Assembly (NCBI GenBank): GCA_951813535.1 | Contig: OX638345.1 | Location: forward strand, 2,899,477-2,963,476 | From: an uncultured Dehalococcoidia bacterium | GTDB lineage: Bacteria; Chloroflexota; Dehalococcoidia; Lucifugimonadales; UBA3495 | Length of the DNA stretch: 64,000 nt | Reading direction: 5' to 3' | Shown here: piece after piece, positions 1 through 64,000 of the stretch | How the letters are laid out: the number at the start of each line of letters is the position of its first letter | How positions within the stretch are numbered: the first letter of the stretch is position 1 | The notes under the pieces: generated by a model | Database searches by the model: none | What the model was told of the DNA's origin: nothing | What the model saw: only the letters and a program-made list of their open reading frames with translations | Program-made: the position numbers and the translations under genes

Positions 1-1291
1 CCCCGAACTGCAATGCTGAAACAGGGACGCGCTCGTTGGCGGCGTGGATTGTTTTGAGGAAGTCGAAATCTGGGGGCAGGTTCATGGGCATCCAGCCGTA
101 GGTCTGAATACCCAGCGCGGCGAAATGTCGCCCATCGGTTCCGGCCGGCATGAGCATGGGAACGGAAACCCCCTCGGGGTCGTGTTCGCGGATGATGCCG
201 GACAGGGTGTCGAACAACCCCATGTTCAGGACCCAGGGTTTGGGTTCGTAGCGGACGGCCTGAAGCTCGATGTCGGGGCCAGCGATGTGCTGCAATTCGC
301 CGAGCAGATCCTCGGCGTCATAGCCCGGGAGCATGCGGCAATCCAACGTAACCGTAACCTCGCTGGGGATGACGTTGGTCTTTTCGCCGCCGGCGATGAC
401 CGTGGCGTTGGCGGTGTGACGGAACAGGGGCTCCATCTCGCGGCCCACGGTTCCCATGCGGCGCAGCATCCGGCCGGTGAAGGCGGGGTTCAGGAGCAGC
501 CGCAAGAACGCCCCATCGGCCAGAGGCAATCGGCCGGCCATGGCCTCGATCATCATGCGTGTGACCGGATGGGCGTGGAACGGCAGCGGAGTGCGGTCGA
601 GTTTGACCAGGAAGTGGGACATGCGAGTCGGAGCGGTATCGTGGTGCACGAGGGAGCCGTGTCCACCAGGTCCGCGGGCTACAGCTTCGACGCGGCAGCC
701 CTGCTTCTCGGCGACCTGGACCATGTAGAACTTGCGGCCCCGGTACGTCTTGCTAAACCCGCCGAACTCGCCGACGGCGTAGCGGACACCGTCGAACATC
801 TCCGGGTGGGTTCGGGCCAGCCAGGCAGCGCCGGTGTTCCCGCCGGCCTCCTCGTCGCTGACCAACGCGAGGATCACGTCGCCGGGCAGGCTGGCATCCT
901 CCTGGTGAGCCCGAATGAAGGCGTCCATCATCATGGCGACGCCGCCTTTCATGTCCAGCGCGCCGCGACCCCAGACATAGTCGTCCTGAAGCCGGCCCTC
1001 GAAAGGAGGCACGTCCCAGGGTTGGGCAACGGTGGGCACCACATCGATGTGCCCGTAAAGCAACAGCGGCGGGGCGTCACCCCGGCCGGGCAGGCGGCTG
1101 ACCACGTTCAGTCGGTCTGGATCTTCTCCGAGGAGGTCAGCGGCGATTCCGGCGTTGGCGAGAACATCGCGGCAGTAGGCTGCGCAGTCGCTCTCGTTGC
1201 CGGGTGGGTTGGTGGTGTCGAAGCGGATGAGCTTCTGGAGGAGGTCGGCTACCGGAGGTCGGACCTGGGTGGAACCTGATGCGGAAACCAT
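1..1291 (-). CDS. M20 family metallopeptidase (ArgE/DapE/dipeptidase-like); 3' end runs off the window
   Basis: Not in the ORF track because there is no stop in the window. My reverse-complement translation from ATG 1291..1289 reads MVSASGSTQVRPPVADLLQKLIRFDTTNPPGNES...LLLYGHIDVVP...GRGALDMKGG...LVSDEEAGG...GTDGRHF, which are typical M20 metal-ligand contexts. The listed 44..1279 + ORF is its antisense shadow. Confidence 0.8.
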   Translation of the reverse strand, partial: MVSASGSTQVRPPVADLLQKLIRFDTTNPPGNESDCAAYCRDVLANAGIAADLLGEDPDRLNVVSRLPGRGDAPPLLLYGHIDVVPTVAQPWDVPPFEGRLQDDYVWGRGALDMKGGVAMMMDAFIRAHQEDASLPGDVILALVSDEEAGGNTGAAWLARTHPEMFDGVRYAVGEFGGFSKTYRGRKFYMVQVAEKQGCRVEAVARGPGGHGSLVHHDTAPTRMSHFLVKLDRTPLPFHAHPVTRMMIEAMAGRLPLADGAFLRLLLNPAFTGRMLRRMGTVGREMEPLFRHTANATVIAGGEKTNVIPSEVTVTLDCRMLPGYDAEDLLGELQHIAGPDIELQAVRYEPKPWVLNMGLFDTLSGIIREHDPEGVSVPMLMPAGTDGRHFAALGIQTYGWMPMNLPPDFDFLKTIHAANERVPVSALQFG

Positions 1292-1322
1292 TGGTCAACC
1301 AGCCCCTGCACGTTGGCGGAGC

Positions 1323-2216
1323 CTAGCGGTTTTCCTCGTCGTCGCCCAGATCCGCGCCCAAACCCTGGAGGAACTCCTCAATACTGGAAGGCAGCGGCGT
1401 GGTTGGCTCGGTTTGCGCGTCGCCGCCGTATTCGCTGTCGTACATCTCTTCGATGCGCGTGAGCGTGTCCCCGGTGGGGATCTGGCCGTCGTTGGGGGTG
1501 AGCTCGTCGTATTGCTTCTGGCCACGCTCGGTCTGCGCAATGTAGTCAGGAAGGTTGTACAGACGACACAGCAGATCCATCATGCGAGCCGCGCCCTGGT
1601 GGTCATCGTCCAGGTTGAGGTATTGGGGCAGGTGCACGACGAAGGCGCGGGTCTCCACGCCGGTCTGAGCCGCGGTTTGGCTCACGGTGTAGGTGATGGT
1701 GGTGGGGCCCTCGTAGCTGCTGGCGCGAGCGTTGGCGATCTGGTAATCGCGTTCCACGTTCTCACCGGTGCCCAAACCGGAAACCACCAGCGGGCGGGTG
1801 TGCGGGACCATGTCGTACATGCCACCGATGAGGGAATACTGCTTCACGCCGAAGTGGTTGATGATCTCCAGCAGGGCGTCAGAGTAGTCCTCGCCATAAA
1901 GGTGAGGCTCCAGGAGATGGGCGGTCAGCAGGTGAGGGCCATCCTCGGGGTTGGCGTAACGGATGATCGTGTTGGGAATGGTAACCTCGCGGCGGCCGTT
2001 GACGAGGTAGGAGCGCGGGCGGTAACGGGTGAAATCGTAGTAGCGGCCCGGGCGATAGAGGCGACCGAGTTCCTGGCTACGCAGATGGCGCTCAACCCTG
2101 CCGAGCGACAGGCTGCCCACGTTTCCCACGTCGATCCACGGTCGGAGCACAGCCAGCATGTGCGGCTCGTGCAACTCCGGCACCGGTTCGGCTATGTCGA
2201 ATTCACCAATACGCAT
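1323..2216 (-). CDS. PAC2 (proteasome assembly chaperone 2-like) family protein
   Basis: 297-aa ORF with GAGGA 7 nt upstream of the ATG. It has an acidic C-terminal tail, and the overall pattern resembles PAC2-family proteins as I remember them. Not searched. Confidence 0.55.
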   Translation of the reverse strand: MRIGEFDIAEPVPELHEPHMLAVLRPWIDVGNVGSLSLGRVERHLRSQELGRLYRPGRYYDFTRYRPRSYLVNGRREVTIPNTIIRYANPEDGPHLLTAHLLEPHLYGEDYSDALLEIINHFGVKQYSLIGGMYDMVPHTRPLVVSGLGTGENVERDYQIANARASSYEGPTTITYTVSQTAAQTGVETRAFVVHLPQYLNLDDDHQGAARMMDLLCRLYNLPDYIAQTERGQKQYDELTPNDGQIPTGDTLTRIEEMYDSEYGGDAQTEPTTPLPSSIEEFLQGLGADLGDDEENR

Positions 2217-2429
2217 AACGTGTCCTCACCGTATCAGTCGGCTACCGCAGCGTCAAGGAAGGTTCGGATAGGGCTTTCGGCGCCCGGAACCGCCCAATTG
2301 TAAATCGGACCGTCACCCGACGCGTGCGTACAACCGGTACACGGGGTCACACCGTCAGTAGGCGATGGGTTCAACACCGGCGGGAAGGACATATGGGCCG
2401 TGGTGGGTTGACCCGAAAATCTACGAAAT

Positions 2430-3608
2430 CTAACACTCCCCCATCTGCACTAGTTGGCCCTCACGCCAGGCGGTGAAGCCACCCTTGACGGTGGCGAAGG
2501 TGTCGAGACGAAGCGCGCCATCGACGTTGTGACCAGCCATGTCGTGCCACACGAAACGGCCTTCGCGCTTGTCCCATATAGCGGCGTCGCCCTCCATGCC
2601 GACAGCCAGGGAGCCAATGCTGTCCTGCAGGCCGAGGATCTCGGCGGGTCGGCTGGTGCTGGCGGCGACGGCGTCGGATAGAGGCATGCCCAACGCGTGG
2701 AACTTGCTGACCAGGTCGTTCATGAGGTAGACGACGCGTCCCGGCGGCGCGATGTGGACATCGGTGCTGATGGTGTCGGGCACGACGCCCTGGTCCATGG
2801 CGGCCTTGACCACCTCCACGTCGCAGTGTATGCCGGCGTGTCCGACGTCCATGACCACCCCACGGTCGGCGGCAGCGCGGACCTCGGGACGGATTTTGCC
2901 AGAATTGTCCAGCATGTTTTCCGGGAAGCCGTTGAAGGCGTGGGTGGAGATGTCGCCGGGGCCGAGGTGTTCGAGCACGTCGGGCAAGGGGATGGGCGTG
3001 CCGCTGACATGTACCATGAGGCGAACGCCCGCCTCGGTGGCCGCTTCGCGGGCCCGCGACATGGCCTCGTGGGCGTTCCACCGGGCCACGGCGTCGAAGT
3101 GCATGCGGACCTTGACGCCGAATACGAAATCAGGGTTGTCCTTGATGGCCTGCACCGTCTGCTCCACGTCAATGATGCGCATGTCGTGGAGACCACCACC
3201 GAGAACCCGATTGGCCGCCAAACCGACAGCCCCGATGTGCAGGAAGGCGAGCAGCCGGGTGCGGTGCGCGGGAAATACGTAGTCGCGCATGGCGCCGTAA
3301 TTGAGGAAACCAGCGCTGCCAGCATCGACGCCGGTGGTCACGCCGCTGCCCAGGCAGGTCTGGTCGGCGTGGACGGCGCTGCCGCTGCCTCCATGATAGA
3401 AATGGCCGTGGAGGTCGATGAGGCCGGGAGTGACCAGTTTGCCGCTGGCGTCGATGGTCTGCGTGGCGGAGGTCGGATCGATGTGATCGGCAACCGCGGC
3501 AACCTTGCCGTCCTTGAAGGCGATGTCGCGGGGTTCGTCGTTGATGCCCTGGGTCGGGTCAAGCAGGTTGCCGCCCGACAGCACCAGGTCATAAGTGGCG
3601 GTGGTCAT
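2430..3608 (-). CDS. amidohydrolase-superfamily metallohydrolase (dihydroorotase/deacetylase-like)
   Basis: Motifs DLHGHF (HxH), VHVSG, DVGHAG and STDVH fit the amidohydrolase TIM-barrel. GGAGGG lies 9 nt upstream of ATG 3608. The ORF-track start at 3626 is a TTG overlapping that RBS. Confidence 0.75.
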   Translation of the reverse strand: MTTATYDLVLSGGNLLDPTQGINDEPRDIAFKDGKVAAVADHIDPTSATQTIDASGKLVTPGLIDLHGHFYHGGSGSAVHADQTCLGSGVTTGVDAGSAGFLNYGAMRDYVFPAHRTRLLAFLHIGAVGLAANRVLGGGLHDMRIIDVEQTVQAIKDNPDFVFGVKVRMHFDAVARWNAHEAMSRAREAATEAGVRLMVHVSGTPIPLPDVLEHLGPGDISTHAFNGFPENMLDNSGKIRPEVRAAADRGVVMDVGHAGIHCDVEVVKAAMDQGVVPDTISTDVHIAPPGRVVYLMNDLVSKFHALGMPLSDAVAASTSRPAEILGLQDSIGSLAVGMEGDAAIWDKREGRFVWHDMAGHNVDGALRLDTFATVKGGFTAWREGQLVQMGEC

Positions 3609-3651
3609 CGGATTGGTTCCCTCCAATCAACGTTCAACGCGAAAGCCCGGC

Positions 3652-3660
3652 GTTCTATCA
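3652..3660 (-). promoter_or_regulatory. extended -10 promoter element TGaTAGAAC for the amidohydrolase gene
   Basis: Minus strand reads TGATAGAAC about 44 nt upstream of ATG 3608. The same TGnTAGAA(C/T) pattern recurs upstream of other genes in the window. Confidence 0.4.
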
Positions 3661-3707
3661 AAGTGCATGGCGCTCGCATTGCACCTCAGAAAATTGGCGA
3701 CCCGGAG

Positions 3708-4181
3708 CTAGTCCTCGTCCCAGTAATAGTCCTCGGCGGCGAGATTTTCCTGCCACCAGCGGCGCAAACGGGGCAGCACCAACTCCTTGGGCTTGCGAAA
3801 ATCGGTCTCAACGAAGTCGAGGGAATCCGAAAGGGGCTTCGCCTCCCACTTTTCGATGGCCTCCATGATGAACCGTCGCACCATTTCCGGGGAACGGGAC
3901 TCCAGCCGGCCCAACTGATAGGCCAGGGTCACGGCCATCTGCATCTGGCAGATCACCGCGTGGGCATCCTCGTCGCGCAGGTTTTCAGGCATGGCGCCGG
4001 ACTGGTCGATGAAGTCGTCCAGAACCTGACCGATGATGAGCGGGGGATCGTTTTCTTCGTGTTCCGGGAGGAACTCCACCAACCGGTCTGCCAAGTCGGC
4101 AACGCCTTCTTCCGGAAGGGCGTAGTCAGCCCAACGGTCATCGCCGGGCTCCGGGTTAGGAGTAAACTGGTCGTCGCTCAT
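3708..4181 (-). CDS. hypothetical acidic protein
   Basis: Open frame with high third-position GC. ATG 4181 has AGGA 8 nt upstream. The ORF-track start at 4223 (GTG) would leave only about 30 nt to divergent ybeY. No motif recognised. Confidence 0.5.
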   Translation of the reverse strand: MSDDQFTPNPEPGDDRWADYALPEEGVADLADRLVEFLPEHEENDPPLIIGQVLDDFIDQSGAMPENLRDEDAHAVICQMQMAVTLAYQLGRLESRSPEMVRRFIMEAIEKWEAKPLSDSLDFVETDFRKPKELVLPRLRRWWQENLAAEDYYWDED

Positions 4182-4253
4182 TGCATCGTCCTGAGCCCCA
4201 AACTGTTCAAACAATTGTATCACGCACCCATTACAAGGATGATTCTCAGCAAT

Positions 4254-4808
4254 ATGACGGTGTTGCTCCCAAATGTTTCCGTGTCAGTACAGACGGACCT
4301 GCCAGAGGGATGGGAACCCATTGACGAACCGGGGTGGCTCGATTCGGTCGTGCGCCGCGGTTTGGCGCAGGCCATACCGGCGAATGCGTCGGGTCAAGTG
4401 AGCCTGCTCCTCACGGACGACGCGACCGTGCGCCACCTCAACCGGGAGTACCGAGGCGTAGACCGTACAACGGACGTGCTGTCGTTTTCGTTCGATCACT
4501 GGGGTCACTGGGAAGGGGATGAGGACGCGCCGGGGTCCGACGAAGAGCTGTTACCGGGGTGGCCGCTACCGGACGACGAGCCGCCGCCGCTGGGGGAGAT
4601 AGTGGTCTCGGTTCCACAGGCGGCTCGACAGGCGGAAACACAGGGGGTGCCGCTGCAGGAGGAGCTGGCGCTGCTCATAGTGCATGGGGCGTTGCACCTG
4701 CTGGGGTACGACCACTATGACGACGAGGAACGGGAGGCGATGCAGGCGCTTGAGCGAGCGGCGTTGTCGGGCCTGTTCCAGAATCCCGAGCCTCCGGTCG
4801 CCGACTAG
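4254..4808 (+). CDS. ybeY: rRNA maturation endoribonuclease YbeY
   Basis: C-terminal part of listed ORF 2697..4808. Carries the HGALHLLGYDH zinc motif and DVLSFSF. Start is ATG 4254, with in-frame alternative ATG 4239. The upstream part of the listed ORF is shadow of minus-strand genes. Confidence 0.85.
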   Translation: MTVLLPNVSVSVQTDLPEGWEPIDEPGWLDSVVRRGLAQAIPANASGQVSLLLTDDATVRHLNREYRGVDRTTDVLSFSFDHWGHWEGDEDAPGSDEELLPGWPLPDDEPPPLGEIVVSVPQAARQAETQGVPLQEELALLIVHGALHLLGYDHYDDEEREAMQALERAALSGLFQNPEPPVAD

Positions 4809-5353
4809 AGGTAGACCATCGCCACCATGATGGCGAAGTAAACCAGCGTCGAGACGACGAGAGCCCAGACGCCGGCCGCCAGATCGTCCAGCATGATTCC
4901 CCACCCGCCATGGAGGTCTTCGAGGCGCCGGCATGGCCAGGGCTTGAGGGTGTCGAAAGCGCGGAAGGCGAAAAAGCACAGCGCCACCCACCACAGCGGC
5001 CACCAGGGCGCAAAGAGGGCGGAAGACAGATGCCAGGAGGCCCAGGCGGTGGGAATCAACGTAATCCACATGCCAACAAACTCGTCCCAGACCGCAGTGC
5101 CGGGGTCGGGGTTGGCGTCAGTGGACATGCGTCCGGTGGCCCAAACACCGACGACCGTTCCGCCCAGGATCAGGACCGCGAGGACCAGCAAGCGCAGCAG
5201 AGTCGCAAAAGGACCGTCGGCGGGGAGCAGAAACATCAGGGCGCAGTAGATAATCGCCGCGGCACCCGCGCCGGCGGTACCCGGCGCCAGGGGGGAGAGC
5301 CCGCTGCCGAATCCGCTGCCGATGAGCCAGGCCAGGCGATCCGCCCAGGACAT
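4805..5353 (-). CDS. pgpA: phosphatidylglycerophosphatase A
   Basis: PgpA motifs FGSGLSPLAPGTAG, DEFVGMW, FRAFDTLKPWP and GGWGIMLDDLAAG. ATG 5353 avoids overlap with the upstream gene (stop at 5364). The 3' end overlaps the ybeY stop by 4 nt (convergent). Confidence 0.8.
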   Translation of the reverse strand: MSWADRLAWLIGSGFGSGLSPLAPGTAGAGAAAIIYCALMFLLPADGPFATLLRLLVLAVLILGGTVVGVWATGRMSTDANPDPGTAVWDEFVGMWITLIPTAWASWHLSSALFAPWWPLWWVALCFFAFRAFDTLKPWPCRRLEDLHGGWGIMLDDLAAGVWALVVSTLVYFAIMVAMVYL

Positions 5354-5363
5354 TTTCCGGAGA

Positions 5364-5738
5364 TCAGGCGTAGCCCAGCCGGTCCAGATCATGCTCACTC
5401 AGGCCCAGATAGTGACCGATTTCATGCAGCAACGTTGTTCGCACTTCCCGGACCACGTCGTGGTGGGTGTCGCAGATATCCAGGATGGGCAGCCGATAAA
5501 TATAGATGCGGTCGGGCATCATAGGATCGGCAGCGTATCGCTCGACCAGAGGTACACCGACGTAGAGGCCAAGGAGGTTGTCGCCGTGATCGTGGTCGGA
5601 CAGGTCCCCGGCGTCAACGGCCTCGGGTCCCGGAAGGTCCTCGACGAGGATGTCGACGTTCTCCAGGGATGCGCGGAAGTTTTCGGGCAACTCCCAATAG
5701 GCCTGCTGAACCAGGCCTTCAAACTCGTCGGGGCTCAT
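5364..5738 (-). CDS. small zinc metallopeptidase-family protein (DUF1025-type)
   Basis: 124 aa with an HEIGHYLG zinc-binding motif near the C-terminus. Lies 14 nt downstream of nfo on the same strand. Confidence 0.7.
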   Translation of the reverse strand: MSPDEFEGLVQQAYWELPENFRASLENVDILVEDLPGPEAVDAGDLSDHDHGDNLLGLYVGVPLVERYAADPMMPDRIYIYRLPILDICDTHHDVVREVRTTLLHEIGHYLGLSEHDLDRLGYA

Positions 5739-5752
5739 GGAATCAGGGAAAA

Positions 5753-6619
5753 TCAGCCGGCGGACACGCGGGCGCGGATTTCCTTGAGAATGTCGACGTT
5801 GGGTTTGTCGGGGCCGCGGTTGTCCTTGTCGTAGCCGGGAACCTCGAGGAAGAAGGGCACATCGGCGAAAGCGGGATGGGACATGATATTGGTGAAGCCT
5901 TCCTCACCGATCAGGCCCTCTCCAATGTTGTCGTGACGGTCCACCCCGGAGCCGCAGGCGCGCTTGGAATCGTTGGCGTGCACTGCGCTCAGCCGATCCA
6001 GGCCGATATCCCGGTCGAACTCGTCGATCATGCCAGCGACGCCGTCGGGGTTGGTGAGGTCATATCCGGCGGCGAAGGCGTGCTGGGTGTCGAGGCAGAT
6101 GCCCAAGCGGGGGCTATCGACGGCGCGCATCACCTCGCCCAACTCGCCGAACTTGGCGCCGATGTGCTGGCCCATGCCGGCCATGTTCTCAAGACACAGC
6201 AGGGGGCCATCAGGAGACTGGTCCAGGACCCGGTTGATGCTGTCCACGACTTGCTGGAAGACGCCGTCGTACCCGGCCCCGCCGTGGCTGCCGGGATGGA
6301 AGATGACACCGCCGGCGCCGATCTGGTCAGCCAGGTGCATGTACTGGACCAGCGAGGTCACGGACTTGTCGACGTTTTCCGGGTTGGAGTTCCCGAGGTT
6401 GATCAGGTAGATGGCGTGCAGGAAGGGCGGCGCCAGCCCGGCTTCGGCGTTCTTTTCGCGGAAGGCGTCCGCCTGGGCATCGGTGAGGGCTTTGAAACGC
6501 CAGGAGCGAGTGGAGGACCCGAAGATCTGGACGGCCTCGGCGCCGATTTCGACGGCGCGACCCACTGCGTTGCCGATGCCGCCGGCGGCGGAAACATGAG
6601 CGCCAATAATCATCGTCAT
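5753..6619 (-). CDS. nfo: deoxyribonuclease IV (endonuclease IV, AP endonuclease family 2)
   Basis: Motifs IGAHVS, HAIYLINL, FHPGSH, LENMAG, CLDTQHAFAAGYD, HANDSK and DRHDNIGEG. Full-length at 288 aa. Confidence 0.9.
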   Translation of the reverse strand: MTMIIGAHVSAAGGIGNAVGRAVEIGAEAVQIFGSSTRSWRFKALTDAQADAFREKNAEAGLAPPFLHAIYLINLGNSNPENVDKSVTSLVQYMHLADQIGAGGVIFHPGSHGGAGYDGVFQQVVDSINRVLDQSPDGPLLCLENMAGMGQHIGAKFGELGEVMRAVDSPRLGICLDTQHAFAAGYDLTNPDGVAGMIDEFDRDIGLDRLSAVHANDSKRACGSGVDRHDNIGEGLIGEEGFTNIMSHPAFADVPFFLEVPGYDKDNRGPDKPNVDILKEIRARVSAG

Positions 6620-6667
6620 TGCCTCGGTAGTTGCCCGGCAGACACCGGCGGGATTTTCGTGATGGAC

Positions 6668-6676
6668 AGTATCGCA
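6668..6676 (-). promoter_or_regulatory. extended -10 promoter element TGcGATACT for nfo
   Basis: Minus strand reads TGCGATACT about 50 nt upstream of ATG 6619, in the 77-nt divergent spacer with the ADH gene. Confidence 0.35.
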
Positions 6677-6696
6677 GATACCAGTCTTGCTTTACC

Positions 6697-7767
6697 ATGA
6701 CCCCGATGACGCTTTCGTCGGTTCCGCAAACCATGTCCGCACTGTCGCTGGTGGAACCCGGGGATCCGCCCACCCTAGCGATGGTGGAACGCCAGGTCCC
6801 GACGCCGGGCCCCGGCGAGGTATTGCTGCGGGTGGACGCCTGCGGATTCTGCCACCACGACTACCTGGTGATGGCGGGAACGCTGCGGCGGGGCGTCGCG
6901 GCGGACGTTGTCCTGGGGCATGAAATGGCGGGGACCGTGGTGTCGTTCGGCGAAGAGGCCACCGCATTTCGGGAGGGCGAACGGGTGGTCAGCCTGCTGA
7001 CTGCGGCGTGCGGTCGTTGCCGGCGGTGCCGCTCCGGCCGAGAACACCGTTGCTTGCAGGGCGCCGGAATCGGCCACGGCCGGGACGGCGGGTTCGCCGA
7101 GTACGTCGCTCTCCCCGAAACGGCGTTGGTATCCGTCCCGGCCGCGGTGCCACCGGAGCGAGCGGCGCTGCTGGCCTGCCCGGCCGGGGTCGCGCTGTCG
7201 GGCATCGACAATGCAGAGGTCTTGGACGGCGAAACGGTGCTGATCACGGGAGCCGGGGGCGGATTGGGCAGCCACGTAGTGCAGCTGGCGACAGTGAAGG
7301 GAGCGCAGGTCATCGCCGTTACGTCATCGCCGGAGAAGGAGGACGCCCTGGAAAGCCTGGGGGCGTCGGTGGTGATTGAGATTGCGGACGGGCCAGACCT
7401 GGCGGAGATGGTCCTGGCGATCACCGAAGATCGGGGCGCTGACGTGGTGATCGATACGGTAGGCCCGCCGCTGTGGCCCGACGTTATGCGGTGCCTGGGG
7501 CAATACGGGCGCATGGCGCTGCTCGGGGACGTAACCGGGGAACCCGCGCCGGTTCGGTTGGCCGAGTTGATCTTCCGGGATCTACGGCTGACCGGGGTAT
7601 CCGGGGTTTCCAAACTTACTCTGGAGCGCTGCGTCGAGATGGCCGCGACGGGCGAGTTACAGCCAGTGGTCGCGGGTGTGTTGCCTCTCAACGCGCGGGG
7701 CGCAGAGGAGGCGGTGCGGATGGTGCGAGAGCGGGAGCCGTTGGGCCGGGTGGTTTTGGTGCCCTGA
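6697..7767 (+). CDS. zinc-dependent alcohol dehydrogenase (MDR family)
   Basis: GHEMAGTVV catalytic-Zn region, CGRCRRCRSGREHRC structural-Zn loop and GAGGGLG dinucleotide loop. ATG 6697 is chosen because the listed start 6631 lies in the spacer right next to the nfo start. Confidence 0.8.
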   Translation: MTPMTLSSVPQTMSALSLVEPGDPPTLAMVERQVPTPGPGEVLLRVDACGFCHHDYLVMAGTLRRGVAADVVLGHEMAGTVVSFGEEATAFREGERVVSLLTAACGRCRRCRSGREHRCLQGAGIGHGRDGGFAEYVALPETALVSVPAAVPPERAALLACPAGVALSGIDNAEVLDGETVLITGAGGGLGSHVVQLATVKGAQVIAVTSSPEKEDALESLGASVVIEIADGPDLAEMVLAITEDRGADVVIDTVGPPLWPDVMRCLGQYGRMALLGDVTGEPAPVRLAELIFRDLRLTGVSGVSKLTLERCVEMAATGELQPVVAGVLPLNARGAEEAVRMVREREPLGRVVLVP

Positions 7768-7778
7768 CCGGGGTGGGA

Positions 7779-8735
7779 TCAGGCGGTTGCCTCGCGGCGA
7801 CCGAGGGTGAAGACGCGGCCGAACTCGCGTCGCTCCCAGATAACCAGGAACTGGGCCGCGATGAAGATTGAGCTATAGGTTCCGACTATCACGCCAATGG
7901 CCACCACCAAGAGCAGTTCACGGATCGATTCGCCGCCGATGAGCAGCATGGCGAGCAGCACCAAAAGGGTGGTGAAGCTGGTGTTCACGGACCGCCCCAC
8001 ACTCTCGATGATGCTGAGATTCACGGTGTCTTCAAGGCTGCGGTCGGGGACCCGGATGGTATTCTCGCGGATGCGGTCGAACACCACGATGGTGTCGTTT
8101 ACCGAGTATCCCGCCACGGTCAGGATGCCGACGATGAACATGGCGTTGACTTCCATATCCAAAACGCGGCCGAGGATGGAGAACACGCCGAGGACGATCA
8201 CGGTGTCGTGAACGAGAGTTACAACCGCGGCCACGCCGTAGCGATAGGCCCGAGGAACCCGGCGGAAGGCGTACCAGATGTAAATGAGGATGAAAACGGA
8301 AGCGACGAGGAGGGCCAGGAAGGTGTTGCGCACCGTCTCCTGAGCGACGATGGGTGACACGGTATCAACGCCGGAGGCGTTGATGGGACCAATCTGCGCC
8401 TCCAGCGCGTCCTCAATCCGTTGCCGTTCGGACGACCCACCGGCAGAGGCTTCTTCGAGCACGCGAGTACGAATCAAAACGGAGCGATCGTCCAAGGACT
8501 GAACCAACGCTTGCGGATGGCCGACGTCGGACAACAGACTACGAACGGCGTCAGCGTTGGCTGGATCCTCAAAAGCGACGGTCAGAACCGAACCACTGGA
8601 GAAGTCGATGCCCGGCTTCAGACCGGAGCCGCCGGAGGCCCAACCGGGCGGGGCGATCATGGACAGCAGGCCGGGTATGATCACCAGGGCCGAAATGACA
8701 AAGTACCAGCCGCGTTTGCCGACGATATTGAACAT
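7779..8735 (-). CDS. secF: protein translocase subunit SecF
   Basis: 318 aa with six predicted TM segments and a conserved SecF pattern (GIDFSSG, AGYSVNDTIVVFDRIRE). Lies 3 nt downstream of secD. Confidence 0.9.
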   Translation of the reverse strand: MFNIVGKRGWYFVISALVIIPGLLSMIAPPGWASGGSGLKPGIDFSSGSVLTVAFEDPANADAVRSLLSDVGHPQALVQSLDDRSVLIRTRVLEEASAGGSSERQRIEDALEAQIGPINASGVDTVSPIVAQETVRNTFLALLVASVFILIYIWYAFRRVPRAYRYGVAAVVTLVHDTVIVLGVFSILGRVLDMEVNAMFIVGILTVAGYSVNDTIVVFDRIRENTIRVPDRSLEDTVNLSIIESVGRSVNTSFTTLLVLLAMLLIGGESIRELLLVVAIGVIVGTYSSIFIAAQFLVIWERREFGRVFTLGRREATA

Positions 8736-8738
8736 TGG

Positions 8739-10571
8739 TTATTGGCCCTCCCGGGCCGACTGAGGGCGCTGCCCCGTGGATCGGGGCTGGATCTTTTCCG
8801 GCGTGAACAGGTTGGCGGCGCGTCCCAGACCTGTGGCCTGAAGGGCCTGCAGCAGGTTGCGGCTAACCAGAACGGCGGTGAACATGCTGACCAGCACGCC
8901 CACGAGCAGGGTCAGGGCAAAGCCGTTGACCAGTCCGCCACCCAACCGGTTGCCGAACCAGAGCAGCACCACGCAGGTGATCAGGGTACTGACGTTTCCG
9001 TCCCTGATGGCAGGCCAGGCGCGGTTGAAGCCCACGTCCATGGCCGAACCTAAGGATCGGCCCAGCCGGATCTCTTCCTTGATGCGCTCGAAGATCAGGA
9101 TGTTGGCATCGACGGCGAGTCCTATGGACAGGATGAAACCCCCAATGTGGGGCAGGGTGAGAGTGATGGGCACCAACTTGAAGATGGCCAGGGTAACTAT
9201 CGCGTAACACACGAGAGCGACGGCGGCCACCACGCCGGCGGCGCGATAGTAGGCGATGACAAAGACGAGGACCAAACCCAAGCCGACCATGCCGGCCTGG
9301 AGGCTGCGTTCGAGGGATTCCTTGCCGAGGATCGAGTCGACGTCGGATTCCTGGATGAGGTTCAAGGGCACCGGGAGACTACCTGACTTGAGCTGAATCG
9401 CCAGCCTCCGGGCGGTTTCACGGTTGAACCCACCGGAGATCTGGCTGCGCCCGTCACGGATGTGAGCGCGAGCGACGGGAGCGATAAGCTCGTCGCGGTC
9501 GAGGAAAATGGCGATGACCTCGTCGGTCTGGGGATTGGTCCGAGTGTTGATTTCGCCGGTCATTTGGCCGAACAACTCAGCGCCGCGATCATCGAACTGG
9601 ACGTTGACGACCCACGCGCCGATCTCGTCGGTGCTGACAAAGGCGTCATCCAGGTCGTCGCCGGTGAGGCCGACGCTGCTGTCGGTGTACGGAGGCAAAC
9701 AGAGGCCATCGGCGGCAGCGAGAGGTCCCGCGCATTTCCGGCGGAGAAACTCGAGCTGGGCAGTCTCGCCGATGAGACGCTTGGCGTCATCGACGCTGCC
9801 GGTTACCTGGTAGTCGATGATGGCGCCCACTTCGGATACGAGAATGGTCTGGAGAGCCTCGCGCTCGGGTGCGCCGAGGGTGGCGTCGGTGGTAATGCGG
9901 AAACGGTTTTCACCACGACTATCCACGTTGTTGCCGTAACCCTGATCGGCGACTACGCTTCCCAGCTTGGCAACGTCGGCGTCCTCGGCGAACTGCACGG
10001 ACACCACCGAGCCGGTGGCGCCGGGAAGTTGAACGATAATCCGGTCGTCGCCGAAACGCTGGACTATCGGTTCCTCGGTCCCGTAGAGGTTGACGCGATT
10101 GCTGATGATGCCGAGCACGCCTTCCATTTGCTCGTTGGTGGGAGGCGGCGTGTCGTCGGTGATGAACTCGACGGGTTCGGCGATGGCGTCGGTCAATGCC
10201 TGGCGCACCGCGTCACGGCGTTCGGGGACGAGGAACTCACCGGCAATCCGGAAAGTCAGTCCGTCGTCCGACTGGCTCACCTCACCCTGGTAATCGACTG
10301 CAGCAAGGGCATCCTCGACGGCTGCGAGGTCGGCTGCAGCATCGCCGGGGAAGGTGGCCGTCAGGACGGTTCCGGTGTCGGCCTGGTAAACGAGGTGCGC
10401 TCCGCCCTGGAGGTCGAGGCCCAGCTTGAGGCCCAGCGGTCCGGTGTCGGCGCGGTCGATACGGGGCACGCCCGGAATCGAGAGATGAATTTCCGGCAGG
10501 GCCAGCGAGACGGCCGAAACCGCCAACACCGCCAGAATGAGAATCGTCAGTAAAACGGTGCGTCTTCGCAT
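8739..10571 (-). CDS. secD: protein translocase subunit SecD (long periplasmic domain)
   Basis: 610 aa. Motifs LGLDLQGG and GLAVDANILIFERIKEE, N-terminal signal-anchor, C-terminal SecD/F TM bundle. Confidence 0.9.
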   Translation of the reverse strand: MRRRTVLLTILILAVLAVSAVSLALPEIHLSIPGVPRIDRADTGPLGLKLGLDLQGGAHLVYQADTGTVLTATFPGDAAADLAAVEDALAAVDYQGEVSQSDDGLTFRIAGEFLVPERRDAVRQALTDAIAEPVEFITDDTPPPTNEQMEGVLGIISNRVNLYGTEEPIVQRFGDDRIIVQLPGATGSVVSVQFAEDADVAKLGSVVADQGYGNNVDSRGENRFRITTDATLGAPEREALQTILVSEVGAIIDYQVTGSVDDAKRLIGETAQLEFLRRKCAGPLAAADGLCLPPYTDSSVGLTGDDLDDAFVSTDEIGAWVVNVQFDDRGAELFGQMTGEINTRTNPQTDEVIAIFLDRDELIAPVARAHIRDGRSQISGGFNRETARRLAIQLKSGSLPVPLNLIQESDVDSILGKESLERSLQAGMVGLGLVLVFVIAYYRAAGVVAAVALVCYAIVTLAIFKLVPITLTLPHIGGFILSIGLAVDANILIFERIKEEIRLGRSLGSAMDVGFNRAWPAIRDGNVSTLITCVVLLWFGNRLGGGLVNGFALTLLVGVLVSMFTAVLVSRNLLQALQATGLGRAANLFTPEKIQPRSTGQRPQSAREGQ

Positions 10572-10604
10572 GCTACCTATTCCAGGCCTCTAATCTGCTA
10601 TTGG

Positions 10605-10622
10605 AGGCGCACCGGTGCGCCT
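10605..10622. repeat. perfect 18-bp palindrome AGGCGCACCGGTGCGCCT in the secD upstream spacer
   Basis: Read directly from the sequence: AGGCGCACC is followed by its exact reverse complement. It lies 34 nt upstream of the secD ATG (10571). Confidence 0.9.
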
Positions 10623-10742
10623 ATTGGGCTCGACCGAGTTATATGGCCGCTACCTTTACGGGGGCTAAAAGCGCGCGTCGGGCGAATCAAGAAAACAGGT
10701 GGATGTATTTGCATTGATCCGAAAGAGGTGCGCCAACGGGTA

Positions 10743-12215
10743 TTACGATTGCTCACCCTCATTGACCAACCTGGCGGCCAGTTTCATCGCGTCCTCCCGG
10801 CTGGAAATTTCGCCGACCGCCTCGGCTTCGCGAAGGCGTTCCAACAAAGAGCCGATGCGGGGGCCGGGAGGGAGGTCGAGAGCGTCCATCAGGTCATGGC
10901 CATTGATCAAGGGTGGGTTGTCATTACGATTTCCCGGTTGTTCAGCCCCGGCTTCGAGAACGGCGGCAATCATTTTAGCATAGTTGCCCCAGCGTTCCGG
11001 GGAGAGTTCCGGGCCGCGGGCGGCCAACACATCGGCCATGGCGAGGTAGAGGGTGTCCACGGCAGCATCGCCGACGTCGCGGTAATACCTGAAGATCGCC
11101 CGGGCGGACGGCATGTCAGACCCGTGCCGGAGTTGGCTGGGCCGAAGATGGTGGAGCACCATAGCCGAGACCAGATCAGTGATCCGGCGCGACATGCGAA
11201 GACATGAGAGGCGGCGTTGCACGACTTCCGCCCCCTCTTCGCTATGCCCAAGGAAGCGCACGCGACCGTCGGCATCGGCGTCGCGGGTCTGGGGCTTGGC
11301 GATGTCATGCAGCAGGGCCGCCAGCTTGAGCACGGTGCGGCGAGTGTGGCCGTCACCGATGATTTCGCTGAAGTAGGCGTCTCCTTTCGCGGTCCACGGG
11401 GCCATGGTGTAGATGGCGTTGTTCCGGTGACCGGCGGTGACCTCCTCGGCGTATTCAACGCAGTGGAGCAGGTGGCCCCACACGTCCCAATAATGGTGTG
11501 ACCGGGGCTGCTGGCAGTCCCGGGTTGCCTCCAACTCGGGGACCACGCGACAGAGGAGGTCGAGACGATCCAGTACTTCGAGCTGCGGGCGGGCGCCGTC
11601 GCCAGCGAGGATCGTCATGAACTCGTCGCGTACGCGTTCAGGCGACACCTGGGTGAGTAGATGAGCGTTCCGGCGGATCAGGCGAGCGGTGTCGGGCTCC
11701 ATGCGGAGCCCCACCTGCTGGGCGAGGCGAACGGCGCGAAGCATCCTCCCGGGGTCGGCGGCGAAAACATCGTCGCCACCGGCGCGGAGGACGCGACGCG
11801 CGAGGTCCGCTCTGCCGTTAAGGGGATCAACGATGGCGTCGAAGCGCTCGTCGGAATCCCAACAGCGGAGAGGTACCCCCATGGCGTCGACGGTGAAGTC
11901 CCTGGAACGGAGATCGTCTTCGATGGATCCCGCGTGGCCCGAAATGTCGATCAGGAATGGACGGTTGTTTTCGCCCGCTCCGGGAAGTGCGACGCGGACA
12001 ATATTCCACTCGGGCAGGGGGACCGCGGTCCCGCCCACGAAATCAGCGACGGCGCGGCCCACAGGATGCGCGTCGCCGGCGACGGCGATGTCGACGTCCT
12101 GGAGTTCGCGGCCCAGCAGCGCGTCACGCACCGCGCCACCGACCAGCCAGGCCGGAGCAGCGATCTGAGTGTCGAAGAACCCGGCCAGCCGGGTGATGAG
12201 GCTGGCAGAGTCCAT
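10743..12215 (-). CDS. cca: CCA-adding tRNA nucleotidyltransferase with HD domain
   Basis: GGAVRDALLGRELQDVDIAV pol-beta head and RDFTVDAM, plus HD-domain motifs (LLHDIAKP, HSEEGA). The start lies 1 nt after the def stop. Confidence 0.8.
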   Translation of the reverse strand: MDSASLITRLAGFFDTQIAAPAWLVGGAVRDALLGRELQDVDIAVAGDAHPVGRAVADFVGGTAVPLPEWNIVRVALPGAGENNRPFLIDISGHAGSIEDDLRSRDFTVDAMGVPLRCWDSDERFDAIVDPLNGRADLARRVLRAGGDDVFAADPGRMLRAVRLAQQVGLRMEPDTARLIRRNAHLLTQVSPERVRDEFMTILAGDGARPQLEVLDRLDLLCRVVPELEATRDCQQPRSHHYWDVWGHLLHCVEYAEEVTAGHRNNAIYTMAPWTAKGDAYFSEIIGDGHTRRTVLKLAALLHDIAKPQTRDADADGRVRFLGHSEEGAEVVQRRLSCLRMSRRITDLVSAMVLHHLRPSQLRHGSDMPSARAIFRYYRDVGDAAVDTLYLAMADVLAARGPELSPERWGNYAKMIAAVLEAGAEQPGNRNDNPPLINGHDLMDALDLPPGPRIGSLLERLREAEAVGEISSREDAMKLAARLVNEGEQS

Positions 12216-12216
12216 A

Positions 12217-12867
12217 TTAGTCGGCGACGCCGGCGTCGTCGGTCTGGCGGGCGGCGGGCCGGCCGTTACTGGGGTCGAACTGGGGGAGATCGGACCGGGG
12301 CGCGATATTGCGGCCGTTCATACGCTGGGCCGCGGCTTCCAGTTCGGCGGCGTCGGGCTCGCCGGTGGGAAGGTATTCCACGTCCCCTTCTTCATTGACG
12401 TGGATCCGGAAAAACTGGTCGTGGGCGATCAGGTGGTCAAGGTACAGTACGCCGTTGAGGTGATCGGTCTCGTGTTCGACGGCCTGCGCCAACATGCACT
12501 CGGCCTTGAGGCGCTGCTGCTTGCCGGTGAGATCCTGATAGCGGACTCGGATTCGTTCGGCACGGTTGACCATACCCCGGTATCCGGGCAGGCTGAGACA
12601 GCCCTCTTCAACCTCGCGGAGGCCCTCGCGCCGCATGATCTCGGGGTTAACCAGGACCAGGGCCTCTTCCCAATCTTCCATTTTCACCACGCACATGCGC
12701 TGCAACACGCCGACCTGGTTGGCGGCCAGACCAACGCCGTGATGGGCGTCCATGGTCTCCGCCATGTCGGCCGCCAGTTGAGCGAGCTTAGCGTCGAACT
12801 GCGTCACCTTGCGGGCCCGCTGACGCAGGATGGGATCGGGAAATACGCGCATCTGGAGCACGGCCAC
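12217..12867 (-). CDS. def: peptide deformylase with about 45-aa C-terminal extension
   Basis: All three Def motifs are present: GVGLAANQVG, EGCLSLPG, HETDHLNG. GTG 12867 (VAVLQMRVFPDPILR) is preceded by AGGGG; ATG 12852 is the alternative. The ORF-track start 13056 would read through the promoter. Confidence 0.85.
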   Translation of the reverse strand: MAVLQMRVFPDPILRQRARKVTQFDAKLAQLAADMAETMDAHHGVGLAANQVGVLQRMCVVKMEDWEEALVLVNPEIMRREGLREVEEGCLSLPGYRGMVNRAERIRVRYQDLTGKQQRLKAECMLAQAVEHETDHLNGVLYLDHLIAHDQFFRIHVNEEGDVEYLPTGEPDAAELEAAAQRMNGRNIAPRSDLPQFDPSNGRPAARQTDDAGVAD

Positions 12868-12933
12868 GGTAGCACCCCTGGTTAGGCGAACATTGTCGCC
12901 TTTGGTATTGCGAAATTCGTAATTGTACCGGCG

Positions 12934-12963
12934 ATTATATTCTGGGCGTTTCCGCAGTGTAAA
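12934..12963 (-). promoter_or_regulatory. sigma70-type promoter TTTACA-N18-TATAAT for def-cca
   Basis: Minus strand has TTTACA (12963..12958), an 18-nt spacer, then TATAAT (12939..12934). A perfect TATAAT is rare in this GC-rich DNA. It sits about 67 nt upstream of GTG 12867. Confidence 0.5.
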
Positions 12964-13106
12964 GCCGGGAGCGTCACCGTGCCTGTGTGTTCCAGGGGAG
13001 ATTGGCGCGATGCCGTTCTCTTCTACCGGAGCACGGGAGCCGCCGCACGCGATCAACGCCCTCAGCCGCTGAACGGACTGAAGGCCTACCGGTCCGGTCC
13101 CGAATG

Positions 13107-14744
13107 CTAAAGATTCACTATCTCACCCTCGGAGTCGACATCCATGTCCACAGCCCGGGGTCGGGTGGGCAGGCCGGGCAGGGTCTCGATGCGACCGGCT
13201 AAGGTGTAGAGGAAACCTGCGCCAACCGAGGCGCGGATATCAGACACCGGGAAGACGTAACCGGACGGACTGCCCTTGAGAGTCGGGTCGTGGGAAATGG
13301 ACAAGTGAGTCTTGGCCATGCAGATCGGCAGCTTGTCCCAACCCTGGGTGGCGAAGAAACGAGCGCGGCGGCGAGCATCAGGGGTCCAGGTAACGCTCTC
13401 GGCGCCGTATACCCGTTTGGCAAGGGCCAGCACCTTGTCCTCGATGGATGCGTCCAGGTCGTAGGCGTAGTCGATTTCCCGTGGTGCGACGGAAGGGTCG
13501 TTGGCGGCGCGGGCGACGGCCTCAGCCAGGGCCACTCCGCCCTCACCACCGTCGGTGAAACCGGAATATTCGGCGGTGGCGTACGCGCCGGCCTGCTCAG
13601 CGATTTCGGCGGCAGCCTGCAACTCCTCGGCGCTGTCGCCCTCGAAGCGGTTGAGTGCTACCACCACCGGCAGCCCGAAACTCTGGACGATGTTGATGTG
13701 ATGCACCATGTTGGCCGCGCCGACCTTCATGGCCTCGAGGTTAGGTTGGGACAGGTTGCGGCGCAAAACGCCGCCATGCCAGCGCATGGCTCGGACTGAG
13801 GACACCAAGACGGCGGCGGCAATCGGTAGGCCGCTGTTGCGGGTCTTGATGTGCATGAACTTTTCGAAGCCAAGGTCCGAGGCGAAACCGGCCTCGGTGA
13901 TGATGATGTCGGCGTAACCGAGGGCCAGGCGGTCGGCGATGATGGAGCTGCAGCCGTGGGCGATGTTGCCGAAGGGGCCGGAATGGACGATTGCGGGTTG
14001 GCCTTCCATGGTCTGCACCAGGTTGGGCATGATGGTTTGGCGCATGACAGCCATGAGCGGGCCGGCCAGGCCCAAGTCGCCGACCGACACCGGGTCTCCC
14101 GTGCGGCTGGTGCCAACTACGATGCGGGAAAGGCGCGCGCGCAGGTCTTCGAGGTCGGTGGCCAGCGCGAGAATGGCCATTATCTCCGATGCGGTCACAA
14201 AGTCGAACCGGGTCTCGCGCAGCGGGCTGTTGGCGTTTCCGCCCAGCCCGGTGGTTATCTGCCTAAGGGCGCGGTCGGAGGCGTCGGTAACGCGGGACCA
14301 GGTGACTCCTTCGGGCGCCATATCACAGGCCTGGTTGCGATAGACGGCGTTCTCGACCAGTGCGGCCAACAGGTTGTGCGTGGACCCGACGGCGTGGGCG
14401 TCGCCGGTGAAATGGATGTTGATCTCGTCCTCGGGAACAACCCTGGCCTTGCCGCCGCCGGTGCCGCCGCCTTTGATGCCGAATATCGGACCCAGCGCCG
14501 GTTCGCGGAGGTTTACAACAGGCTTGTGGCCCAAACGGCCGAGGCCATCGGTCAGACCAATGGAGGTGGTGGTCTTGCCTTCGCCGGCCGGGGTGGGCGT
14601 GATACCCGTCACCACGACGAGCTTGCCGCGCTGACCGTTTTCGCGAATTGCGTCGAGGCTCACCTTGGCCTTGGTGTTGCCGAAGGGGATCAGGTGCTGC
14701 TGGTCCAGGCCCAGACGTTCGGCTACAGCGTTTATGGGATCCAT
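13107..14744 (-). CDS. fhs: formate--tetrahydrofolate ligase
   Basis: 545 aa. ITPTPAGEGKTTTSIGL P-loop and end-to-end FTHFS pattern. Confidence 0.95.
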   Translation of the reverse strand: MDPINAVAERLGLDQQHLIPFGNTKAKVSLDAIRENGQRGKLVVVTGITPTPAGEGKTTTSIGLTDGLGRLGHKPVVNLREPALGPIFGIKGGGTGGGKARVVPEDEINIHFTGDAHAVGSTHNLLAALVENAVYRNQACDMAPEGVTWSRVTDASDRALRQITTGLGGNANSPLRETRFDFVTASEIMAILALATDLEDLRARLSRIVVGTSRTGDPVSVGDLGLAGPLMAVMRQTIMPNLVQTMEGQPAIVHSGPFGNIAHGCSSIIADRLALGYADIIITEAGFASDLGFEKFMHIKTRNSGLPIAAAVLVSSVRAMRWHGGVLRRNLSQPNLEAMKVGAANMVHHINIVQSFGLPVVVALNRFEGDSAEELQAAAEIAEQAGAYATAEYSGFTDGGEGGVALAEAVARAANDPSVAPREIDYAYDLDASIEDKVLALAKRVYGAESVTWTPDARRRARFFATQGWDKLPICMAKTHLSISHDPTLKGSPSGYVFPVSDIRASVGAGFLYTLAGRIETLPGLPTRPRAVDMDVDSEGEIVNL

Positions 14745-14834
14745 ACTTTGGCGCTCCAGAAATGAAGGTTTGGTTTACCGGGTTGGGAATGACGCGGCAC
14801 GGACGACCCTGGGACGAACGGGCGCACCCATAAA

Positions 14835-14863
14835 ATTATAGGCCCACGGAGCGCGGGCGGCAA
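14835..14863 (-). promoter_or_regulatory. sigma70-type promoter TTGCCG-N17-TATAAT for fhs
   Basis: Minus strand has TTGCCG (14863..14858), a 17-nt spacer, then TATAAT (14840..14835), about 90 nt upstream of ATG 14744. Confidence 0.45.
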
Positions 14864-15102
14864 AACGGGGATACGGCTGCGACCGTTCAGGCCGCGGAAC
14901 GCGTCCCGAGCCTAACCCGGAGTTTCAGCGAAGTACCGGGGCAGGGTGGTTGTCAATCAGCTGCGTTGGGACCAGTTGACGACCTTGGATTCCGGCCTTG
15001 AGCCGGAATTACGGTTGGAGCGCCACCGGTCCCCCAAGACTGGAACCATCGGACAGATCAACCTGCCGGCAAGTTACGTTAACCCGGGCGCAGCCGGCGG
15101 CG

Positions 15103-15879
15103 TTATAGCCAGGCGACTTCGTAGTCAGTGGAGACGGGGGCCATCACATCCAGATCCCAGTCAAACACCAGGATTGCCGACTCCTCACCGCAGAAGGCCT
15201 GGAGCACGCGCTCGCCGTCGACGGCAACGACGCTGACCGCTTCGTTGAAATCGAGGTCGTCGGCTTCCCAGCCGGAACGGTTGCAGACCATGATGGGGAG
15301 ACCGGTGTCCAGGGTTCGCTGCTCCCATTCTCCCAAAGGCCCGCAGTCCCCAGGACCCCAGGACGCCGGCGAGACCAGGATTTCGGCGCCACGGTCTTTC
15401 AGAATACCGGCGACGTCGTTGCGGTAGGCGTCGGCGCAAATCATCACGCCCACGGCGGTTCCGTCGCAGTCGATGGGGACGATTTCATCGCCGGCAGAAG
15501 ACCAGGCTTCCGGGCCGCGCAGCGCCTTGACCTTGCGGTGGCGGCCTATGATGGCGCCATCGGGGCCGATGACGAAAACGGTGTTGTACATCAAGCCAGC
15601 ATCGGGGTCCCGTTCTGGATGGGACAAAAACACCGTAACGCCGTGCTCGCGAACCTGGCTGCAGAAGGTCTGCATCCAGTCGTCGGGTTGCGGCAGAATC
15701 CAGTCCGTGCCGATCATCTCGGCGAACTTGTACCCGGTGACGAACAACTCCGGGGTGATTACCCATTGGGCTCCCATGGCGGCAGCGCGGGCCAGGCCCT
15801 GCTCGGCCAGGGCGCGATTGTGCGCCACGTCGGCCAGCTCGGGGGCCAGGTGCAGCATGGCAACGCGCAACGATCTCAT
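15103..15879 (-). CDS. carbon-nitrogen hydrolase (nitrilase-superfamily) protein
   Basis: Glu-Lys-Cys triad contexts ITPELF, HRKVK and VMICADAY. 258 aa. Confidence 0.8.
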   Translation of the reverse strand: MRSLRVAMLHLAPELADVAHNRALAEQGLARAAAMGAQWVITPELFVTGYKFAEMIGTDWILPQPDDWMQTFCSQVREHGVTVFLSHPERDPDAGLMYNTVFVIGPDGAIIGRHRKVKALRGPEAWSSAGDEIVPIDCDGTAVGVMICADAYRNDVAGILKDRGAEILVSPASWGPGDCGPLGEWEQRTLDTGLPIMVCNRSGWEADDLDFNEAVSVVAVDGERVLQAFCGEESAILVFDWDLDVMAPVSTDYEVAWL

Positions 15880-15945
15880 CGGGCACCTCTCAATCCTGGA
15901 ATCGCTGGGGAACTGGCAGTTTCCGATCGGCAGTTGCAGCCGGCG

Positions 15946-16650
15946 CTACTGTTGAAACAGGATCCGGCCGCAGGTGCTGCATGGAACCTGCTTCGTCTTG
16001 TCGCGCAACTGGCGCAGGACGTTGCTGGTAAGGGTCATGCGGCACGCCAGGCATACGCGGCCGTTATCCACGAGGGCGACGGCGGTGCCAGCCTTGTTGC
16101 GCCGCAGCCGTTCGTAGCGTTGCAGATCGGCCTGGGGAAGGGTATCTGCCATATCCTGCCGCTGGCAGGATGCGGTTTCGCGGTCGCTCTCCAACTCCGT
16201 CAACCGTTTGCCGAGGGTTTCGATGATATCCTGCCATTCCACCGCGGCAGCCTCCATTTCATCGCGGGCGGCGACGGCGGCGGCCTCGTGAGTGCGCTGT
16301 TCCTCCTCGAGTTCGAGCAACAACTCGTCGAGCTGATCCAACTGGTATTTTGAGGAATCAACCTCTCGTTGAATGGCGGACAAATCGCGGCGTGAAGCGT
16401 TTCCGCCGTAAAGCCGGGATTCCAGTCCGGTCAAACGCTCACGGATTCGTTCCCCTTCTTCGCGCCGCGAGTGGGCGTTGGCGCCGACCGCTACCGCGCG
16501 GGCCGAGTGGTGCTCCGCCTCGCTGGTCAGGTCCGGCCGGTTGACGCCGGCAGCAAGCCGTTTTTCAATGCGGCTACGCTCAGCATCAATACCGTCGATC
16601 CGATGATCCAATTCTTGCAGCTGATATAACTGCTGCGGTGTAGTAGTCAT
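15946..16650 (-). CDS. coiled-coil protein with C-terminal C4 zinc ribbon (COG1579/DUF164-like)
   Basis: Heptad-rich N-terminal two-thirds, then CLAC...CSTC near the C-terminus. Confidence 0.7.
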   Translation of the reverse strand: MTTTPQQLYQLQELDHRIDGIDAERSRIEKRLAAGVNRPDLTSEAEHHSARAVAVGANAHSRREEGERIRERLTGLESRLYGGNASRRDLSAIQREVDSSKYQLDQLDELLLELEEEQRTHEAAAVAARDEMEAAAVEWQDIIETLGKRLTELESDRETASCQRQDMADTLPQADLQRYERLRRNKAGTAVALVDNGRVCLACRMTLTSNVLRQLRDKTKQVPCSTCGRILFQQ

Positions 16651-16811
16651 TCTGCGGCCAACAGCTCCATCATCTGAATATCACGCCGTCAGTCTAGCAG
16701 GGTTGGGGGGCGAATTATAGTCGGCGTTTGCACCGCCCCGGTTCCATCTCACGCCACCGCTATCCCCGTCAACATCGGCGGGACCAGAGCTGCGGTTCGT
16801 CGCAAGACGAA

Positions 16812-16840
16812 GCCCCGCCGGGCAGGAGCGCCGACGGGGC
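16812..16840 (-). terminator. possible intrinsic terminator after the DUF35 gene
   Basis: GCCCCGCCGG / CCGACGGGGC stem (one mismatch) with a 9-nt loop. On the minus strand it is followed by TTCGTCTT, a weak U-tract. Confidence 0.3.
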
Positions 16841-16864
16841 TTAAACCAACGAATACAACCCTGA

Positions 16865-17293
16865 TCAGCCGGCCGGCTTGAAATAAGGGATGGTGATCTG
16901 CGGTGTGGCGGTCTGGAAAGTTACTTCCACGGGCATGCCGATATGGACGTCCCGGGGGTTGCAGTCAACGATGTTGGTGAACATCCGGACGCCTTCTTCC
17001 AGTTCCACGAGAGCGAGGACATAGGGCACCATTTCGGCGAAACCGGGCGTGCGGTTCTGGTAGGTGACCGTGTAGGTCCAGACGGTGCCTCGCCCACTGG
17101 ACTGGACCCACCGGATGTTTTCGCCCCAGCAGTTGGCGCAGATGCCCCGGGGGTACCATTGGTACTCGTTGCAGTCATCGCAGATCTGGATGACCAGTTG
17201 GCCGCGGCGGCAGGAGTCCCAGAAGGCCTTGGTCTCGCCGGCGACGGTGGGAAGGGGTTTGTTCCAAGCAGTAGTCATGGTGGTTCCTTGCAA
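16865..17293 (-). CDS. DUF35 Zn-ribbon/OB-fold protein (thiolase partner)
   Basis: CDDCNEYQWYPRGICANC zinc ribbon followed by an OB-fold region. Lies directly downstream of a thiolase-like gene, the usual pairing. Confidence 0.8.
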   Translation of the reverse strand: MQGTTMTTAWNKPLPTVAGETKAFWDSCRRGQLVIQICDDCNEYQWYPRGICANCWGENIRWVQSSGRGTVWTYTVTYQNRTPGFAEMVPYVLALVELEEGVRMFTNIVDCNPRDVHIGMPVEVTFQTATPQITIPYFKPAG

Positions 17294-17329
17294 AGATGCA
17301 TGGGTTCCCGCTTGCGCAGGAACGACGGG

Positions 17330-18511
17330 TCAGTCGCGGGCCAGGATGACGGTGCCGCCGCTGTGGCGGGAACCCAGCGCCCCACCGGTGCCGTGGGCCA
17401 GGGCGAGTTGGCAGTTGGGAACCTGGCGTCCGGTGCCGTCGAACTGATGGCGGAGCTGGCGAGTGGCTTCGAGGAGCAGGAAGAGGCCGCGCATCCCCGG
17501 ATGGTTGGAGGACAGGCCGCCACCGTCGGTGTTGATTGGAAGCCCGCCGCCGACCTTGAGGCGGCCGCCGCTGACGAATTCCCCACCCTCACCCTTCTTG
17601 CAGAAACCCAGGTCCTCGAGAGTCTCTACCACGGTGATGGTAAATGAGTCGTAGACCATGGCCATGTCGATGTCGTCGTGGGTCACGCCGGCCATCTCGA
17701 AGGCGCGGGGAGAACTCTGGTGCGCGGCGATGTAGATCAGGTCGCGCTTGCCCGCGCCCTGGTGGGCGATGGCCTCGCCGGTACCGAGGACCCAGACCGG
17801 GGTGTGGCGGCAGTTGCGTGCGACTTCGGGAGAGGCCACCACGACGGCGCCACCACCATCGGTGATAATGCAGCAGTCCATCAGGTGGAGCGGGTCGGAG
17901 ATGACGCGGGAACCGACCACGTCCTCCACGGTGATGGGGTCTCGGAAGAGCGCCTCGGGGTTCATCGAGGCGTGGTGGCGCATGGCCACGGAGACCTCCG
18001 CCAGTTGCTCGGCCGTGGTGCCGTAGAGGTGCATGTGCCGGCGGGCGATCATCGCGTAGAGGCCGACGGTGGTCATGCCATAGAGTTCCTCGAAGCTGTC
18101 GGGGGACGGCTCCAGGATGGGATGCCCGAAGCGGCCGACGCCGCCGGTTCCCACGGACACGCCGCCGGAGCGGGCGAGGCTGCTGTAGGTGATCACCGCC
18201 ACGTTGATGCGGCCGGCCGCGATGGCGGTGAGGGCGTGGGAGAGGTGGAACTCGAAGGACCCGCCGCCGACGGTGGTGTTGTCGACGTAGCTGGGGTACA
18301 TGTTGAGGTAGTCGGCCAGGTTCATCCCACTGTTGCGGGCGCTGCTGGAGGCGGTGAAGAGGCCGTCCACGTCGTCCTTGGTGAGGCCGGCGTCGGCAAG
18401 AGCCTTGATGACGCTCTCGCCCTGTATCTGGAGTTCGCTCTTGTCGGGAGCGTAGCGGGTGACGTGCTCGTGGATGCCCACGATGGCGGCGGCGCGCCTG
18501 AGGTCAACCAT
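17330..18511 (-). CDS. thiolase-like (SCP-x type) protein
   Basis: 393 aa thiolase fold pattern, C-terminal GGLSSNHPGMRG...AHGTGG. Confidence 0.85.
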   Translation of the reverse strand: MVDLRRAAAIVGIHEHVTRYAPDKSELQIQGESVIKALADAGLTKDDVDGLFTASSSARNSGMNLADYLNMYPSYVDNTTVGGGSFEFHLSHALTAIAAGRINVAVITYSSLARSGGVSVGTGGVGRFGHPILEPSPDSFEELYGMTTVGLYAMIARRHMHLYGTTAEQLAEVSVAMRHHASMNPEALFRDPITVEDVVGSRVISDPLHLMDCCIITDGGGAVVVASPEVARNCRHTPVWVLGTGEAIAHQGAGKRDLIYIAAHQSSPRAFEMAGVTHDDIDMAMVYDSFTITVVETLEDLGFCKKGEGGEFVSGGRLKVGGGLPINTDGGGLSSNHPGMRGLFLLLEATRQLRHQFDGTGRQVPNCQLALAHGTGGALGSRHSGGTVILARD

Positions 18512-18602
18512 GGGGGAGGTACCTCCGTTGGGTGATGGGTTTGAGTATTATGCCATAAGGTAGGATTGGCATCCGACGCGAAACGGGCAACAGCAAGAAG
18601 CG

Positions 18603-19034
18603 TCACTCAGATTGCTCATGGGTGGGAGCCGGGGTGACGGGACCGGTTTCGATTTCCGTTTCATTAACCACGCGGCGAAGAACGTCGTTGATGCGAGCCC
18701 TCCAATCCCCGCCCTTGCGGCGGAAGTGCGTAACGACATCCTGGTCAAGGCTGAGCTCTACGTTCACACGGTTCTGGCCGTTGGTTCGGGCCGCGAGGTA
18801 TGCATTGACCAGGTCAGGGTCGACTTCGATCGCCGGACGCGCCTGGGCGAATTCTGCTTCGATAGGCACCCAACAGTCAGGGTCGGTTGCGATGATAACG
18901 TGGATGGCGACTTGCTCGCCGTAAATGGCCGTGACTTCGGAGAATGTCTTGCCGGCGATTTCATCATAGGGGGGCAATGCGGCGAATTCTTCGGGAGTAA
19001 GGCCGCTGGGTTCATAGCCTTCAGCCATATTCAT
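18603..19034 (-). CDS. brnA: BrnA-type antitoxin (DUF4415) with extended N-terminus
   Basis: C-terminal VNVELSLDQDVVTHFRRKGGDWRARINDVLRRVV matches the DUF4415/BrnA signature (..RLD.DV..WF...G.GYQTRIN..LR). Overlaps brnT by 14 nt. Confidence 0.7.
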   Translation of the reverse strand: MNMAEGYEPSGLTPEEFAALPPYDEIAGKTFSEVTAIYGEQVAIHVIIATDPDCWVPIEAEFAQARPAIEVDPDLVNAYLAARTNGQNRVNVELSLDQDVVTHFRRKGGDWRARINDVLRRVVNETEIETGPVTPAPTHEQSE

Positions 19035-19293
19035 TCACCTCTATTTGGCTGGCGGGACGGAAGCTGATTATGCGCCTGATTTCACCCATTGCACCGCGCC
19101 GAGTGTACACGACAACATACAACCGGGCGTCGAAATAACCGTAAGCCACCCAGCGGGACTCTTCATATCGGTTGCTCGGAACGATGATGGCCGTATCCCG
19201 CTCAAACAGAGATCCTGCATCAGCAAAATCCAGTTCGCGTCCGTCCAGGGTTTCACGGCGTTTATCTTCGTCCCACTCGTATCGGATATTCAT
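19021..19293 (-). CDS. brnT: BrnT-type ribonuclease toxin (DUF497)
   Basis: 90 aa. N-terminal YEWDEDKRRETL and C-terminal IRRIISFRPASQIE match the DUF497 pattern (FEWD..K...N..KHG ... IRIISAR.A...E). Confidence 0.8.
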   Translation of the reverse strand: MNIRYEWDEDKRRETLDGRELDFADAGSLFERDTAIIVPSNRYEESRWVAYGYFDARLYVVVYTRRGAMGEIRRIISFRPASQIEVNEYG

Positions 19294-19310
19294 TGTACCT
19301 TCGCCGGCTC

Positions 19311-19347
19311 GTCAACAAAAACAGGGGCGAATAGTTATTCGCCCCTG
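19311..19347 (-). terminator. rho-independent terminator of the CaiB-family gene
   Basis: Minus strand has CAGGGGCGAATA-ac-TATTCGCCCCTG (12-bp perfect stem, 19347..19322) followed by TTTTTGTTG, 24 nt after the stop at 19372. Confidence 0.7.
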
Positions 19348-19371
19348 TGGGTGCGCTGATGTACAGCCGGG

Positions 19372-20586
19372 TCAGCCAGGCACTTCGTCGTAATGGTGGA
19401 AGGTGCCGATGACGTTGGCCTCGTACATGGCCTGGACTTCGTCCTCAGTATAGTCAAGGATGCCGGTCAGCACGTCTTCGTTGTGCTCGCCCACCTGGGG
19501 AGTGGTTCCGACGACGGCGGGGGTGCGGCTGAAGTGCCAGAAGTCGCCGGAGACGGCGATGGTGCCGGCCAGGAAGTCGTCGACCTCGACCATGGCGCGC
19601 CGCTCCCACGGATGCGGATCGGCGGCGGCCTGGGCGATGGTGTTGACCGGAGCCGCGACCACGTCGTGGTGGGTGAAGTGCGCGATGGCTTCGTGCATGG
19701 TCATGTCGGCCATCAGATCGCGCATGGCCTGGTTGACCAGTTCGCCGTTCGCTCCGCGCTCGTGGCGGGTGGTGAACCGAGGGTCTTCCAGCCACTCGGG
19801 CTTGCCCAGGGCGTTGCAGACGCGGTGCCAGTGGTGCTGGTCGCCGGCGGAAATGAGCACCCAGCCGTCCTTGCACGGATACGTGCCGGACGGGGGCGCC
19901 GCCGACTCGCCGCGCCTGGGCTCGATGCCGGCGCCGTGGTAGGCGGTGATGGGGATTTCGGTATAGCTGTAGCCGGTGTCGGCGAGGCAGGCGTCGATGG
20001 TCTGACCAACGCCGGAACTCTCGCGCTCGTGCAGAGCGGCGAGGGTGCCGATGGCGGCATGGAGCGCCGTGGTACGGTCAATGATGGGCACGCCGGCGCG
20101 GATGGGTGGCATCCCCTCTTCTCCGGTGACCATCGCGATACCGGACATGGTCTGACCGATAGGGTCGTATCCGATCTGCTCGCGGTAGGGCCCGAACTGC
20201 CCGTAGGCCGAGACGTTGACCATGATGATGCGCGGGTTCAGCTCGTAGAGCACGTCGTAGCCGAAGCCCATAGTATCAATGGTGCCGGGCCGGAAGTTTT
20301 GAAGCAGCACGTCAGAGACCTGGACCAGCTTGCGGAGGACTTCCTTGCCACCTTCTTTGCGGAGATCGATGCTGAGGCTCTTCTTGCCACTGTTGTACTG
20401 GACCCAGTAGGCGGACTGCTTGCGGACCCAGGGAGCGTGGTAGCGAGTTTCCTCGCCACCGAGGCGCTCAACCTTGATGACTTCGGCGCCCAAACGGGCC
20501 AGTACCTGGGCGCAGCGGGGGCCGGCCTGGTGCCGACCGAGGTCAATGACGCGTATCCCGTCCAGAGGGCCTTTAGCTTCTGGCAT
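19372..20586 (-). CDS. CaiB/BaiF family (class III) CoA-transferase
   Basis: N-terminal PLDGIRVIDLGRHQAGPRCAQVLARLGAEVIKVE signature. 404 aa. Confidence 0.85.
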   Translation of the reverse strand: MPEAKGPLDGIRVIDLGRHQAGPRCAQVLARLGAEVIKVERLGGEETRYHAPWVRKQSAYWVQYNSGKKSLSIDLRKEGGKEVLRKLVQVSDVLLQNFRPGTIDTMGFGYDVLYELNPRIIMVNVSAYGQFGPYREQIGYDPIGQTMSGIAMVTGEEGMPPIRAGVPIIDRTTALHAAIGTLAALHERESSGVGQTIDACLADTGYSYTEIPITAYHGAGIEPRRGESAAPPSGTYPCKDGWVLISAGDQHHWHRVCNALGKPEWLEDPRFTTRHERGANGELVNQAMRDLMADMTMHEAIAHFTHHDVVAAPVNTIAQAAADPHPWERRAMVEVDDFLAGTIAVSGDFWHFSRTPAVVGTTPQVGEHNEDVLTGILDYTEDEVQAMYEANVIGTFHHYDEVPG

Positions 20587-20677
20587 AACAGATTCTCCTC
20601 AATCGAATGCGTAAACCGGGGTTACGAATGAAGTTCCGCCATTCTACGCCGGCAGGCTTTATTGGGCAAGCGAGCAG

Positions 20678-20687
20678 GTGGCTAACG
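20678..20687. repeat. target-site duplication (left copy) GTGGCTAACG
   Basis: An identical 10-mer directly abuts both IS ends (20678..20687 and 21918..21927). Confidence 0.85.
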
Positions 20688-21917
20688 CAGGGCAATCGCA
20701 TTTCACAGGGATAGGACTTTGAGCAGGTAATCGAAGTCCCATCCGGCTTTTTTGCGTTTGGCCTTGATGCCGACTTTGGCGGTGCGTTCCTGCTTGAGCA
20801 GGTTCAGTGCCAAGTGCCTGATCACTGCCAGGTTCTGGTCAGCGTGGCCGGTCCTCACTCGGCTGTGGTCCTCGTCGAAGGCCACGTCCAGCACCCAGTG
20901 CAGGCTGTTCTCGATGCTCCAGTGGCTTCTGGCCGATGCCAGCAGCGTGGCCGCGTCCGCCGGATAGCTGCAGATGTAGTAGCGGGTATCGGTTGGGGCA
21001 TCGGTGGTAGCGTCCCGTCGGTAGCTGACCCGGGCCACCGCGCCCAGGCTGGCCCATTGGCGCTGGGGGTCCACGTAGGTCAGTTCCTCTGGGTCGGTGA
21101 TCGCCCAGCACTCCCGCCGTTCCAGCCGGCCGTGGTCTTTGCCCACCTGTTGGTGGTGGCTGTAAGCCACACCATCCCATCCTACACGCTCACAGCAGGC
21201 GAACAGGTCCTTGATGTTCTGGTGCAACTCTCCCTGGTTGGCCTTCACCGCCAGCAGGTAGTCAGCGCCCCCCTGCACCACCTGCTGGGCGATGTTCCTC
21301 TGGCAGCCCATGGCGTCTATCGTCACCAGGCAACCCTTCAGTTCCAACACCTTGAGCAGTTCCGGTATCGCCGTGATCTCGTTGGAATGGGCCTCGGTGC
21401 GGGTCTGTCCCAACACCATCCGGTTCTCGGTGGCCCACGCGCTGACCATATGCAGCGCACCTCGGCCGTTGGCCCGGTCATGGCAACCCCGCAGGGTCTT
21501 GCCATCTATCGCCACCACCTCACCCTGGGCCAGTTCACTCACCGAGCGTACCCAGTCCATGAAACAGGCCGAAAACTGCTCCGGGTCCAGCAGACCAAAC
21601 ACCCGACCAAAGGTGTCGTGGGAGGGTATGCCGTTTGGCAACTGCAAGAAGCGGCGGAACCAATCCTCCTTGGCTTTACCGAACTCCTCAATCTCCACCC
21701 AGTTGTCGGCGCAACAGATCACCGCGCAAAGAGTGATGACGATGATGTCCAGCAACTCATGCCTTTTGGCATGTCCGGTTCTCGGGTCTTCCAGCATTCC
21801 AAACCGTTCGGCAATCGAAAGCGGTACATTGTCCATCTCCACCACGCACCTCAGACAATCAGATCGTGGCAACACTTTAGCCCGATTTTTAGAATAATCT
21901 GAAATGCGATTGCCCTG
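20688..21917 (-). mobile_element. ISAs1-family insertion sequence, apparently intact (1230 bp)
   Basis: Perfect 18-bp terminal inverted repeats: CAGGGCAATCGCATTTCA (20688..20705) and its reverse complement (21900..21917). Contains a single transposase ORF and is flanked by a 10-bp direct repeat. Confidence 0.85.
20703..21836 (-). CDS. ISAs1 family transposase (H-repeat-associated type)
   Basis: N-terminus MDNVPLSIAERFGMLEDPRTGHAKRHELLDIIVITLCAVICCADNWVEIEEFG is the DDE_Tnp_1-associated signature, followed by AIDGKTLRG...ITIDAMGCQ...HWSIENSLHWVLDVAFDED. The listed ORF extends to 21875, but ATG 21836 fits family N-termini better. Confidence 0.85.
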   Translation of the reverse strand: MDNVPLSIAERFGMLEDPRTGHAKRHELLDIIVITLCAVICCADNWVEIEEFGKAKEDWFRRFLQLPNGIPSHDTFGRVFGLLDPEQFSACFMDWVRSVSELAQGEVVAIDGKTLRGCHDRANGRGALHMVSAWATENRMVLGQTRTEAHSNEITAIPELLKVLELKGCLVTIDAMGCQRNIAQQVVQGGADYLLAVKANQGELHQNIKDLFACCERVGWDGVAYSHHQQVGKDHGRLERRECWAITDPEELTYVDPQRQWASLGAVARVSYRRDATTDAPTDTRYYICSYPADAATLLASARSHWSIENSLHWVLDVAFDEDHSRVRTGHADQNLAVIRHLALNLLKQERTAKVGIKAKRKKAGWDFDYLLKVLSL

Positions 21918-21927
21918 GTGGCTAACG
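21918..21927. repeat. target-site duplication (right copy) GTGGCTAACG
   Basis: See the left copy. Confidence 0.85.
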
Positions 21928-22063
21928 GTACTGATGGTTGGACTACCATCGGGGAGCGCCAGGGCGGGTGAGCACGAGGATTCGTGGAGGACAGAACGAT
22001 CCCGAGTGAACCCACAGGCGCGTCGGGGAGGCTGGATCGTGCATGTAACAAAATTGAAACGTT

Positions 22064-22136
22064 TTCACAATTTGTTCACTAATATCGGGCCTGTTTTCAC
22101 TTGCTTTTCACAGTTGGTTGCTACGCTGTGTTCACA
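22064..22136 (+). promoter_or_regulatory. array A of five phased TTCAC(A/T) direct repeats
   Basis: TTCAC starts at 22064, 22075, 22096, 22107 and 22131, all in the same orientation, with spacings of 11, 21, 11 and 24 nt. It sits about 95 nt upstream of a small ORF with an AAGGAG RBS. Confidence 0.6.
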
Positions 22137-22229
22137 GATGCGAACGAGGCCAAGCTGGGTTGGCAACACCGAAACGGGAAGCCTCCCCGACCGTCCGCAG
22201 AAAAATCCACACAAGGAGACGACCGCATC

Positions 22230-22349
22230 ATGGGCGCAGCGAAAATCAAAATCGGCAGACTCACCTGGAAGGAATTCGGAATGGTCGCAGTGGCCGGCGC
22301 CTTGCCCGTTGCCGTCCTGGGGCCGGCGCTGATGATCATTGCGCAGTGA
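22230..22349 (+). CDS. 39-aa single-TM peptide (hypothetical)
   Basis: ATG 22230 has AAGGAG 11 nt upstream. Product is MGAAKIKIGRLTWKEFGMVAVAGALPVAVLGPALMIIAQ, a basic N-terminus plus one hydrophobic helix. In frame with the tail of listed ORF 22101..22349. Confidence 0.45.
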   Translation: MGAAKIKIGRLTWKEFGMVAVAGALPVAVLGPALMIIAQ

Positions 22350-23149
22350 CAACAACGACGCGGCGCGACACCAGGAGGGACATCGTCAAATAGCGGTGGA
22401 AGAGGTCCAGATCGGATCAGAAACCATGTCAAACCGGTGGCTCTGCAGGCGCCATAATTCGCCAGGAACAGGGTCTACCATACACCAGCGACGGGCGTGA
22501 ATAAGCGCAGCAGCATCAACACAAGCCAAGTGCTCCGAAACACATAGCGACGGGGCGGGGATAATCAAACAATTCGCATAGGCGCGCCGCAACTGGGGCC
22601 AGTGGGTGATAATGCTCGCTGGCCTCTTCTTCTGTCTTGGAAACCCGAGTATCTCTGCCAAGCCATGGCGAGCCTGGCGTCGTGGAGGTAAGGGCGTACG
22701 CTTTCGAGAACAAGACCGAAATCAGTGCCAGTCAACCCGTACGTCGGCAATGCAACGGGCCGGAGGATACGACGACCTCCGGCCTACCTGCCGGTCGGAT
22801 CCTCCAAGATGAAAAATACGCTGTGCATCCGGCCGCGACCTCCGTGCGAATATCCGCGGCCCGAGGCCGAGAGGTGCGGCGCTCCCCTTCATCCCCGCCG
22901 CGCTGACCAAGTCTGCTCTCCCGTCGGGATTGCCGAGTTTCGCTTGCAATGACAGTTCGAATTCAATGGGTACGGATATGCGTACTTTCGGCGGCAGAGC
23001 CCGGCAGCGTCGCGGACCGCAATGGAGCGGGGCCCAACTATGGGGTCGGAATGTGCGAGTCCAACGTGTCGAACGTTCGTCTTTTTTGCCAGCCAAGACG
23101 CGTGGGCTGACACCATTCTCCAGAGAAACAAGCGCAGTAAATGGGGCAG

Positions 23150-23219
23150 TTCACGTCCCGCAATCGGCCTTTCACGTTATGTTCATACATTTACGCCTGA
23201 TTTTCACTCAGTTTTCACA
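23150..23219 (+). promoter_or_regulatory. array B of five phased TTCAC/TTCAT direct repeats (paralog of array A)
   Basis: Motif starts at 23150, 23171, 23182 (TTCAT), 23203 and 23214, with spacings of 21, 11, 21 and 11 nt. It aligns without indels to array A from the first pair through TTTTCACARTTGRTTGMTAC. Confidence 0.6.
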
Positions 23220-23561
23220 ATTGATTGATACCATCAATATGTGGACGGGGACGAGGCAAGGGTTCAGTCAGGCGGGTGAGTGCGGTATCGCCGAGCCTCG
23301 TCCATTTTCCCAAACGCGGGACTAGCTACCTTCGCGACGATCCTCACCAGCAATTACTGAACGTCAACCCGAGCCGACAGAGGCACGCACACACGGCAAT
23401 GGCCATCCGAGCAGCAGCGCCGCAGCATGATCTCGCCACCACTCGAACGGGCGAAAACTCTTGCAGAACCAGGCAATATCAACAAACGTGAAATACACGA
23501 TTCATACAAGTGTCATTGGGAACGCCACCAGCCTGGCATCATAATTCATCGAGGAGGAACC

Positions 23562-23858
23562 ATGTTTGCAGCGAATGCGCATAAGGGAAGACCGAGAGCG
23601 CCGGTGCCCAGAGGACGCAAGGGGCTTTGGGTGTTGGCGCTGGCCGCGATTGTATTGGTCGCCCTGATGGGCCTGATGATGGCATCAGCAGACCAGACCC
23701 CCTACGGGGCGACGCAAGTATGGTCTGCCGAACCCACAGGAGCGGTCAACACCGAAACATCATCCATGTCCGTGAGTCACCTCATCGGCGGCCACCCTTA
23801 CGGCCAGGATGCGGGAAGCCTTCCGGCGGCTACGCTCATACACGTGGGAGCGCAGTGA
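23562..23858 (+). CDS. 98-aa signal-anchored small protein (hypothetical)
   Basis: ATG 23562 has GAGGAGG 5 nt upstream. Product MFAANAHKGRPRAPVPRGRKGLWVLALAAIVLVALMGLMMA... has a basic N-terminus, one TM helix and a polar tail. In frame with listed ORF 23427..23858. Confidence 0.55.
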   Translation: MFAANAHKGRPRAPVPRGRKGLWVLALAAIVLVALMGLMMASADQTPYGATQVWSAEPTGAVNTETSSMSVSHLIGGHPYGQDAGSLPAATLIHVGAQ

Positions 23859-24317
23859 GGCATCGCCGAATGGATCGTACCGGCGACCGTAAGTTGGCAT
23901 CGCTCCACAGGAGGTGCGCGGCAATATCCACTCAATTCGACCTGAATCACCAAGCCGGAGCCAATAACTTTCGAGGGTTCAATCGGATCTACGGCGGGCT
24001 TTGCCCAGGCAACACACGCCGGTTTGGAGAGAGGGGTGCTAAGCGGACCGACGGCATGGCCATATTGGCGGAGACAATAACTCCTCTTCAGGCCTGAGGT
24101 CCGTGGCGTCGCAAGACGCAGCCGCAAATTGCCATTCGAATTCGGCGCATAAGCCGACCGGGGCCAGCGGGCAATGACGCTCGTTGGCCCCATTGCTTGT
24201 CGAAAGTCGTTACCGGCACGGTGGACCCGGCGGCACGGCGACCGGCGTCGGGCCGTGCTCGATTGCGGCGCCAATACCCGTTTGGGACGAGGCGCAAAGG
24301 ACGAAGCGGAAAACGGG

Positions 24318-25490
24318 CTAACGGTGCCGAGCTCGGGGGTGTTCCATTTGCGACGCCCTTTCCGCCGTCACACTGACGAACCGCTCGGGACGGTATGGGC
24401 CGAGCACCGCGTCGGCACGGGCGCCGTCGCAGATCTCCAGAGCAGCCAGTTGGCTCAACGCCGGCGCGAGCGTGACGCCGCTGTGGGTGAGGGCGACGTA
24501 GAGATTGGAGGCTTCTCGGGCAAAGCCCATGACCGGGTAGCCGTCCAGCGGCATGGGTCTCCAGCCAACGGGCACGGGCACGGCCGCGGCCCCTTTCAAT
24601 CCAGGCAGGTGCTGGCACGCCCTGGCCAGAAGGTCATCGGCGTGGGCCTGGCTGTCGTCTTCGGCGAGGCTTTCCTGATCGCCCTCGCCGATCATGAGGC
24701 GACCGTCCGGACACTGCCGCAGGTGAATCTCGCGGCGGCCGTCTTCCAGTGGAGGGGCGTACACGATTGGTACGTGGTGCAGCAGAGGCGGCATCGGGCT
24801 GGTGCGAATAACGACGCCGGGGCTCTCGGCCTGTGGCACGTGGACGCCGGCCATAGCTGCCACGGCCGTGGTGGCAGTGCCGGCAGCGACGACCACGACG
24901 TCGGCGTCGATGTCGCCGTTGGTAGTCTGGACCGCGCTGACGCGATCCTGGGAGTCTTTGCGCAGCCCCGTGACTTCCACACCGGTAACGACAGAGGCTT
25001 CCAACTCGCGCAGCCGGTTGAGGCAGGCGCCAACCACCATCTGCGGTTCGACTTGCCCTTCGTTTTCGCTGTATTCCGCGGCGGCTACCGGGCCGATGCG
25101 CAGGGCCGGTTCCAGTTCCTGGAGTTCCTCGCGGGAGACCAGGCGGGTGGGATAGCCCCAGGATTGGAGTTGCTGCACCCGGGCGACCAGAGCCTGGGCG
25201 GCATCCGGGTCGGATTCCCAGGACACCTTGCCACCCCAGCGCAGGTCCACGTCTTCGCCCAGGGCTTGGGCGAACCGTGGCCACATCTCCAGCGAGCGGC
25301 GGTTGAGGTTGTGGTAGCCGACCGGTTCCTTGGCGCCAGCGTTGATCCAGGCGAAGCTGTGGCTGGAGGCCCCACCGCCGGGTTGGCCCCGGTCAATGAT
25401 CGTGACGCGGATGCCCCGGGAGGCCACGCGCCAGGCGATGGAAGCTCCAACGATGCCGGCGCCGATGACTACAACGTGTCTTGCGTTCAT
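24318..25490 (-). CDS. FAD-dependent oxidoreductase (DAO/glycine-sarcosine oxidase-like)
   Basis: N-terminal HVVVIGAGIVGASIAWRVASRG dinucleotide fold. ATG 25490 lies 1 nt after the MoxR stop. Confidence 0.8.
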   Translation of the reverse strand: MNARHVVVIGAGIVGASIAWRVASRGIRVTIIDRGQPGGGASSHSFAWINAGAKEPVGYHNLNRRSLEMWPRFAQALGEDVDLRWGGKVSWESDPDAAQALVARVQQLQSWGYPTRLVSREELQELEPALRIGPVAAAEYSENEGQVEPQMVVGACLNRLRELEASVVTGVEVTGLRKDSQDRVSAVQTTNGDIDADVVVVAAGTATTAVAAMAGVHVPQAESPGVVIRTSPMPPLLHHVPIVYAPPLEDGRREIHLRQCPDGRLMIGEGDQESLAEDDSQAHADDLLARACQHLPGLKGAAAVPVPVGWRPMPLDGYPVMGFAREASNLYVALTHSGVTLAPALSQLAALEICDGARADAVLGPYRPERFVSVTAERASQMEHPRARHR

Positions 25491-25491
25491 G

Positions 25492-26445
25492 CTAGCCTCT
25501 GCGTCCGCCGCGCCGAGGGCCGCGGTTACGGGAGCGTTCCAGAAGGGAGCGGGCGGGCTCACCGCGCACGGCTTCGATGTCGTCCTGGTACTTCAGCATG
25601 ATGCCGAGGGTGTCGTCGATGACTTCCGGTTCGAGCTCACGCATGTTCAGTGCCATCAGCGCAGACGTCCAGTCCAGGGTCTCGGAGACTCCCGGGATCT
25701 TGTAGAGCTCGGTTTCCCGCAGTTCCTGGATGAAACCCGTGACCTGCTGGGCCAACTGACGGGGTGCGTCCGGGAGGCGCGCCGTGACGATCTGGAGTTC
25801 CTTCTGGTAGTCGGGGTAATCGACCCAGTAGTACAGGCACCGGCGCTTCAGCGCGTCGTGGACCTCGCGGGTGCGATTGGACGTGATCACGACGACGGGC
25901 GGGAAGGCGGCGTGAAAGGTACCCAGTTCGGGAATCGTGATCTGGTAGTCGGCGAGAAGCTCCAGGAGGAATCCCTCGAACTCCTCGTCGGAACGGTCCA
26001 GCTCGTCGATGAGGAGCACCGGGGCGCGGTCCCGGCTCTCGTCGATGGCTTCCAGCAACGGGCGCTTGATGAGGAACTGCGGGCCGAAAAGATCAACGCT
26101 TGACGCATCGCCACCGGCAGCGTCGCGCCGGGATTCCATCAGGCGGATTTCGAGCAGCTGACGGGTGTGGTTCCATTCGTAGACCGCGTGGTTGATGTCG
26201 AGGCCCTCGTAGCACTGCAACCGGATCAGGTCGGTGCCCAGGCCCGCGGCGAGTGCCCGGGCGATTTCGGTCTTGCCAACCCCGGCTTCGCCTTCCAGGA
26301 ACAGGGGTCGGCGCAACTTCAGAGCCAGGAAAATGGCGATGGCCAATCCCCGGTCGGTTACGTAGGACTGATCCCGCAGCAGGCTCTGAACGTCTTCCAC
26401 TGAGGCGGGGGCGGGTGATTCGTGCTCGGCGTGCAGGGTAGTCAA
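25492..26445 (-). CDS. MoxR-family AAA+ ATPase
   Basis: Walker A LEGEAGVGKTEIARAL, Walker B LLIDELDR and a MoxR-type C-terminal lid (PGVSETLDW). Confidence 0.85.
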   Translation of the reverse strand: MTTLHAEHESPAPASVEDVQSLLRDQSYVTDRGLAIAIFLALKLRRPLFLEGEAGVGKTEIARALAAGLGTDLIRLQCYEGLDINHAVYEWNHTRQLLEIRLMESRRDAAGGDASSVDLFGPQFLIKRPLLEAIDESRDRAPVLLIDELDRSDEEFEGFLLELLADYQITIPELGTFHAAFPPVVVITSNRTREVHDALKRRCLYYWVDYPDYQKELQIVTARLPDAPRQLAQQVTGFIQELRETELYKIPGVSETLDWTSALMALNMRELEPEVIDDTLGIMLKYQDDIEAVRGEPARSLLERSRNRGPRRGGRRG

Positions 26446-26478
26446 GGGTAGCTCCGTCGGCGATCAACTTTGGCCGGA

Positions 26479-27138
26479 TTATTGTAGCCGATTTGGAGGG
26501 ACGGTATGCCCGTGCGACCAGCGGGGAACGAATTCCTGAACGCGTTCGCGCAGCGTCTGCCAGTGGTCGCCCAAACCGGCGCGCTCGGTTTCCGTCAGGC
26601 GGTCGTAGGTGCGGCCGAACTCGGAAAAAAACCACAAGGGAAAGACCCAGAAGCCGTCGCCGTCAGTGTCCTTGCCTCGTTGCGCCATGGAATCCACAAT
26701 GCGCCCGGTGGCGCCGTTCACCTCCCAGGACGCGACGGTTTTGCCCCCGTCAGCGATGGCCAGGGCCTCCACGAAAGCGGCGCTGCGGTCAACACCTTTG
26801 AACGGTTGCATCAAGTCCATGAGGCGGCGCTGGCGTTCGGAATCATCCGCGGCGGGACCGGCAAAGCGATGGGTGTGCCGACTTTCCCAGTTTGGGCCCA
26901 ACACGGGAACCACCAGGCCGCCATCGCTGGCGATGGCGGGTATGCCCGAGATTCGGGACCATTCTTCCGCCTTGGCGCGGGCGATGGTTTCATGGGTGTT
27001 ACCACTCTCGTCTGGATCTGCGGTCACGCCCAGGTCGGCGGGCGCGACTGCCCGGATCGGCGTCCCTTCCAGCAGCCACGCGAGCATCCGCTGCTTGTCG
27101 GCATTGCCCGTAGCCAGCAATATTTGAGGGCGCGACAC
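26479..27138 (-). CDS. Ham1/RdgB-like non-canonical NTP pyrophosphatase (divergent)
   Basis: N-terminal ILLATGNADKQRML resembles the ATGN.GK..E ITPase motif. The rest is divergent. Confidence 0.5.
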   Translation of the reverse strand: MSRPQILLATGNADKQRMLAWLLEGTPIRAVAPADLGVTADPDESGNTHETIARAKAEEWSRISGIPAIASDGGLVVPVLGPNWESRHTHRFAGPAADDSERQRRLMDLMQPFKGVDRSAAFVEALAIADGGKTVASWEVNGATGRIVDSMAQRGKDTDGDGFWVFPLWFFSEFGRTYDRLTETERAGLGDHWQTLRERVQEFVPRWSHGHTVPPNRLQ

Positions 27139-27152
27139 CGGAGGATTGGCGA

Positions 27153-27551
27153 TCAGGAACCGCGCACGTTGACGTTGATGGGCAACCGAGCGACCTCAGC
27201 TCCGTCGATGGCAACGTGAAACGCGTGCGGCCCAGCCTGATCGAAGGTGACGCCGTTGACCTCGGCAATGATCCGGGCGGTGGCGTCGACGACCCCGTCA
27301 CGGGAAGGGAGCGCAATATCCTGCTCGATGGGCGGGATGGCATCCCGAGCGTCGGGAGTAAGCAAACGGATCACCATGCGCTTGTCGCCGGCTTCCACGA
27401 CGGAATAACGCATCACGCAGACCACCACGAACCGGGGGTGGGTCATGGGCAGGGAACCGCCCGACACTCCGTCGATGCCCACTCCCAAGGCGTGCAACTT
27501 GCCCCGGTCTTCAAGGGCAGAGTCACACAGGAACGCCAGATCGGTCGTCAT
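27153..27551 (-). CDS. hypothetical protein
   Basis: 132-aa ORF, 14 nt upstream of the Ham1-like gene and 21 nt downstream of the MFS gene. Coding-like third-position GC. No motif I can name with confidence. Confidence 0.5.
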   Translation of the reverse strand: MTTDLAFLCDSALEDRGKLHALGVGIDGVSGGSLPMTHPRFVVVCVMRYSVVEAGDKRMVIRLLTPDARDAIPPIEQDIALPSRDGVVDATARIIAEVNGVTFDQAGPHAFHVAIDGAEVARLPINVNVRGS

Positions 27552-27572
27552 GGGCGACGACGGAGCGTCTGA

Positions 27573-28979
27573 TTAGTTCCCGTCGCCGCCGGCGCTGCCG
27601 AAAGCGACGCCGGTGGCAGCGGCCGCCGGCGGGACTATCGCCGGAGCGGCATTGACGGTAGGCGTGCGTGCTTCGGGAGGCAACTGGTCCTCCCAGTCCG
27701 GGATCAACTGCCGCTTGGTGGTCTCGAGAGTCATGATGATGACGACGCCCAGGCCGCTGAAGGTCATGGACAGGATGAACGCCGGGATATACCCGATGAA
27801 CTGGATGATGATGCCGGCCACCAGCGTGGAGATAAAGTGTCCCATCATGGCGCCGGAGATCTGGAAGCCGTACACCGTGGCCACCGGGCCGGTGCCAAAG
27901 TACTGCCGATTGACCACCGGATAAGCCGACATCTCGCCGCCGAAGCCCAGACCGAAGACGCAGGCGAAGAGGTAGAACGCCCAGACATCACCGGCGAACA
28001 GCAGGATCGCCACCGAGCCGGCCTGTATTGCCAACGCGGCGGACATTATGAGCTTGCCGCCGATCCGCTCGGTGATGATGGGAACGAGGAAGCGCCCACT
28101 TATGCTGAACACGTTGATCAGCGTCAGGATGACCGCGGCGGTGGTGAACTCGATGCCGCGGTTTACGGCGAAGTCGACCACGAAAATCAGGACGATACCG
28201 TGCCCGGCGCAGCCCATGCCGTGAATGACGGGCAGATTCCAGAAGGCCCGAGTGTGCTTCATCTGGCGCTGGAATACCTTGAGACGGAGCTTGGATGCTT
28301 CGGGACTGAATCTGGTGGGCGGCGGGTCGGTGGGCGACGCTCCGTAGGCAAGCAGTCCTTTCTCGGCGGGCTGGTTGCGGAAGAACGGCATAAGGCCCAG
28401 GGTCAGTCCGCCGCCGACCAGGCCGATCACCACGAAGGTGGCGGTCCAGCCGAAGTTGACCAACAACAGCGAGTAGATCGGGGCCAACGCCGCCGCTCCC
28501 ACGCCGCCTGCGGCCCACATGAGGCCGATGCCCAAGCCCAGTCGCCGCTTGAACCAGGGGTTGACTGCCGCCATCAGCGGGACCATTGCGATGGAAGAGG
28601 TGAGCGCCAGCATGACGCTGTAAACGATGAAGAACTGCCATACCTCGGTGATGAACCCGATCAGGACCATGCTGACGCCGAACAATATCCCGCCCGCCAT
28701 CAGGAGCTTCCGGGCTCCCAGGATGTCGCCGAACCTTCCACTGAACGGGGAGGTGAGCGAACCCACCAGGTAGTAGCCGGCCAACGCGAAGCCGATGATC
28801 GCCGGCGACCATCCGAAGCGTCCGCCTTCGTCCAGAGGCATACGCAACTCGGGGACCATAATTCCGGCCGACATTGAAATGGACTGGCCGAAAATCTGGA
28901 CCACCGCCAGGATGGCGATGATTACCCACGCGTAGTGAAATCCGCCGGAGGATCGGCGAATACCGTTAGATGTGGCCAT
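27573..28979 (-). CDS. MFS transporter
   Basis: 468 aa, about 12 hydrophobic segments, with an MFS loop motif (GRFGDILGARK). Confidence 0.85.
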   Translation of the reverse strand: MATSNGIRRSSGGFHYAWVIIAILAVVQIFGQSISMSAGIMVPELRMPLDEGGRFGWSPAIIGFALAGYYLVGSLTSPFSGRFGDILGARKLLMAGGILFGVSMVLIGFITEVWQFFIVYSVMLALTSSIAMVPLMAAVNPWFKRRLGLGIGLMWAAGGVGAAALAPIYSLLLVNFGWTATFVVIGLVGGGLTLGLMPFFRNQPAEKGLLAYGASPTDPPPTRFSPEASKLRLKVFQRQMKHTRAFWNLPVIHGMGCAGHGIVLIFVVDFAVNRGIEFTTAAVILTLINVFSISGRFLVPIITERIGGKLIMSAALAIQAGSVAILLFAGDVWAFYLFACVFGLGFGGEMSAYPVVNRQYFGTGPVATVYGFQISGAMMGHFISTLVAGIIIQFIGYIPAFILSMTFSGLGVVIIMTLETTKRQLIPDWEDQLPPEARTPTVNAAPAIVPPAAAATGVAFGSAGGDGN

Positions 28980-29016
28980 TCAGAGGGGACTCCTGTGAGG
29001 AAGGATTGGCAATCGG

Positions 29017-29307
29017 TTAGTGCAACGGGCACGCGACCAGGAACGATTTGCCCCACCAAGTCTCCGAGACCGGGTTCGCGGAAGCCAAACGCGGGACGGA
29101 ATCGGAATCGACGGCGCCGGGCACTGATCCGGGCTGATAGGGGGTGCCGGTGAATCCGGCGGTGGCAGTGTCGGCGAGGCTGGAGAGATCGGCATCGCCG
29201 GCGGCAGAAACCGCCCACGCACCTAAGAAGATGATCAGCATGAGGGTGACCACCATCGCGCCGATGGAGGTCAATATGGCGAAGTTGCGCCTAGCGTACC
29301 TGACCAT
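29017..29307 (-). CDS. small membrane-anchored hypothetical protein
   Basis: ATG 29307 gives MVRYARRNFAILTSIGAMVVTLMLIIFLGAWAV... (96 aa). The longer listed ORF (to 29454) would overlap the acyl-CoA dehydrogenase gene. Confidence 0.4.
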   Translation of the reverse strand: MVRYARRNFAILTSIGAMVVTLMLIIFLGAWAVSAAGDADLSSLADTATAGFTGTPYQPGSVPGAVDSDSVPRLASANPVSETWWGKSFLVACPLH

Positions 29308-29368
29308 AGGGCGCCATCTTACTCCCCCAACGCCGGTCACGCCAATCACGGACTCGTCGCGTACCGAG

Positions 29369-30523
29369 TTATTCGGCCAGGCTCTGCTGGAAAACCTGAT
29401 CCCAGGCGAGGGCCCACGGCGGGCGCAGGTAACCGAGGGCTCGCACGTCGTCATACCAGACGGACAGGGGAGAATAGCGGGTATACGCGCTGCCTCCGGA
29501 CAACTTGCAGAGCCGGCCCAGGCAGTCCTCCGCGAGCCTGGCCACGCTTTCCTTGGCCAGGAGGAGATCCCGGCGGCCGGTGTTGGTTTCCAGGCAGCGG
29601 ATGGCGCCCTCCCATGCCTGGCCGATTAGCCACGCCTCCTGCTCGGCGTGGGCCCACTCGACCTGTTGGAATGCCCGCAAGCCGGGGTCGGATGCCATGC
29701 CGTTCTTGATGCGAGGGCGCACATGATCCATCGCCGCATCGACCACGCCGACGATCACTGAAGTGAACGCAGCCGCGCCCAGGCCGCCGTTGGCGCCCAT
29801 CAGCTCGGCCTGGTGGTTGGGCCAGGCAACCCGTGTCGCGGGAAAGTTGGCAAACTCGAAAGCGTGGCTGTTGGTGGACTTCATACCGTGCCCGCGCCAC
29901 TCTGCGGTGAGCTTCAGGCCGGTGGAGCCGTCCCAGGGGTGATTTCGGACCTCCATGAAGAACAGGTCGGGCACAGCCTCGCCGGCGGCCAGGGCACGGG
30001 TGGTCATGAACGACGTCAGGCCGGATCCGCTGCCGAAGTGTTTCTGACCCGAGATCCGGTAACCGAAATCGGTGACACCGTCGTGCTCGCATACGCTGGC
30101 GGTGCGAGACGTATCGCCACCGGAGCCGGGTTCGCTGACGATGGTGCCCCACCAGCAGCCGCTGTGGACGCTATCGAACACTGCATTGCGCTGCTGAATC
30201 CAACCCTCGGTGAAGGGCTCGGGGACGGTGGGCAGACGCCAGGAGGACAGCACCAGGTGGTGCATGGCGCTGGCCAGGGTGATGGAGGGGTCGCCGACGG
30301 CCAGTTTCCTGAGCATGGAGCAGATGGGCCGGGCGGACTGTTCGAGGCTCTCCCAGGTGCCACCGAGATCGGTGGGTACCGCCATGAGGGGTACGCCGAT
30401 CTGGCCCAAACGGGCGTAATCAGCCGGGTCGGCCTTGGTCCGCTGCTGGCGGTCAGCCCGGTCTTCCGCCCATTCCGCGGCCACGACGGGGGCCTGTTCC
30501 ACGATGGAGGCGATGGTCGTCAT
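29369..30523 (-). CDS. acyl-CoA dehydrogenase-family flavoprotein
   Basis: 384 aa with the ACAD three-domain pattern by eye. Family-level call only. Confidence 0.65.
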   Translation of the reverse strand: MTTIASIVEQAPVVAAEWAEDRADRQQRTKADPADYARLGQIGVPLMAVPTDLGGTWESLEQSARPICSMLRKLAVGDPSITLASAMHHLVLSSWRLPTVPEPFTEGWIQQRNAVFDSVHSGCWWGTIVSEPGSGGDTSRTASVCEHDGVTDFGYRISGQKHFGSGSGLTSFMTTRALAAGEAVPDLFFMEVRNHPWDGSTGLKLTAEWRGHGMKSTNSHAFEFANFPATRVAWPNHQAELMGANGGLGAAAFTSVIVGVVDAAMDHVRPRIKNGMASDPGLRAFQQVEWAHAEQEAWLIGQAWEGAIRCLETNTGRRDLLLAKESVARLAEDCLGRLCKLSGGSAYTRYSPLSVWYDDVRALGYLRPPWALAWDQVFQQSLAE

Positions 30524-30527
30524 ACTG

Positions 30528-31214
30528 TTATTCTCCGCGGCCCGTCAGTTCGGCGTAGCGGTCGAACAAGAGCCTTTTCACTTCAAACGCAAAACCGGCC
30601 AGGACGTCTTCCCCGGACAGGGTTTCGGGATCGTCCAAAACCTCAACGCCCCGCCCGGTCCGATAGACGTAAACGCGCCGACCGTAGGGGTCGATGTACC
30701 ACCCCAACCGGGCGCCGCCATCCATCCACTCCCGCATTTTTGCTAGGCCGGCCTCGACGCGGTCCGTACGGGAGCGGACTTCAACGACGAAATCGGGAGC
30801 GCCGGGAATGGTGCTCCGATATTCGCCAGATCGGAGAGCGTCGAACCTTTCCTGAGTGATCCACGCCGCATCAGGCATGTACACGGCACCGCTGGGCAGT
30901 TGGTAAAGAACGTTCTGAGAGGACGCATACCCGCCGTTTTCTCTTCGCCACAAAGCCAACGGAACGTTGGTCTCGTTCTCTCCTATGTTGCTCTCCCAAC
31001 CGGCTGGAGGCATAACGATCAATTCTCCCTGAGCAGTGTATTCAAACTCGTAGGGGTCGTTGTCGCAGGCCATCCGGCAAAATCGCTCCGCAAAATCCGG
31101 AGCCCGGTGGTCGATCCCAAGCGCCGACAGATTGATGCGCAGGGGCGCCGACAGCGATAATCCAGTCTCAGCTGCCGCGTCGGTTTGGCGAACAGGTTTG
31201 GCGGCTGTGGTCAT
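30528..31214 (-). CDS. Uma2 family (DUF820) putative endonuclease
   Basis: GELIVMPP..., PDAAWI..., APDFVVEVRS... and YVY... match the PD-(D/E)xK Uma2 pattern. ATG 31214 lies 5 nt after the upstream stop. Confidence 0.75.
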   Translation of the reverse strand: MTTAAKPVRQTDAAAETGLSLSAPLRINLSALGIDHRAPDFAERFCRMACDNDPYEFEYTAQGELIVMPPAGWESNIGENETNVPLALWRRENGGYASSQNVLYQLPSGAVYMPDAAWITQERFDALRSGEYRSTIPGAPDFVVEVRSRTDRVEAGLAKMREWMDGGARLGWYIDPYGRRVYVYRTGRGVEVLDDPETLSGEDVLAGFAFEVKRLLFDRYAELTGRGE

Positions 31215-31219
31215 TCCGT

Positions 31220-32425
31220 CTACTCGACCGTGATGTCGTAGCCGACGATGGCGCTGAAGTTCTTGCGCATATTGTTGTAGCGCGGCTCGTGGGATTGGAC
31301 CTGGCCTACGCTGTCGGTAGCGCGTGACATGACGTTGTACTGTCCCGGAGCAGCTTCCCAGACCCAGGACCAACGACGCCACATCCACCGCTCAGCCGGT
31401 TCTTCGAGGCGAGCGGGTTGCCAGGACTTCCCGCCGTCGACACTCACGTCGACCTGAGTGATGGCGCCGCTGCCGCTCCAGGCGTAACCGCGCACCACGT
31501 GCTTGCCCGCGGGCAAAGTGGCGGTGTCGTCGTTGGGTTGGGACACCAACGACTTCACACCGATTGTAGTGATCAGTTCCTTGTTGGGATCATCCGGCGA
31601 GTCGCCATAGTAATAGAAGTTGTAGTGGTACCAGCAGTCCGGCTCGTGATCCAGTACCTCCAGTCGGCGCAGCCACTTGACGGACCAGTTACCGGACCAA
31701 CCGGGCACGAGGAGGCGGATCGGGGCGCCGTGGAGGTGCTCCAAAACCTGACCGTTCTGGGCGTACGCGAGGATAGTGTCGGGATGGAGAGCTTTCTGGA
31801 GGGGAAGACCCTTGTCGTAGAAGAAGGGCTCGGTGCCCTCTGCGGCGGTGGCGGGCACGCCTTCATCCCAGCCCTCGGCGCGAATATGGGTGGCGCGGCC
31901 GGTGAGGCCAGCCTCGTTGAGGATGGCCGCCAGGGGCACGCCGGTCCACTCGCTTCCGGACAGGATCATGCGCTCCTGGGTGCGGGACGGGCGGGGGCCC
32001 TCGTCCTTGAAGTACTCGAAGTAGGTAGCGTCGCTGCCGGAACACTCCATTACGGTGCGAACTGAGCGGGAAGGGAACCGTCGAACGTCGTCGTAGGAAA
32101 GGCGCAGCGGCTTTTTCACCTCGCCGTCGACGGACAGGGACCAGTTGCGAACGGCAACCGGGTCCGGCACGCCGAAATGCTGTACAACATAGTGCAATTC
32201 GGTGGGAGTGATGAGGCCCTCCAGGTCCATGACCGGCGTGCGGACGCGCTCGGTCTTGCCGTCAGGGCGCGGAAGGGTAACCGGTTCGACCTTCTTGTGG
32301 GGCCAACCGTACCAGGAGTCAGTGTTGTCGCCGCTGTCCGAAGACTCTGCGCCGTCCATTTGCAAAAAGTCGGGCCGGGCGGCATCGTCGGCCTGATTCT
32401 CCGGGGTGTTCTGCTGCGTAGTCAT
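31220..32425 (-). CDS. sulfite-oxidase-like molybdopterin oxidoreductase (SorA-like)
   Basis: TPTELHYVVQHFG, RTVMECSGS and HGAPIRLLVPGWSGNWSVKWL, plus a C-terminal dimerisation/Ig-like domain pattern. ATG 32425 (MTTQQNT) is chosen over the listed 32566. Confidence 0.7.
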   Translation of the reverse strand: MTTQQNTPENQADDAARPDFLQMDGAESSDSGDNTDSWYGWPHKKVEPVTLPRPDGKTERVRTPVMDLEGLITPTELHYVVQHFGVPDPVAVRNWSLSVDGEVKKPLRLSYDDVRRFPSRSVRTVMECSGSDATYFEYFKDEGPRPSRTQERMILSGSEWTGVPLAAILNEAGLTGRATHIRAEGWDEGVPATAAEGTEPFFYDKGLPLQKALHPDTILAYAQNGQVLEHLHGAPIRLLVPGWSGNWSVKWLRRLEVLDHEPDCWYHYNFYYYGDSPDDPNKELITTIGVKSLVSQPNDDTATLPAGKHVVRGYAWSGSGAITQVDVSVDGGKSWQPARLEEPAERWMWRRWSWVWEAAPGQYNVMSRATDSVGQVQSHEPRYNNMRKNFSAIVGYDITVE

Positions 32426-32673
32426 TGGGCGTGCGTCTCCAAGGTTGGATGGCCGGCCCCCTGGCCGGCGATTAGCCAGTTTCCCATGCCGGGGGCGCGG
32501 CGACAAGTGGCGACCCGCGATTCGGCAGGGCTTTGCGACCCCACTCTCGAACCGACCATTGCCCAACGATTGGTGGCGAACCGGCAGGATCGTGGAACGT
32601 AGTCGTCGTGTGGCCGCCCGGGTTGCTGCTCTGGAAAGAACGACAGATTGGCGTTGTCAGGCGTCAGCACGAT

Positions 32674-32702
32674 TTGACACCGGGCGATACCACGGGAACA
32701 AT
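32674..32702 (+). promoter_or_regulatory. possible promoter TTGACA-N17-AACAAT for the small ORF at 32742
   Basis: Perfect -35 hexamer, 17-nt spacer and a weak -10, 40 nt upstream of the TTG start. Confidence 0.3.
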
Positions 32703-32741
32703 CTCCGTTAGCCGCGCAAGGCCGGACGCCAGGAGGTTCCA

Positions 32742-32999
32742 TTGACCACGTTGCACATCATCGTCGAGATAGCGGAGCAGGTCCCCACCGGCCGGACGGA
32801 GTGGCGCGTGGACTGCGCGGAATGTGATTGGTACGACATATTTGACGACCGGAGGCGGGCGGAGGACGCGGCAACAAATCACGTCGGCCAGTCCCATGAA
32901 TCTGAGACGGCGTACAACCGCATCGTGCAGACCCTGCGGATAGAGCCCAACCCAGAAGAAAGCGACCTGGTCGTCACGTCTGCCGAGCCAGGTCGCTAA
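32742..32999 (+). CDS. hypothetical 85-aa protein
   Basis: TTG start with AGGAGG 5 nt upstream (32731..32736). No recognisable motif. Confidence 0.5.
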   Translation: MTTLHIIVEIAEQVPTGRTEWRVDCAECDWYDIFDDRRRAEDAATNHVGQSHESETAYNRIVQTLRIEPNPEESDLVVTSAEPGR

Positions 33000-33070
33000 C
33001 TGTTGATCCGAGCCTCGTACCCGGCCGGGGAGCCGGGGTCAGTTGCTGCGGGCGCCGCACGATGGCTCCG

Positions 33071-34687
33071 TCAGCTGGCGGCGTACTTCTCGCCCAGGGC
33101 GGTCTCCCACCGCAGGTAGTTCTGCATATCGGCATAGTTCCGGTCGGGTCCGCTGAAAACCACGTCAGAAGGCGTCCGCGTGACCCCGCTGAGTCCTTCC
33201 TCCACCGGGAGGCGGGAGGCCTGCCACGACGTGACACCCCCAGCCAGGACTTTCGTGTCGGAATAACCGATCTGGCGCAGCGTTGCGGCCGCCAGCAGGG
33301 ATTGGCGCCCGTCGACACAGGTAACCACGATGCTGGCATCATTGGACCTGACGTGGTCCGTGACCTGCCATTCGAGCCATCCTCGCGGCACCCAGCGTGA
33401 GCCGGGCACGTGGGCACGGGCGAATTCCTGGCTGGTATCGACAAAGATGATCACGTCGGGGCGATCTTGGTCGAGGGCCTGAGCCGAAACGGCCGGCACC
33501 GTACGACGAGCCTCCGCCAACAGTTCGGACTCGGTATCGCCAGCGATGGAACCGTCGTTCAATGCGCCGAGGCTCATTCCGGATTCCAACGGACGCCCTG
33601 CAGCGACCCAAGCCTGGGTACCGCCGTCGACGGCGTAGACCTCTGCGTGCCCCAATTGGCGAAACCAGGAACCGGTCAGGGTAGCCCTGGCCTTGCCGTC
33701 GCAACAGAACACTATCGGGGCGTTTTTCACGACTGCCACGTCGTCGCTACGCTGGACGCACTGGCCACCGGGGAACCACCGGAAGCCCGGAATTCGACCC
33801 CGGTCATATTCTTCAGACGTACGCACGTCAATGAAGTAGATGCTCTCGGTCACACTGCGGTCGGCCATGGCGTCCAAGCCAGCGACGTCCAGGAAGCGCA
33901 CGCCGTCTTCGGCCGCGCACCGTTCGGCGTAGGCCTCCGCTGCGGCGCGGCCTTCATCAGACACGCTGGGCAGGCGGTCCCGAGTCGCGCCAGATTCCAG
34001 ATCGTATCCGGCCAGCACCCAGCCGGAAGTGCCGTTTTTGAGGCCGACTACCTGGCGGTCCAGTCCCATGCGTTGCAGGACACGGGTCCCGATGATGCTG
34101 CGGGTGCGTCCGGCGCAGTTAACCACCACGGTGGCATCCGGGTCCAAGTCTGCCGTGATGTCCGTAATCCGCAGAGCTAACTCACCACCAGGCACACTTC
34201 GGCCTCCGGGTATGCAGAAACGGCGGTACTCCTCCGGCGTGCGCGTGTCTAGGATGACCATTTTTTCACCGCGATCCATACGGGCGCGCAATTCAATGGC
34301 ATCAATCTCGGGCACGTGGTGAACAACTTCGACCTTTTCGCCGAAATCCTTGCTGGGCACATTTACACCCCACTCGGTGGGGTAGTCCAAACTCACCCAG
34401 CGGTTGATGCCGCCGTCCAGCCAACCAACATTGTCGAACCCCATCGCTTCGACCGTGGCCACTGCCCGCGACACGCGGCGGCCGTCATCGTCGCACAGTA
34501 CAATCAGCGACCCCGCGTGGGGCACCGCGGAATGGAGGTCGAATTCCAGCCTCCGGCGAGGCATCAGGCTGCTTCCGGGGATGTGGCTGGAGTTGTATTC
34601 CCCGGGTTCGCGTACGTCAATCAGGGCAAAGGGTTGAGTGTCGTTGAACAACTCGTGAAGCTGTTCCGGACTAAAGGGACTAGCCAT
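33071..34687 (-). CDS. four-domain rhodanese (sulfurtransferase) protein
   Basis: Four tandem rhodanese-like modules. Candidate active-site loops are CDDDGRR, CAGRTRS, CCDGKAR and CVDGRQS. GGAG lies 8 nt upstream of the ATG. Confidence 0.8.
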   Translation of the reverse strand: MASPFSPEQLHELFNDTQPFALIDVREPGEYNSSHIPGSSLMPRRRLEFDLHSAVPHAGSLIVLCDDDGRRVSRAVATVEAMGFDNVGWLDGGINRWVSLDYPTEWGVNVPSKDFGEKVEVVHHVPEIDAIELRARMDRGEKMVILDTRTPEEYRRFCIPGGRSVPGGELALRITDITADLDPDATVVVNCAGRTRSIIGTRVLQRMGLDRQVVGLKNGTSGWVLAGYDLESGATRDRLPSVSDEGRAAAEAYAERCAAEDGVRFLDVAGLDAMADRSVTESIYFIDVRTSEEYDRGRIPGFRWFPGGQCVQRSDDVAVVKNAPIVFCCDGKARATLTGSWFRQLGHAEVYAVDGGTQAWVAAGRPLESGMSLGALNDGSIAGDTESELLAEARRTVPAVSAQALDQDRPDVIIFVDTSQEFARAHVPGSRWVPRGWLEWQVTDHVRSNDASIVVTCVDGRQSLLAAATLRQIGYSDTKVLAGGVTSWQASRLPVEEGLSGVTRTPSDVVFSGPDRNYADMQNYLRWETALGEKYAAS

Positions 34688-34979
34688 CAGCGCATCTCCG
34701 TCGACCAGGTCTATTTGATTCCGATCCTTGCGATCAGCAGCCGGTCACGCGGACGAGAACATCGACAATCAATATTGTGGTTCTACAATCCGCTCATTGT
34801 CTGTCGGAAATTATATGGGCTCCCACGCGATTTATGTTCGCGCCGCAGGAACTGGAGGCGGGGTTGGGGATTCACTATATCTTGGTCGAGACTACAGGTT
34901 GGCGATTCGCCAATATCGATGGGTATGCCACAAGTATACACTCCGAGCGCCAATGCGTCCCCGGCGTGACCATGCGGGA

Positions 34980-35567
34980 TCAACAGTTGTCGTACTTCTC
35001 CGTCATCATCTGCCGGATTGCGCCGGTTTCCAGGTCGTAACGCACCCGCTCGAGGCCGCGTAGGTCCTGCCCGTAGACGTGGACTTCAACGGTTGGGCGG
35101 TTGGTGAAGTTATCCATCTGGTGGATTTCGTCGACTTCGGGGATCAGCAGGCTTATTTCGCCCGGCTTGACCACGGCGGAACGGTCCCGCTCCAACCGGG
35201 CCCAATTTTCGCGCTCGCGATCGTCGACGCGGCGAAATCGGGTTTCGGTCAGGGCATTGTCCATCACGCCGATCATGCCCCAGGTACGGTGGTCGTGCGG
35301 AGCCGCGTGGTCGCCAGGACCCCACACTACGGCGGTGACCAGGAGGCCGCTTTCCGGGCTGTGGTGGAGCAACCAGGACCCGTGATTAGCGCGACCTCCG
35401 GAGCCACGGGGCAACCGGAAACGTTCGGGGATCGCGTCGGGATTCGAGATAAGGCGGGAAAGGCAGTCCGAGCCTTTATCGAAGATTTTTTCCTGGACAG
35501 GCTGGGAGATCAGAAGATCCTCCATATCCTGCACGAAATCTTCCAGCCCGTATCTGACAGCGACCAT
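34980..35567 (-). CDS. cysteine dioxygenase type I-like cupin
   Basis: 195 aa. WGPGDHAAPHDHRTWG metal-binding His cluster and later EVHVYG, a cupin pattern. Confidence 0.6.
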   Translation of the reverse strand: MVAVRYGLEDFVQDMEDLLISQPVQEKIFDKGSDCLSRLISNPDAIPERFRLPRGSGGRANHGSWLLHHSPESGLLVTAVVWGPGDHAAPHDHRTWGMIGVMDNALTETRFRRVDDRERENWARLERDRSAVVKPGEISLLIPEVDEIHQMDNFTNRPTVEVHVYGQDLRGLERVRYDLETGAIRQMMTEKYDNC

Positions 35568-35629
35568 TTCGCGTGTCCTCCCCTGCGCTAGTGGCGGCAG
35601 TGTAACCGTGTGGGGCCTTTAGTGGCAAC

Positions 35630-35638
35630 ATTCTCGCA
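35630..35638 (-). promoter_or_regulatory. extended -10 element TGcGAGAAT for the cysteine-dioxygenase-like gene
   Basis: Minus strand reads TGCGAGAAT about 63 nt upstream of ATG 35567. Confidence 0.3.
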
Positions 35639-35678
35639 ACCGCGGCGTCAGGGACACACGAGGCTCCCTGGGCTACGC

Positions 35679-35687
35679 TGCTATACT
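35679..35687 (+). promoter_or_regulatory. extended -10 element TGcTATACT for the LLM oxidoreductase gene
   Basis: TGCTATACT about 49 nt upstream of ATG 35736. Confidence 0.4.
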
Positions 35688-35735
35688 ACCGCGACCGAAT
35701 TGAATGAACGCCATTTGTCGACGGAGGGAACCCGT

Positions 35736-36785
35736 ATGGCAGAGTCCATCAAGATTTCGATGCGCGTGCCCGGCACATCGCCGATGCCGGACCTGTTGAG
35801 AATGATAGGTCAAATCGAGGATGCAGGGTTTGATGGGGCAGGGATCCTCGACAGCCAGATGATATGCCGGGATACCTTCGTGACCATGGGCATGGCAGCC
35901 AACGCCACCAGCAAGCTGCGATTGTTCCCTGCGGTAACCAACCCGTTCGGACGAATCCCGTCGGTGTTGGCCGGGGCCGCGCAGACGGTGGCGGAAATCG
36001 CCCCCGGCAGGACCAAGTTCATCATTGGAACCGGGTACACCTCAGCGACCACGATAGGAAGGCGGCCGGCTACCTTGCGCCAGATGCGCCGCTGCATCAT
36101 GGAGGTGAAAGCGCTGCTGGCGGGCGAAGCAGTGGAATACGACGGTATGACCAACCGGCTGGACTTCGCCGGCAGTGACGGCGGCCACGGGGTTCCCGTA
36201 CTGATGGCAGCATCGGGCCCACGTTCGCTGGAATTGGCCGGCGAGGTGGCCGACGGGGCGCTGGTTCTGGTCGGGTACACGCCGGGGATCGTCGGCAAGG
36301 CGCTGGAGCACCTGGAAATCGGAGCCAAACGAAGCGGCCGAACTTTGGAAGATCTCGACGTGATGTTCGCGGTGCGCACGTGCGTCTCGGATTCCACCGA
36401 AGAGGCCCGACGCCTGGCGCGCCCCGTGGCGGCGCACTGGGCGCTGTTGTGGGGCGGGCCCAACTGGCTGCCCTATTCTGGGCTGGACATCCCGGACTAC
36501 GAGGTCCCGCAGGCGGTGCGTGACGTTTATCCCGACCTGGGACACGCGCCGAATTGGGAAGAAGCAATTGAGTTGACGCAGTTCGTAGACGACGAGGTGA
36601 ACGGCCAGCTGTGCGATGCGCTGGGGTTGATCGGTACTCCGGAGTACTGTACGTCACGCATCAAGGAGATGGCGCAACACGGGGTCAATCAGCTTTACCT
36701 GATGCCGTGCCTGACCTTCGCGCCGCCCGAAGCCGAAGTGCAGGCATTCGGAAACCACGTGATCCCGGCGCTGGCCGCGGCGTGA
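35736..36785 (+). CDS. LLM-class (luciferase-like) flavin/F420-dependent oxidoreductase
   Basis: ATG 35736 has GGAGGGA 7 nt upstream. TIM-barrel LLM pattern by eye. The listed start 35610 lies in the divergent spacer. Confidence 0.7.
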   Translation: MAESIKISMRVPGTSPMPDLLRMIGQIEDAGFDGAGILDSQMICRDTFVTMGMAANATSKLRLFPAVTNPFGRIPSVLAGAAQTVAEIAPGRTKFIIGTGYTSATTIGRRPATLRQMRRCIMEVKALLAGEAVEYDGMTNRLDFAGSDGGHGVPVLMAASGPRSLELAGEVADGALVLVGYTPGIVGKALEHLEIGAKRSGRTLEDLDVMFAVRTCVSDSTEEARRLARPVAAHWALLWGGPNWLPYSGLDIPDYEVPQAVRDVYPDLGHAPNWEEAIELTQFVDDEVNGQLCDALGLIGTPEYCTSRIKEMAQHGVNQLYLMPCLTFAPPEAEVQAFGNHVIPALAAA

Positions 36786-37097
36786 ACGAACGCCGGCATC
36801 TATCGTGGTCGGCCTTCGGACCGAACGCCGGCGAGAAGGTTGCCGGGCTTGACGAATTATCGCCGGGAACGTGGGCCAACCATGCACGAATATGGAGCAG
36901 CGTGACGCGGGCCTGCTCGCACACCGCTTGACAGCCAGCCAGATACCGGGGCGAAGGGCCGTATGCCGCGCCCGCCCGGTGTCGGGAATGAGTTGTGCGG
37001 GGCAGATCGTATTTGCTAGTCTCCCGGACCGGAAGCAGGAAGAACAACCCCCACCGTCCCTGAACAGCTGGCGCCAGGGCAGGCGAGAGGCAAGCGC

Positions 37098-38543
37098 GTG
37101 ACTACGGCAGATCGGTTCCGAGACTACAGTATCGACGCGGACATCTTCGACGAGATGTTTCACGTCGACGGGCGAACCCGGGACAACTGGCAGGGGCTCC
37201 GGCGCGCGCTCACCGACATTTCCAGCGAAGAGCTGACGGCCATCCAGGAACGGGTGACGAGGTCGTTTTCCAACGAGGGCATTACCTTCACCGTGTACGG
37301 CGATGAGGAGGCCGACGAACGGATCATCCCCATCGACTGCGTGCCGCGGCTGATTGCCGAAGCGGAGTGGCGCGAGTTGGAAGCGGGCCTGACGCAGCGG
37401 CTGAGGGCGCTGAACCTGTTTTTGCAAGACGTATACGGCGAGTCGCAGGTAACCAAAGACGGTGTGATCCCTGATGAGATGGTCCTGAGCTGCCCGCAAT
37501 ACCGGTTGGAAATGCGCGGGTTTACTCCGCCGCACGGGACCTGGGTAGCGATCTGCGGCACCGACTTGGTGCGCACGAACGAAGGGTTTCGCGTATTGGA
37601 GGACAACCTGAGAGTGCCCTCAGGCGTGTCCTACATGATCGCGAACCGCAAGGCGGCAAAAACGAGCCTGCGACGACTTTACCGCGCCTCCCGGGTGCTG
37701 GAGGTGGAGCACTACGGACGCTTGCTCCTGGACACGCTCAAGGAGCTGGCCCCGACGGAACGTGGCAACCCGAGCATCGCCCTGCTCACGCCCGGCGTTT
37801 ACAACTCGGCCTTCTACGAGCACATGTTCCTGGCCCACGAACTGGGCGCGGAACTGGTGCAAGGACAGGACCTGGTGGTGAACGAGGGCTTCGTTTACAT
37901 GAAAACCACTGCCGGCCTCCGCCGCGTCGACGTGGTCTACCGACGGGTTGACGACGACTTCCTCGACCCGACGGTTTTCAGACCGGACTCGGTGCTGGGG
38001 GTTCCCGGATTGATGGACGCGTATCTGAAGGGGAACGTTGCCCTGGCGAACGCCCCGGGAACGGGCGTGGCCGACGACAAGAGCATCTACACCTACGTGC
38101 CGGACCTGATCCGATACTACCTCGGCGAAGAGCCGTCGCTTCAGAACGTCGAAACCTACCTCTGCCGGCGGCCGCAGGAACTGGAATACGTGCTGGACAA
38201 CCTGGACGAACTGGTCGTTAAGCGCGTGGGAGAATCGGGTGGCTACGGGATGTTGATCGGGCCCCACGCCACGTCACAGGAACGTTCGGAGTATGCAGAG
38301 CAGGTGCGATCAAACCCGGCGGACTTTATAGCCCAGCCCACGCTGGCGCTTTCCCGGTCCCCCTGCCTGATCGACGGCAAGTTCGAGCCCCGTCACGTTG
38401 ACCTGCGGCCGTTCATATTGCATGGACAGACCACCCGTATAGTGCCGGGCGCTTTCTGCCGTGTCGCGCTGCGGCGAGGCAGCCTCGTGGTCAACTCGAG
38501 CCAGGGAGGCGGCGGCAAGGACGTCTGGGTCCTGGAGGAGTAG
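37098..38543 (+). CDS. circularly permuted type-2 ATP-grasp protein (COG2308)
   Basis: GTG start. ITFTVYGDEE...ERIIPIDCVPRLI..., NAPGTGVADDKSIYTYVP and GESGGYGMLIGP are typical of the family. Confidence 0.8.
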   Translation: MTTADRFRDYSIDADIFDEMFHVDGRTRDNWQGLRRALTDISSEELTAIQERVTRSFSNEGITFTVYGDEEADERIIPIDCVPRLIAEAEWRELEAGLTQRLRALNLFLQDVYGESQVTKDGVIPDEMVLSCPQYRLEMRGFTPPHGTWVAICGTDLVRTNEGFRVLEDNLRVPSGVSYMIANRKAAKTSLRRLYRASRVLEVEHYGRLLLDTLKELAPTERGNPSIALLTPGVYNSAFYEHMFLAHELGAELVQGQDLVVNEGFVYMKTTAGLRRVDVVYRRVDDDFLDPTVFRPDSVLGVPGLMDAYLKGNVALANAPGTGVADDKSIYTYVPDLIRYYLGEEPSLQNVETYLCRRPQELEYVLDNLDELVVKRVGESGGYGMLIGPHATSQERSEYAEQVRSNPADFIAQPTLALSRSPCLIDGKFEPRHVDLRPFILHGQTTRIVPGAFCRVALRRGSLVVNSSQGGGGKDVWVLEE

Positions 38544-38548
38544 TCGCA

Positions 38549-39583
38549 TTGCTGGCTCGAAGCGCACAGGGACTGTACTGGATGGGCCGCTACCTGGAAC
38601 GGGCCGACCACCTGAGCCGGCTGCTCCAGCTCCAGGCCGAGGCCCTGGTCGACCGTTCGACCGGCGAAATTTACTCCGGATGGAGGCGCATATACGGCAG
38701 CCTGGACCGTGAACCGCCGGGAGGCGGGCTGGAACTGGAACCGTCGCACGACGGGGCAGCGCCACAGTTCCAGCAGACCCGAGCGCCATCGGGACAGGCG
38801 CAGACGCAGCGACGGATCAGCGACGAGTACACCCTGGCGGATTCGTTCACTCTGGCGGACGACCTCACGTTCGAGCGGGCCAATCCAAGCTCGTTGTGGA
38901 GTTGCTTCGCGTTGGGGCGGGAGAACGCGCGACAGATGCGCCATTGCATTAGCGCGGAGATGTGGCGGTCACTGAACCTGACCTACCTCAAGCTGCAGCG
39001 GATCAGGATGCTGGATATCTGGTTGGCATCGCCCGAGGGGTTCTACGCGGAAACGGCGGAAGACATCGAAACCTTCATGGGGGTGGCGTCGGCGACGATG
39101 TACCGGGACGAGGGGTGGCATTTCATGCAGTTGGGCAGGTTCCTCGAACGGTCCCAATTGGCGAGCAGCCTCCTCCTGGCACAATTGGAGGTCGACAAGG
39201 ATCCCAACGAACAAGCGGATTCGGAACACACGGAGTCAGACTGGACCACCCTGCTCCGGATCTACCATGCCCAAGAGGCGTATGCCCGCACGCACGGCGT
39301 CGAGATCAGGCCGGACCAGGTCCTGGACCTGCTGGTCACCGACCCTCTTCTCCCGGACTCGATGCAGCGCGCCGTGGATGCGGTGTCCGATGCGGTGGCG
39401 GCGGTAGGGCCGGGCCCGGACCGGGAATCGAGCGCCGCGGCCAACCGCCTGGCCGGCCGGCTCAGATCGCTGGTATCGTACGAGTGGCCGGACGCCGAAG
39501 ACAAGCCGAGGCTATTGCTGCGGATTGCAGACCTCAGCCGACAGTTGCACAGCCTCGTCAACGCCGTCTATTTCGACTACTGA
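38549..39583 (+). CDS. alpha-E domain protein (COG2307)
   Basis: N-terminal MLARSAQGLYWMGRYLERADHLSRLL is the family signature. Lies 5 nt downstream of the ATP-grasp gene. Confidence 0.8.
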   Translation: MLARSAQGLYWMGRYLERADHLSRLLQLQAEALVDRSTGEIYSGWRRIYGSLDREPPGGGLELEPSHDGAAPQFQQTRAPSGQAQTQRRISDEYTLADSFTLADDLTFERANPSSLWSCFALGRENARQMRHCISAEMWRSLNLTYLKLQRIRMLDIWLASPEGFYAETAEDIETFMGVASATMYRDEGWHFMQLGRFLERSQLASSLLLAQLEVDKDPNEQADSEHTESDWTTLLRIYHAQEAYARTHGVEIRPDQVLDLLVTDPLLPDSMQRAVDAVSDAVAAVGPGPDRESSAAANRLAGRLRSLVSYEWPDAEDKPRLLLRIADLSRQLHSLVNAVYFDY

Positions 39584-39710
39584 CCCGGGACTGTCGCTGA
39601 TAGAAGGCAACAAGGGCGAAATCCGAGCTCACCGCGGGCTCATTCGGAAGAGCGGGCAGCCGTGAAGAGCAAGAGCGCCGGGTATCCCAAATTTCTGCTC
39701 GGGGACCGTG

Positions 39711-39739
39711 CTGACACTCAGGGTGCCGAATGCTATAAT
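39711..39739 (+). promoter_or_regulatory. promoter CTGACA-N17-(TGc)TATAAT for rpsF-ssb-rpsR
   Basis: CTGACA at 39711..39716, a 17-nt spacer containing TGc at 39731..39733, then TATAAT at 39734..39739. It sits 37 nt upstream of the TTG start. Confidence 0.6.
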
Positions 39740-39775
39740 CGCCGTTGCGCTTTCACCAATGCAGGAGATTCTAAC

Positions 39776-40483
39776 TTGCGTCATTACGAAATGGTAACAA
39801 TTCTCAGCCCGATGCTGAATCAGGACGAAGCATCGGCAACATGGGACGAAATCAAGTCGTTCATCACGAATCGGGACGGCGAAATCACCGCGGAGCAAGT
39901 GTGGGGAACCCGCCGGCTGGCCTACCCCATCCGCAAGGGGAACTACAATTTCCTGGAAGGATCGTACTACCTGAGCACCTTCACGGTGGACAATTCCTTC
40001 AACCGCGAGTTGGAGAACTACCTGCGGCTGGACGAGCGGGTACTGCGGTCGCTCATCCTGAATTGCGAAGGGCCGTTGCCGGACAAGCCGCCGCCGGGAC
40101 CCCTGACCGCTCCCTCACGGTACATCCCGCCCGGACGTGGACGACGACAGGACGGTGGCGGACCGATACCGGACGCGCCGGGCGGCTTCGGCGATCGCCG
40201 GCAGGGCGGTCCTCCGCCCGCACCCGCTGCGCCGGCCGCGCCGCCGCCGAGTGCGGAGGCCCCTACGACCACAGAGGCCGCTCCGGAATCTGCCGTGCCA
40301 GCGCCCCCCAGTCCAGCAACGGAGAACGCCGGGGATGTCCCGGCCGCGCCTGAGCCGGCCGCAACTCCTGAACCGACTGCCGCAGTTCCTGAACCGACCA
40401 CGGCTCCCGAGCCGGCTGCCCCCACGGAGCCAGCGCCGGCGCCCGAGCCGCCAACCGAAACCGATGGGGACGCCCAGGCGTAA
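39776..40483 (+). CDS. rpsF: 30S ribosomal protein S6 with about 130-aa Pro/Ala/Glu-rich C-terminal extension
   Basis: TTG 39776 has AGGAG 8 nt upstream. The S6 core is (L)RHYEMVTILSP...WGTRRLAYPIRK...GSYYL, followed by a low-complexity PAPEPT-type tail. Confidence 0.85.
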   Translation: MRHYEMVTILSPMLNQDEASATWDEIKSFITNRDGEITAEQVWGTRRLAYPIRKGNYNFLEGSYYLSTFTVDNSFNRELENYLRLDERVLRSLILNCEGPLPDKPPPGPLTAPSRYIPPGRGRRQDGGGPIPDAPGGFGDRRQGGPPPAPAAPAAPPPSAEAPTTTEAAPESAVPAPPSPATENAGDVPAAPEPAATPEPTAAVPEPTTAPEPAAPTEPAPAPEPPTETDGDAQA

Positions 40484-40489
40484 CTTCCC

Positions 40490-40990
40490 GTGAACAAGAT
40501 CATCATAATCGGCAATCTTGGTCAGGATCCGGAGATGCGGTACTCGCCCTCTGGTCAACCGATGACAAGTTTCAGCATCGCGAGCAACCGTCGCTATACG
40601 ACCGCGGCGGGAGAGCAACGTGAAGAAACCGAGTGGTTTAACTGCACCGCCTTCGGTCGCCTTGCGGATACCTGCAACCAATATCTCGCGCGCGGGCGGC
40701 AGGTTTACGTGGAAGGTCGCTTGCGTTCCCGACAGTACGAACGCCGAGACGGAACCCCGGGCTTCTCTTTAGATGTCAATGTCACCGAAGTCCAGTTTCT
40801 TGGCCGGCGCGACGAGCAACCAGACGCTGGATATGGCGGATACGGCGGCCAGCAAGAACCTAGCTACGGGGGCCGAGCGGACAGCGGTGGCTACACCGAG
40901 CAGCGCGGCGGATATGACGACCGGCGTGGGGCTGGCTCCGGAGCCGGCAACGCCGGGGACCCCATGGACGTTGACGACCTCCCCTTCTAA
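40490..40990 (+). CDS. ssb: single-stranded DNA-binding protein
   Basis: GTG start. [19 protein letters not shown]-fold, a Gly-rich linker and a C-terminal DDLPF tip. Confidence 0.9.
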
Positions 40991-41034
40991 AACTGCGATA
41001 TCCAAACTCCCCAACACCGGAGGAGCCTCCACCA

Positions 41035-41478
41035 ATGACTACGCCACAATCCGCACCTTCATCTCCACCCCCAGGGCCGGCGCCGGCTGCGCCAACTGGC
41101 GGTCCACCTCCCGGCGGGCCGGGAGGGCGGCCCGGCGGTGGACCTCCCGGCGGACCAGGCGGACGACCGGGTGGGCCAGGGGGACGACCTCCGGGACGGG
41201 GTGGACCGCGCGGCGGAGGCCGCGGCGGGCGACGCTACGGACCCCGTCGGAGGGTGTGCGCCTTCACGGTTGAGGGAGTGACGCCCGACTATAAGGATGT
41301 TGACCGTCTGCGGCGGTACATCTCCGAGCAGGGCAAGATCGAACCCACGCGCAAGACCGGCACCTCGGCGAAGAACCAGCGGCTCCTGGCGCAGGCGATC
41401 AAGCGAGCCCGATACCTCGCTCTGCTGCCGTACGCTCCCGAACACAGCATCAACGTCGGCATGCGTTCCGGTCGTTAA
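41035..41478 (+). CDS. rpsR: 30S ribosomal protein S18 with about 70-aa Gly/Pro/Arg-rich N-terminal extension
   Basis: S18 core is [49 protein letters not shown], preceded by [13 protein letters not shown]-type repeats. GGAGGAG lies 8 nt upstream of the ATG. Confidence 0.85.
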
Positions 41479-41492
41479 CCGGCCCAGCCCAG

Positions 41493-42686
41493 ATGCTGAA
41501 CCTTTCGCTGCCCTGGAAACGCAGCGCCGCTGAGGCAGACGAACCACCGGAACAGCCCGTCAGGCGGCGTCCCGTAAGGAACGCGGCCGGCCGCAGTCGC
41601 CGGCTGGGAACGAACAACCCCGGCGCGCCGCAAGCTACGCGCACCCGCCGCGTGTTGGAATCGCGCCGGCAACGGATTGCGATCGTCGTCGGAGCTGCGT
41701 TGATACTGGTGATCGTCGGTGTGGTTCTGGCCGGCGTGTATCAACAATTCATCCTGCCGCCGCGAGTGATGGCCGGAGACGTTAGGGGCGTGCGTTTCAC
41801 CATGGGCGACCTGGTGGAACGGATACGCGTCCTGCAGGGGATCAATCGCTACCAGGGCGGCCAGGTGGATTTCAGCCGGATCCCGTTCCAGTTACTGACC
41901 GACCTGCTGCACGCCGAAATTTTGAGGCAAGCGGCGCCAGGTCTCGGCATTGACGTTACCGATACCCAGATTGACGAGGCGATCAAGAGCCAATTCCGAC
42001 CCGAGCCCGAGCCGGGGCAGGAAGTAACCGACGCGCAGTTGGACGCGGAATTCGACAACATCTACAAGAACTTCCTCACCCAGGTCAACCTGACGGACGA
42101 TGCCTACCGCCGAATCATGCAAGAGCGGCTGCACCAGAGCACGTTGTTCGGCATCATGTTGGGGTCACTGCCGGAGGAAGCGCCGCAGATAGAACTGCAA
42201 GCTATCGCGCTCAGCCTCAACTCCACCGCCTCCCCGGAAGGAGTGCGCGAGCGGTTGGTCCTGGGGCAGGATTTCGGATCGGTGTCACGGGAAATCGCCG
42301 GCAACGACGGATACATCGGGTGGGTGCCCGAAGGTGCGTTTCCGGAATTCGACAGCTACCTGTTTGGCGAAACCGAAATTGCCGACGATGGGACCGAAAC
42401 GCGCAAACCCGCCTCGCTGGAGCCGGGGGAGATATCTACCCCCATATACCAGGACGAAACGATCTTCATCATCCAATCTATCGACGGGCCGGAAACGCGC
42501 AAGGTCGAGCCGCAGATGCTTTTCCAGATGGCTAGCGCCCGGGTTGAGGAATGGAAGGACGACCAGTTGGCGCGGGGCTCTGACGAAGGCTGGGTGAAGA
42601 TCAACTTTGACAGCAACCGCTACGCGTGGGTGACCGACCAGGTCCGACTGACTGCGCCGCGGGTCACGCCCCAACCTCAGCAGTAG
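41493..42686 (+). CDS. membrane-anchored SurA-N/PpiD-like chaperone-domain protein
   Basis: Basic N-terminus, one TM (IAIVVGAALILVIVGVVLAGV), then a SurA N-terminal-like region. Family call is tentative. Confidence 0.5.
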   Translation: MLNLSLPWKRSAAEADEPPEQPVRRRPVRNAAGRSRRLGTNNPGAPQATRTRRVLESRRQRIAIVVGAALILVIVGVVLAGVYQQFILPPRVMAGDVRGVRFTMGDLVERIRVLQGINRYQGGQVDFSRIPFQLLTDLLHAEILRQAAPGLGIDVTDTQIDEAIKSQFRPEPEPGQEVTDAQLDAEFDNIYKNFLTQVNLTDDAYRRIMQERLHQSTLFGIMLGSLPEEAPQIELQAIALSLNSTASPEGVRERLVLGQDFGSVSREIAGNDGYIGWVPEGAFPEFDSYLFGETEIADDGTETRKPASLEPGEISTPIYQDETIFIIQSIDGPETRKVEPQMLFQMASARVEEWKDDQLARGSDEGWVKINFDSNRYAWVTDQVRLTAPRVTPQPQQ

Positions 42687-42780
42687 GTTTCTCCAAGACC
42701 CTTATCCATCCACGCGACCGGTTCACGAACCCTGTAGCATTTAACGCCCTTCTGAACGAGCCAGACCGCAGTATTACGAG

Positions 42781-44100
42781 ATGCCCGGCGCAACGGAAGC
42801 AATCAACATCGGCCTGATGGGCCTGGGAACCGTTGGGGGCGGTGTTGCTGCGGCCCTATCGGGCAACGCTGATGAGATCCGGCGGAAGACCGGGCGCACC
42901 GTTCGATTGCGAAGAGCCCTGGTGCGTGATGCGTCGAAAACGCGCGAACCGTCGCCCCCTCCGGGAGTCCTGACCACCAATCCGGAAGATATCCTCGCCG
43001 ACCCTGACATCCACGTCGTGGTCGAGGTGATGGGCGGCGACACTCCGGCCGGCGAATATCTGGAACGGGCCCTGGCCGGCGGCAAGCACGTAGTCACCGC
43101 CAACAAAGAGGTGATGGCCAGGCGTGGCGCATCCCTTTTGGCCTTGGCCCAATCCCGAGGCGTCAGTCTCCTGTTCGAGGCATCAGCCGGCGGTGGGATC
43201 CCCATCGTCGGCTGCTTGATGTCACAGTTGCTGGCCAACGACATCCGGTCGATCCGGTCCATCATCAACGGCACCACCAACTACATCCTCACGAGGATGG
43301 CGCGTAGCCAGACCCCATTCGCCGACGCGCTGGCTGAAGCCCAGAGCCGGGGATACGCCGAAGCCGATCCCACCAACGACATCGAAGGCATCGATGCCGC
43401 GTACAAACTCTCGGTCCTGGGAAGCCTGGCGTTTCACCGGTCAATACCCCACGGATCGATCCACACCGAAGGGATCAGTCGCCTGGGCCCCGAAGATTTC
43501 CGTTACGCCGCCGAGTTGGGCTACGCCATAAAGTCGTTGGCGATCGCGGCAGCCCAGCCGGACGGGACGGTCCAGGCGCGAGTGCATCCTGCCCTCGTAC
43601 CTGAGGACCACCTGCTGGCCAAAGTGGACGGCGTGTATAATGCCGTGGAGGTGACCGGTGACCTGTGTGGTCAGATCATCCTGCACGGGCAGGGAGCCGG
43701 ACGCGACGCCACAACCAGTGCGGTGATGGGCGACATCCTGAACGTGGTGAGGTTCATCGACAGCGCCGGCGCGCCACCGCTGCTCCCGGTTTCGAACGGC
43801 CACACACAAGAAGCTGGGGACGCGATCCGACCCATCGACGAGCTTTCCAGCGCGTACTACCTGCGACTGACGTGCGCCGATCAAGCCGGCGTATTGGCGC
43901 AGATAGCGCGGCTGCTGGGCGACGGCAACATCTCCATCGCCACCGTGATTCAGAAAGACACCGACCCCGGCAGCGGCACCGCCCAATTGGTTATCACCAC
44001 GTATCCCTCCCGGGAAGCCGACGTCCAGACCGCACTGGCGGCGGTGGCAGAGTTGGGTGTGGTGGTGAGCGTCGACAACCTGATCCGTATCGAGCAGTAA
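42781..44100 (+). CDS. hom: homoserine dehydrogenase
   Basis: NIGLMGLGTVGGGV NAD fold, a central catalytic domain and a C-terminal ACT domain pattern. Confidence 0.9.
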   Translation: MPGATEAINIGLMGLGTVGGGVAAALSGNADEIRRKTGRTVRLRRALVRDASKTREPSPPPGVLTTNPEDILADPDIHVVVEVMGGDTPAGEYLERALAGGKHVVTANKEVMARRGASLLALAQSRGVSLLFEASAGGGIPIVGCLMSQLLANDIRSIRSIINGTTNYILTRMARSQTPFADALAEAQSRGYAEADPTNDIEGIDAAYKLSVLGSLAFHRSIPHGSIHTEGISRLGPEDFRYAAELGYAIKSLAIAAAQPDGTVQARVHPALVPEDHLLAKVDGVYNAVEVTGDLCGQIILHGQGAGRDATTSAVMGDILNVVRFIDSAGAPPLLPVSNGHTQEAGDAIRPIDELSSAYYLRLTCADQAGVLAQIARLLGDGNISIATVIQKDTDPGSGTAQLVITTYPSREADVQTALAAVAELGVVVSVDNLIRIEQ

Positions 44101-44182
44101 AGCAACCGTAGCGAACCGCCCGACGCATCGATTGTAGTTAGCAGGTAAAACCATGGCACCAGCCACCCAAACCCGGTAGAAA

Positions 44183-45250
44183 ATGGGCGTAGGCGTTTTA
44201 CAACAGTACCGGGACCTGCTGCCGGTCAGTGAAGAGACACCCATGTTCTCAATGGGTGAAGGCGACACGCCGCTGGTGCGTTCCCGTCAGCTTGGTCCGG
44301 AATTGGGTTGCCCCGACCTCTACTTCAAGCTGGAGGGCTGCAACCCCACCGGATCGTTCAAGGACCGGGGCATGGTGGTGGCCATGGCCAAAGCGCTGGA
44401 AGAGCGCAGCGTTGGCGTGATGTGCGCTTCTACCGGGAATACCAGCGCGTCGGCCGCAGCCTACGCGGCCTATTGCAACCTCGCCGCCTGGGTGTTGATC
44501 CCGAAAGGCGAAGTGGCGTTGGGCAAGTTGGCCCAGGCCATGGCGTACGGGGCCCGCATACTGCTGGTGGACGGCAACTTCGACGCGGCACTGGCGCTGG
44601 TCAGGGAGTTCACCAAGACCAACCCGATCACGCTGGTCAACTCGGTGAACCAGCATCGCATCGAGGGACAAAAGACCGCAGCGTTCGAGATATCCGATGT
44701 ACTGGAAGACGCGCCGGACTACCTGTTCATACCAGTGGGCAACGCGGGCAACATCACGGCATACTGGCGCGGGTTCGTGGAGTACCACCAGTTGGGGCGC
44801 AACGAAATCCTGCCCAAGATGATGGGTTTCCAGGCGGAGGGGGCGGCCCCGATCGTGCGCGGCGAACCGGTCCCGTATCCGCAGACGATAGCCTCGGCAA
44901 TACGCATCGGTAACCCGGCGAGCTGGAAATCGGCGGAGCGGGCGCGAGACCAGTCGGGAGGCGTCATCGACGCGGTTAGCGACGACGAGATCCTCGAGGC
45001 ATACCGGCTGCTGGCGTCGCGAGAGGGGATATTCGGTGAACCGGCCTCTGCGGCCTCCGTAGCCGGCCTGCTCAAGCTGAAGCGAAACGGCTTGGACCTG
45101 ACGGGAAAGCGGGTGGTATGCATCATCACCGGCAGCGGCCTCAAAGACCCGGATATGGCGGTGAGCAGCGCCCAGGCTGATACGGTCGAGGTACAGCCCA
45201 ACCTGGAGGCCATCGAAAACGCCATCATGGAGACCCTGCCCGCCAGATGA
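44183..45250 (+). CDS. thrC: threonine synthase
   Basis: FKLEGCNPTGSFKDRG PLP-lysine motif. 355 aa. Confidence 0.9.
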   Translation: MGVGVLQQYRDLLPVSEETPMFSMGEGDTPLVRSRQLGPELGCPDLYFKLEGCNPTGSFKDRGMVVAMAKALEERSVGVMCASTGNTSASAAAYAAYCNLAAWVLIPKGEVALGKLAQAMAYGARILLVDGNFDAALALVREFTKTNPITLVNSVNQHRIEGQKTAAFEISDVLEDAPDYLFIPVGNAGNITAYWRGFVEYHQLGRNEILPKMMGFQAEGAAPIVRGEPVPYPQTIASAIRIGNPASWKSAERARDQSGGVIDAVSDDEILEAYRLLASREGIFGEPASAASVAGLLKLKRNGLDLTGKRVVCIITGSGLKDPDMAVSSAQADTVEVQPNLEAIENAIMETLPAR

Positions 45251-45849
45251 CCGACGCCGGAACTAAAATGAACCTGGCGGCCATTGAGGTCGCGGTGGGC
45301 ACGGTCCTCAAGTACATCGACGAGGACAGCGGGCGTGAGGGTCTATGGCGGACGCCAGAACGGGTCGCGGAAATGTACGCGGAACTTTTTGCCGGAGTGG
45401 GAAGGGACCCAGCGGCGGAGATTGACGCAGTCTTTTCGGATGACGTGACTCACGACCCCGTAATGGTAGCCGATCTGCCCTTCTACTCGATGTGCGAACA
45501 CCATCTTCTGCCTTTCTTCGGGCGGGCGAGCCTGGTCTACGTACCCGACCGGCACATCGCTGGCATAAGCAAGATCGCCCGGGCGCTGGACGCAACCGCC
45601 CGGCGCTTGCAGGTCCAGGAGCGCTTGACCGCCCAGCTTGCGGAAGCCGTCCTGTCGCGCGTGCAACCGCTGGCGGTGGCGTGCCGCGTGGAGGCGGAAC
45701 ACCTGTGCATGTCGATGCGTGGCATTCAAAAACCGGGTCATCGCGTCGTGACCACCGCGATACGGCACGCGCCGGGTGGACGGGAGAATGGCTCTGCGCC
45801 GTCGTATTCCCCGAGCGAACTGCTGAGCCTACTGGACAACCGAGGATAA
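45247..45849 (+). CDS. folE: GTP cyclohydrolase I
   Basis: FYSMCEHHLLPFFG, ISKIARA and QVQERLT motifs. ATGA overlap with the thrC stop. Confidence 0.9.
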   Translation: MTDAGTKMNLAAIEVAVGTVLKYIDEDSGREGLWRTPERVAEMYAELFAGVGRDPAAEIDAVFSDDVTHDPVMVADLPFYSMCEHHLLPFFGRASLVYVPDRHIAGISKIARALDATARRLQVQERLTAQLAEAVLSRVQPLAVACRVEAEHLCMSMRGIQKPGHRVVTTAIRHAPGGRENGSAPSYSPSELLSLLDNRG

Positions 45850-45863
45850 CCGGCGCCTGTGAC

Positions 45864-46874
45864 ATGACATCAACCTCTCAAGCTAATCCCATCAAGTCAT
45901 TCGAAGACATCCGGCTGCAATGGCAGGAACTGCTGGGCCGGTCGGTGGTCAACAACCTGTACATCACGCCAACGTGGCAGGAACTGTGGTGGAGCGCCTT
46001 CCAGAATGGCCGTTCACTGGCCGGGTTTTACCTCACCGACGGCGCGGGCCAACTCACGGCCCTGGCGTCGTTGTCACGCTACGGCGACAACTTTTCGTTC
46101 GTTGGCAACAGCGACACGTGTGACTACAACGATTTCGTGATAGCCCGCGGGACGGAGCCTGAGTTTTTCCCGGCCCTGCTCGACGCGATCGACTCCGGCG
46201 GGGGACGACAACTCGATCTCTTTTCGGTGGGGGAAGACTCTCCAACATTGGCGATGCTGCCGGACCTCGCGCGTGCGCGGGGTTATTCGGTAGACATTGA
46301 CGAAGAGGACGTGGCGCCGCGCATCGATCTGCCGCCCACCTGGGATGACTATCTGGCCGGGTTGAGCAAGAAAGACCGGCACGAACTGCGGCGGAAATTG
46401 CGTCGGCTCGAGGGGCACGACAACTGGCGGTGGTTCTGCGTTTCAGATCCCGAAGAGGCCACGGAACGCGCGGACACGTTCCTGGACCTGATGCGGCGGA
46501 GCGATCCGGCAAAGGCCGAGTTTCTCACTCCTGACCGGGAAGAGTTCTTCCGGCGGCTCATAGCGGCCACCGCGAGCCAGGGAGTGCTGCGGCTCTTTTT
46601 CATGGAGATGGACGACAAATTGGTCGCCACGTCGCTGTGCCTCGATTACGACGGCGTGCGAATGCTGTACAACAGCGGGCACGACATGGAATACCGCTAC
46701 TACAGCGTCGGACTGCTGCTCCATGCGCTGTGCCTGCGCGACGCTCTGGAACAAGGCTACCGATATTTCGATTTCCTGAGGGGGAACGAACCCTACAAAT
46801 ATAGATTGGGCGGCCGTGACCACCATCTCTACCGCATAACGCTCCGGCGCGCGGATGCGCTAGCCGGCGGATAG
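45864..46874 (+). CDS. GNAT-fold acetyltransferase (CelD/BioF2-like, FemAB-related)
   Basis: ATG 45864 is in frame within listed ORF 45492..46874, whose 5' part overlaps folE. The C-terminal FDFLRGNEPYKYRLG motif is typical of the CelD/Acetyltransf_6 group. Confidence 0.65.
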   Translation: MTSTSQANPIKSFEDIRLQWQELLGRSVVNNLYITPTWQELWWSAFQNGRSLAGFYLTDGAGQLTALASLSRYGDNFSFVGNSDTCDYNDFVIARGTEPEFFPALLDAIDSGGGRQLDLFSVGEDSPTLAMLPDLARARGYSVDIDEEDVAPRIDLPPTWDDYLAGLSKKDRHELRRKLRRLEGHDNWRWFCVSDPEEATERADTFLDLMRRSDPAKAEFLTPDREEFFRRLIAATASQGVLRLFFMEMDDKLVATSLCLDYDGVRMLYNSGHDMEYRYYSVGLLLHALCLRDALEQGYRYFDFLRGNEPYKYRLGGRDHHLYRITLRRADALAGG

Positions 46875-46970
46875 CGACACGCATCAGAAACATCCTACTG
46901 CTAAAATTCGGAACCTCCCTATCATGAATATCATATCTGTGCGTGTCGACCGCCGCAGGAGCGTCTTGCT

Positions 46971-48209
46971 TTGATATCTGACTGTACATCTCGCGTTGCC
47001 CTGATCTCCTACCACACGTGTCCGTTGGCTGCGCCCGGGCAAGGAAAGGCGGGAGGGATGAACGTGCACGTCCGCGAATTGGCGCGGGCAATGGCGGACA
47101 CGGGAGTGGGAGTCGACGTATTCACTCGAGAGCACGATTACGTTTGTGATGCGGTCGGCGGCGGTAGCGACAGGATCAACTACGTTCACGTTCCCGCCGG
47201 TCCTGCCGATGCCGCCCTGAACGACCTGGCCAGCTACCTGGATGATTTCGTCGCTGGAGTCGGGGAGTATCAACAGCGCAACAATGTTCGATACGTGGCG
47301 ATCCATTCTCACTATTGGCTAAGCGGGTGGGCCGGCACACGCGTGGCGGCCGCGACGGGGGCGCCCCACGTCGTCACCTTCCATACCCTGTCGCGGATCA
47401 AGATGCAGTCGCGCTCTGGGGAACAGGAGCCGCCGGTGCGCCAGGAGATGGAAGAGCGGATCATCGCGGACGCCGATTGCCTGGTGGCGTTCAGTCCCCA
47501 CGAGCGGGACGCGATGGTGCGGCTCTACGGGGCCGACGGAAAGCGGGTGGAACTCATACCGTGCGGGGTCGACCTGGGTCGATTCCGGCCCATCGGACGG
47601 ACGGCAGCGCGCCGGGAACTCGGTCTGAACGGGCACAAGGTACTGTTATACGTGGGCCGCATCGAGCCGCTGAAGGGAATGGATCTGCTGCTGCACGCCG
47701 CAGCCTCGCTGGAATCAGAGGAAGGCGTACAGGTGCTGGTGGTGGGTTCGGACGCCGACGGCAGCGGGGAGCTGGAAAGGTTGCACAAGCTGTCCGACGA
47801 TCTGCAACTGGGCCACACGGTCGAGTTCGTCGGGCGGGTGCCGCAGGAGCGGTTGGCCCTGTACTACTCTGCAGCCGACGTATGCGTCGTCCCGTCGTTT
47901 TACGAGAGTTTCGGTCTCGCCGCGCTGGAGAGCATGGCGTGCGGCACTCCGGTGGTGGCTTCCCGCGTCGGCGGGCTCTCCACGATAGTGCAGCACGGCC
48001 GCACTGGGTACCTGAAGTCGTGGCGCTGCCCCGAGGCGTTCGCCCAGTCGTTGGAAATGATCATGGCCAACGAAGACCTGCGGGACAGCATGGGCCGGGC
48101 TGCGCGAAGCCGAGCCGAAACCCTGAGTTGGGACCAGGTAGCCGGTCGCCTGCTCGCGCTCTACGATCGCCTGACGACGGACGAACCGATTCCCGGAACC
48201 GCTGACTGA
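46971..48209 (+). CDS. GT4 glycosyltransferase, MshA-like
   Basis: TTG start with AGGAG 9 nt upstream. N-terminus RVALISYHTCPLAAPGQGKAGGMNVHV closely parallels the MshA signature (..HTSPL.QPG.GDAGGMNVYV). C-terminal E..G....EAMA.G.PVV GT-B motif (ESFGLAALESMACGTPVV). Confidence 0.75.
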   Translation: MISDCTSRVALISYHTCPLAAPGQGKAGGMNVHVRELARAMADTGVGVDVFTREHDYVCDAVGGGSDRINYVHVPAGPADAALNDLASYLDDFVAGVGEYQQRNNVRYVAIHSHYWLSGWAGTRVAAATGAPHVVTFHTLSRIKMQSRSGEQEPPVRQEMEERIIADADCLVAFSPHERDAMVRLYGADGKRVELIPCGVDLGRFRPIGRTAARRELGLNGHKVLLYVGRIEPLKGMDLLLHAAASLESEEGVQVLVVGSDADGSGELERLHKLSDDLQLGHTVEFVGRVPQERLALYYSAADVCVVPSFYESFGLAALESMACGTPVVASRVGGLSTIVQHGRTGYLKSWRCPEAFAQSLEMIMANEDLRDSMGRAARSRAETLSWDQVAGRLLALYDRLTTDEPIPGTAD

Positions 48210-49063
48210 TGGATCCCACGCCGCGACGACGGATGCCCAACGACTTCAGCATGGCGGATTACCCGGGCTTCGGCAGGCAGAGCCCTCCGCGGCGCCGTCG
48301 GCCCTTCGCGTCCGCGCTGCGCCACCTCGAGAGCCGAATGGGCGCCGGGCTGCTGGTGTTCCTGCCGGTGCTGGTGACCTATTTCGTCTTCAACTTCTTC
48401 TACGACGTCCTGTCTTCGCTGCTGGAGCCATTTGTCCGTTGGCTGAATATTCCCAAAACCGGGGGGTTCGATTGGACGGACCTTGTCGGAGTAGCCGCGG
48501 TGCTGGTGGTGATTTACGTCGTCGGCCTGCTCATCGGCTGGGCGGTGGTCAAGTTCCTGATCAATCAGGTGCACGATTTGATCGGGCGGCTCCCGGTGGT
48601 TGGAGCGGTGTACAAGACGACGCGGGCTGGCATCGATTTCCTGTCGGATACTCAAACGCAGGCATACCGTGGGGTGGTGCTGATGGAGTTTCCCCGCCTT
48701 GGGGTTTTGTCGATCGGGTTGATCACGTCCAACCTGGGCAAACTGGACGGCGTCGAGGACTATCTGTCGATTTACGTCCCCACGACTCCGGTGCCTTCTT
48801 CCGGCTACCTGGTGGTGGCCCCGTCGAGCAAGGTGACCTCCACCGATATCACGGTAGACGAAGCGATGCGCATCATCATTTCCGGCGGCATCCTGGCCGG
48901 GGACATCTTCGCGGACCGAGTTTCGCTGGGCGGCGTTCAGAACGCGCCATTAGACCTGCATTGGTTGTGGGGTGACGGCGGAAACGTGGAGCCGTTGGCA
49001 GACGAACCGGCTCCACCACTGGTGCCGGAGCCGGCTCCCGTGGTTACGGGGATTCAAGACTAG
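48209..49063 (+). CDS. DUF502 membrane protein
   Basis: Two N-terminal TM helices, then the GRLPVVGAVY...PTTPVPSSGYL pattern of DUF502. The start overlaps the GT4 stop (TGATG). Confidence 0.7.
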   Translation: MDPTPRRRMPNDFSMADYPGFGRQSPPRRRRPFASALRHLESRMGAGLLVFLPVLVTYFVFNFFYDVLSSLLEPFVRWLNIPKTGGFDWTDLVGVAAVLVVIYVVGLLIGWAVVKFLINQVHDLIGRLPVVGAVYKTTRAGIDFLSDTQTQAYRGVVLMEFPRLGVLSIGLITSNLGKLDGVEDYLSIYVPTTPVPSSGYLVVAPSSKVTSTDITVDEAMRIIISGGILAGDIFADRVSLGGVQNAPLDLHWLWGDGGNVEPLADEPAPPLVPEPAPVVTGIQD

Positions 49064-49157
49064 ACGCATCAGCGGTTACCGGCTGAGACGATCCGGGGAA
49101 GAAACGGGTCGTATTCCGCATTTTTCATCTGCATTCTGACCCGGAGGAGCATATTCC

Positions 49158-49889
49158 ATGGACAACACACCCGAACGCGCTTTGGTGGTTATCCCACATC
49201 CCGATGACGCGGAAGTCTGGGCAGGCGGCACTATCGCCCGCTGGGTGCGCGGCGGCTGTTACGTCCATTACGTGCTGTGCACCGACGGCAGCAGGGGCAC
49301 GGACGATCCGGAGACGGATCCATCCGAGTTGGTAGCCATGCGCAGCCGGGAGCAACTGGCGGCAGCGGACGTCCTGGGCGTGAAAAACGTAGTGATGCTG
49401 GGCCGGACGGACGGCGAACTGGAAGATACGTCGGATTTCCGGAGGGACCTGGTTCGGCAGATCCGCATGGTCAAGCCTGACGTGGTGCTGACGACCGAGC
49501 CCTACCGGCGCAACATGCAGTGGCACCGGGACCACCGGATCGCGGGACAGGTGACGCTGGACGCGGTGTTCCCGTACGCCAGGGACCACCTGCACTTCGG
49601 CGAGCTTTTCGCCAACGAAGGCATCGAGCCCCACAAAACCGCAGCGGTGATGTTCTGGGGATCGGAAAACCCCAACACCTTCGTGGACATAGCCGCCGAT
49701 TTCGACGCCAAGATGGACGCGGTGATGGCGCACCGTACCCAAGCGCGCCAACGCACCAGGGAAGAGCTGGAAGAATTCGTGAGGGCAAGGGCCAAAGAGG
49801 CTGCCGAAGCCGGGAACGAATACCCCGACGAGGAATTCAGCGGACTCGCGCTGGCCGAAGCGTTCCGGCGGGTGACGTTCCGGACCTAG
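49158..49889 (+). CDS. PIG-L/LmbE-family N-acetylglucosaminyl deacetylase
   Basis: ALVVIPHPDDAEVWAGGT zinc motif, a later HRDH motif and GGAGGAG upstream. Confidence 0.8.
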   Translation: MDNTPERALVVIPHPDDAEVWAGGTIARWVRGGCYVHYVLCTDGSRGTDDPETDPSELVAMRSREQLAAADVLGVKNVVMLGRTDGELEDTSDFRRDLVRQIRMVKPDVVLTTEPYRRNMQWHRDHRIAGQVTLDAVFPYARDHLHFGELFANEGIEPHKTAAVMFWGSENPNTFVDIAADFDAKMDAVMAHRTQARQRTREELEEFVRARAKEAAEAGNEYPDEEFSGLALAEAFRRVTFRT

Positions 49890-49913
49890 CCGCTATAACC
49901 TGGTTGGCTCCGG

Positions 49914-51353
49914 CTAGATCGGCGCTCGTCGGGTGTGCCACTCGGTGGCCTCCTGGTAGGCGTATGCGGCTCTCAGGATGGTTGCCTCCGCGAATGGCCC
50001 AGCGCCAAGCTGAACGCCGATCGGGAGCCCATCTTCCGTGAAGCCTCCCGGGATAGACACGGCGGGCATGCCGGCCAACGGGTAGCAGCCGGTGTACGAC
50101 CGCCGGAAGAAGAACCGTTGGCGCACATCGTCGGCCGACTCGAACGGCGCCGTCAGGGCATCGTGTCGCGGAGCCGGATATGGCGCGGTCGGGGACACCA
50201 GCAAGTCGACCTGGCGGAAGGCGTCCTCGAACTGGCGACGGAGCAGGACACGAGCCTTCATGGCCCGGTTCTGCACCTTGGCCGGAACCAGGGAAGCGCT
50301 CTGAAGGCGGGTGCGGGAAGCCCGGTCCAATAGCTCGGGGGACCGCCGCATCAGACCGTCGCGGGCGCCGGCTCCTTCGGTATCGGCAATGCCCACGAAG
50401 ATCGCACCCGCGATTTCCGTCAACGGAAGAGACACGTTGACCACCTCGGCGCCCAGGCCGGCGAGCGTCTCGAGGACCGCTTCGGTAGCGCGCCGCACGT
50501 CCGGGTGCATGTCGGGCGCGTCGCACAACTCCGTCATGCGGCCAACCTTCATGCCGCGGATGTCGCCGTCGAGCATGCCGCGATAGTCGGGAACCAGGCG
50601 CCGGCTGGTGGTAGGATCCATGGGGTCGTAGCCAGCCACGGCGCCCAAAACCAGAGCGCAGTCCTCAACGGTCTTGGTCATGGGTGATGCTGCATCCATG
50701 AACCAGCACATGGGTGTGATCCCGTGCCGGCTGATGCGCGTGAAGGTCGGCCGCAGGCCCACCGCGTTGCAGTACGAAGCCGGCCCGCGTCCACTCCCGC
50801 CCGTGTCCTCGCCTACGGACGCGGCACAGAGATTGGCCGCCAGGGCCGCGCCCGACCCGCTGCTCGACTCGCCGGGAGTGTGTCCGCTGCGCCAGGGATT
50901 GTCAGGAGTGCCGTACGGCGGATCCGCGGTTCCGCCCATGGCCAGTTCACTGAGGTTGAGCTTGCCCAGCAGGATCGCTCCGGCGGACTTGAGACGGGTC
51001 ACCACCGTTGCATCCTCGGCCGGCACGTTGTCCGCATAGGCGCGGGAGCCGTTGCTGGTGAGGATGCCCTCGGTGTTGAACTGGTCCTTGATGGCCATGG
51101 GGACGCCGAACAGAGCGCCACGGACGGCCGTTTCGTCTCCGCGACGCAACGCCTCGTCCACGTCCGCGGCGGCGCCCAGGGCCTCCTCGCGGCACACGGT
51201 GATGTAGGCCTTGATGGCGCCGTCCATGGCGTCGATGCGGCGGAGATAAGCGTTCACCGCGTCGGTGGCGGTGAAATCCCCGTTGCGGATGGCCGCTGAA
51301 GTGGCTTCAGCGGAGAGGAAGACGATGTCGTCGTGGGCTCGGGTAGAGGTCAT
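49914..51353 (-). CDS. amidase-signature enzyme (GatA/AtzE-like)
   Basis: MAIKDQF (Lys), a GESSSGSGAA Ser-rich signature and GGSGRGPAS. 479 aa. Confidence 0.85.
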   Translation of the reverse strand: MTSTRAHDDIVFLSAEATSAAIRNGDFTATDAVNAYLRRIDAMDGAIKAYITVCREEALGAAADVDEALRRGDETAVRGALFGVPMAIKDQFNTEGILTSNGSRAYADNVPAEDATVVTRLKSAGAILLGKLNLSELAMGGTADPPYGTPDNPWRSGHTPGESSSGSGAALAANLCAASVGEDTGGSGRGPASYCNAVGLRPTFTRISRHGITPMCWFMDAASPMTKTVEDCALVLGAVAGYDPMDPTTSRRLVPDYRGMLDGDIRGMKVGRMTELCDAPDMHPDVRRATEAVLETLAGLGAEVVNVSLPLTEIAGAIFVGIADTEGAGARDGLMRRSPELLDRASRTRLQSASLVPAKVQNRAMKARVLLRRQFEDAFRQVDLLVSPTAPYPAPRHDALTAPFESADDVRQRFFFRRSYTGCYPLAGMPAVSIPGGFTEDGLPIGVQLGAGPFAEATILRAAYAYQEATEWHTRRAPI

Positions 51354-51670
51354 TGTGAAGCTCCGGCGGTTTGGCCTGCCTGAATGACGGCATACTGTTT
51401 GGCGATGATCGCCTGGAACGCGGGGGAAACCTCGTGCCAGTCCAGGACGTCGACACGGAATGGCAGGGTGGATTCCTGAAACGCCTCAATCAATCGTCCG
51501 GCTTTTTGGAAACCCAAAGGCTCCGGCCCCATCACTGCCAGATCCAAATCGGACCACGGCTTGGTCATCCCAGTTACGCGCGAGCCGAAAGCGTACACTT
51601 CGCATCCAGGGACGTATTGTTCCAGTATGCTCTTGATTTCGGCCAATTGATCCGGTCTCACGTCAATCAT
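51350..51670 (-). CDS. MNT-type minimal nucleotidyltransferase (antitoxin of HEPN/MNT pair)
   Basis: ATG 51670 gives MIDVRPDQLAEIK...YAFGSRVTG...SDLDLAV (GS...DxD pol-beta motif). The stop TGA overlaps the amidase ATG (ATGA). Confidence 0.8.
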   Translation of the reverse strand: MIDVRPDQLAEIKSILEQYVPGCEVYAFGSRVTGMTKPWSDLDLAVMGPEPLGFQKAGRLIEAFQESTLPFRVDVLDWHEVSPAFQAIIAKQYAVIQAGQTAGASQ

Positions 51671-52106
51671 TGCGGGCCTCCAGAGCGTGCAATAAACATC
51701 GTGCGTCCTGCAGAAAAGCCGGTATTGCTGCAAAGACTGCGTCGGCCGTGGTTTTTCTGTAGGTGTGTGACGTATCATTTCGCGCCAAGTGGTGATCCAT
51801 CCAGCGATCAACATCGTCTATGAGGCGATTCTCTGCGCCCAGCCGGAACAGCTCGCGCCTGGTGACACCGTCGGCCGAGTTAGGGTTGACGTTGAGCTCC
51901 AACCAGCGCTTGATCGATAGCCATGAAAGCTCGTAGGTGAACTCGAAGTGTTTGATCACGCCGGATTGAAGCACTCGGCGGAAGGCTTCTTCCAAGTCGC
52001 CCGTCGTCAGGTGCTCGCCCTCCCGATCATCCAGTGCCTGATAAACGGCGAGGGCCTGCTCAAGGCTTCCGATGGCATTTTGCAGGTTTTCCAGGTCAAG
52101 AGGCAT
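51663..52106 (-). CDS. HEPN-domain protein, HI0074 nucleotidyltransferase-substrate-binding family (toxin)
   Basis: 147 aa with the RNDTSHTY R-x4-H HEPN motif. 8-nt overlap with the MNT gene. Confidence 0.8.
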   Translation of the reverse strand: MPLDLENLQNAIGSLEQALAVYQALDDREGEHLTTGDLEEAFRRVLQSGVIKHFEFTYELSWLSIKRWLELNVNPNSADGVTRRELFRLGAENRLIDDVDRWMDHHLARNDTSHTYRKTTADAVFAAIPAFLQDARCLLHALEARND

Positions 52107-52141
52107 GGAGGCTCACAGAGGACACTTCCCCCTCCTCGGGT

Positions 52142-52336
52142 TCAGCCTTCGCCGGCGTCCGGAAAGATGGTGACGGGTTCAAGGCCCTCCAGATCCAGGT
52201 CGCGCAAACGATCAAGTTCCTGCATCAGGCTGGCGAAGCGATTGGCCACTTCGGGCAAATCGGAATCGTCGATAAATATTCCCACCAGGTCCGCCATTTT
52301 ACGTACCTGTTCAACACTGAGATCAGGGTCAGGCAT
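52142..52336 (-). CDS. GatC/AtzG-like small amidase accessory subunit
   Basis: 64 aa. LSVEQVRKMADLVGIFIDDSDLPEVANRFASLMQELDRLRDLDLEGLEPV parallels the GatC pattern (..EEV..IA.LARL.L..EE.......L..IL.....L...D..GVEP). Confidence 0.6.
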   Translation of the reverse strand: MPDPDLSVEQVRKMADLVGIFIDDSDLPEVANRFASLMQELDRLRDLDLEGLEPVTIFPDAGEG

Positions 52337-52426
52337 GAGCTTGTTCGTCCTTTACGGTAACTAGTTGACCGGGCAACGGCGCAAGGGCGGGCTCAACCAT
52401 GCGCCGGAACGCGTGCAGGTGGGTGA

Positions 52427-54496
52427 TCACAGCCAACGGCGGAACCAATCCAGCATGCGTTGCAGGTATTCCTGCCGCAACGCAACGTGTCCGGTTCGGA
52501 GAAAACCGTGCCCGCAGCCGGGGAAGCGGACCATTTCGACCTCTTTGTCCAGCCGCTTCAGGACCTGGAAATACTGTTCGCTCTGCCCGATCGGACACCG
52601 CGCGTCGGATTCGCCGTGCAGCAGGAGGACCGGCGTTTCGACCTGCGGAGCGAACTTGATGGGGGAACGCTGGAGCAAGCGGTATGCGAGGGTATCCACG
52701 CCCTCGGCCAATTCGCTGGCCAGGTTCCGGCTGATGGGCATACCGCCAGCCAGGCGGATGGCCCACTGCGTCTCGCCGAAGCTGGTGGCGATGTCGGAAG
52801 TGCCGTACATGGTCCACAGGTCGATGCACGGAGCGCCGGCCACGGCCGCACGGAACCGGCCGGTTTGGCCGATCATCCAGGTGGTCATGTATCCGCCGTA
52901 GCTGTACCCGTGAACGCCTAGCCGGTCGGTGTCCACGTAGTCACGCTGGCATACCGCGTCGACGGCCGCCATCAGGTCACGAAAGTCGTCGCCGCCCCAA
53001 TCCCCCAGCACCGCGTTGACGAACTCTTCGCCGTAGGTAGAAGAGCCGCGAGGGTTCACCGCGAGGGTGAGGTAACCGGCGCCGGCCAGCACCTGATGCC
53101 ACGGCACGAAGGAATCGTAAAATGCCCCATTGGGGCCTCCGTGAATTTCGAGCACCAGCGGGTAGCGTTGTGTTGGGTCAAAGTCGGGCGGATGGTACAG
53201 GCGGCACTCGATATCCCAGTCCTCCCGCTCCAAAAGAAACTTCTCCATGGGCGCAGGCGTGTGCTTGGCCAGCCAACCGTCATTGTGAGCCGTGAGGCGC
53301 CGTCGGCTCGGTTGGCCCGGCTCGGAGTCACGCTCGATCAGGTAGGCATCCGACGGACTTGCCGGGTCCGAACCGGTCACCACCAGACGCCGTGCCCGGC
53401 AGTCCATGGCGACGCCGGAGAGCAGTTCACCTCCGACGGTGACAGCGAACGGAACGTCGCCTTCATCCGGCCCAACAGCCGTTTCGTAGAGCTTAGTTTC
53501 GCCCTCGGAGTCGCCCAGGAAGAGGATCCGACCGTCACACCCATCCTCCGCCAACCATCGGAGTTCAAGGGGAGGGAAGATGCCCGGGTACCCAAGACAG
53601 GGACGCAGGCTGTCGTCGGTCAATTGCCGGGGAGGACCGCCCGGCTCCAGCACGTAAAGATATGCCTGCCACAGCACCATCAGGCCGTCGCCGGTTCCAC
53701 CGGCGGCCAGCAGGCGGTCGCCATCGGGCGCCCAGGAGACGGCAGCCACGTCCGCCAGACCGTGCGAACGTAGCTCGGGCTCGGGGGGGTCGCCCTCTGG
53801 CGTGACGCCATCGGGAACCGACACGACGTAGACTTCGTTGGTGGCGGTAACGTCCCGGTCGCCGGAACGACCAGATATGAAGGCGATGCGACTACCGTCC
53901 GGCGACCATGCGGGAGCCATGTCATCCCAATCGCCAGAGGTGAGTTGAACGCATCCGCCGGTTTCTGCATCAACCAGGAACAGGTGAAAATGGCTGTCAC
54001 CCCGCCAGCCGATGGCGTCGTGCCGGTAACGGATGCGGCGCACCTCCCGGGCGACGGGCAGGTCCGGCTCCTTGGGGGGTTCCGTTGGCGACACGTCCGA
54101 CACCAGGGCCAACCGATCAGAATCCGGTGACCACGCGAACTCTCTGACACCACCGGTCAGGTGTGTCAGTTGTGCAGCTTCGCCTCCGCCGGCGGGCATC
54201 AACCAGACCTGGCGCGTGGAGTCGGCATCGTCAGCGCCGGGACGCAGGAAAGCCAGGACTGCGCCGTCGGGCGAGAAGCGGGGATGCCCATCGTTGCTTC
54301 CCTGCGTGAACGGCCGAGGCGTTCCGTCACCGGCTGCGGCGTCCAGACCCACCTGGTAAATGCGCGCCCGAGGCTCCAGGCTTTCCTGATCGATCCAGGA
54401 GAGCACATACGCGCACCTGCTCCCATCGGATGAGACCGTGGGGTCGCCAACTGATTTCAGGTGCCGGAAGAGGTCTGGGCCTATGGGTTCATACAT
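52427..54496 (-). CDS. S9 family serine peptidase (beta-propeller + alpha/beta hydrolase)
   Basis: TolB-like propeller repeats (SPDG.. motifs), then the GYSYGGYM nucleophile elbow and a C-terminal D/H region. Confidence 0.85.
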   Translation of the reverse strand: MYEPIGPDLFRHLKSVGDPTVSSDGSRCAYVLSWIDQESLEPRARIYQVGLDAAAGDGTPRPFTQGSNDGHPRFSPDGAVLAFLRPGADDADSTRQVWLMPAGGGEAAQLTHLTGGVREFAWSPDSDRLALVSDVSPTEPPKEPDLPVAREVRRIRYRHDAIGWRGDSHFHLFLVDAETGGCVQLTSGDWDDMAPAWSPDGSRIAFISGRSGDRDVTATNEVYVVSVPDGVTPEGDPPEPELRSHGLADVAAVSWAPDGDRLLAAGGTGDGLMVLWQAYLYVLEPGGPPRQLTDDSLRPCLGYPGIFPPLELRWLAEDGCDGRILFLGDSEGETKLYETAVGPDEGDVPFAVTVGGELLSGVAMDCRARRLVVTGSDPASPSDAYLIERDSEPGQPSRRRLTAHNDGWLAKHTPAPMEKFLLEREDWDIECRLYHPPDFDPTQRYPLVLEIHGGPNGAFYDSFVPWHQVLAGAGYLTLAVNPRGSSTYGEEFVNAVLGDWGGDDFRDLMAAVDAVCQRDYVDTDRLGVHGYSYGGYMTTWMIGQTGRFRAAVAGAPCIDLWTMYGTSDIATSFGETQWAIRLAGGMPISRNLASELAEGVDTLAYRLLQRSPIKFAPQVETPVLLLHGESDARCPIGQSEQYFQVLKRLDKEVEMVRFPGCGHGFLRTGHVALRQEYLQRMLDWFRRWL

Positions 54497-54679
54497 GAGA
54501 GCAGCCTATGAGTTGTGCGGCCGGACGGCGGGGTTGCGGGTACGCCCGTATTCTAACGCATCGAAGGCGACAAACCAGAATGCCTACACTTCACTATCTG
54601 GCGCGGAACTACCGCATGGCCGGTGCGGGGAATCACGCCGCAGTTGCAGCGTAGCCGCAGCAAATCCGGGTACCCGTTA

Positions 54680-54688
54680 TGCTAGAAT
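54680..54688 (+). promoter_or_regulatory. extended -10 element TGcTAGAAT for metG
   Basis: TGCTAGAAT 41 nt upstream of GTG 54729. Confidence 0.45.
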
Positions 54689-54728
54689 TGAACTCCCCTT
54701 TCAGCCATCGGATTTATGGAGGGTTACC

Positions 54729-56414
54729 GTGCCCGAGCGCATCTTGATAGGTGTCGCGTGGCCCTACGCCAACGGCCCGCTGCACATGGGACACGTCGCC
54801 GGCTGCTATCTCGCCGCCGATATTTTCGCCCGCTATCACCGCATGAAGGGCAACGACGTGCTGATGGTATCAGGCTCCGACGCGCATGGCACGCCCATAA
54901 CCATACGAGCCGACCAGGAAGGAATCGCACCCCAGGAAGTGCTGGAGCGGTACCACGCGCAGTTCCTGGACACCTGGAAGCGGCTGGGGATTTCCTTTGA
55001 CCTGTTCACGTCAACGCACACGGCAAACCACCAGGAGGTGGTGCAGGACTTTTTCCTGCGGCTGAAGGAGCAGGGCTACATTTATCCCGACACCATGTTG
55101 CTGGCCCACTGCGTCGGCTGCGACCGATTCCTGCCCGATCGCTACGTGGAAGGCACCTGCCCGCATTGCCGGAACGAAAAGGCGAGAGGCGATCAGTGTG
55201 ACAACTGCGGGCACACCCTGGACCCGATCGATCTGGTGACCCCCTATTGCAGCATCTGCGGGGCGACGCCCGACTTTCGCGATTCGGAACATTTCTTCCT
55301 GAAGCTGTCCGCCTTCCAGGAACCGCTTCTGGAGTGGATCAACCGGCAGGATCACTGGCGGCCCAACGTGGCGAATGGCACCCGCAGCTTCCTGCAGGGC
55401 GGCCTGAAAGACCGGGCGATCACCCGCGACCTCACCTGGGGAGTGCCGCTGCCTCTGGAAGGGTACGAAGAGAAGCGGATTTACGTGTGGTTCGAGGCGG
55501 TGATCGGCTACCTGTCGGCGGCAGTGGAATGGGCTTCGCGGAACGGGCATGCGGACGATTGGCAGGACTATTGGAAAGACGACAACGCCAGGTCGTACTA
55601 CTTCATCGGCAAGGACAACATCCCGTTCCACAGCATCATCTGGCCGGCCATGCTCATGGGATACGGCGGTCTGAACCTGCCCTACGACGTGCCCGCCAAC
55701 GAGTTCCTGAGCCTGGAGAGCCGCAAGTTCTCCACCAGCCAGAACTGGGCAGTCTGGGTGCCCGACTATCTCGATCGATATGATCCTGACCCACTGCGCT
55801 ACCTGCTGTCGATCAATATGCCGGAGACGGGCGATACTGACTTTAGCTGGAGCGAGTTCGTCCGGCGCAACAACGACGAACTCGTGGCAACCTACGGCAA
55901 CCTGGTCAACCGGGTGCTCCGGTTCACCTACCGCAACTTTGATGGACAGGTCCCGGTGGAAGCCGCCGCTCCAGAGGACGCGGAACATGCGTTGATGCTG
56001 ACGGCGCGAGAGGCAATGGCCGCAGTAGATGACAGCCTCAGCCACACGCGTTTTCGCGCTGGCATCAGCCAGGCCTTCGGGTTGGCCCAGGAATGCAACC
56101 GGTATCTCGACGCCAGGGCGCCCTGGCAGGCGATCAAGGAAGATCGGGCGCACGCGGCCCGTTCGCTGGGCACGACCATCCAGGTGCTCAATTGCCTGAA
56201 GGTCATGCTGTCGCCGTATCTCCCGTTCACCAGCCAGAAGTTGCATGGGTTCCTCGGATTCGACGGAGACGTCACCGACGAGCCGTGGGACTTCGACGCG
56301 TTGGTCGGGGCCATCAAGCCGGGCGGCATGTTGCGGAACCCGTCCAACCTCTACACCAAGCTGGACGACGACGTGGCCGAGCAGGAAGCCAGCCAGCTGG
56401 GCGTCTCCGCCTGA
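54729..56414 (+). CDS. metG: methionyl-tRNA synthetase
   Basis: GTG 54729 has GGAGGG 6 nt upstream. PYANGPLHMGHVAG (HIGH), CPHC...CDNCG zinc knuckle and KFSTS (KMSKS). The listed start 54438 overlaps the peptidase gene on the other strand. Confidence 0.9.
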   Translation: MPERILIGVAWPYANGPLHMGHVAGCYLAADIFARYHRMKGNDVLMVSGSDAHGTPITIRADQEGIAPQEVLERYHAQFLDTWKRLGISFDLFTSTHTANHQEVVQDFFLRLKEQGYIYPDTMLLAHCVGCDRFLPDRYVEGTCPHCRNEKARGDQCDNCGHTLDPIDLVTPYCSICGATPDFRDSEHFFLKLSAFQEPLLEWINRQDHWRPNVANGTRSFLQGGLKDRAITRDLTWGVPLPLEGYEEKRIYVWFEAVIGYLSAAVEWASRNGHADDWQDYWKDDNARSYYFIGKDNIPFHSIIWPAMLMGYGGLNLPYDVPANEFLSLESRKFSTSQNWAVWVPDYLDRYDPDPLRYLLSINMPETGDTDFSWSEFVRRNNDELVATYGNLVNRVLRFTYRNFDGQVPVEAAAPEDAEHALMLTAREAMAAVDDSLSHTRFRAGISQAFGLAQECNRYLDARAPWQAIKEDRAHAARSLGTTIQVLNCLKVMLSPYLPFTSQKLHGFLGFDGDVTDEPWDFDALVGAIKPGGMLRNPSNLYTKLDDDVAEQEASQLGVSA

Positions 56415-56440
56415 TCCCTCCCCTGCCTGAGCGATCCACA

Positions 56441-57439
56441 GTGCAGACCGGGCTGGACCTGCAAACCGTATCGATCTACGCTCCGGTGGTCGACCAGCTG
56501 GCCCAGGTCGAGGAACAGCTGTACGAGCTGTGCCAGACCGACATCGCCGACCTGGACCCGCTCCTGGACTACGCCCTGCGCTCCGGAGGCAAGCGGGTCC
56601 GTCCCGCGCTGACCCTGCTGGCGGCGGAGTTTCACGAGCACGAGCGGAAACTCTCCCTGATCATGGCGGCGGCCGTCGAACTTCTGCACCTGGCGACACT
56701 GATCCACGACGACACGGTGGACAACGCCGGCCTGCGCCGGGGCAAGCCGACCATCAACAAGATGTACGGCAATCACGTCGCCGTGCTGCTGGGTGACTAC
56801 CTGTTCGCCACGTCCGCGACTTTCGTCTGCGATACGGGGGTAATCCGGGTTATCCGCAGGTTTTCGGAAACGATCATGGAACTGGCCAGCGGGCAACTGA
56901 TCGAGTTTTTCACCACCTTTGACCCTTCGAAGGCCCGCCGGCTGTATGACGAGCGCATCTACCGCAAAACCGCGTCCCTGTTCTGCACGTCCGCCGAGAC
57001 CGGGTCCATACTCAGCGGCGCGCCGGAGAACCAGGTGCAGGCGCTGCGCCGGTACGGATACAACGTGGGCATGGCATTCCAGATCGTCGACGACCTGCTG
57101 GACATCCAGGGCGACGCCACCGAAATCGGCAAGCCCGTGGGCAACGACCTGCTGCAGGGTGTTCTGACGCTGCCCACGATCATGTTGATGGAAAGATACC
57201 CTGAAGACCACCCGATCGACACTCTTTTCACTTCCATCACCAACGGCGGCTCGGACGTGGACCATCTGTTGCAGAAGTCGCTGGACATGATTGACGGGTC
57301 CGGCATCGTGCCCGACTGCTTCGCGGTGATTCGCGACTACTGCGCCGAAGCCGCTGCGGCATTGGACCTTCTGCCTGACTGCGCGGCCCGGCGGTCGCTG
57401 TTGGAAATGGTGGACTACATCCGCGAGAGGTCGCGCTGA
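56441..57439 (+). CDS. polyprenyl diphosphate synthase (long-chain, hepta/octaprenyl-type)
   Basis: LIHDDTVDNAGLRRG (first DDxxD) and FQIVDDLLD (second). GTG 56441 follows the metG stop. Confidence 0.85.
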   Translation: MQTGLDLQTVSIYAPVVDQLAQVEEQLYELCQTDIADLDPLLDYALRSGGKRVRPALTLLAAEFHEHERKLSLIMAAAVELLHLATLIHDDTVDNAGLRRGKPTINKMYGNHVAVLLGDYLFATSATFVCDTGVIRVIRRFSETIMELASGQLIEFFTTFDPSKARRLYDERIYRKTASLFCTSAETGSILSGAPENQVQALRRYGYNVGMAFQIVDDLLDIQGDATEIGKPVGNDLLQGVLTLPTIMLMERYPEDHPIDTLFTSITNGGSDVDHLLQKSLDMIDGSGIVPDCFAVIRDYCAEAAAALDLLPDCAARRSLLEMVDYIRERSR

Positions 57440-57624
57440 GGGAAAGTAGCCGCGGCCGGCGGACCGGGGCCTGAGCAAAGGCGACTCCCAATGTGGCGTT
57501 CCGGGCGATGGCGATCCGGTACCCGGCATCCCTCCCACGCACGCGAGTGGTCGATCCCGTATAGTTGCGGCGGGCGTACCGCGATGGCGCCATTTCAATT
57601 CAGGCACGCTGATGGAGTAATACC

Positions 57625-58875
57625 ATGACCTCACCTGCCAACGTTGTATCGAACCTGCAACCGCTGCCGCTGGAAGGGCTCCGCGTTCTGGACGCCACCC
57701 ACATCGTGGCCGGGCCGTTCTGCTCCATGATCCTGGCGGACATGGGCGCGGAGGTGATCAAGATCGAAAGGCCGGGCATCGGAGACCAGGCGCGCCGGAA
57801 CGAGCCTTTCGTGGAAGGTCCGGACGGTTCTCAGGTCAGCGCGCGCTATCTTGGGGTCAACCGCAATAAGAAAAGTGTATCCCTGGACCTGAGAGACCCG
57901 GTCGGCAAACGCGCTTTCGAAAACATGCTCCGGGTATCCGACGTGCTACTGGACAACTGGGGGCCAGGCGCCATGGCCCGCCTTGGGTTCAGCTACGAAC
58001 GGCTCAGCGAAATCAACCCCGGTCTGGTCTACACCAGTATCAGCGGTTACGGCGACAGCGACGGGATGCGCGGACCCTACTCCAACTGGCCGGCCAACAA
58101 CCCCTGCGTCCAGGGCATGGGCGGCTGGATGGCGACCACGGGGACGCCAGAGAGCGGGCCCCAGATGGTGGGCGACAACATGGGCGACTCGGTGCCGGCG
58201 GTGTGGTCCGCCCTGGGCGTCATGCTGGCGTTGGAGTCGCGTCGAAAGACCGGCCGAGGGCAGCACGTCGACATGGCGATGTACGACTGTATGGCGGCTC
58301 ATACCACCAGCAGCATGCCGCTGTTCCAGTCCACCGGGCAAGTGACCACCACGGCCCGCGAGAACATGTTTTCGGCGCAACTCACCCTGCGCGCGTCGGA
58401 TGGGTTCGTGGTCCTGGCCGGCGCGGGCAACGCCGACGACAAGTGGACCGCCATGTGGAACCTCGTCGGTCGGCCCGAACTGGCCGCCGATCCGCGCTAT
58501 CTGGGTCGCGGCGTGACCGGACCCTTCTACACCAGCCACATCGTGCCCGCAATCGAGGAGTGGTCCCAGAACATTCCCAAGCGCGAGCTGAATCAGCACC
58601 TGCTGGATTGCGGGTTTTCCATGGGCATCGTGCAGGACGCGGCAGACCTGGACAGCTGTCCGCACCTGGAAACCCGTAACATGTTCGTGGATAGCGGGGA
58701 TACCTACGGTCAGCCCTTCCGAACGGTCAACACGCCGGTGCAGCTAACCGGATGCGTCGATACGCCGGCGAACCCGCCGCCAACGCTGGGTCAGCACAAC
58801 CGTGACGTCCTGTGTACCATCGGCGGACTGACGCAGCAGGAAGTAGCCCAACTGGAATCCGAGGGCAAAGCTTAA
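57625..58875 (+). CDS. CaiB/BaiF family (class III) CoA-transferase
   Basis: PLEGLRVLDATHIVAGPFCSMILADMGAEVIKIE signature. 416 aa. Confidence 0.85.
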   Translation: MTSPANVVSNLQPLPLEGLRVLDATHIVAGPFCSMILADMGAEVIKIERPGIGDQARRNEPFVEGPDGSQVSARYLGVNRNKKSVSLDLRDPVGKRAFENMLRVSDVLLDNWGPGAMARLGFSYERLSEINPGLVYTSISGYGDSDGMRGPYSNWPANNPCVQGMGGWMATTGTPESGPQMVGDNMGDSVPAVWSALGVMLALESRRKTGRGQHVDMAMYDCMAAHTTSSMPLFQSTGQVTTTARENMFSAQLTLRASDGFVVLAGAGNADDKWTAMWNLVGRPELAADPRYLGRGVTGPFYTSHIVPAIEEWSQNIPKRELNQHLLDCGFSMGIVQDAADLDSCPHLETRNMFVDSGDTYGQPFRTVNTPVQLTGCVDTPANPPPTLGQHNRDVLCTIGGLTQQEVAQLESEGKA

Positions 58876-58923
58876 CGGCTGGCGCCGGACCGATCGAAAT
58901 GCTCCCGGGGTCCGGCGGGCCGG

Positions 58924-58932
58924 TGATAGAAT
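58924..58932 (+). promoter_or_regulatory. extended -10 element TGaTAGAAT for hisS
   Basis: TGATAGAAT about 186 nt upstream of ATG 59118. Confidence 0.4.
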
Positions 58933-59117
58933 GAAACGCGGACACGCTTTTCACCTCGCCTGGTCGGACCATTCGGTTGCCCCGTGCGCTGCGCCGTTGA
59001 CCGGAACCGCTCACCTGGCCAAGGAACGCCGCTGAATTCGGGAAACCCCGCGTCCGCACATGGTTACGGTTCGCGAGATGTTTGCTCGGCCAATGCCCAA
59101 GGAGTGTTGACAACGCC

Positions 59118-60374
59118 ATGCCCACCTTTCAGGCCCCCCGGGGTACCGCCGACCGCCTGCCCGCAGAGCAAAAATACTGGCGTTACATCGAGTCCCACGC
59201 CACCGGTGTGGCGAGGCGTTTCGGCTACGGCAGAATTGACAGCCCGATGTTCGAGGACGCCGGGCTCTTCGTGCGTGGCGTCGGCGAAGGGACGGACATC
59301 GTTGAGAAAGAGATGTACGTCTTCGAGGACCGCGGCGGCGACCAACTGACCCTCAGGGCAGAAGGGACGGCCCCGGTGTGCCGGGCATACCTCGAACACG
59401 GGATGCACAACCAGGCGCAGCCGGTTCGGATGTACTACCTGTGCCCGGTTTTCCGCTACGAACGGCCGCAGGCCGGCCGGTTCCGGCAGCACCACCAGTT
59501 CGGCGTCGAGGCCATCGGAGACGGCGACCCATCGGTGGACGCAGAGGTAATTGAGCTGGCCTGGACGTTCATACACGGCATCGGTCTCTCGGACATCACG
59601 CTGCTGACCAACAGCATCGGTGACGCGCAGTGCCGTCCGGAATACATCGCGGCCCTGAAGTCCTATTACGAAGGCCAGACCAGCAACCTGTGCCCGGACT
59701 GTCGGCAACGCCTGGGCCGAAATCCCCTGAGGCTCCTTGACTGCAAAGTGGAGACTTGCCGCGCGCTGGGCGAGGAAGCCCCGAAGTCGGTGGAGTGCCT
59801 GTGCGCCGAGTGCCAGATTCACTGGGACCGAGTCCGCTCCTACCTGGACGCGGCGGGCATACCCAACCGGGTGGACCACCGACTGGTGAGGGGACTTGAC
59901 TACTACACGCGCACGGTGTTCGAGATCCAGCCGGCGGTGGAAGGAGCGCAGTCCACCATCTGCGGAGGCGGGCGGTACGACGGGTTGATCGAGCAGTTGG
60001 GCGGAAGGCCCACGCCCGGGATCGGTTTCGGCAGCGGTATAGAGCGGCTGGCGCTGAACCTGCGGCGCGCCGAGACCTCGGTTCCCGATGAACCGTCTCC
60101 CCGCTACCTCATCGCAACCATCGGCGAGGATGCTCGCGTGGAGGGCGTTCGGCTGGCAAGCCGGATGCGCAACGCCGGAGTCGGGGCAATCCTGGCCAAC
60201 GGCGGCCGGGCTCTGCGAGGTCAAATGCGACAGGCCAACGCGCTGGCCGTGGCCGCCACGCTGATCATCGGCGAAGATGAGGTGCGGGACGGAACCGTGG
60301 TGGTCCGGGACATGCAGACCTCCAGCCAGGAAACGGTTCCGGTTGATCAGTTCCTCCAGCAGGCCGCCGGGTAA
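59118..60374 (+). CDS. hisS: histidyl-tRNA synthetase
   Basis: MPTFQAPRGTADRLP..., LRAEGTAPVCRAY, FRYERPQAGRFRQHHQFG and GGGRYDGL class II motifs. Confidence 0.9.
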   Translation: MPTFQAPRGTADRLPAEQKYWRYIESHATGVARRFGYGRIDSPMFEDAGLFVRGVGEGTDIVEKEMYVFEDRGGDQLTLRAEGTAPVCRAYLEHGMHNQAQPVRMYYLCPVFRYERPQAGRFRQHHQFGVEAIGDGDPSVDAEVIELAWTFIHGIGLSDITLLTNSIGDAQCRPEYIAALKSYYEGQTSNLCPDCRQRLGRNPLRLLDCKVETCRALGEEAPKSVECLCAECQIHWDRVRSYLDAAGIPNRVDHRLVRGLDYYTRTVFEIQPAVEGAQSTICGGGRYDGLIEQLGGRPTPGIGFGSGIERLALNLRRAETSVPDEPSPRYLIATIGEDARVEGVRLASRMRNAGVGAILANGGRALRGQMRQANALAVAATLIIGEDEVRDGTVVVRDMQTSSQETVPVDQFLQQAAG

Positions 60375-60400
60375 TCCATTCGGCCCGAACCCGTGAACCG

Positions 60401-60424
60401 GGCCGGCGATATCGCCGGCCTTTT
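60401..60424 (+). terminator. rho-independent terminator of hisS
   Basis: GGCCGGCGATATCGCCGGCC is a perfect 20-nt palindrome, followed by TTTT, 27 nt after the stop. Confidence 0.75.
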
Positions 60425-60482
60425 GCATTGCATGTTGCCGCGAGAATTGGAACAAACATCCGCAAATTGGACGGCTCCGGTG

Positions 60483-60510
60483 TTGACATAGAACAGGCGT
60501 TTGTTAGAAC
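60483..60510 (+). promoter_or_regulatory. promoter TTGACA-N16-(TGt)TAGAAC
   Basis: Perfect -35 at 60483..60488, TGt at 60502..60504 and TAGAAC at 60505..60510, 46 nt upstream of ATG 60557. Confidence 0.55.
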
Positions 60511-60556
60511 ATACGCTCAACACAAATGCGCTGCGACCAGCGCGACAGGAGCTGAA

Positions 60557-60865
60557 ATGAGCACTTCCATCCGCAATAGCGTAATCGACGCGACCCACGC
60601 CGTGGCCACCTCCCGCATCCCGGCCGGCGGACGCCGGATATCCTACCGGGGATACCTCATCCACGGGGAGGTCCCGTCGATCTGCTACGTGATCTACGGA
60701 CGCAACGGGTTCGGCCAGCTGACCGAACTGGGCGCCACCCGCAGCTTTCCCGACGCCATGAGGTGGGTCGACAAACATCTGGCCAACCTGGTGGGGATGA
60801 TCCCGGCGGGAGTGCAGCAAGCCCGTACCCCGGAGGCTCATGACGAATTCCGGGCCGCCGCCTGA
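60557..60865 (+). CDS. hypothetical 102-aa protein
   Basis: ATG has AGGAG 5 nt upstream and a dedicated promoter. No motif recognised. The listed ORF start 60428 lies at the terminator. Confidence 0.55.
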   Translation: MSTSIRNSVIDATHAVATSRIPAGGRRISYRGYLIHGEVPSICYVIYGRNGFGQLTELGATRSFPDAMRWVDKHLANLVGMIPAGVQQARTPEAHDEFRAAA

Positions 60866-60882
60866 CCAGTGTACTTCCCTCG

Positions 60883-61599
60883 ATGGCACAGCCCGAACTG
60901 ACTATCGCGTATCGCCGGGTCGTGGATTTGACCCACCCCATACGGCCGGGGATTCCCGTTTGGCCCGGCGACCCGGCCGTCCAGTTTGAAACGGTAGCCA
61001 CCATCGAGGACGATGGGTACTTTCTACGGCAGTTCCGGATGGGCGAGCACAGCGGCACGCATGTCTCGACGCCATCGGCAATGGCGGACGATGGCGCCGG
61101 ACCGGACAGCATCTCAGCCCAGGCATTGGTTGTGCCCGCCATCGTGATCGACGCCAGGGAGGCCGCGGCCAGTGACCCGGATTACGCACTGGGCGCTGAA
61201 GACGTGATCGAATGGGAAAACCGCAACGGAACGGTCGCTGAAGGTACCTGCGTGCTGCTGTTGACCGGCTGGAACCAATATTGGGACGCGCCGGAACGGT
61301 TCATCAACCTGGGGGCGGACGGCTCGATGCATACGCCGGGATTCACCCCGGAGGCAGTGTCATTCCTGTTGGATGACCGGTCAGCGGCCGGGATCGGGAT
61401 CGACACGCACGGGGTTGACGCAGGAAGGGACGCCGGCCTGGAGGCCAGCAGGGCGGCGCTACGCAAAGGCGCCCTGGTGCTGGAGTGCCTGAACAACCTG
61501 GACCAGTTGCCAGCCACCGGAGCGACGCTGGCCATCGGGCGGTTGCCGCTGGTGGGCGGCAGCGGAAGCCCGGCAGCGGTATTGGCGCTGGCGCCCTAG
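60883..61599 (+). CDS. cyclase-family protein (kynurenine formamidase-like)
   Basis: GEHSGTHVSTP metal motif and GIDTHGVD. 238 aa. Confidence 0.75.
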   Translation: MAQPELTIAYRRVVDLTHPIRPGIPVWPGDPAVQFETVATIEDDGYFLRQFRMGEHSGTHVSTPSAMADDGAGPDSISAQALVVPAIVIDAREAAASDPDYALGAEDVIEWENRNGTVAEGTCVLLLTGWNQYWDAPERFINLGADGSMHTPGFTPEAVSFLLDDRSAAGIGIDTHGVDAGRDAGLEASRAALRKGALVLECLNNLDQLPATGATLAIGRLPLVGGSGSPAAVLALAP

Positions 61600-61703
61600 C
61601 TGCCGTCCTGGTCAACACGACAAAATCCGCCGGTGGATCGGGGCGCATCCATCGATACCCCGCCCGCCGGCGGAACCTGGGACTTACCCAGCAGGTTTGT
61701 GGG

Positions 61704-62099
61704 TTACAGGGCTCCGGCTCCGGCGGAAGCGCACTGCTCGTCCTCTTCGCTGGTACCGCCGCCGACACCGCAGGCTCCCACAACCGCGCCGCCCTGCACG
61801 ATGGGAACCGCGCCCTGGCCGAAGATCATCTCGGAACCGGAACGCTCGCGGATGCCGGCCGGCGTGGGAGCGGTGGCCCGGTCCTGCATCTCGCCGCTGG
61901 GTCGTCCGAACGCGGCCGATGCAACGGCTTTGCCCTGGCAGCCGTATGCCGACGCCCAGATCGCCCCATCCATGCGCTGCACGCCGATAAGTCGGCCCCC
62001 GGCGTCCACCACGGCCACGCTGATCTTGATATTGAGTTCCTCCGCCTGGGCGATGGCCGCCGCCATGATCCGGTTGCTGTCTGAGAGTGTCAGTGCCAT
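61704..62099 (-). CDS. GlcG/HbpS-like heme-binding protein (DUF336)
   Basis: ATG 62099 gives MALTLSD.... VAVVDAGG and GGAVVGACGVGGGTSEEDEQCA match the DUF336 pattern. Confidence 0.7.
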   Translation of the reverse strand: MALTLSDSNRIMAAAIAQAEELNIKISVAVVDAGGRLIGVQRMDGAIWASAYGCQGKAVASAAFGRPSGEMQDRATAPTPAGIRERSGSEMIFGQGAVPIVQGGAVVGACGVGGGTSEEDEQCASAGAGAL

Positions 62100-62217
62100 T
62101 CTTTGCCTCCTGTGTGCAATCGGCCTGTGGCCGTTAATCGGTTCACCATCATAGATGCCCACCGGGTGCCCGGCAACAATGCCAGGCCAGGCAATACCCG
62201 GGAAAAGGGGCGGCGAG

Positions 62218-62226
62218 TGCTATACT
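62218..62226 (+). promoter_or_regulatory. extended -10 element TGcTATACT for hisF
   Basis: TGCTATACT 37 nt upstream of GTG 62263. Confidence 0.45.
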
Positions 62227-62262
62227 GTTCCAGCAATTCGCCGCGACACCCTTACGCCCGAC

Positions 62263-63072
62263 GTGCTGACCCGCCGCATCATACCCTGCCTGGACGTTGA
62301 CGCCGGCCGCGTCGTTAAAGGCACCAGTTTCGTCAACCTGCGCGACGCCGGCGATCCGGCGGAGCTTGCAGCCCGCTATGACGTGGAAGGCGCGGACGAG
62401 TTGGTCTTCCTCGACATCACCGCCAGCAGCGATTCTCGTGACACCATGGTCGACGTGGTGCGGAGCGTGTCGGAGCAGGTTTTCATCCCGCTGACGGTGG
62501 GCGGCGGCATCCGATCCATCGAAGATGTGCGCCGAATGCTGAACGCCGGCGCCGATAAGGTATCGGTCAACACCGCCGCGATCAACACGCCCGAGTTGGT
62601 TTCCGAGGGAGCGGCGCAGTTCGGTAGCCAGTGCATCGTCACGGCCATTGACGCCCGTCGCGTCGTGCCCGGCGAAGAGTTCCCGTCGCCGAAGGACCGT
62701 ACGCTGGCGGTTGACAACGATTCCGGGTGGCAAGTCTTCACCCACGGTGGACGCAATCCCACCGGTTTGGACGCCGTCAAATGGGCGACAAGAACGGTTT
62801 CCCTGGGCTCCGGTGAAATCCTGCTGACCAGCATGGACGAAGACGGACAGCAGGGCGGTTACGACCTGGCACTGACCCGCGCCATATCGCGGGCGGTACA
62901 GGTTCCGGTGATCGCCAGCGGCGGCGCCGGTACCCTGGAGCACTTGCACGACGCCTTCACCGACGGCGAGGCCGACGCCGTATTGGCCGCCAGCATCTTC
63001 CACTTCGGAACCTACTCGATCGCGCAGGCCAAGGAATACCTGGCCGCCTGCGGCGTACCGATGCGGGTCTGA
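62263..63072 (+). CDS. hisF: imidazole glycerol phosphate synthase cyclase subunit HisF
   Basis: (V)[11 protein letters not shown]..., [12 protein letters not shown] and GGGIRS..., the canonical HisF pattern. GTG 62263 matches the family N-terminus, whereas the listed start 62155 lies upstream of the promoter element. Confidence 0.9.
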
Positions 63073-63103
63073 CCCGCAGCCAAAGCGAACCGGAGGCAGT
63101 CCA

Positions 63104-63805
63104 ATGGGCGCGATCACCACCGTAATCTTCGATATGTTCAACACGATAGCGCAGGACGGGACCGACCTGTGGCGCCAGACGTTCTCCGCAATTATCGAGG
63201 AGCAAGAACTGGAAACTACCCCGGAAGCATTGCGGCACGCCTGGGACTATGGCGCCGGCAATTTCCGGGACCGGCGGACCGCGCCGGGAGCTCCCTTCGA
63301 GTCATACCTGGACGGGTGGGCCCACGCTTTCGCCGAGGCCTTCAACGAGTTGAACCTGAGGGGCGATGCCATGGCGGCCTCGCAGAGATCAATCGACGAC
63401 CTGGGCACGCGCCCGCTGTTCCCCGAGGCAGAGGAAGCGCTGGCGATCCTGGGACAAAACCACAAACTCGCGGTGATATCGAACGCCGACGACGCCTACC
63501 TCAACCCGGTGGTCGCGCGCATACCGGTTAGTCTGGGCGCTGTCATATCCTCGGAAGCCGTGCGGTGCTACAAACCCGACCGGCGGCTCTTCGATGCGGC
63601 GCTGGATCGGCTCGGGGTGCAGCCCGCGGAGTGCGCCTACGTGGGCGACCGGCAGTTCGAGGATGTCATGGGTTCGCGGTCGGTGGGCATGACCGCGATA
63701 TGGATCAACCGGTTCGATCGCCCGGCGGACCCGGATTTGCCCACGCCGGACGCGGAGATTCGCGACCTGCTGGAATTGCCCGCCGTCCTGGCCAAACTTG
63801 CATAG
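63104..63805 (+). CDS. HAD-superfamily hydrolase
   Basis: Motif I VIFDMFNT (DxF variant), ISNAD, K at CYKPD and motif IV GDRQFEDV. Confidence 0.7.
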   Translation: MGAITTVIFDMFNTIAQDGTDLWRQTFSAIIEEQELETTPEALRHAWDYGAGNFRDRRTAPGAPFESYLDGWAHAFAEAFNELNLRGDAMAASQRSIDDLGTRPLFPEAEEALAILGQNHKLAVISNADDAYLNPVVARIPVSLGAVISSEAVRCYKPDRRLFDAALDRLGVQPAECAYVGDRQFEDVMGSRSVGMTAIWINRFDRPADPDLPTPDAEIRDLLELPAVLAKLA

Positions 63806-63826
63806 ACCTTCCTGACGGAGGACACG

Positions 63827-64000
63827 ATGAGCGAAGTAAAACTGGACGACAAAGGGTTGGTACCGGCCATCGCGCAGGACATCAACACCGGCCAAGTGCT
63901 GATGCTCGGGTACATGAACCCCGGTTCGCTCAAGAGAACCGTGGAAGGCACTCAGGTGTGGTTTTATAGCCGCAGCCAGGAAGACCTGTGGCACAAGGGC
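63827..64000 (+). CDS. hisI: phosphoribosyl-AMP cyclohydrolase HisI (5' part; runs off window)
   Basis: My translation from ATG 63827 (GGAGGA 5 nt upstream) reads MSEVKLDDKGLVPAIAQDINTGQVLMLGYMNPGSLKRTVEGTQVWFYSRSQEDLWHKG, the HisI signature. Not in the ORF track because there is no stop in the window. Confidence 0.85.
   Translation, partial: MSEVKLDDKGLVPAIAQDINTGQVLMLGYMNPGSLKRTVEGTQVWFYSRSQEDLWHKG

Follow-up and report, generated by a model that had tools for sequence, protein, structure and literature searches.

The 64,000-nt stretch of DNA analysed here (the window), from an uncultured Chloroflexota bacterium, carries two modules of short TTCAC repeats on its plus strand. The question is what binds to these repeats and what they control. 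The sequence-only reading of this locus had pointed to sites for a winged-helix response regulator of the OmpR/PhoB family, and had named iterons of a Rep protein as an alternative. As predicted from the repeat layout and from related genomes, the modules are probably two paralogous, activator-dependent promoters of the sigma-70 type, with sites for an unlinked regulator of the OmpR/PhoB type. Their features are collected in Table 1.

Table 1. Features of the two modules and of the units downstream of them (positions in the window)
Feature	Position	Strand	Remarks
Module 1, distal pair A, GTAAC-N6-GAAAC	22045..22060	+	conserved in 8 genomes; 11-bp spacing
Module 1, pair B, TTCACAATTTGTTCAC	22064..22079	+	TCACAATT and second TCAC fully or almost invariant across 8 genomes
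Module 1, proximal pair C, TTCACTTGCTTTTCACA, at −35 position	22096..22112	+	TTTTCACT and CACA near-invariant
Module 1, extended −10-like element TGc-TACGCT (TAnnCT)	22119..22127	+	predicted from sequence
Unit 1, 5′ leader hairpin	22139..22199	+	contains ACGAGGC at 22144; RNAalifold, 6 and 8 sequences
Unit 1, 39-aa ORF	22230..22349	+	Shine-Dalgarno AAGGAGA at 22213-22219; basic N-terminus, then hydrophobic stretch
Unit 1, structured 3′ RNA domain, multibranch	22360..22590	+	closing helix GCGGCGCG/CGCGCCGC near-invariant; hairpin loops CCAUAAUU, GAAUAA
Unit 1, intrinsic terminator	22595..22626	+	14-bp stem, T-rich tail; homologous to 24160-24191
Module 2, pair B′, TTCACGTTATGTTCATA	23171..23187	+	the 17 nt hardly vary among 9 genomes
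Module 2, proximal pair C′, TTCACTCAGTTTTCACA, at −35 position	23203..23219	+	half-sites invariant in 10 sequences
Module 2, −10-like hexamer TACCAT (TAnnAT)	23229..23234	+	predicted from sequence
Unit 2, leader hairpin (10-bp outer stem, conserved branched interior) and U-tract	23241..23308	+	9 sequences
Unit 2, gene for 98-aa single-pass membrane protein	23562..23858	+	Shine-Dalgarno GAGGAGG; syntenic in all relatives
Unit 2, structured 3′ UTR	24043..24157	+	hairpins CGGAG[ACAAUAA]CUCC, GCGUC[..]GACGC, CGGC[GCAUAA]GCCG
Unit 2, intrinsic terminator	24160..24191	+	paralogue of 22595-22626

Repeat arrays and their conservation

All the TTCAC starts reported previously were found on the plus strand, at 22064, 22075, 22096, 22107, and 22131 in module 1 and at 23150, 23171, 23182 (as TTCAT), 23203, and 23214 in module 2. 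The count of five repeats per module stands for the positions but not for conservation: the repeats at 22131 and 23150 show little or no conservation in the relatives, in which only four half-sites per module are kept. These start at offsets of 0, 11, 32, and 43 and form head-to-tail pairs with an 11-bp spacing and pair starts 32 bp apart, as had been described. Since 32 bp corresponds to about three helical turns, both pairs lie on the same face of the DNA. The two modules align without indels over the core (blastn, 22063-22124 versus 23170-23231), which agrees with the former alignment. The shared ACGAGGC does begin 37 nt past the last paired repeat in both modules (22144 and 23251); however, it is not a DNA box but the 5′ arm of the leader hairpin of the predicted transcript.

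The exact pattern TTCAC-N6-TTCAC matches three times in the 64-kb window, always inside the two modules and on one strand. The pattern of all four half-sites, TTCAC-N6-TTCAY-N16-TTCAC-N6-TTCAC, matches only at 22064-22111 and 23171-23218 in the 64 kb, even with three mismatches allowed. In 100 dinucleotide-preserving shuffles, this pattern gave a mean of 0.01 matches and never two (0/100), as compared with the two observed. This means that base composition does not account for the phasing, a question that the sequence-only reading had left to a shuffled control. A search of the 64-kb window with a position weight matrix gave no sites beyond the two modules. Collections of genome and metagenome contigs were scanned with the pattern TTTCACNNNNNTTTTCACANTTGNTTG, built from the two window copies, and only four chance matches were obtained, all in unrelated A/T-rich DNA. 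This pattern was too strict: it demanded TTGNTTG, which is not conserved in the relatives.

The relatives were reached via homologues of the 98-aa protein, and the alignments comprise 8-10 genomes or sequences depending on the element. Absence of the modules from related genomes had been named as an argument against a function, but both modules are present in seven related Chloroflexota genomes at the same position, between a CoA-transferase gene and a gene for an FAD-dependent oxidoreductase of the DAO family. These genomes are well diverged, as the identity of their 98-aa proteins to that of the window is 58-70%. The half-site columns carry near-maximal information, and the spacers between the pairs carry little. 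Across the 8-10 genomes, the 16 nt between the pairs vary in sequence but not in length; the start of pair C is 32 bp after that of pair B in 8/8 genomes, and the same distance separates pairs B′ and C′ in all 10 sequences. In addition, almost no indels are seen between pair B, pair C, the −10-like element, and the hairpin, despite the differing spacer sequences. Conserved cores, a fixed spacer length, and a free spacer sequence indicate selection on both the half-sites and their spacing. The DNA between the units (22630-23165) and that upstream of module 1 could not be aligned across the relatives; therefore, the conservation of the modules is selective.

Repeats of the same orientation in helical phase are also seen in the iterons to which a Rep protein binds at a replication origin. 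Iteron units, however, are 17-22 bp long, whereas the unit here is 5-7 bp, is present in only four copies, and belongs to an array that abuts a −10-like element and a hairpin-forming transcribed region. The locus lies on the chromosome, and its synteny is kept in contigs of several megabases. It has no rep gene nearby, as stated before, nor DnaA boxes or an AT-rich unwinding element; the stretch had been called A/T-rich, but its G+C content is about 52-57%, as compared with 63% in the window. By repeat size, chromosomal synteny, and the lack of a rep gene, the iteron alternative is effectively refuted.

It is also conceivable that no dedicated regulator is involved and that phased T-tracts (TTTTCAC every 11 bp) cause curvature or serve as an UP element, aiding a promoter that has only a −10. 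The proximal pairs do carry T3-T4 tracts in helical phase. However, CAC is as invariant as the T-tracts, and pair B′ (ATTCACGTTATGTTCATA) and pair B (TCACAATTYG) are near-invariant without T4 tracts. An UP element, moreover, has no need for four copies of one pentamer in the same orientation. Such a role of the T-tracts seems very unlikely.

Probable promoter architecture and class of the regulator

The sequence-only reading had found no convincing sigma-70 −10 or −35. The latter part was confirmed: no TTGACA-like hexamer occurs at a 16-18-bp spacing from either −10-like element. The former part was not, as a conserved hexamer, TAnn(C/A)T, follows the last repeat by 9 bp. In module 1 this putative −10 is TACGCT, TAATCT, or TATTCT across the 8 genomes, 9 bp past the last TTCACA, and is preceded by TG in seven of them. 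In module 2 it is TACCAT, TATCAT, TAACAT, TAGTAT, TAATAT, or TAGGAT, again 9 bp after TTCACA, with T1, A2, A5, and T6 invariant in the 10 sequences; the TG is mostly missing here, most relatives having CGn. A role of TTCACA as a −35 with a 17-bp spacer was also considered; since the hexamer at that distance downstream is neither conserved nor −10-like, unlike the one at 9 bp, this reading was rejected. The neighbouring CoA-transferase gene has a conserved TTGCCC-17-TAGAAT promoter. This means that the lineage uses −35/−10 promoters, so that the lack of a −35 in the modules carries meaning; it is expected of an activator-dependent promoter.

Two features of an activator array of the OmpR/PhoB type were found in the modules. 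One is the direct half-sites of 5-7 bp at a centre-to-centre spacing of 10-11 bp; the other is a proximal site lying on, or in place of, a poor −35, some 10 bp before the predicted −10. The earlier assignment to winged-helix sites of this type is thus consistent with every sequence test (11-bp head-to-tail half-sites, conservation, and replacement of the −35), and is supported by comparative and architectural evidence. The regulator, with a winged-helix DNA-binding domain of the OmpR/PhoB type, would be encoded elsewhere in the genome and would most likely be a phosphorylated response regulator. That no regulator gene lies nearby, as noted before, agrees with a tblastn search of the window with E. 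coli PhoB and OmpR, which gave a best E-value of 0.16 with approximate query sequences. No gene for an OmpR/PhoB-type domain was found in the related loci of ~8 kb either.

The regulator might bind as two tandem dimers per module, and the proximal pair, ending 9 bp upstream of the −10, would take the place of the absent −35. Transcription would then start ~7 nt past the −10, near 22134-22136 and 23241-23243, and lead straight into the conserved 5′ hairpin. The −10 elements and start sites in this model are predictions, and from the layout of the sites we infer both the family of the regulator and activation rather than repression.

The same sites might instead be bound by a repressor or a dual regulator, which would cover the −35 position and block RNA polymerase at extended −10 promoters. 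PhoP is known to be an activator or a repressor depending on the box layout (PMC11825685). In module 1, the TGn of the extended −10 in 7/8 genomes would allow the promoter to work without a −35, and the proximal pair covers the −35 position. Module 2, however, mostly lacks both TG and −35 and so should be weak when unaided, and activators usually have such a layout of two phased dimer sites, upstream of the −35 and overlapping it. Repression by the bound protein, or a dual role, seems unlikely.

Direct repeats are recognised by other regulator families as well. LytTR sites consist of two 9-bp direct repeats with a 12-13-bp spacer upstream of the −35, and small peptide genes are often under the control of LytTR regulators. 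AraC-type monomers make contact with two major grooves ~11 bp apart; the two boxes that serve as their half-sites usually differ, with 21 bp between dimer sites. In the modules, the distance from the second half-site of one pair to the first of the next is 21 bp, equal to the LytTR period, and there is a 39-aa ORF downstream. Nevertheless, the spacing that dominates and is conserved is that of 11 bp between the near-identical half-sites (5-7 bp) of a pair, and the pairs are 32 bp apart. The modules do not conform to the LytTR site as defined above: they have an 11/32-bp spacing and a proximal pair at the −35 position. Half-sites of this kind (TTCAC, in which AC occupies positions 4-5, as well as GTAAC and GAAAC) are typical of the sites of the OmpR/PhoB family. 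It seems rather unlikely, then, that a LytTR-type response regulator, an AraC/XylS-type protein, or a member of an unknown family binds here.

The two predicted transcription units

Transcription of the plus strand is indicated by conserved hairpins that begin just past the predicted starts and show compensatory changes as well as numerous G-U pairs, and by the plus-strand terminators with which both units close. Both terminators consist of a G+C-rich hairpin and a U-rich tract, and compensatory changes are found in both. Structured RNA and recurring loop motifs abound in the region, and the repeats themselves might act at the RNA level, if transcription began upstream of them and an RNA-binding protein recognised regularly spaced UUCAC. 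However, they lie outside every predicted helix, the −10-like hexamers and the hairpins come after them, and no conserved candidate promoter was found upstream of either module. An action in RNA is extremely unlikely.

Promoter 1 would give an RNA of ~490 nt containing the 39-aa ORF, a structured domain of 230 nt, and the terminator. Helices 1-3, which belong to the leader hairpin, are 88-94% paired and include three pairs with compensatory changes. Over the whole of transcript 1, 93.7% of cells are paired, as compared with 37-41% in slid controls. Fourteen pairs are changed on both sides, versus 6.1 ± 2.0 in shuffles, and 0/500 shuffles reach 14. It should be mentioned that a helix joining the Shine-Dalgarno region of unit 1 to the T-run after the terminator, likely an artefact of a purine run and a T-run, was removed before the pairs were counted.

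All six genomes with checked translations have an in-frame ORF of 35-40 aa, and gene callers placed a gene of 35 or 40 aa at this position in five related loci (L007, L008, L009, L012, and L013); another, L010, lacks the ATG. The coding signal of the 39-aa ORF is weak (pairwise differences of 0.37/0.36/0.45 by codon position), and the structured 3′ domain is more conserved than the ORF. Like regulator-controlled dual-function small RNAs and small-protein mRNAs with structured UTRs, unit 1 combines a dedicated regulated promoter and a 5′ hairpin with a very short ORF, a long conserved non-coding portion that is structured, and a strong terminator.

Promoter 2 would give a 65-nt hairpin with a U-tract and, by read-through, probably also the 98-aa gene with its structured 3′ UTR. 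In the leader, two outer-stem pairs show compensatory changes, and a T-run (TTTT) follows the stem in 8/9 sequences. The hairpin would be either an attenuator or a small RNA of ~65-70 nt. Against read-through, the hairpin ends in the U-tract and the next ~180 nt are not conserved; a weak TTGGGA-18-CATAAT lies directly before the 98-aa gene. The coding signal of this gene is clear (0.27/0.22/0.48 by codon position), and its protein has 26 homologues with 50-71% identity. AlphaFold2 applied to this family (pLDDT 58) gave only the transmembrane helix, residues 20-43, with confidence. Neither the 98-aa nor the 39-aa protein matched a family in Pfam or NCBIfam. The 3′ UTR, including the terminator, has 38 predicted pairs, of which 11 show compensatory changes in 10 sequences, and its loop sequences are invariant.

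The promoter, the leader hairpin, and the terminator are common to both units. It follows that the units probably arose when one complete transcription unit was duplicated in tandem, and they would be co-regulated. In contrast to known regulator-controlled dual-function RNAs, the units resemble no Rfam family in sequence or structure: Rfam 15 gave no match up to an E-value of 1 in 21500-24600, and none at the gathering score in nine related loci. What the promoters drive might be a pair of structured RNAs, duplicated, specific to the lineage, and under the control of the regulator, that is, an undescribed RNA family tied to two-component output in Chloroflexota, but this is a tentative proposal. 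Were it correct, unit 1 would be mainly a non-coding or dual-function RNA. Invariant hairpin loops in both units end in AUAA (GAAUAA, GCAUAA, ACAAUAA, and CCAUAAUU). RNAs of the CsrB/RsmZ type titrate an RNA-binding protein, and the repeated AUAA loops of such a family could do likewise with a different loop motif.

Comparison with PHO and GlnR boxes

Tandem head-to-tail dimers on 7-bp repeats with a 4-bp spacer have been described (PMC4832192). PhoP binds as dimers, tetramers, and hexamers on the sites a1-b1, a2-b2, and a3-b3, of which a1-b1 overlaps the −35 (PMC11825685), and in the structures of PhoP and GlnR tandem dimers occupy a/b sites overlapping the −35 element (PMC11825685, PMC10235972). 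The PHO boxes of B. subtilis comprise four TT(A/T/C)ACA-like elements that recur every 11 bp (PMC11870197). Those of S. coelicolor are GTTCACC-N4-GTTCACC, those of M. tuberculosis TCACAGC-N4-TCACAGC, and those of E. coli CTGTCAT repeats (PMC4832192, PMC4415409, PMC11870197, PMC11825685).

Like the modules, PHO boxes have head-to-tail half-sites at 11 bp, two or three dimer sites, and a proximal site that overlaps or replaces the −35. In addition, the core TTCAC(A) of the modules is contained in or overlaps the PhoP motifs GTTCACC, TCACAGC, and TT(A/T/C)ACA. The likeness of the half-site to PhoP boxes of Gram-positive bacteria, the closest found, is a weak lead; that phosphate limitation is the signal would be a guess from this resemblance, and a doubtful one. 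The modules differ from PHO and GlnR boxes in having an extra helical turn between the pairs, whereas the classical boxes are contiguous at 11-bp steps. They also differ from PHO boxes in what lies downstream, namely, small RNAs and small proteins rather than phosphate-scavenging genes. The host belongs to the Chloroflexota, in which no PHO box has been defined.

The replacement of a −35 by tandem winged-helix dimers is already well established. The value of the modules is therefore that of a well-defined new instance and an entry point, rather than a new mechanism, and the regulatory element is solid but fairly ordinary in kind. The cis-regulatory logic of uncultured Chloroflexota is almost unexplored, and the modules offer a motif of footprint quality: TTCAC(A/T) in 11-bp pairs, 32 bp apart and 9 bp from the −10. 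The complete genomes of this clade could be scanned with it, which could define a response-regulator regulon and link the regulator to it by co-occurrence. Standard annotation missed the two transcription units or called them hypothetical, although they hold a small RNA or peptide gene, a family of 98-aa membrane proteins, and two structured RNA domains.

An additional conserved pair upstream of pair B in module 1, pair A, was absent from the sequence-only reading. Its full sequence in the window is GTAAC-AAAATT-GAAAC, and it lies 8 bp out of register with pair B. Boxes of actinobacterial GlnR have an a site gTnAc, six nucleotides, and a b site GaAAC (PMC10235972). Pair A fits this pattern exactly, which is only a resemblance: GlnR has been described in actinobacteria and not in Chloroflexota. 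GlnR promoters contain two or three boxes, with PhoP cross-talk at the upstream box (PMC10235972, PMC11825685); pair A, in contrast, is a single box and out of register. Its halves also vary: in L010 the second half-site (the b site) is TTCAC, and in L012 both are GTAAC, giving TGTAACA-N4-TGTAACA. It is located upstream of other sites of the OmpR-family type, as is the GlnR box at amtB (PMC10235972, PMC11825685). Pair A may be a variant site for the same regulator as the TTCAC pairs, and either a third dimer or a second, related regulator may sit on it.

The duplicated repeat arrays and their conservation

The repeats of module 1 and module 2, two arrays on the plus strand, were all located exactly where the sequence-only reading had placed them, and the cores of the two modules were aligned without gaps, as it had also claimed. 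The exact arrangement TTCAC-N6-TTCAC has three matches in the 64-kb window, all inside the modules. The longer pattern TTCAC-N6-TTCAY-N16-TTCAC-N6-TTCAC is confined to 22064-22111 and 23171-23218, also when three mismatches are tolerated, whereas 100 dinucleotide-preserving shuffles averaged 0.01 matches. The objection that such phasing is unremarkable therefore fails, and the array observation stands. A position weight matrix from 31 distinct pair sites gave no further pair site in the window.

The 98-aa ORF downstream of module 2 has 26 homologues, and contigs encoding nine homologues of its product were compared. Seven distinct relatives (loci L005-L008, L010, L012, and L013) have the whole region in synteny, from the CoA-transferase through the interval and the 98-aa gene to the oxidoreductase, and L011 and L014 have part of it. 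Both modules are conserved block by block, unlike the surrounding DNA: the DNA upstream of module 1 and that between the units (22630-23165) are unalignable among the relatives. Information per column is near-maximal at the half-sites, whereas the 16-nt inter-pair spacers score low, and indels are almost absent between the first half-site and the hairpin downstream. This means that spacing is kept while spacer sequence is free, which looks like a protein footprint with fixed geometry. Two of the ten repeats reported earlier, at 22131 and 23150, are not conserved in the relatives' alignments. On the other hand, module 1 has an additional conserved distal pair (pair A), which is TGTAACA-N4-TGTAACA in one relative and has TTCAC as its second half-site in another. 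The modules are real, conserved, and functional-looking. The iteron alternative was ruled out by chromosomal synteny, the size of the repeat unit, and the lack of replication genes.

Features of the module region (window coordinates)
Feature	Position	Strand	Remarks
CoA-transferase gene	19372-20586	minus	flanks modules on one side
CoA-transferase promoter	about 20634-20662	minus	TTGCCC-17-TAGAAT; canonical sigma-70 type
Target duplication	20678-20687 and 21918-21927		10 bp, GTGGCTAACG
ISAs1-family insertion sequence	20688-21917		18-bp inverted ends CAGGGCAATCGCATTTCA
ISAs1-family transposase	20703-21875	minus	Pfam DDE_Tnp_1_assoc and DDE_Tnp_1
Pair A, module 1	22045-22060		GTAAC-N6-GAAAC
TTCAC starts, module 1	22064, 22075, 22096, 22107, 22131	plus	
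-10-like hexamer, module 1	22122-22127		TACGCT, TAATCT or TATTCT; TG precedes in 7/8 genomes
Leader hairpin 1	22139-22199		
39-aa ORF, unit 1	22230-22349		
AUAA-loop hairpins	22452-22467, 22495-22508, 24070-24084, 24142-24157	plus	
Unit 1 terminator	22595-22626		
TTCAC starts, module 2	23150, 23171, 23182 (TTCAT), 23203, 23214	plus	
-10-like hexamer, module 2	23229-23234		TACCAT, TATCAT, TAACAT, TAGTAT, TAATAT or TAGGAT
Leader hairpin 2	23241-23305		10-bp outer stem; T-run after stem in 8/9 sequences
98-aa ORF, unit 2	23562-23858		N-terminus, 23562-23700
Unit 2 terminator	24160-24191		
FAD-dependent oxidoreductase (DAO-family) gene	24318-25562	minus	flanks modules on other side

Promoter layout and the putative regulator

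The earlier statement that no convincing sigma-70 -10/-35 is present was half borne out. A -35-like hexamer is missing 16-18 bp upstream of the -10-like hexamers, where the proximal TTCAC pair fills the place, and no full sigma-70 promoter was found at the modules by consensus scan, as expected for a promoter type without a -35. However, nine bp past the final TTCACA in both modules there is a hexamer in which T1, A2, and T6 are conserved. A tandem pair thus occupies the -35 position, and a second pair lies three helical turns upstream. This layout matches the cryo-EM geometry of PhoP and GlnR, which bind a/b sites as head-to-tail dimers; the dimer nearest the promoter covers part of the -35, displacing sigma region 4, and more dimers stack upstream (PMC11825685, PMC10235972). 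The TTCAC half-site is similar to the PhoP motifs known from Gram-positive bacteria (GTTCACC, TCACAGC, TT(A/T/C)ACA), and pair A agrees with the a/b pattern of GlnR; both are resemblances only.

With conserved half-sites, fixed spacing, and a PhoP/GlnR-like layout, the proposal of OmpR/PhoB-family sites holds up, and an activator of this type at both modules is the best-supported mechanism. The family of the regulator, the -10 elements, the start sites, and the direction of control (activation, not repression) are inferred. A regulator with an OmpR/PhoB-type DNA-binding domain would bind each promoter as two tandem dimers; pair A could accommodate a third dimer or be bound by a related regulator. 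The bound regulator would activate transcription by replacing the -35 contact, and units 1 and 2, the predicted transcription units downstream of the respective modules, would thus be co-regulated. The regulator would be encoded at an unlinked locus: as noted previously, no response-regulator gene lies near the modules. Phosphate, suggested by analogy, is an unlikely signal.

Binding sites of LytTR or AraC type fit the observed spacing poorly. DNA curvature alone does not explain the modules, leaving both the invariant CAC cores and the conserved pairs without T-tracts unaccounted for, and a role of the repeats at the RNA level lacks an upstream promoter to transcribe them. Repression through the same sites is a less likely alternative, most plausible at module 1 with its extended -10. 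The regulatory architecture itself is well known; its instance in a poorly studied phylum is new.

The two downstream units

Conserved hairpins directly follow both predicted start sites. The ACGAGGC box, previously described as shared, is present in both window copies and forms the 5' arm of the hairpin stems, but it is invariant only among module 1 orthologues. Since it varies among module 2 orthologues, its identity in the window is partly coincidence.

Conservation of unit 1 extends to its terminator. Its ORF (35-40 aa, frame kept) shows a weak coding signature (differences by codon position, 0.37/0.36/0.45) and is less conserved than a 230-nt domain predicted to fold into a multibranch structure with a near-invariant 8-bp closing helix. 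For the whole-transcript structure, 93.7% of cells were paired, against 37-41% with slid partners, and fourteen pairs showed changes in both partners, compared with 6.1 +/- 2.0 after shuffling. These statistics, from eight related sequences only, are supportive of a structured RNA rather than conclusive. Numerous G-U pairs fit plus-strand transcription.

In unit 2, the 98-aa gene has a clear coding signature (0.27/0.22/0.48). Its product is a predicted single-pass membrane protein and matched no known family. The gene may be read from promoter 2, in which case transcription would pass the hairpin and U-tract and these would act as an attenuator, or it may have its own weak promoter, for which TTGGGA-18-CATAAT just upstream is the candidate. 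Unit 2 has a structured 3' UTR, and its terminator and the bases immediately preceding the terminator share homology with the end of unit 1. The promoter, leader hairpin, and terminator common to both units indicate duplication of one whole transcription unit. In orthologues, the 39-aa ORF and the 98-aa N-terminus have a similar layout: an MIA(T/A)(K/N) start, a basic stretch, and a hydrophobic segment. The 39-aa ORF may be a truncated paralogue, a remnant of the duplication.

The locus thus also yields two unannotated structured transcripts, and its recurring AUAA hairpin loops are notable. The four loops (CCAUAAUU, GAAUAA, ACAAUAA, and GCAUAA) are 6-8 nt long, all contain AUAA, at the 3' end in three, and are invariant or nearly so across 8-10 genomes. 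Loops of 6-7 nt ending in AUAA have six matches on both strands of the whole window, three of them within the 2.4 kb around the modules. An RNA-binding protein may recognise these loops. No Rfam family matched anywhere in the modules' region or the related loci.

Genomic setting

Both modules lie within a 2.4-kb stretch (21930-24317) whose G+C is below the 63% of the window and which lacks a codon-position signal save for one short gene. Homologues of the neighbouring oxidoreductase, where named, are annotated as Chloroflexota metagenome-assembled genomes. The CoA-transferase promoter is canonical and conserved; therefore, this lineage does use -35/-10 promoters. It can serve as an internal reference for the look of an activator-independent promoter here. 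The ISAs1-family element was inserted just upstream of the CoA-transferase promoter and ~120 bp upstream of module 1. This element is specific to the window's genome, being missing in all seven syntenic relatives, and is therefore a recent insertion.

In most relatives a BrnT/BrnA toxin-antitoxin pair lies just past the CoA-transferase gene (e.g. L005 402-1092); in the window this place is taken by a 143-aa ORF (18603-19034). The oxidoreductase and a MoxR-like AAA ATPase were called as one fused 708-aa product in L005 (4761-6887), and are two adjacent genes, abutting or overlapping, in the window and the other relatives.

Follow-up and report, generated by a model that had tools for sequence, protein, structure and literature searches.

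A Dehalococcoidia intergenic island probably holding two paralogous units, for a structured RNA and a small membrane protein, behind activator-type promoters

Introduction

The closest described relatives of the promoters reported here are those of the OmpR/PhoB family and of SARP/AfsR proteins, exemplified by the Pho box of Escherichia coli PhoB, the TT(A/T/C)ACA repeats of Bacillus subtilis PhoP and the SARP/AfsR activators of actinomycetes. Like the present promoters, these have 7-bp direct repeats with an 11-nt period arranged in tandem pairs, the last of which occupies the place of the −35 element, some 10 nt ahead of the −10 element. The locus differs from OmpR/PhoB-type promoters in that its two box pairs are not contiguous, their starts lying 32 nt apart, and from Pho systems in that, at the loci seen, the module precedes anchored or secreted proteins and no phosphate-related gene. 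Transcriptional control in Chloroflexota is, to our knowledge, almost undescribed.

Described RNAs and small proteins offer further comparisons. In the dual-function RNAs SgrS/SgrT, RNAIII/hld and SR1/SR1P, a short ORF is joined to a much better conserved structured RNA with its own regulated promoter and terminator, an organization that one of the two predicted transcription units of this locus (unit A) appears to share; unlike most such RNAs, unit A is far longer (~490 nt), and it has no sequence or Rfam relationship to them, while translation of its ORF (ORF A) is putative. With OLE, raiA, ROOL and GOLLD it has in common a multi-helix domain, covariation and an unusually long intergenic region, but it gives no Rfam 15 match at E ≤ 1, has a smaller core of ~230 nt and is confined to one clade and one locus. 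By analogy, the product of the ORF in the second unit (ORF B), and perhaps that of ORF A, may be compared with MgrB, SafA and MgtS as a short single-pass protein behind a response-regulator-type promoter, although ORF B has no sequence similarity to these proteins. Our literature searches on the elements themselves found nothing.

Composition and gene content of the island

The island occupies positions 21928-24317 of the window, the whole 64,000-nt stretch of Dehalococcoidia DNA analysed here. A preliminary description had presented it as A/T-richer than its surroundings, with no ORF above 160 aa, no recognisable family and densely packed genes elsewhere, and each of these points holds. The G+C content is 0.579 in 22001-23000 and 0.571 in 23001-24000, compared with 0.60-0.68 in the other 1-kb bins, except for 34001-35000 (0.583). 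The longest ORFs within the island measure 158, 156, 143 and 142 aa, and no further multi-kb ORF-poor stretch was found among the parts of the window checked. The GC3 profile and Rfam search that the description had proposed as checks also agree with it: GC3 is 0.55-0.62 in island ORFs and 0.75-0.89 in adjacent Pfam-supported genes, and the Rfam 15 covariance models, searched against 21700-24500, returned nothing at E ≤ 1. Rfam applied to the entire window at the gathering score likewise gave nothing, and no tRNA or tmRNA genes were found. Ten island ORFs had no Pfam match at E ≤ 1, and NCBIfam and Pfam searches over all island ORFs found no family, so nothing points to degraded ordinary genes. 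It would be wrong to say that the island has no real gene: the 98-aa ORF at 23562-23858 is both genuine and conserved. Both this ORF and the 39-aa ORF are annotated by gene calling in the source genome and also in relatives.

Synteny and conservation

The island contains two units on the same strand, separated by a variable spacer:

about 22134-22626, + strand: unit A, consisting of a leader hairpin, a 39-codon ORF, a multi-hairpin domain of ~230 nt and a terminal hairpin
22631-23150, no strand: variable spacer between the units, with no blastn alignment to relatives, alignment entropy above 1.3 and large indels
about 23241-24191, + strand: unit B, consisting of a terminator-like leader, a 98-aa gene and a four-hairpin 3′ block

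In at least 10 related Dehalococcoidia lineages, the island is kept between the CoA-transferase and FAD-oxidoreductase genes. Loci L001-L007, L011-L018, L027, L028, L031 and L090 carry, in this order, CoA-transferase, unit A, unit B and FAD-oxidoreductase; L052 and L077 are incomplete at their ends and agree as far as they are present. No relative had the gap filled by a larger gene. Flanking genes are ~80% identical between the window and its relatives, a divergence of ~20% which rules out that the relatives are one assembly copied by contamination. In these alignments the units (DNA 70-81% identical to the window) are about as conserved as the flanking genes, and the spacer between them has diverged past alignment.

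The spacer is an unconstrained stretch of ~520 nt, conserved neither in sequence nor in length. Two elements listed in the preliminary description lie there. The 9-bp stem GGCCGGAGG/CCTCCGGCC (22758-22766/22776-22784) exists at the position given and is stable (z −3.1), but it sits in the sole non-conserved part of the island. The palindrome CGAACGTTCG with the T-run TCTTTTTT (23070-23087) is also present, again in the non-conserved part. Its folding is no better than expected for shuffled sequence (−3.6 kcal/mol, z 0.0), so that it makes no meaningful hairpin and is not a terminator. Both elements are probably irrelevant. The two "cassettes" that the description touched on in passing are the real content of the island.

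Homology between units A and B was detected by nhmmer in the promoter and leader start and in the 3′ hairpin block (E 1.5e-7 for the 3′ ends with the terminal hairpins), and weakly at the Shine-Dalgarno (SD) sequence and the N-terminal part of the ORF. Outside their ends the units differ, so it is the promoter alone that would assign them to the same regulon. The GC-rich hairpin occurs only twice in 64 kb and is not repeated elsewhere in the window. The known extent of the family is one clade and one syntenic locus; a metagenome scan with the pattern of the unit A domain gave 7 matches, 2 of them real and both from one lineage already known. The lineages with the island are probably sponge-associated.

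Predicted promoter module

Both units are preceded by the same predicted promoter module:

22062-22111, + strand: predicted activator boxes of unit A, four 7-bp direct repeats kept in 15 copies
22119-22127, + strand: predicted extended −10 element of unit A (TG-C-TACGCT), 10 nt past the last box, with a putative start at ~22134
23169-23218, + strand: predicted activator boxes of unit B, kept in relatives (11 unit B copies)
23226-23234, + strand: predicted extended −10 element of unit B (TG-A-TACCAT), 10 nt past the last box, with a putative start at ~23241

The boxes follow the consensus TTTTCAC/TGTTCAY, with two pairs ahead of each unit: TTTTCAC (22062-68), TGTTCAC (22073-79), TTTTCAC (22094-22100) and TTTTCAC (22105-11) for unit A, and CTTTCAC (23169-75), TGTTCAT (23180-86), TTTTCAC (23201-07) and TTTTCAC (23212-18) for unit B. 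Spacers inside a pair are 4 bp long, giving the 11-nt period, and the composite pattern has a chance expectation of 0.00 in the window. Box geometry does not vary between copies. TGnTAnnnT follows at a constant 10-nt gap in all lineages, for unit A as for unit B, apart from a single CG variant of the motif, and the same gap is found at L097 and L135. We infer that the hexamer of this motif is the −10 element. The predicted promoters have no −35 element, and the last repeat stands in its place. The predicted −10 hexamers are weak, and a generic sigma-70 scan reported neither unit's promoter.

Direct repeats of ~7 bp with ~4-bp spacers, and a proximal repeat replacing the −35 element, are features of an activator-type promoter; a published account of Mycobacterium tuberculosis PhoP describes a binding geometry of seven-bp repeats with 4-bp spacers (PMC4832192). 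The module was also found at a second locus of genome OY760687.1 (L097), ahead of a 642-aa anchored protein, and in Anaerolineae upstream of one small protein and of large secreted proteins. L024 and L029, both from Anaerolineae, have the module in divergent orientation to the gene of an AfsR-like regulator with a weak winged-helix match and BTAD, NB-ARC and TPR domains, an adjacency that is circumstantial for binding here. No regulator gene was found in the window, among the ten other window proteins scanned or in those 20-kb loci for which genes had been called. With a phosphate regulon in mind, pst and pho genes were looked for behind the module, and none was found at the loci examined. A genome scan with the promoter pattern yielded 109 matches; most of the 80 listed fall in Firmicutes, Bacteroidota and other phyla and are due to chance. 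We take the TTCAC(A) core of the boxes to resemble Gram-positive PhoP boxes. DnaA boxes or a replication origin were considered, given that TTTTCACA resembles TTWTNCACA, and were rejected: cumulative GC skew has no turn at this place, and the boxes recur every 11 nt in direct orientation. A sigma-54 or ECF promoter was likewise rejected, as the conserved region does not fit one by eye.

Unit A

The following features were predicted in unit A:

22139-22199, + strand: leader hairpin, with outer stem TGCGAACGA/CCGTCCGCA and inner stem CGGGG/CCCCG
22230-22349, + strand: ORF A, 39 aa (MGAAKIKIGRLTWKEFGMVAVAGALPVAVLGPALMIIAQ), with the SD sequence AAGGAGA at 22214-20; called in the source genome
22360-22590, + strand: folded RNA domain, an 8-bp closing helix around about six hairpins and conserved unpaired stretches
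22595-22626, + strand: terminal hairpin, GC-rich and followed by a pyrimidine-rich tail; probable terminator

The near-invariant closing helix of the domain is formed by GCGGCGCG (22360-67) and CGCGCCGC (22583-90). The domain and terminator together comprise 58 pairs, with 96.7% of cells paired, and 12 of these pairs show compensatory changes, compared with 5.1 ± 1.5 in shuffled alignments (0/500 reaching this number) and 0-7 in slid controls; because the sample consists of ~10 lineages from one clade, shared ancestry inflates the shuffle statistics. RNAalifold gave 15 pairs for the leader hairpin (90.4% of cells paired), with 5 compensatory pairs, a number matched in 2/500 shuffles, a statistic inflated in the same way by the relatedness of the lineages. 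G-U pairs are abundant in the domain and compatible with the + strand only. The entropy of the domain is flat by codon phase (0.59/0.58/0.55), its indels are of 2 and 4 nt, and it is intact in all 15 copies. It folds modestly better than shuffled sequence (z −1.7). The terminal hairpin, found by a terminator scan, has a folding energy of −23.9 kcal/mol (z −4.9), and compensatory changes are seen in 3 of its 13 pairs. The U-tract after either unit's terminal hairpin is poor in the window copy, and T-runs are clearer after the unit A hairpin in several relatives.

ORF A is 39-40 codons long across copies and encodes a basic start followed by a hydrophobic part, which carries charged residues in several lineages. 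Its frame is preserved across a 3-nt indel, the consensus peptide is recognisable, and weak homology links the ORF to ORF B over the SD sequence and the N-terminal part. It is intact in 10 of the 15 copies; the other five are disrupted by loss of the start, by a premature stop or by a frameshift. With a mean entropy of 0.72, compared with 0.57 in the downstream RNA, it is the least conserved part of unit A, and its entropy by codon position is 0.64/0.70/0.84. The dN/dS ratio is 0.67, with a dS of just 0.50, a halved rate. ORF A thus appears to be under weak constraint, and its translation is putative. Judged from these sequence features, a regulatory or protein-binding role is the likeliest one for the predicted transcript of unit A, which may also have a dual function.

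Several smaller observations concern the same unit. Of the SD-like sequences listed in the preliminary description, both AGGAGGG at 22373 and AGGAGG at 23909 are present; the former lies in an unpaired stretch of the folded domain, where a similar purine run is retained in most copies although the stretch is poorly alignable. For a long-range pairing of the leader CCUCC with the GGAGG at 22373, L028 and L059 look compensatory, but L015, L017 and L090 do not fit. A CsrA sponge, for which GGA motifs would speak, was rejected, as most of these motifs lack conservation from one lineage to the next. The unit A core has recurring hairpin or loop motifs of the form GYRHAUARGC, which are partly common to the 3′ block of unit B.

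Unit B

The following features were predicted in unit B:

23241-23309, + strand: leader, one long hairpin (basal stem GGACGGGG/CCTCGTCC) with ATTTTC directly after it
23562-23858, + strand: ORF B, 98 aa, with the SD sequence GAGGAGG at 23551-57; conserved coding gene
24043-24157, + strand: conserved 3′ block, near-invariant in sequence with little covariation
24160-24191, + strand: terminal hairpin, paralogue of 22595-22626; candidate terminator

ORF B encodes a protein with a basic N-terminal end and a single transmembrane helix at residues 20-43; it also contains the motif ASADQTPYGATQVWSAEP and, towards the C-terminus, YGQDxGSLPAATLIHVGA(R/Q). Its codon-position entropy (0.50/0.42/0.89) has a strong period of three, and dN/dS is 0.24. 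We found 26 clusters of homologues, none of them named and none with a Pfam domain. When 1.84 billion representatives were searched exhaustively with a profile, only 7 matches emerged, one of which, a 1237-aa low-complexity repeat protein, was discarded as spurious. AlphaFold, run with 22 homologues, gave a pLDDT of 58 and was confident for the transmembrane helix alone. On this sequence evidence, we regard ORF B as a real gene for a single-pass membrane protein.

The leader of unit B has 94.3% of cells paired, with covariation not above shuffles, and relatives carry TTTTT(T) where the window has ATTTTC; it resembles an attenuator or terminator. The 3′ block contains CGGACC/GGTCCG around GGAG/CTCC, GGCGTC-N4-GACGCC (24105-20) and TCGGC-GCATAA-GCCGA (24142-57), and is mostly deleted in L090. 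Since the leader and the 3′ block are conserved mainly in sequence, their folds have no covariation support. The terminal hairpin (−30.1 kcal/mol, z −5.2) was found by the terminator scan and may also terminate the convergent FAD-oxidoreductase operon.

Proposed explanation and alternatives

We consider the island to have been passed on vertically from the ancestor of this Dehalococcoidia clade, as a locus with two old paralogous units on the + strand, each behind an activator-type promoter, one giving a structured RNA and the other a small membrane protein; we put the probability of this explanation as a whole at roughly 0.6. An activator with an OmpR-type winged helix, encoded elsewhere, would bind the two tandem box pairs and recruit RNA polymerase to an extended −10 promoter without a −35 element; candidates would be the response regulator of a two-component system and a protein resembling SARP/AfsR. 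Unit A would then yield an RNA of ~490 nt under selection mainly for structure (leader hairpin, domain and terminator), and unit B an mRNA of ~950 nt for the 98-aa single-pass membrane protein, in which the terminator-like leader and the four-hairpin 3′ block probably control read-through and stability. A single signal probably switches on both units as members of a cell-envelope or surface regulon, as suggested by the anchored or secreted proteins that the same module precedes elsewhere. The preliminary description had offered three options, two of which survive in combination: the covariation-supported fold of unit A fits an RNA locus, and the purifying selection on the 98-aa gene, together with the conserved promoter before both units, fits a regulatory or peptide island. 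The third, a decayed mobile element, is contradicted by the single syntenic position in at least 10 lineages and by hairpins without repeats elsewhere in the window.

It is possible, though we hold it only tentatively, that unit A represents an undescribed class of structured regulatory RNA and the unit B leader a new attenuator or riboswitch-like element, together forming the RNA arm of an envelope or host-interaction regulon. The unit A RNA would in that case be made on demand from the winged-helix-activator promoter and act on a protein or on other RNAs, the bearers would be symbiotic Dehalococcoidia and the regulon that of sponge symbionts.

Both units might instead be ordinary small-protein genes, for a 39-aa membrane peptide and a 98-aa membrane protein, flanked by UTR hairpins and terminators that would serve stability and have no RNA role of their own. 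The good SD sequence and repeated gene calls of both ORFs, the frame of ORF A surviving an indel with its peptide still recognisable, and its weak homology to the N-terminal part of the clearly coding ORF B all speak for such genes. We nevertheless judge this unlikely for unit A and B together, as ORF A is the least conserved part of its unit, its dN/dS of 0.67 comes with a depressed synonymous rate, and it is broken in 5/15 copies while the RNA domain is whole in 15/15; a domain of ~230 nt with a near-invariant long-range helix and, counting the terminator, 12 compensatory pairs also far exceeds what a terminator needs. A type I toxin-antitoxin-like arrangement, in which unit A, and perhaps unit B, would encode a hydrophobic toxic peptide on a folded mRNA with an unseen antisense RNA, is improbable. 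Its short peptide with a basic N-terminus and hydrophobic tail, the long and highly structured mRNA for such an ORF, the tandem paralogous units in an intergenic island and the adjoining BrnT/BrnA type II module would suit it, but a generic scan found no antisense promoter-like site, conservation ends directly past the terminal hairpin, and G-U pairing places selection on the fold of the + strand. Charged residues interrupt the hydrophobic segment in several lineages, the locus is retained where the ORF is broken, and it is single-copy and strictly syntenic, not scattered, behind a promoter that looks activator-dependent and not constitutive.

That the island is a non-functional leftover, a decayed mobile element or pseudogenes conserved through close kinship alone, we regard as very improbable. 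Such an origin would agree with G+C and GC3 below those of neighbouring genes, with the IS inserted alongside and with the unconstrained middle 520 nt, yet that middle is unalignable while the units match the conservation of the flanking genes. The compensatory changes in unit A, the period-3 signal and dN/dS of ORF B, the fixed spacing of the boxes, the unrepeated hairpins and the lack of any ORF match to a known family also stand against it. An integron cassette array or REP elements were rejected because the hairpin occurs just twice in 64 kb, content and position are fixed, and there is no integrase among the neighbours examined; a retron and an IS-derived guide RNA were ruled out by synteny, copy number and missing partner genes.

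On the preferred reading of two activator-promoted units, the clade-restricted family of RNA and small protein is new, although its general kind is already known, and its narrowness makes the immediate impact modest. It illustrates that "empty" gaps in the genomes of uncultured symbionts can conceal conserved, regulated RNA and small-protein genes missed by gene callers and databases, and it provides a covariation-supported structured RNA candidate from a lineage without a genetic system. The promoter module of 7-bp TTTTCAC repeats and an extended −10 element, seen in two Chloroflexota classes, offers a regulatory handle, and if the regulon does govern surface proteins of sponge symbionts, it would give entry to host-symbiont signalling.

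Neighbouring insertion sequence

One mobile element lies beside the island as context, outside its system:

20690-21917, − strand: ISAs1-family insertion sequence, identified by Pfam, NCBIfam, inverted repeats and target duplication

Its transposase matches Pfam DDE_Tnp_1_assoc and DDE_Tnp_1 and NCBIfam NF033564 (430 bits). Perfect 18-nt inverted repeats (20688-20705/21900-21917) and a 10-bp target-site duplication, GTGGCTAACG (20680-89/21918-27), delimit the element, which is missing from every relative compared; it is indeed the recent ISAs1 arrival that had been described. This copy is a later insertion beside the island, unrelated to its units. A BrnT/BrnA type II module also adjoins the island.

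A conserved island beside a recent insertion sequence

The stretch at window 21928–24317 (hereafter the island) is an unannotated locus for a structured RNA and a small protein, probably under regulation; it is real, conserved and found in one clade only. The preliminary description had singled it out as A/T-richer DNA with no ORF over 160 aa and no recognisable family, and calculation agreed on each point. G+C is 0.579 (22001–23000) and 0.571 (23001–24000) compared with 0.60–0.68 elsewhere in the window, with the exception of one 1-kb bin at 0.583; the longest ORFs measure 158, 156, 143 and 142 aa, and for ten of them Pfam returned nothing at a cut-off as loose as E ≤ 1. GC3 is 0.55–0.62 in island ORFs and 0.75–0.89 in the adjoining Pfam-supported genes, and an Rfam 15 search of the island returned no match at E ≤ 1. 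The flanking genes had also been named correctly, as Pfam assigned a CoA-transferase, a transposase and an FAD oxidoreductase.

Features flanking the island (window coordinates, strand)
19372–20586, −, family III CoA-transferase (Pfam)
20703–21875, −, DDE transposase (Pfam)
20690–21917, −, ISAs1 element, with perfect 18-nt inverted repeats (20688–20705/21900–21917) and a 10-bp target duplication, GTGGCTAACG
24318–25562, −, DAO-type FAD oxidoreductase (Pfam), followed by AAA, Ham1, DUF6941 and MFS genes

With 430 bits to NF033564, the transposase counts as an ISAs1 equivalog, and the extent of the element follows from the positions of its inverted repeats and target duplication, the first base past which is 21928. 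Its recent insertion beside the island, proposed earlier, is borne out by the perfect repeats, the duplication and the lack of an IS in the relatives recovered. The target duplication (21920–21934) and the oxidoreductase stop codon (24316–24330) share the string GGCTAACGGT(A/G)C(T/C)GA, with 87% identity over 15 nt, which may reflect chance or an ISAs1 target preference. Elsewhere in the window, the Pfam match (YbeY endoribonuclease) of a 703-aa ORF (2697–4808, +) is limited to the last 130 residues, and this ORF is a fusion or else a frame called too long, across several genes.

Relatives were gathered by look-ups of the neighbouring DUF6941 protein, one genome-collection scan and one metagenome scan. 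In exact-sequence look-ups, the flanking proteins clustered with MAG entries labelled 'Dehalococcoidia bacterium' or 'Chloroflexota bacterium', one member being deposited under the sponge Geodia barretti; these labels suggest that the organisms may be sponge-associated. The more distant loci L135 and L136 aside, thiolase, (BrnT/BrnA), CoA-transferase, island and FAD oxidoreductase follow one another in this order in all recovered Dehalococcoidia relatives, and no IS was found at the loci with this order. The BrnT/BrnA-type toxin-antitoxin pair occupies window 18603–19293 (−), with the thiolase gene on one side and the CoA-transferase gene on the other; in the window BrnA was matched (Pfam), both partners were called in relatives, and the pair is missing from that position in one of them (L015).

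DNA identity to the window is 79–92% in the flanking genes and 0.60–0.66 over the whole island, because the island is a mosaic of conserved blocks and unalignable spacer. Two blocks (~22040–22630 and ~23150–24200) are 70–81% identical, and the 520-nt spacer at 22631–23150 is unalignable to relatives and variable in length. The 'two cassettes' of the preliminary description correspond to these conserved, paralogous blocks, which contain unit A (~22134–22626, +) and unit B (~23241–24191, +). A stem it placed at 22758–22784 is there and is stable (z −3.1); a palindrome with a T-run at 23070–23087 was correctly located but does not form a real hairpin (z 0.0). Both lie inside the unconserved spacer. 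Since relatives lacking the IS keep the syntenic position and the conserved blocks, the island is ancestral and the IS a recent passenger at its edge.

Unit A is present in all Dehalococcoidia loci of the clade. Unit B is wholly missing from loci L059 (6794–7509) and L065 (2500–3218), where unit A stands alone and ~120 nt separate its terminal hairpin from the oxidoreductase gene; in L090 the 3′ block of unit B is mostly lost, and ORF B has a premature stop in L013. The unit A family is narrow: a search of the JGI metagenome collection with the pattern of its RNA domain gave only two true hits, both from an already known lineage.

Paralogous units with a shared putative promoter module

Units A and B are paralogues: nhmmer profiles match one to the other at the promoter with the beginning of the leader (E 3e-7), at the 3′ end (E 1.5e-7) and, weakly, at a third place, the Shine-Dalgarno and N-terminal ORF region (E 0.006). 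Each opens with two pairs of 7-bp direct repeats (boxes), with a 4-bp gap within each pair, a composite pattern for which 0.00 chance occurrences are expected in the window. Exactly 10 nt past the end of the last box, every copy in every lineage carries a conserved TGnTA(A/C)nnT.

Promoter elements of units A and B (window coordinates, strand)
22062 and 22073, +, unit A first box pair, TTTTCAC and TGTTCAC
22094 and 22105, +, unit A second box pair, TTTTCAC and TTTTCAC
22119–27, +, unit A predicted extended −10, TG-C-TACGCT, at the conserved spacing
23169 and 23180, +, unit B first box pair, CTTTCAC and TGTTCAT
23201 and 23212, +, unit B second box pair, TTTTCAC and TTTTCAC
23226–34, +, unit B predicted extended −10, TG-A-TACCAT, at the conserved spacing

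Transcription would start near 22134 (A) and 23241 (B). Neither promoter has a −35 hexamer, and a generic sigma-70 scan missed both, as expected of promoters without this element. SARP activators are associated with heptamer repeats, and the layout seen here is common to Pho boxes, PhoP repeats and SARP heptamers. It is the arrangement of promoters dependent on OmpR-type winged-helix activators, and both promoters would work in the manner of PhoB/PhoP- or SARP-dependent ones. In Mycobacterium tuberculosis, PhoP is described with 7+4-bp repeats (PMC4832192). A 12-nt perfect complement, GTCGGGGAGGCT/AGCCTCCCCGAC, between 22022–22033 (upstream of the unit A promoter) and 22180–22191 (unit A leader) is probably due to chance, as its upstream arm is unconserved in relatives.

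Unit A is probably mainly an RNA

Fifteen copies of unit A from about ten lineages were aligned.

Features of unit A (window coordinates, strand)
22139–22199, +, leader hairpin; 5 of 15 pairs compensatory, reached by 2 of 500 shuffles
22230–22349, +, ORF A, Shine-Dalgarno AAGGAGA, 39–40-aa peptide
22360–67 with 22583–90, +, near-invariant 8-bp closing helix of the domain, GCGGCGCG with CGCGCCGC (RNAalifold)

About six hairpins lie within the closing helix, and the terminal hairpin (22595–22626) comes after it (RNAalifold). Across the domain and terminal hairpin, 96.7% of cells are standard pairs, and two-sided changes affect 12 of 58 pairs, compared with 5.1 ± 1.5 in column shuffles (0/500) and 0–7 with slid partners. 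Many pairs switch between G-U and G-C or A-U, so the RNA must be the + strand. The 245 nt downstream of ORF A show no codon periodicity and contain 2- and 4-nt indels. The whole transcript folds modularly; the single window copy folds only modestly better than shuffles (z −1.7), although the main helices do appear in its minimum-energy structure. The window has AGGAGGG at 22373, and a purine run resembling it is unpaired in the domain of most copies. A candidate pairing of this run with a leader CCUCC appears compensatory in L028 and L059 but does not fit L015, L017 or L090. Unit A resembles both dual-function sRNAs and large structured RNAs known from comparative genomics; it matched no family in Rfam.

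The consensus peptide of ORF A is M(V/I)AxKNxTGRLTWRELALVAVxGALPVAILGPALxIISxG. Evidence that it is coding is weak, given the disrupted copies (start codon gone in L001, in-frame stop in L015, frame shifted or truncated in L028 and L090), a nearly flat codon-phase entropy (0.64/0.70/0.84), a dN/dS of 0.67 and a synonymous rate of 0.50, half the 1.04 of ORF B. Conservation is also lower in ORF A than in the next 245 nt (mean entropy 0.72 versus 0.57).

Unit B encodes a small protein between structured ends

Unit B is a genuine gene for a small protein, and both of its ends are structured; a variable 250 nt separates ORF B from the leader and a variable 170 nt separates it from the 3′ block.

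Features of unit B (window coordinates, strand)
23241–23309, +, leader hairpin, basal stem GGACGGGG/CC(C/U)CGUCC; T-run directly after it in nearly all lineages
23562–23858, +, ORF B, Shine-Dalgarno GAGGAGG; entropy by codon position 0.50/0.42/0.89, dN/dS 0.24
24043–24157, +, nearly invariant 3′ block of three hairpins: CGGACC/GGTCCG around GGAG/CTCC; GGCGTC-N4-GACGCC; TCGGC-GCAUAA-GCCGA
24160–24191, +, terminal hairpin (z −5.2)

The protein combines a basic N-terminus with a single transmembrane helix (residues 20–43; the only part for which AlphaFold is confident) and two conserved motifs, ASADQTPYGATQVWSAEP and a C-terminal YGQDxGSLPAATLIHVGA(R/Q). It matched no family in Pfam or NCBIfam. 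A word-indexed search found homologues in 26 unnamed clusters at 50–71% identity, and a profile search run exhaustively over 1.84 billion representatives gave only 7 hits, two of them 69-aa remote relatives and one a low-complexity protein rejected as spurious; ORF B is an orphan protein. With its T-run, the long leader hairpin looks like an attenuator; its pairing is 94% conserved, with covariation not above controls. The convergent oxidoreductase gene has its stop codon ~125 nt before the terminal hairpin, which could serve that gene as a terminator too. Motifs of the form G(C/U)(G/A)(C/A)AUA(A/G)GC are found in both units, as GUGAAUAAGC and CGCAUAGGC in A and as GCGCAUAAGC in B, and might, speculatively, hint at a shared binding partner.

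Two more distant loci beside the same genes carry 69-aa ORF B homologues. In L135 (4580–5400 on a 4.29-Mb contig) the thiolase and zf-ChsH2 genes are again the neighbours; the promoter there, similar in its TTTTCAC and extended −10, has ATGTTCACA ... ATTTTCACA, 10 nt, then TATCAT with a preceding TG, and a 340-nt leader and an ordinary T-run terminator are present. L136 holds the other homologue. Because L135 has an ORF B homologue and no unit A, unit B looks older and unit A a derived paralogue.

Interpretation of the locus

We propose that a winged-helix activator would switch on both units. Unit A would work as a structured RNA that regulates or binds protein and may be translated as well. 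Unit B would yield a small membrane protein; the terminator-like leader would gate its synthesis and the 3′ hairpins would stabilise it. Both units may belong to one envelope or surface regulon.

The alternative deserving most weight, that each unit is simply a small-protein gene flanked by ordinary UTRs, agrees with the coding signature of ORF B and is set against the compensatory changes in unit A and the disrupted frames of ORF A; we consider it unlikely. A type I toxin-antitoxin-like module is improbable, and leftover DNA without function is hardly credible beside the conserved blocks and invariant promoter spacing. A regulated structured-RNA and small-protein locus is the reading we prefer.

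The promoter module elsewhere in Chloroflexota

A genome scan with the promoter pattern gave 109 hits, and most of the 80 listed were rejected as chance matches in unrelated phyla. L097 (5800–7960), a second locus in OY760687.1, the genome of a relative, has both box pairs and a TAnnnT −10. A leader of 160 nt follows, and then a protein of 642 aa that is anchored at its N-terminus and has no Pfam family. In several Anaerolineae/Chloroflexota MAGs, TTTTCACAAAATTTTCACAGCnGTTTGGTAgATTATA lies upstream of a 76–90-aa protein (MRQTHTFVLK...GQISEP..DEWRASFGDVNELL; no Pfam family), and Anaerolineae loci L024 (4848–8000), L029 (425–7445), L026, L085 and L091 carry TTTTCACAAAATTTTCACA and TGGTAgATTATA before this small protein. 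Large signal-peptide proteins come next in the Anaerolineae loci, one with Laminin_G_3 domains. The promoter in L024 and L029 is divergent from a 1008-aa regulator with BTAD, NB-ARC and TPR domains and a weak Trans_reg_C-like match at its N-terminus (E 0.012), an AfsR/SARP architecture; the two regulators are 88% identical and therefore count as one observation. The boxes thus seem to form a wider Chloroflexota activator module, with targets so far that are anchored or secreted proteins. No phosphate-related target was seen behind it among the genes examined, from which a possible Pho-regulon reading gains no support. Near the island, no regulator gene was found in the 20-kb loci with called genes, and ten other window proteins scanned were all housekeeping or metabolic enzymes, with no regulator.

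Within the window bin with G+C 0.583 (34001–35000), which covers the 5′ end of a rhodanese-domain gene and a short intergenic stretch, lie a TTTTCAC (34263) and, at 34644–34659 (−), a weak box pair. The promoter pattern also matched Coleofasciculus (L030, L032, L054, L079), Spirulina (L047, L093) and Cuspidothrix (L068, L074), and these repeated hits in several genomes of the same genera suggest a conserved cyanobacterial site of their own rather than chance.

Follow-up and report, generated by a model that had tools for sequence, protein, structure and literature searches.

We analyzed a 64-kb stretch of DNA (the window) from the genome of an uncultivated marine member of the Chloroflexota (SAR202/Dehalococcoidia), in which a 2.4-kb island separates a CoA-transferase gene from a gene for a DAO-type FAD-oxidoreductase. 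A clade of SAR202/Dehalococcoidia relatives keeps this intergenic gap, and the gene order was identical at every locus compared. On its plus strand the island carries two cassettes, each with a promoter module built of 7-bp boxes, a 5′ hairpin, a strong Shine-Dalgarno (SD) sequence, a small ORF (39 aa in cassette 1 and 98 aa in cassette 2), and a structured 3′ region that ends in an intrinsic terminator. The sites of both ORFs are kept in 14 syntenic genomes. Between the cassettes lies a non-conserved spacer (22640..23165, no strand assigned; mean column identity 0.56) that varies in length and is nearly missing in one relative, L010; the ORFs listed in this spacer are spurious. A tRNA/tmRNA search found none. 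Exact-match look-ups with the 39-aa, 98-aa, and CoA-transferase products of the window retrieved no recorded protein. All transcript and promoter boundaries given below, at both cassettes, are predicted.

The gene of cassette 1 (22230..22349, plus strand) encodes the 39-aa product MGAAKIKIGRLTWKEFGMVAVAGALPVAVLGPALMIIAQ. As first annotated, and as can be read directly from the coordinates, the ATG at 22230 is preceded by an AAGGAG SD (22213..22218, plus strand) with an 11-nt spacer. The product has a basic N-terminal part of 16 aa followed by a 23-aa hydrophobic segment rich in Ala, Val, Leu, Gly, and Pro. An ORF of 35-40 aa is conserved at 14 syntenic loci, and 20 called homologs of 35-40 aa (among them the window's own copy, P0041) are present in a 5.8-billion-sequence database; in total the family has 33 members, all of them 35-40 aa long. 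A purine-rich SD of the GGAG/GGGG type lies 8-12 nt before the start at 12 of the 12 listed loci and also at L013. SD and start codon are kept in 13 of the 14 loci, with L007 having ATA instead of ATG. The hydrophobic GALPVAILGPAL core of the family is kept at the amino-acid level, and full-length members end in ...PALxII(A/S)(Q/R)(G), their charges being confined to the N-terminal 16 residues. Together with the substitution pattern described below, these features suggest that the ORF is probably a real small membrane protein gene. We also considered a leader-peptide (attenuation) role for this ORF and rejected it because no gene follows before the terminator.

The gene of cassette 2 (23562..23858, plus strand) encodes a 98-aa single-pass membrane (or secreted) protein. 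Its SD, GAGGAGG (23551..23557, plus strand), has a conserved (C)AUAA 5-6 nt upstream. Site and ORF are as initially described; the spacer to the ATG at 23562, given there as 5 nt, is 4 nt, or 5 nt if counted from GAGGAG. The protein begins with a basic stretch and continues with a transmembrane (TM) helix (residues ~19-43). Next to the membrane comes the conserved motif SADQTPYGATQVWSAEP, then a linker that varies, and the C-terminus, YGQDxGSLPAATLIHVGA(R/Q), is again conserved. We found 26 homologs with 58-71% identity, nearly all of 98 aa, and a remote-homology profile search of 1.84 billion proteins returned six clusters at 50% identity, all from the same 98-aa family. Searches of Pfam, NCBIfam, and PADLOC placed the protein in no family, the sub-threshold matches in NCBIfam and PADLOC being to TM segments only. 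An AlphaFold2 model had a mean pLDDT of 58 and was confident for helix 19-43 only. In L012, an IS interrupts the gene, so that it is dispensable in that genome at least.

For the 98-aa ORF, a coding z of 10.7 and a dN/dS of 0.26 indicate constraint and, together with the 26 homologs, show that the ORF is a real gene. For the 39-aa ORF, the coding-type substitution z was 3.5 in frame, compared with -3.1 and -0.1 off-frame (UTR controls, |z| < 1.6), and the dN/dS of 0.61-0.66 indicates weak constraint. Both proteins start, as described initially, with a basic segment (net charge of +3 within residues 1-16 of each) and contain one hydrophobic stretch, with best 19-aa Kyte-Doolittle windows of 2.32 (39 aa) and 2.71 (98 aa).

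The initial annotation had further proposed that the two proteins share ancestry, on the basis of a common M-x-A-A-x-x-x-x-G-R start. This start is present in the pair from this genome, but the two families share M1, A3, and R10 only. Paralogy of the proteins was not detectable by hhalign (probability 0.75%), BLASTP of one against the other aligned no more than 9 residues, which do not correspond in position (E = 0.028), and the DNA of the 5′ parts of the two ORFs aligned with z = 0.6. Likeness between the cassettes is limited to the promoter (local alignment of the two modules, z = 11.9), the 5′ hairpin, and the terminator (z = 8.4; 79% over 33 nt). Common ancestry is hence supported, by these alignments, for the regulatory flanks and not for the proteins. 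The remark that most nearby ORFs lack an SD proved roughly right: of the 40 genes with Pfam support, only 11 showed an SD match of ≥5 nt, counted at longest-ORF starts, whose assignment is uncertain. A strong SD with an ATG occurs only nine times on the plus strand of the window and seven times on the minus strand; with the conservation of both sites among relatives, this makes a chance occurrence improbable.

The promoter modules of the two cassettes are nearly identical. P1 (22045..22127, plus strand) begins with a conserved element (22045-22061), followed by boxes 1 and 2 (22062-22068, TTTTCAC; 22073-22079, TGTTCAC), boxes 3 and 4 (22094-22100 and 22105-22111, both TTTTCAC), and, after a 10-nt gap, a -10-like element, TACGCT (22122-22127), which is TAATCT in most relatives. 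The predicted transcription start of unit 1 is at ~22134-22136. P2 (23169..23234, plus strand) repeats this arrangement with boxes 1 and 2 (23169-23175, CTTTCAC; 23180-23186, TGTTCAT), boxes 3 and 4 (23201-23207 and 23212-23218, both TTTTCAC), and a -10-like TACCAT (23229-23234) again 10 nt after box 4; unit 2 is predicted to start at ~23241-23243. In both modules the box starts are phased 0, 11, 32, and 43. Across 11 genomes the boxes form a phylogenetic footprint, with conservation of 0.90-1.00 in P1 and 0.92-1.00 in P2 versus 0.65-0.71 in the gap between box pairs (14 nt and 0.65 in P1). The pattern TTTTCAC-N5-TTTCAC, allowing at most one mismatch, has three matches in 64 kb against 0.01 expected, all of them in P1/P2, in agreement with the initial observation that both ORFs lie downstream of a repeat module on the same strand.

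A sigma70-type -35/-10 pair was not called at P1 or P2, and P1 has no good -35. Instead, both modules contain direct repeats of ~7 bp with a spacer of ~4 bp, at least two per site, and the proximal repeat lies 10 bp upstream of a TAN3T -10, replacing the -35. This architecture is the Pho-box layout of OmpR/PhoB-type activators, and it is from this layout that we infer the binding factor. Neither a two-component gene nor a SARP gene was found within the 64-kb window. Scanning metagenomes with the box pair TTTTCACTTGGTTTTCACA returned 18 loci, two of which are the same island in a bin87-type lineage; the others are unrelated and low-GC, so the scan added no members to the regulon. Separately, we examined TTTTCACA as a possible oriC with DnaA boxes and rejected it: the 9-mer does not fit, a skew switch is absent, and the position relative to the -10 favors a promoter.

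Transcript 1 is predicted to open with a leader hairpin (22139..22199, plus strand) that lacks a U-tract and shares both ancestry and an ACGAGGC core with its counterpart in cassette 2; RNAalifold on 11 sequences gave 14 pairs, two with compensatory double changes. Downstream of the 39-aa ORF lies a conserved, covarying RNA domain (22360..22594, plus strand), present in one copy per locus, in which a long-range closing helix (22360-22367 with 22581-22588) surrounds approximately six hairpins, and 6-8 conserved AUA(A/G) motifs occupy loops or single strands. In 12 of 13 sequences ATA[AG] was counted 6-8 times where ~1.5 would be expected, a 4-5 fold enrichment. In an alignment of 13 genomes (A5; 79% column identity), 58 pairs in 10 helices were 94.5% paired versus 35-40% when the structure was slid along the alignment. 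Double-sided changes affected 11 pairs against a shuffle mean of 5.2, a number matched in 0 of 500 shuffles. Rfam gave no match at E ≤ 1 in positions 21000-25000 and none at gathering score across the whole window. The transcript ends in an intrinsic terminator (22595..22636, plus strand) with a 14-bp stem, a UGAUAA loop, and a U/C-rich tail, which is supported by covariation. We considered this terminator hairpin as a genome-wide repeat (REP) and rejected the idea, since the 64 kb have it nowhere but at the ends of the two cassettes. Since there is no promoter between them, the RNA domain is presumably co-transcribed with the 39-aa ORF. A covariation-supported structure, a small ORF, and an intrinsic terminator would then share one transcript, as in dual-function and 3′-UTR RNAs. 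Because the RNA domain is under selection of its own, we suggest that the transcript of cassette 1 is probably dual-function.

Transcript 2 is predicted to open with a hairpin (23249..23308, plus strand; GGACGAGGC...GCCUCGUCC, then a U-tract) that could serve as an intrinsic terminator, as an attenuator, or alternatively as the 3′ end of a ~65-nt small RNA. Its window MFE is -27.4 kcal/mol with a z of only -1.28. Across 11 genomes the hairpin is conserved, with compensatory replacement of G-C by A-U pairs, and the UUUU(U) tail is retained. Because its loop is too large, a simple terminator scan missed it. This terminator-like hairpin and 230 non-conserved nt separate the 98-aa ORF from P2, its putative promoter, which counts against the assignment. 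Beyond the ORF, a conserved structured 3′ UTR (24035..24200, plus strand) contains the hairpins GGAG-ACAAUAA-CUCC, GGCGUC-N4-GACGC, and CGGC-GCAUAA-GCCG and ends in an intrinsic terminator (24160-24191); RNAalifold on nine genomes gave 48 pairs, eight of them compensatory. In an nhmmer search, the final 60-80 nt of this UTR aligned with the 3′ end of the RNA domain in cassette 1 (E = 7e-7).

Our preferred explanation, to which we assign a probability of roughly 0.55 as a whole, is that the island holds two independent plus-strand transcription units of one common regulatory design, i.e., two co-regulated small-membrane-protein transcripts, one of which is possibly dual-function. Each unit would be fired from an activator-dependent promoter with two repeat pairs three helical turns apart, in which a weak TAN3T -10 follows the proximal repeat at a distance of exactly 10 bp and the repeat substitutes for the -35. 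The activator would be an OmpR/PhoB-type winged-helix protein, a response regulator or SARP-like (SARP proteins bind heptad repeats), encoded elsewhere, and a single such activator would turn both units on together. In unit 1 (~500 nt), a 5′ hairpin and an SD would precede the 39/40-aa ORF, whose product would be a small membrane peptide of N-in orientation; the multi-hairpin RNA domain of 280 nt and then a terminator would complete the unit. Unit 2 would start with the homologous 5′ hairpin and U-tract, perhaps attenuating transcription or releasing a short RNA, and continue through a variable leader, a strong SD, and the 98-aa ORF to a structured 3′ UTR with a terminator paralogous to that of unit 1. 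The 98-aa product would cross the membrane once, N-terminus inside, so that its conserved juxtamembrane motif would be extracytoplasmic; its tail is predicted to be disordered. A pair of co-regulated membrane or secreted peptides had been offered initially as an equal possibility, and the evidence favors it: both proteins are conserved, each has a single predicted TM helix, and their footprinted four-box promoters are nearly identical. Small membrane proteins induced by two-component systems include SafA and MgtS. By analogy only, with MgrB as the model, we suggest that the island proteins are probably envelope-located modulators of a sensor or transporter; they had no Pfam or NCBIfam match linking them to MgrB, SafA, or MgtS, and the resemblance is one of design only.

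The alternative that survives best, although we consider it unlikely, is that cassette 1 is mainly a regulatory RNA: a dual-function RNA of the RNAIII/SgrS kind (RNAIII/hld and SgrS/SgrT are known examples), a CpxQ-like 3′-UTR sRNA, or a protein sponge, with the AUA(A/G) loops as working parts and the 39-aa ORF secondary or even non-functional. In concrete and equally tentative terms, cassette 1 might be a ~500-nt activator-induced dual-function RNA that encodes a 39/40-aa peptide and whose 3′ domain titrates an RNA-binding protein or pairs with mRNAs. The RNA domain is conserved at least as well as the ORF (column identity 0.82 versus 0.80), it covaries, and its enriched ATA[AG] motifs fall at unpaired positions; (C)AUAA also recurs just upstream of the 98-aa SD in the sister cassette. 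The weak protein constraint on the 39-aa ORF points the same way, as do its dS of 0.53, about half the value (0.94) that the same genomes give for the 98-aa ORF, and a predicted hairpin within it (22278-22329) with compensatory changes. Frameshift tolerance, raised initially as a sign against the reading frames, was found in part: two lineages carry a frameshifted 35-aa version with an altered C-terminus, and the nucleotides downstream are still conserved. Together with the ATA start in L007, these versions suggest that the peptide may be secondary to the RNA. ORF length, however, stays within 35-40 aa throughout the 33 members. The retention of SD and start codon, the positive z in frame with the other two frames negative, and the hydrophobic core kept at the amino-acid level likewise argue for the peptide, and no target or binding partner of the RNA was identified. 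This alternative overlaps the two-transcript explanation and does not exclude it.

We regard as very unlikely a secreted-peptide circuit, in which cleavage of the 98-aa protein behind ASA(43) would set free an extracellular peptide of 55 aa and both cassettes would be auto-induced via a two-component system. Such a circuit would follow an agr-like scheme, with a secreted peptide on the one hand and a regulatory RNA carrying a peptide ORF on the other. The 98-aa protein does have a basic n-region, an h-region of 20 aa, and A-S-A before D44 in most members; its conservation is strongest exactly around this putative cleavage site, its tail is predicted to be disordered, and both promoters are of the response-regulator type. 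The distant members P0029 and P0030, however, have A-S-K before the aspartate (ASK-DQ), against the rule of a small residue at -1, with TM helix and motif conserved as expected of an uncleaved anchor. Moreover, the h-region exceeds the length expected in a signal peptide, and the conserved neighborhood contains no kinase, processing protease, or exporter.

Highly improbable is the type I toxin-antitoxin locus suggested in the initial annotation, in which the hydrophobic 39-aa product, and perhaps the 98-aa product, would be membrane-damaging toxins checked by an unannotated antisense or divergent sRNA; the two proteins are probably not toxins. As in Hok, Ldr, Fst, Ibs, ZorO, and TisB, the 39-aa product is hydrophobic and below 60 aa, and, as in type I loci, its mRNA is long and structured and lies in a large intergenic region with a second related cassette (PMC2887945, PMC3919570). 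A single-TM peptide in a long intergenic island far from the flanking genes, a strong SD on a structured mRNA, and two cassettes alike beyond the coding region are features that guide searches for new loci (PMC2887945). In addition, the SD has a weak predicted pairing with the 3′ tail of cassette 1, and sigma70-like minus-strand matches occur in two relatives. The 39-aa ORF lies within the type I size and TM range (<60-70 aa); the 98-aa ORF exceeds it, as noted initially, and also has a conserved extracytoplasmic tail.

Several lines of evidence nonetheless speak against toxins. First, no conserved minus-strand promoter or terminator was found over the 39-aa ORF or its leader in the sequences of the window and its relatives. 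The minus-strand matches, seen in L001 and L008, coincide with the AUAAUU loop and lack conservation, the window having no -35 and many relatives lacking A2 of the -10, so we treated them as chance. Second, SD accessibility was average and inconsistent in full-length folds, the SD not being consistently sequestered. Third, the C-terminus of a typical type I toxin carries a cluster of polar, charged, or aromatic residues (PMC2887945), whereas that of the 39-aa product is hydrophobic, without such a cluster, and the charges of this product are N-terminal. Fourth, the ldr, ibs, and zor duplicates have similar toxin ORFs, whereas the 39-aa and 98-aa ORFs are dissimilar. Fifth, no toxin family matched in Pfam, NCBIfam, or PADLOC; for the Pfam toxin families (Hok, Ldr/Fst, Ibs, TisB, ShoB, TxpA, etc.), none of 13 members gave a match at E ≤ 10. 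Finally, the locus is single-copy and syntenic, and expression would depend on a complex activator-type promoter design in common with the clearly non-toxin-like 98-aa protein. A small hydrophobic ORF in a duplicated cassette is therefore insufficient for a type I toxin call, a caution for annotation.

The island defines two lineage-restricted families of small membrane proteins (35-40 aa and 69-104 aa) and a covariation-supported RNA domain without an Rfam counterpart. To our knowledge, almost nothing is known of regulation in SAR202/Dehalococcoidia. The four-box promoters offer a searchable operator for a putative OmpR/PhoB-type regulon in uncultivated bacteria, and full-genome scans with this operator would expose the regulon and hence its signal. 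If the cassette 1 RNA acts in trans, it would be the first dual-function RNA candidate known to us in the Chloroflexota, an RNAIII- or CsrB-like regulator outside Rfam in a SAR202 lineage that is uncultivated and associated with sponges or marine habitats.

Among known systems, Pho-box promoters resemble P1 and P2 most closely in geometry, with 7-bp direct repeats and a 4-bp spacer in an 11-bp phase, tandem pairs on one helix face, and a proximal repeat in the place of the -35, 10 bp before a TAN3T -10. This geometry matches that of PhoB promoters (PMC1906773); the sites of M. tuberculosis PhoP likewise have 7-bp repeats spaced by 4 bp (PMC4832192), and those of S. coelicolor PhoP are built of 11-nt direct-repeat units, G(G/T)TCAYYYR(G/C)G (PMC2275107). 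In sequence, the island core TTCAC/GTTCAC is similar to G(G/T)TCAY of actinobacteria (PMC1906773, PMC4832192, PMC2275107). Unlike in these systems, the box TTTTCAC matches no described consensus, the two pairs are split by a one-site gap, and a cognate regulator gene is not near the island; we claim no link to phosphate.

The proteins themselves recall MgrB, a 47-aa feedback inhibitor of PhoQ (PMC2789325, PMC8404706), in being short, single-pass, and N-in behind response-regulator-type promoters, and in MgrB-type proteins conserved juxtamembrane or periplasmic residues matter for function (PMC2789325, PMC8404706). The island differs in having two different proteins, duplicated regulatory flanks, and long structured UTRs, and its host belongs to an uncultivated Chloroflexota lineage. 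As for the RNA, the cassette 1 domain differs from known regulatory RNAs in having no Rfam homology, in its unusually large size (~280 nt), and in being marked by AUA(A/G) loops and not by C-rich, GGA, or seed motifs. In common with CpxQ, which derives from the cpxP 3′ UTR (PMC4817254), and with RNAIII and SgrS, cassette 1 combines a response-regulator-type promoter, an ORF for a small envelope protein or peptide, and a structured 3′ part with a Rho-independent terminator, and, as in dual-function RNAs, its non-coding part is conserved no less well than its ORF.

Two conserved small genes, each predicted to encode a single transmembrane (TM) helix, lie on the plus strand of the island, and the initial annotation was largely right in what it observed about them. 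Reading the sequence bore out its coordinates and Shine-Dalgarno (SD) sequences: AAGGAG (22213-22218) precedes a 39-aa ORF (22230-22349) with an 11-nt spacer to the start, and GAGGAGG (23551-23557) precedes a 98-aa ORF (23562-23858) with a 4-nt spacer. The repeat module that it had placed upstream of each ORF, on the same strand, is also there. A strong SD followed by an ATG is rare in the window (9 sites on the plus strand and 7 on the minus strand). Both products combine a basic N-terminus with a single strongly hydrophobic stretch, with best 19-aa Kyte-Doolittle windows of 2.32 (39-aa) and 2.71 (98-aa). A mechanical ORF list extends both genes upstream, to 22101-22349 (82 aa) and 23427-23858 (143 aa). 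Because these extensions lack an SD and run through sequence without coding-type conservation (a variable leader, and a 5' UTR control with |z| < 1), and because the called homologues have 98 and 35-40 aa, we take the short forms to be the real ones.

In every locus, both ORFs occupy the same 1.6-2.4-kb gap, flanked on one side by a family III CoA-transferase gene and on the other by a DAO-type FAD oxidoreductase gene, followed by MoxR-like AAA, Ham1, and MFS genes, all on the opposite strand. The DNA loci with 98-aa homologues are titled SAR202 cluster or Dehalococcoidia MAGs; the GC content of the window is ~63 %. An ISAs1-type insertion sequence of 1,230 bp (20688-21917; transposase ORF 20703-21875 on the minus strand, DDE_Tnp_1 and DDE_Tnp_1_assoc) ends ~130 nt upstream of the first module. 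Its terminal inverted repeats are perfect over 18 bp (CAGGGCAATCGCATTTCA), and a 10-bp target duplication, GTGGCTAACG, lies on either side (20678-20687 and 21918-21927). The element is present only in the window and absent from all 14 syntenic loci, and so looks like a recent insertion. Adjoining the CoA-transferase gene are two small ORFs that overlap (90 and 143 aa; 18603-19293, minus strand) and form a type II BrnT/BrnA toxin-antitoxin pair. Judged by synteny with the annotated pair in three relatives (L001, L002, and L015), it is a genuine toxin-antitoxin module with no relation to the small-ORF cassettes.

The initial annotation had inferred common ancestry of the two peptides from a shared M-x-A-A-x-x-x-x-G-R start followed by a basic stretch and a single hydrophobic helix. 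This start is real in the source genome's pair but fails in alignments across both families, and the proteins are not detectably related: hhalign of the two family profiles gave a probability of 0.75 %, the sole BLASTP match (AGALPVAVL/AGSLPAATL, E = 0.028) joins non-equivalent positions, and DNA comparison of the 5' 120-140 nt of the ORFs gave z = 0.6. The flanks, in contrast, are related. The promoter and leader start of cassette 1 (the 39-aa unit) match those of cassette 2 (the 98-aa unit) with z = 11.9 and the terminator regions with z = 8.4, and, when the cassette 1 3' domain was used as an nhmmer profile, the final 60-80 nt of the cassette 2 3' UTR matched it in most genomes. Hence, what was duplicated, or shares a design, is the regulatory shell and not the cargo.

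On their sequence architecture, the repeat modules (P1 and P2) are promoters. With up to one mismatch, TTTTCAC-N5-TTTCAC occurs at three sites in the 64-kb window, all within P1 and P2, against 0.01 expected. The four-box geometry is identical in both cassettes: 7-bp boxes start at relative positions 0, 11, 32, and 43 (TTTTCAC, TGTTCAC, TTTTCAC, and TTTTCAC in P1; CTTTCAC, TGTTCAT, TTTTCAC, and TTTTCAC in P2), and exactly 10 nt after the last box comes a TAN3T hexamer (TACGCT in P1 and TACCAT in P2; TAATCT or TAACAT in relatives). Across 11 genomes, box conservation is 0.90-1.00 vs 0.65-0.71 between the box pairs. Neither P1 nor P2 has a usable -35 element. SARP activators bind the same kind of site. 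The geometry is that described for PhoB, whose tandem repeats lie 10 bp upstream of a TAN3T/A -10 element (PMC1906773), for Mycobacterium tuberculosis PhoP, with 7-bp repeats and a 4-bp spacer (PMC4832192), and for Streptomyces coelicolor PhoP, with 11-nt direct-repeat units, G(G/T)TCAYYYR(G/C)G (PMC2275107). No OmpR/PhoB-type activator gene lies within the 64-kb window. Directly upstream of P1 box 1 is a strongly conserved element, TGTAACAAATTTGAAACA (22045-22061), that P2 lacks; a second factor might bind it, or it might consist of two more degenerate boxes in phase.

Hairpins and terminators are conserved in both predicted plus-strand transcripts. Unit 1 is predicted to start near 22134 and to open with a 5' hairpin (22139-22199; 14 pairs, 2 compensatory). 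Downstream of the 39-aa ORF lies an RNA domain (22360-22594) that ends in a predicted intrinsic terminator (22595-22626) and whose structure is supported by covariation. In a 13-genome alignment with 79 % column identity, RNAalifold predicts 10 helices with 58 pairs in all; the paired share of cells is 94.5 % vs 35-40 % when the structure is slid, and 11 pairs are changed on both sides vs a shuffle mean of 5.2, a count reached in 0 of 500 shuffles. The unpaired parts of the domain with its terminator (22360-22626) hold 6-8 copies of AUA(A/G) vs ~1.5 expected. This structured domain with its repeated AUA(A/G) loops, carried on the predicted transcript of the 39-aa ORF, is the most novel part of the locus.

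Unit 2 is predicted to start near 23242, with a leader hairpin (23249-23303) that is homologous to the 5' hairpin of unit 1 and is followed by UUUU(U); the hairpin could act as an attenuator or else form the terminus of a short RNA. After ~230 non-conserved nt come a conserved (C)AUAA, 5-6 nt, the SD, and the 98-aa ORF, and then a structured 3' UTR (24035-24159; 48 pairs, 8 compensatory) and a terminator (24160-24191) paralogous to that of unit 1. AUA(A/G) also occurs in three conserved hairpin loops of this 3' UTR, as well as at 5-6 nt before the 98-aa SD (cassette 2 motifs of this type at 23541-23545, 24073-24078, and 24147-24152), and may be a recurring site of protein binding or pairing. 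Between the two units lie 525 nt of spacer that show no conservation and are almost missing in one relative (L010). Rfam gave no match to any cassette RNA structure.

The 39-aa ORF is probably a gene under weak constraint. We scored coding-type substitutions against shuffled alignment columns, and the ORF gave z = 3.5 in frame vs -3.1 and -0.1 out of frame (four UTR controls, |z| < 1.6). Of the conservation and dN/dS check proposed in the initial annotation, the first half held: an ORF of 35-40 codons begins at the homologous position in 14 of 14 genomes, all 13 loci listed have an SD-like purine run 8-12 nt upstream of the start, and gene callers predicted 20 proteins of the family, including the source genome's own copy (P0041), with the consensus MxAxKNRTGRLTWRELALVAVVGALPVAILGPALxIISxG. 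The second half held less well, with dN/dS at 0.61-0.66, nearly flat variation over codon positions, and, in two lineages, a 1-nt deletion that gives a different C-terminus and a 35-aa product; in L007, another relative, ATA replaces the ATG. In the same genomes, dS is 0.53, about half that of the 98-aa ORF (0.94), which points to an additional constraint at the nucleotide level. The ORF also contains a predicted hairpin (22278-22329) that shows compensatory changes. Low dS and this hairpin suggest that RNA-level constraint overlaps the coding sequence. A reading of cassette 1 as RNA first, which overlaps the regulated membrane peptides that we favor, is a doubtful but serious alternative.

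The 98-aa ORF is, by the same coding test, clearly a gene (z = 10.7 in frame vs -3.7 and -1.3 out of frame). Homologue search and dN/dS confirmed a conserved reading frame, with 26 homologues, nearly all of 98 aa and at 58-71 % identity, and a dN/dS of 0.26. The TM helix is directly followed by an invariant block, SADQTPYGATQVWSAEP, and the protein also has a conserved C-terminus, YGQDxGSLPAATLIHVGA(R/Q). AlphaFold2 is confident in helix 19-43 alone and predicts a disordered tail. At 50 % identity, a set of 1.84 billion proteins contains just six clusters of this family, which Pfam, NCBIfam, and PADLOC do not include; the family's 69-aa members retain just the TM helix and an LMIASKDQP...WSAE motif. 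A secreted peptide circuit is improbable, and ASK-DQ variants in this family weaken it. In one Dehalococcoidia MAG (L012, 2290-4000), a ~1.7 kb insertion with a 464-aa transposase-like ORF splits the gene after codon 35; either this organism can do without the gene or the MAG represents a mixed population.

The type I toxin reading of the initial annotation is not supported. Of the features used to define and search for such toxins (PMC2887945, PMC3919570, and PMC6563280), size and TM segment fit the 39-aa peptide only; there is no C-terminal polar, charged, or aromatic cluster, the ORFs are not duplicated, and no homology to a type I family appears even at E <= 10. A conserved minus-strand promoter or terminator for an antisense RNA was not found in the window or its relatives (minus-strand hits in L001 and L008 lie within an AU-rich loop and lack conservation), and SD accessibility in full-length folds is average and inconsistent, with only weak pairing of the SD to a U/C tail in the consensus fold. 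We consider a toxin in either cassette very unlikely.

The annotation's alternative, regulated membrane peptides, is supported by the two conserved genes with predicted single TM helices and by their shared promoter geometry. We propose that one OmpR/PhoB-type winged-helix activator would switch both units on; unit 1 would give rise to a membrane peptide as well as a functional RNA segment, and expression of unit 2 would be gated by its leader hairpin. Both proteins might then be envelope modulators, as MgrB is for PhoQ (PMC2789325 and PMC8404706). Each element represents a new family of a known kind, and the combination of small envelope protein and conserved 3' RNA resembles cpxP/CpxQ (PMC4817254).
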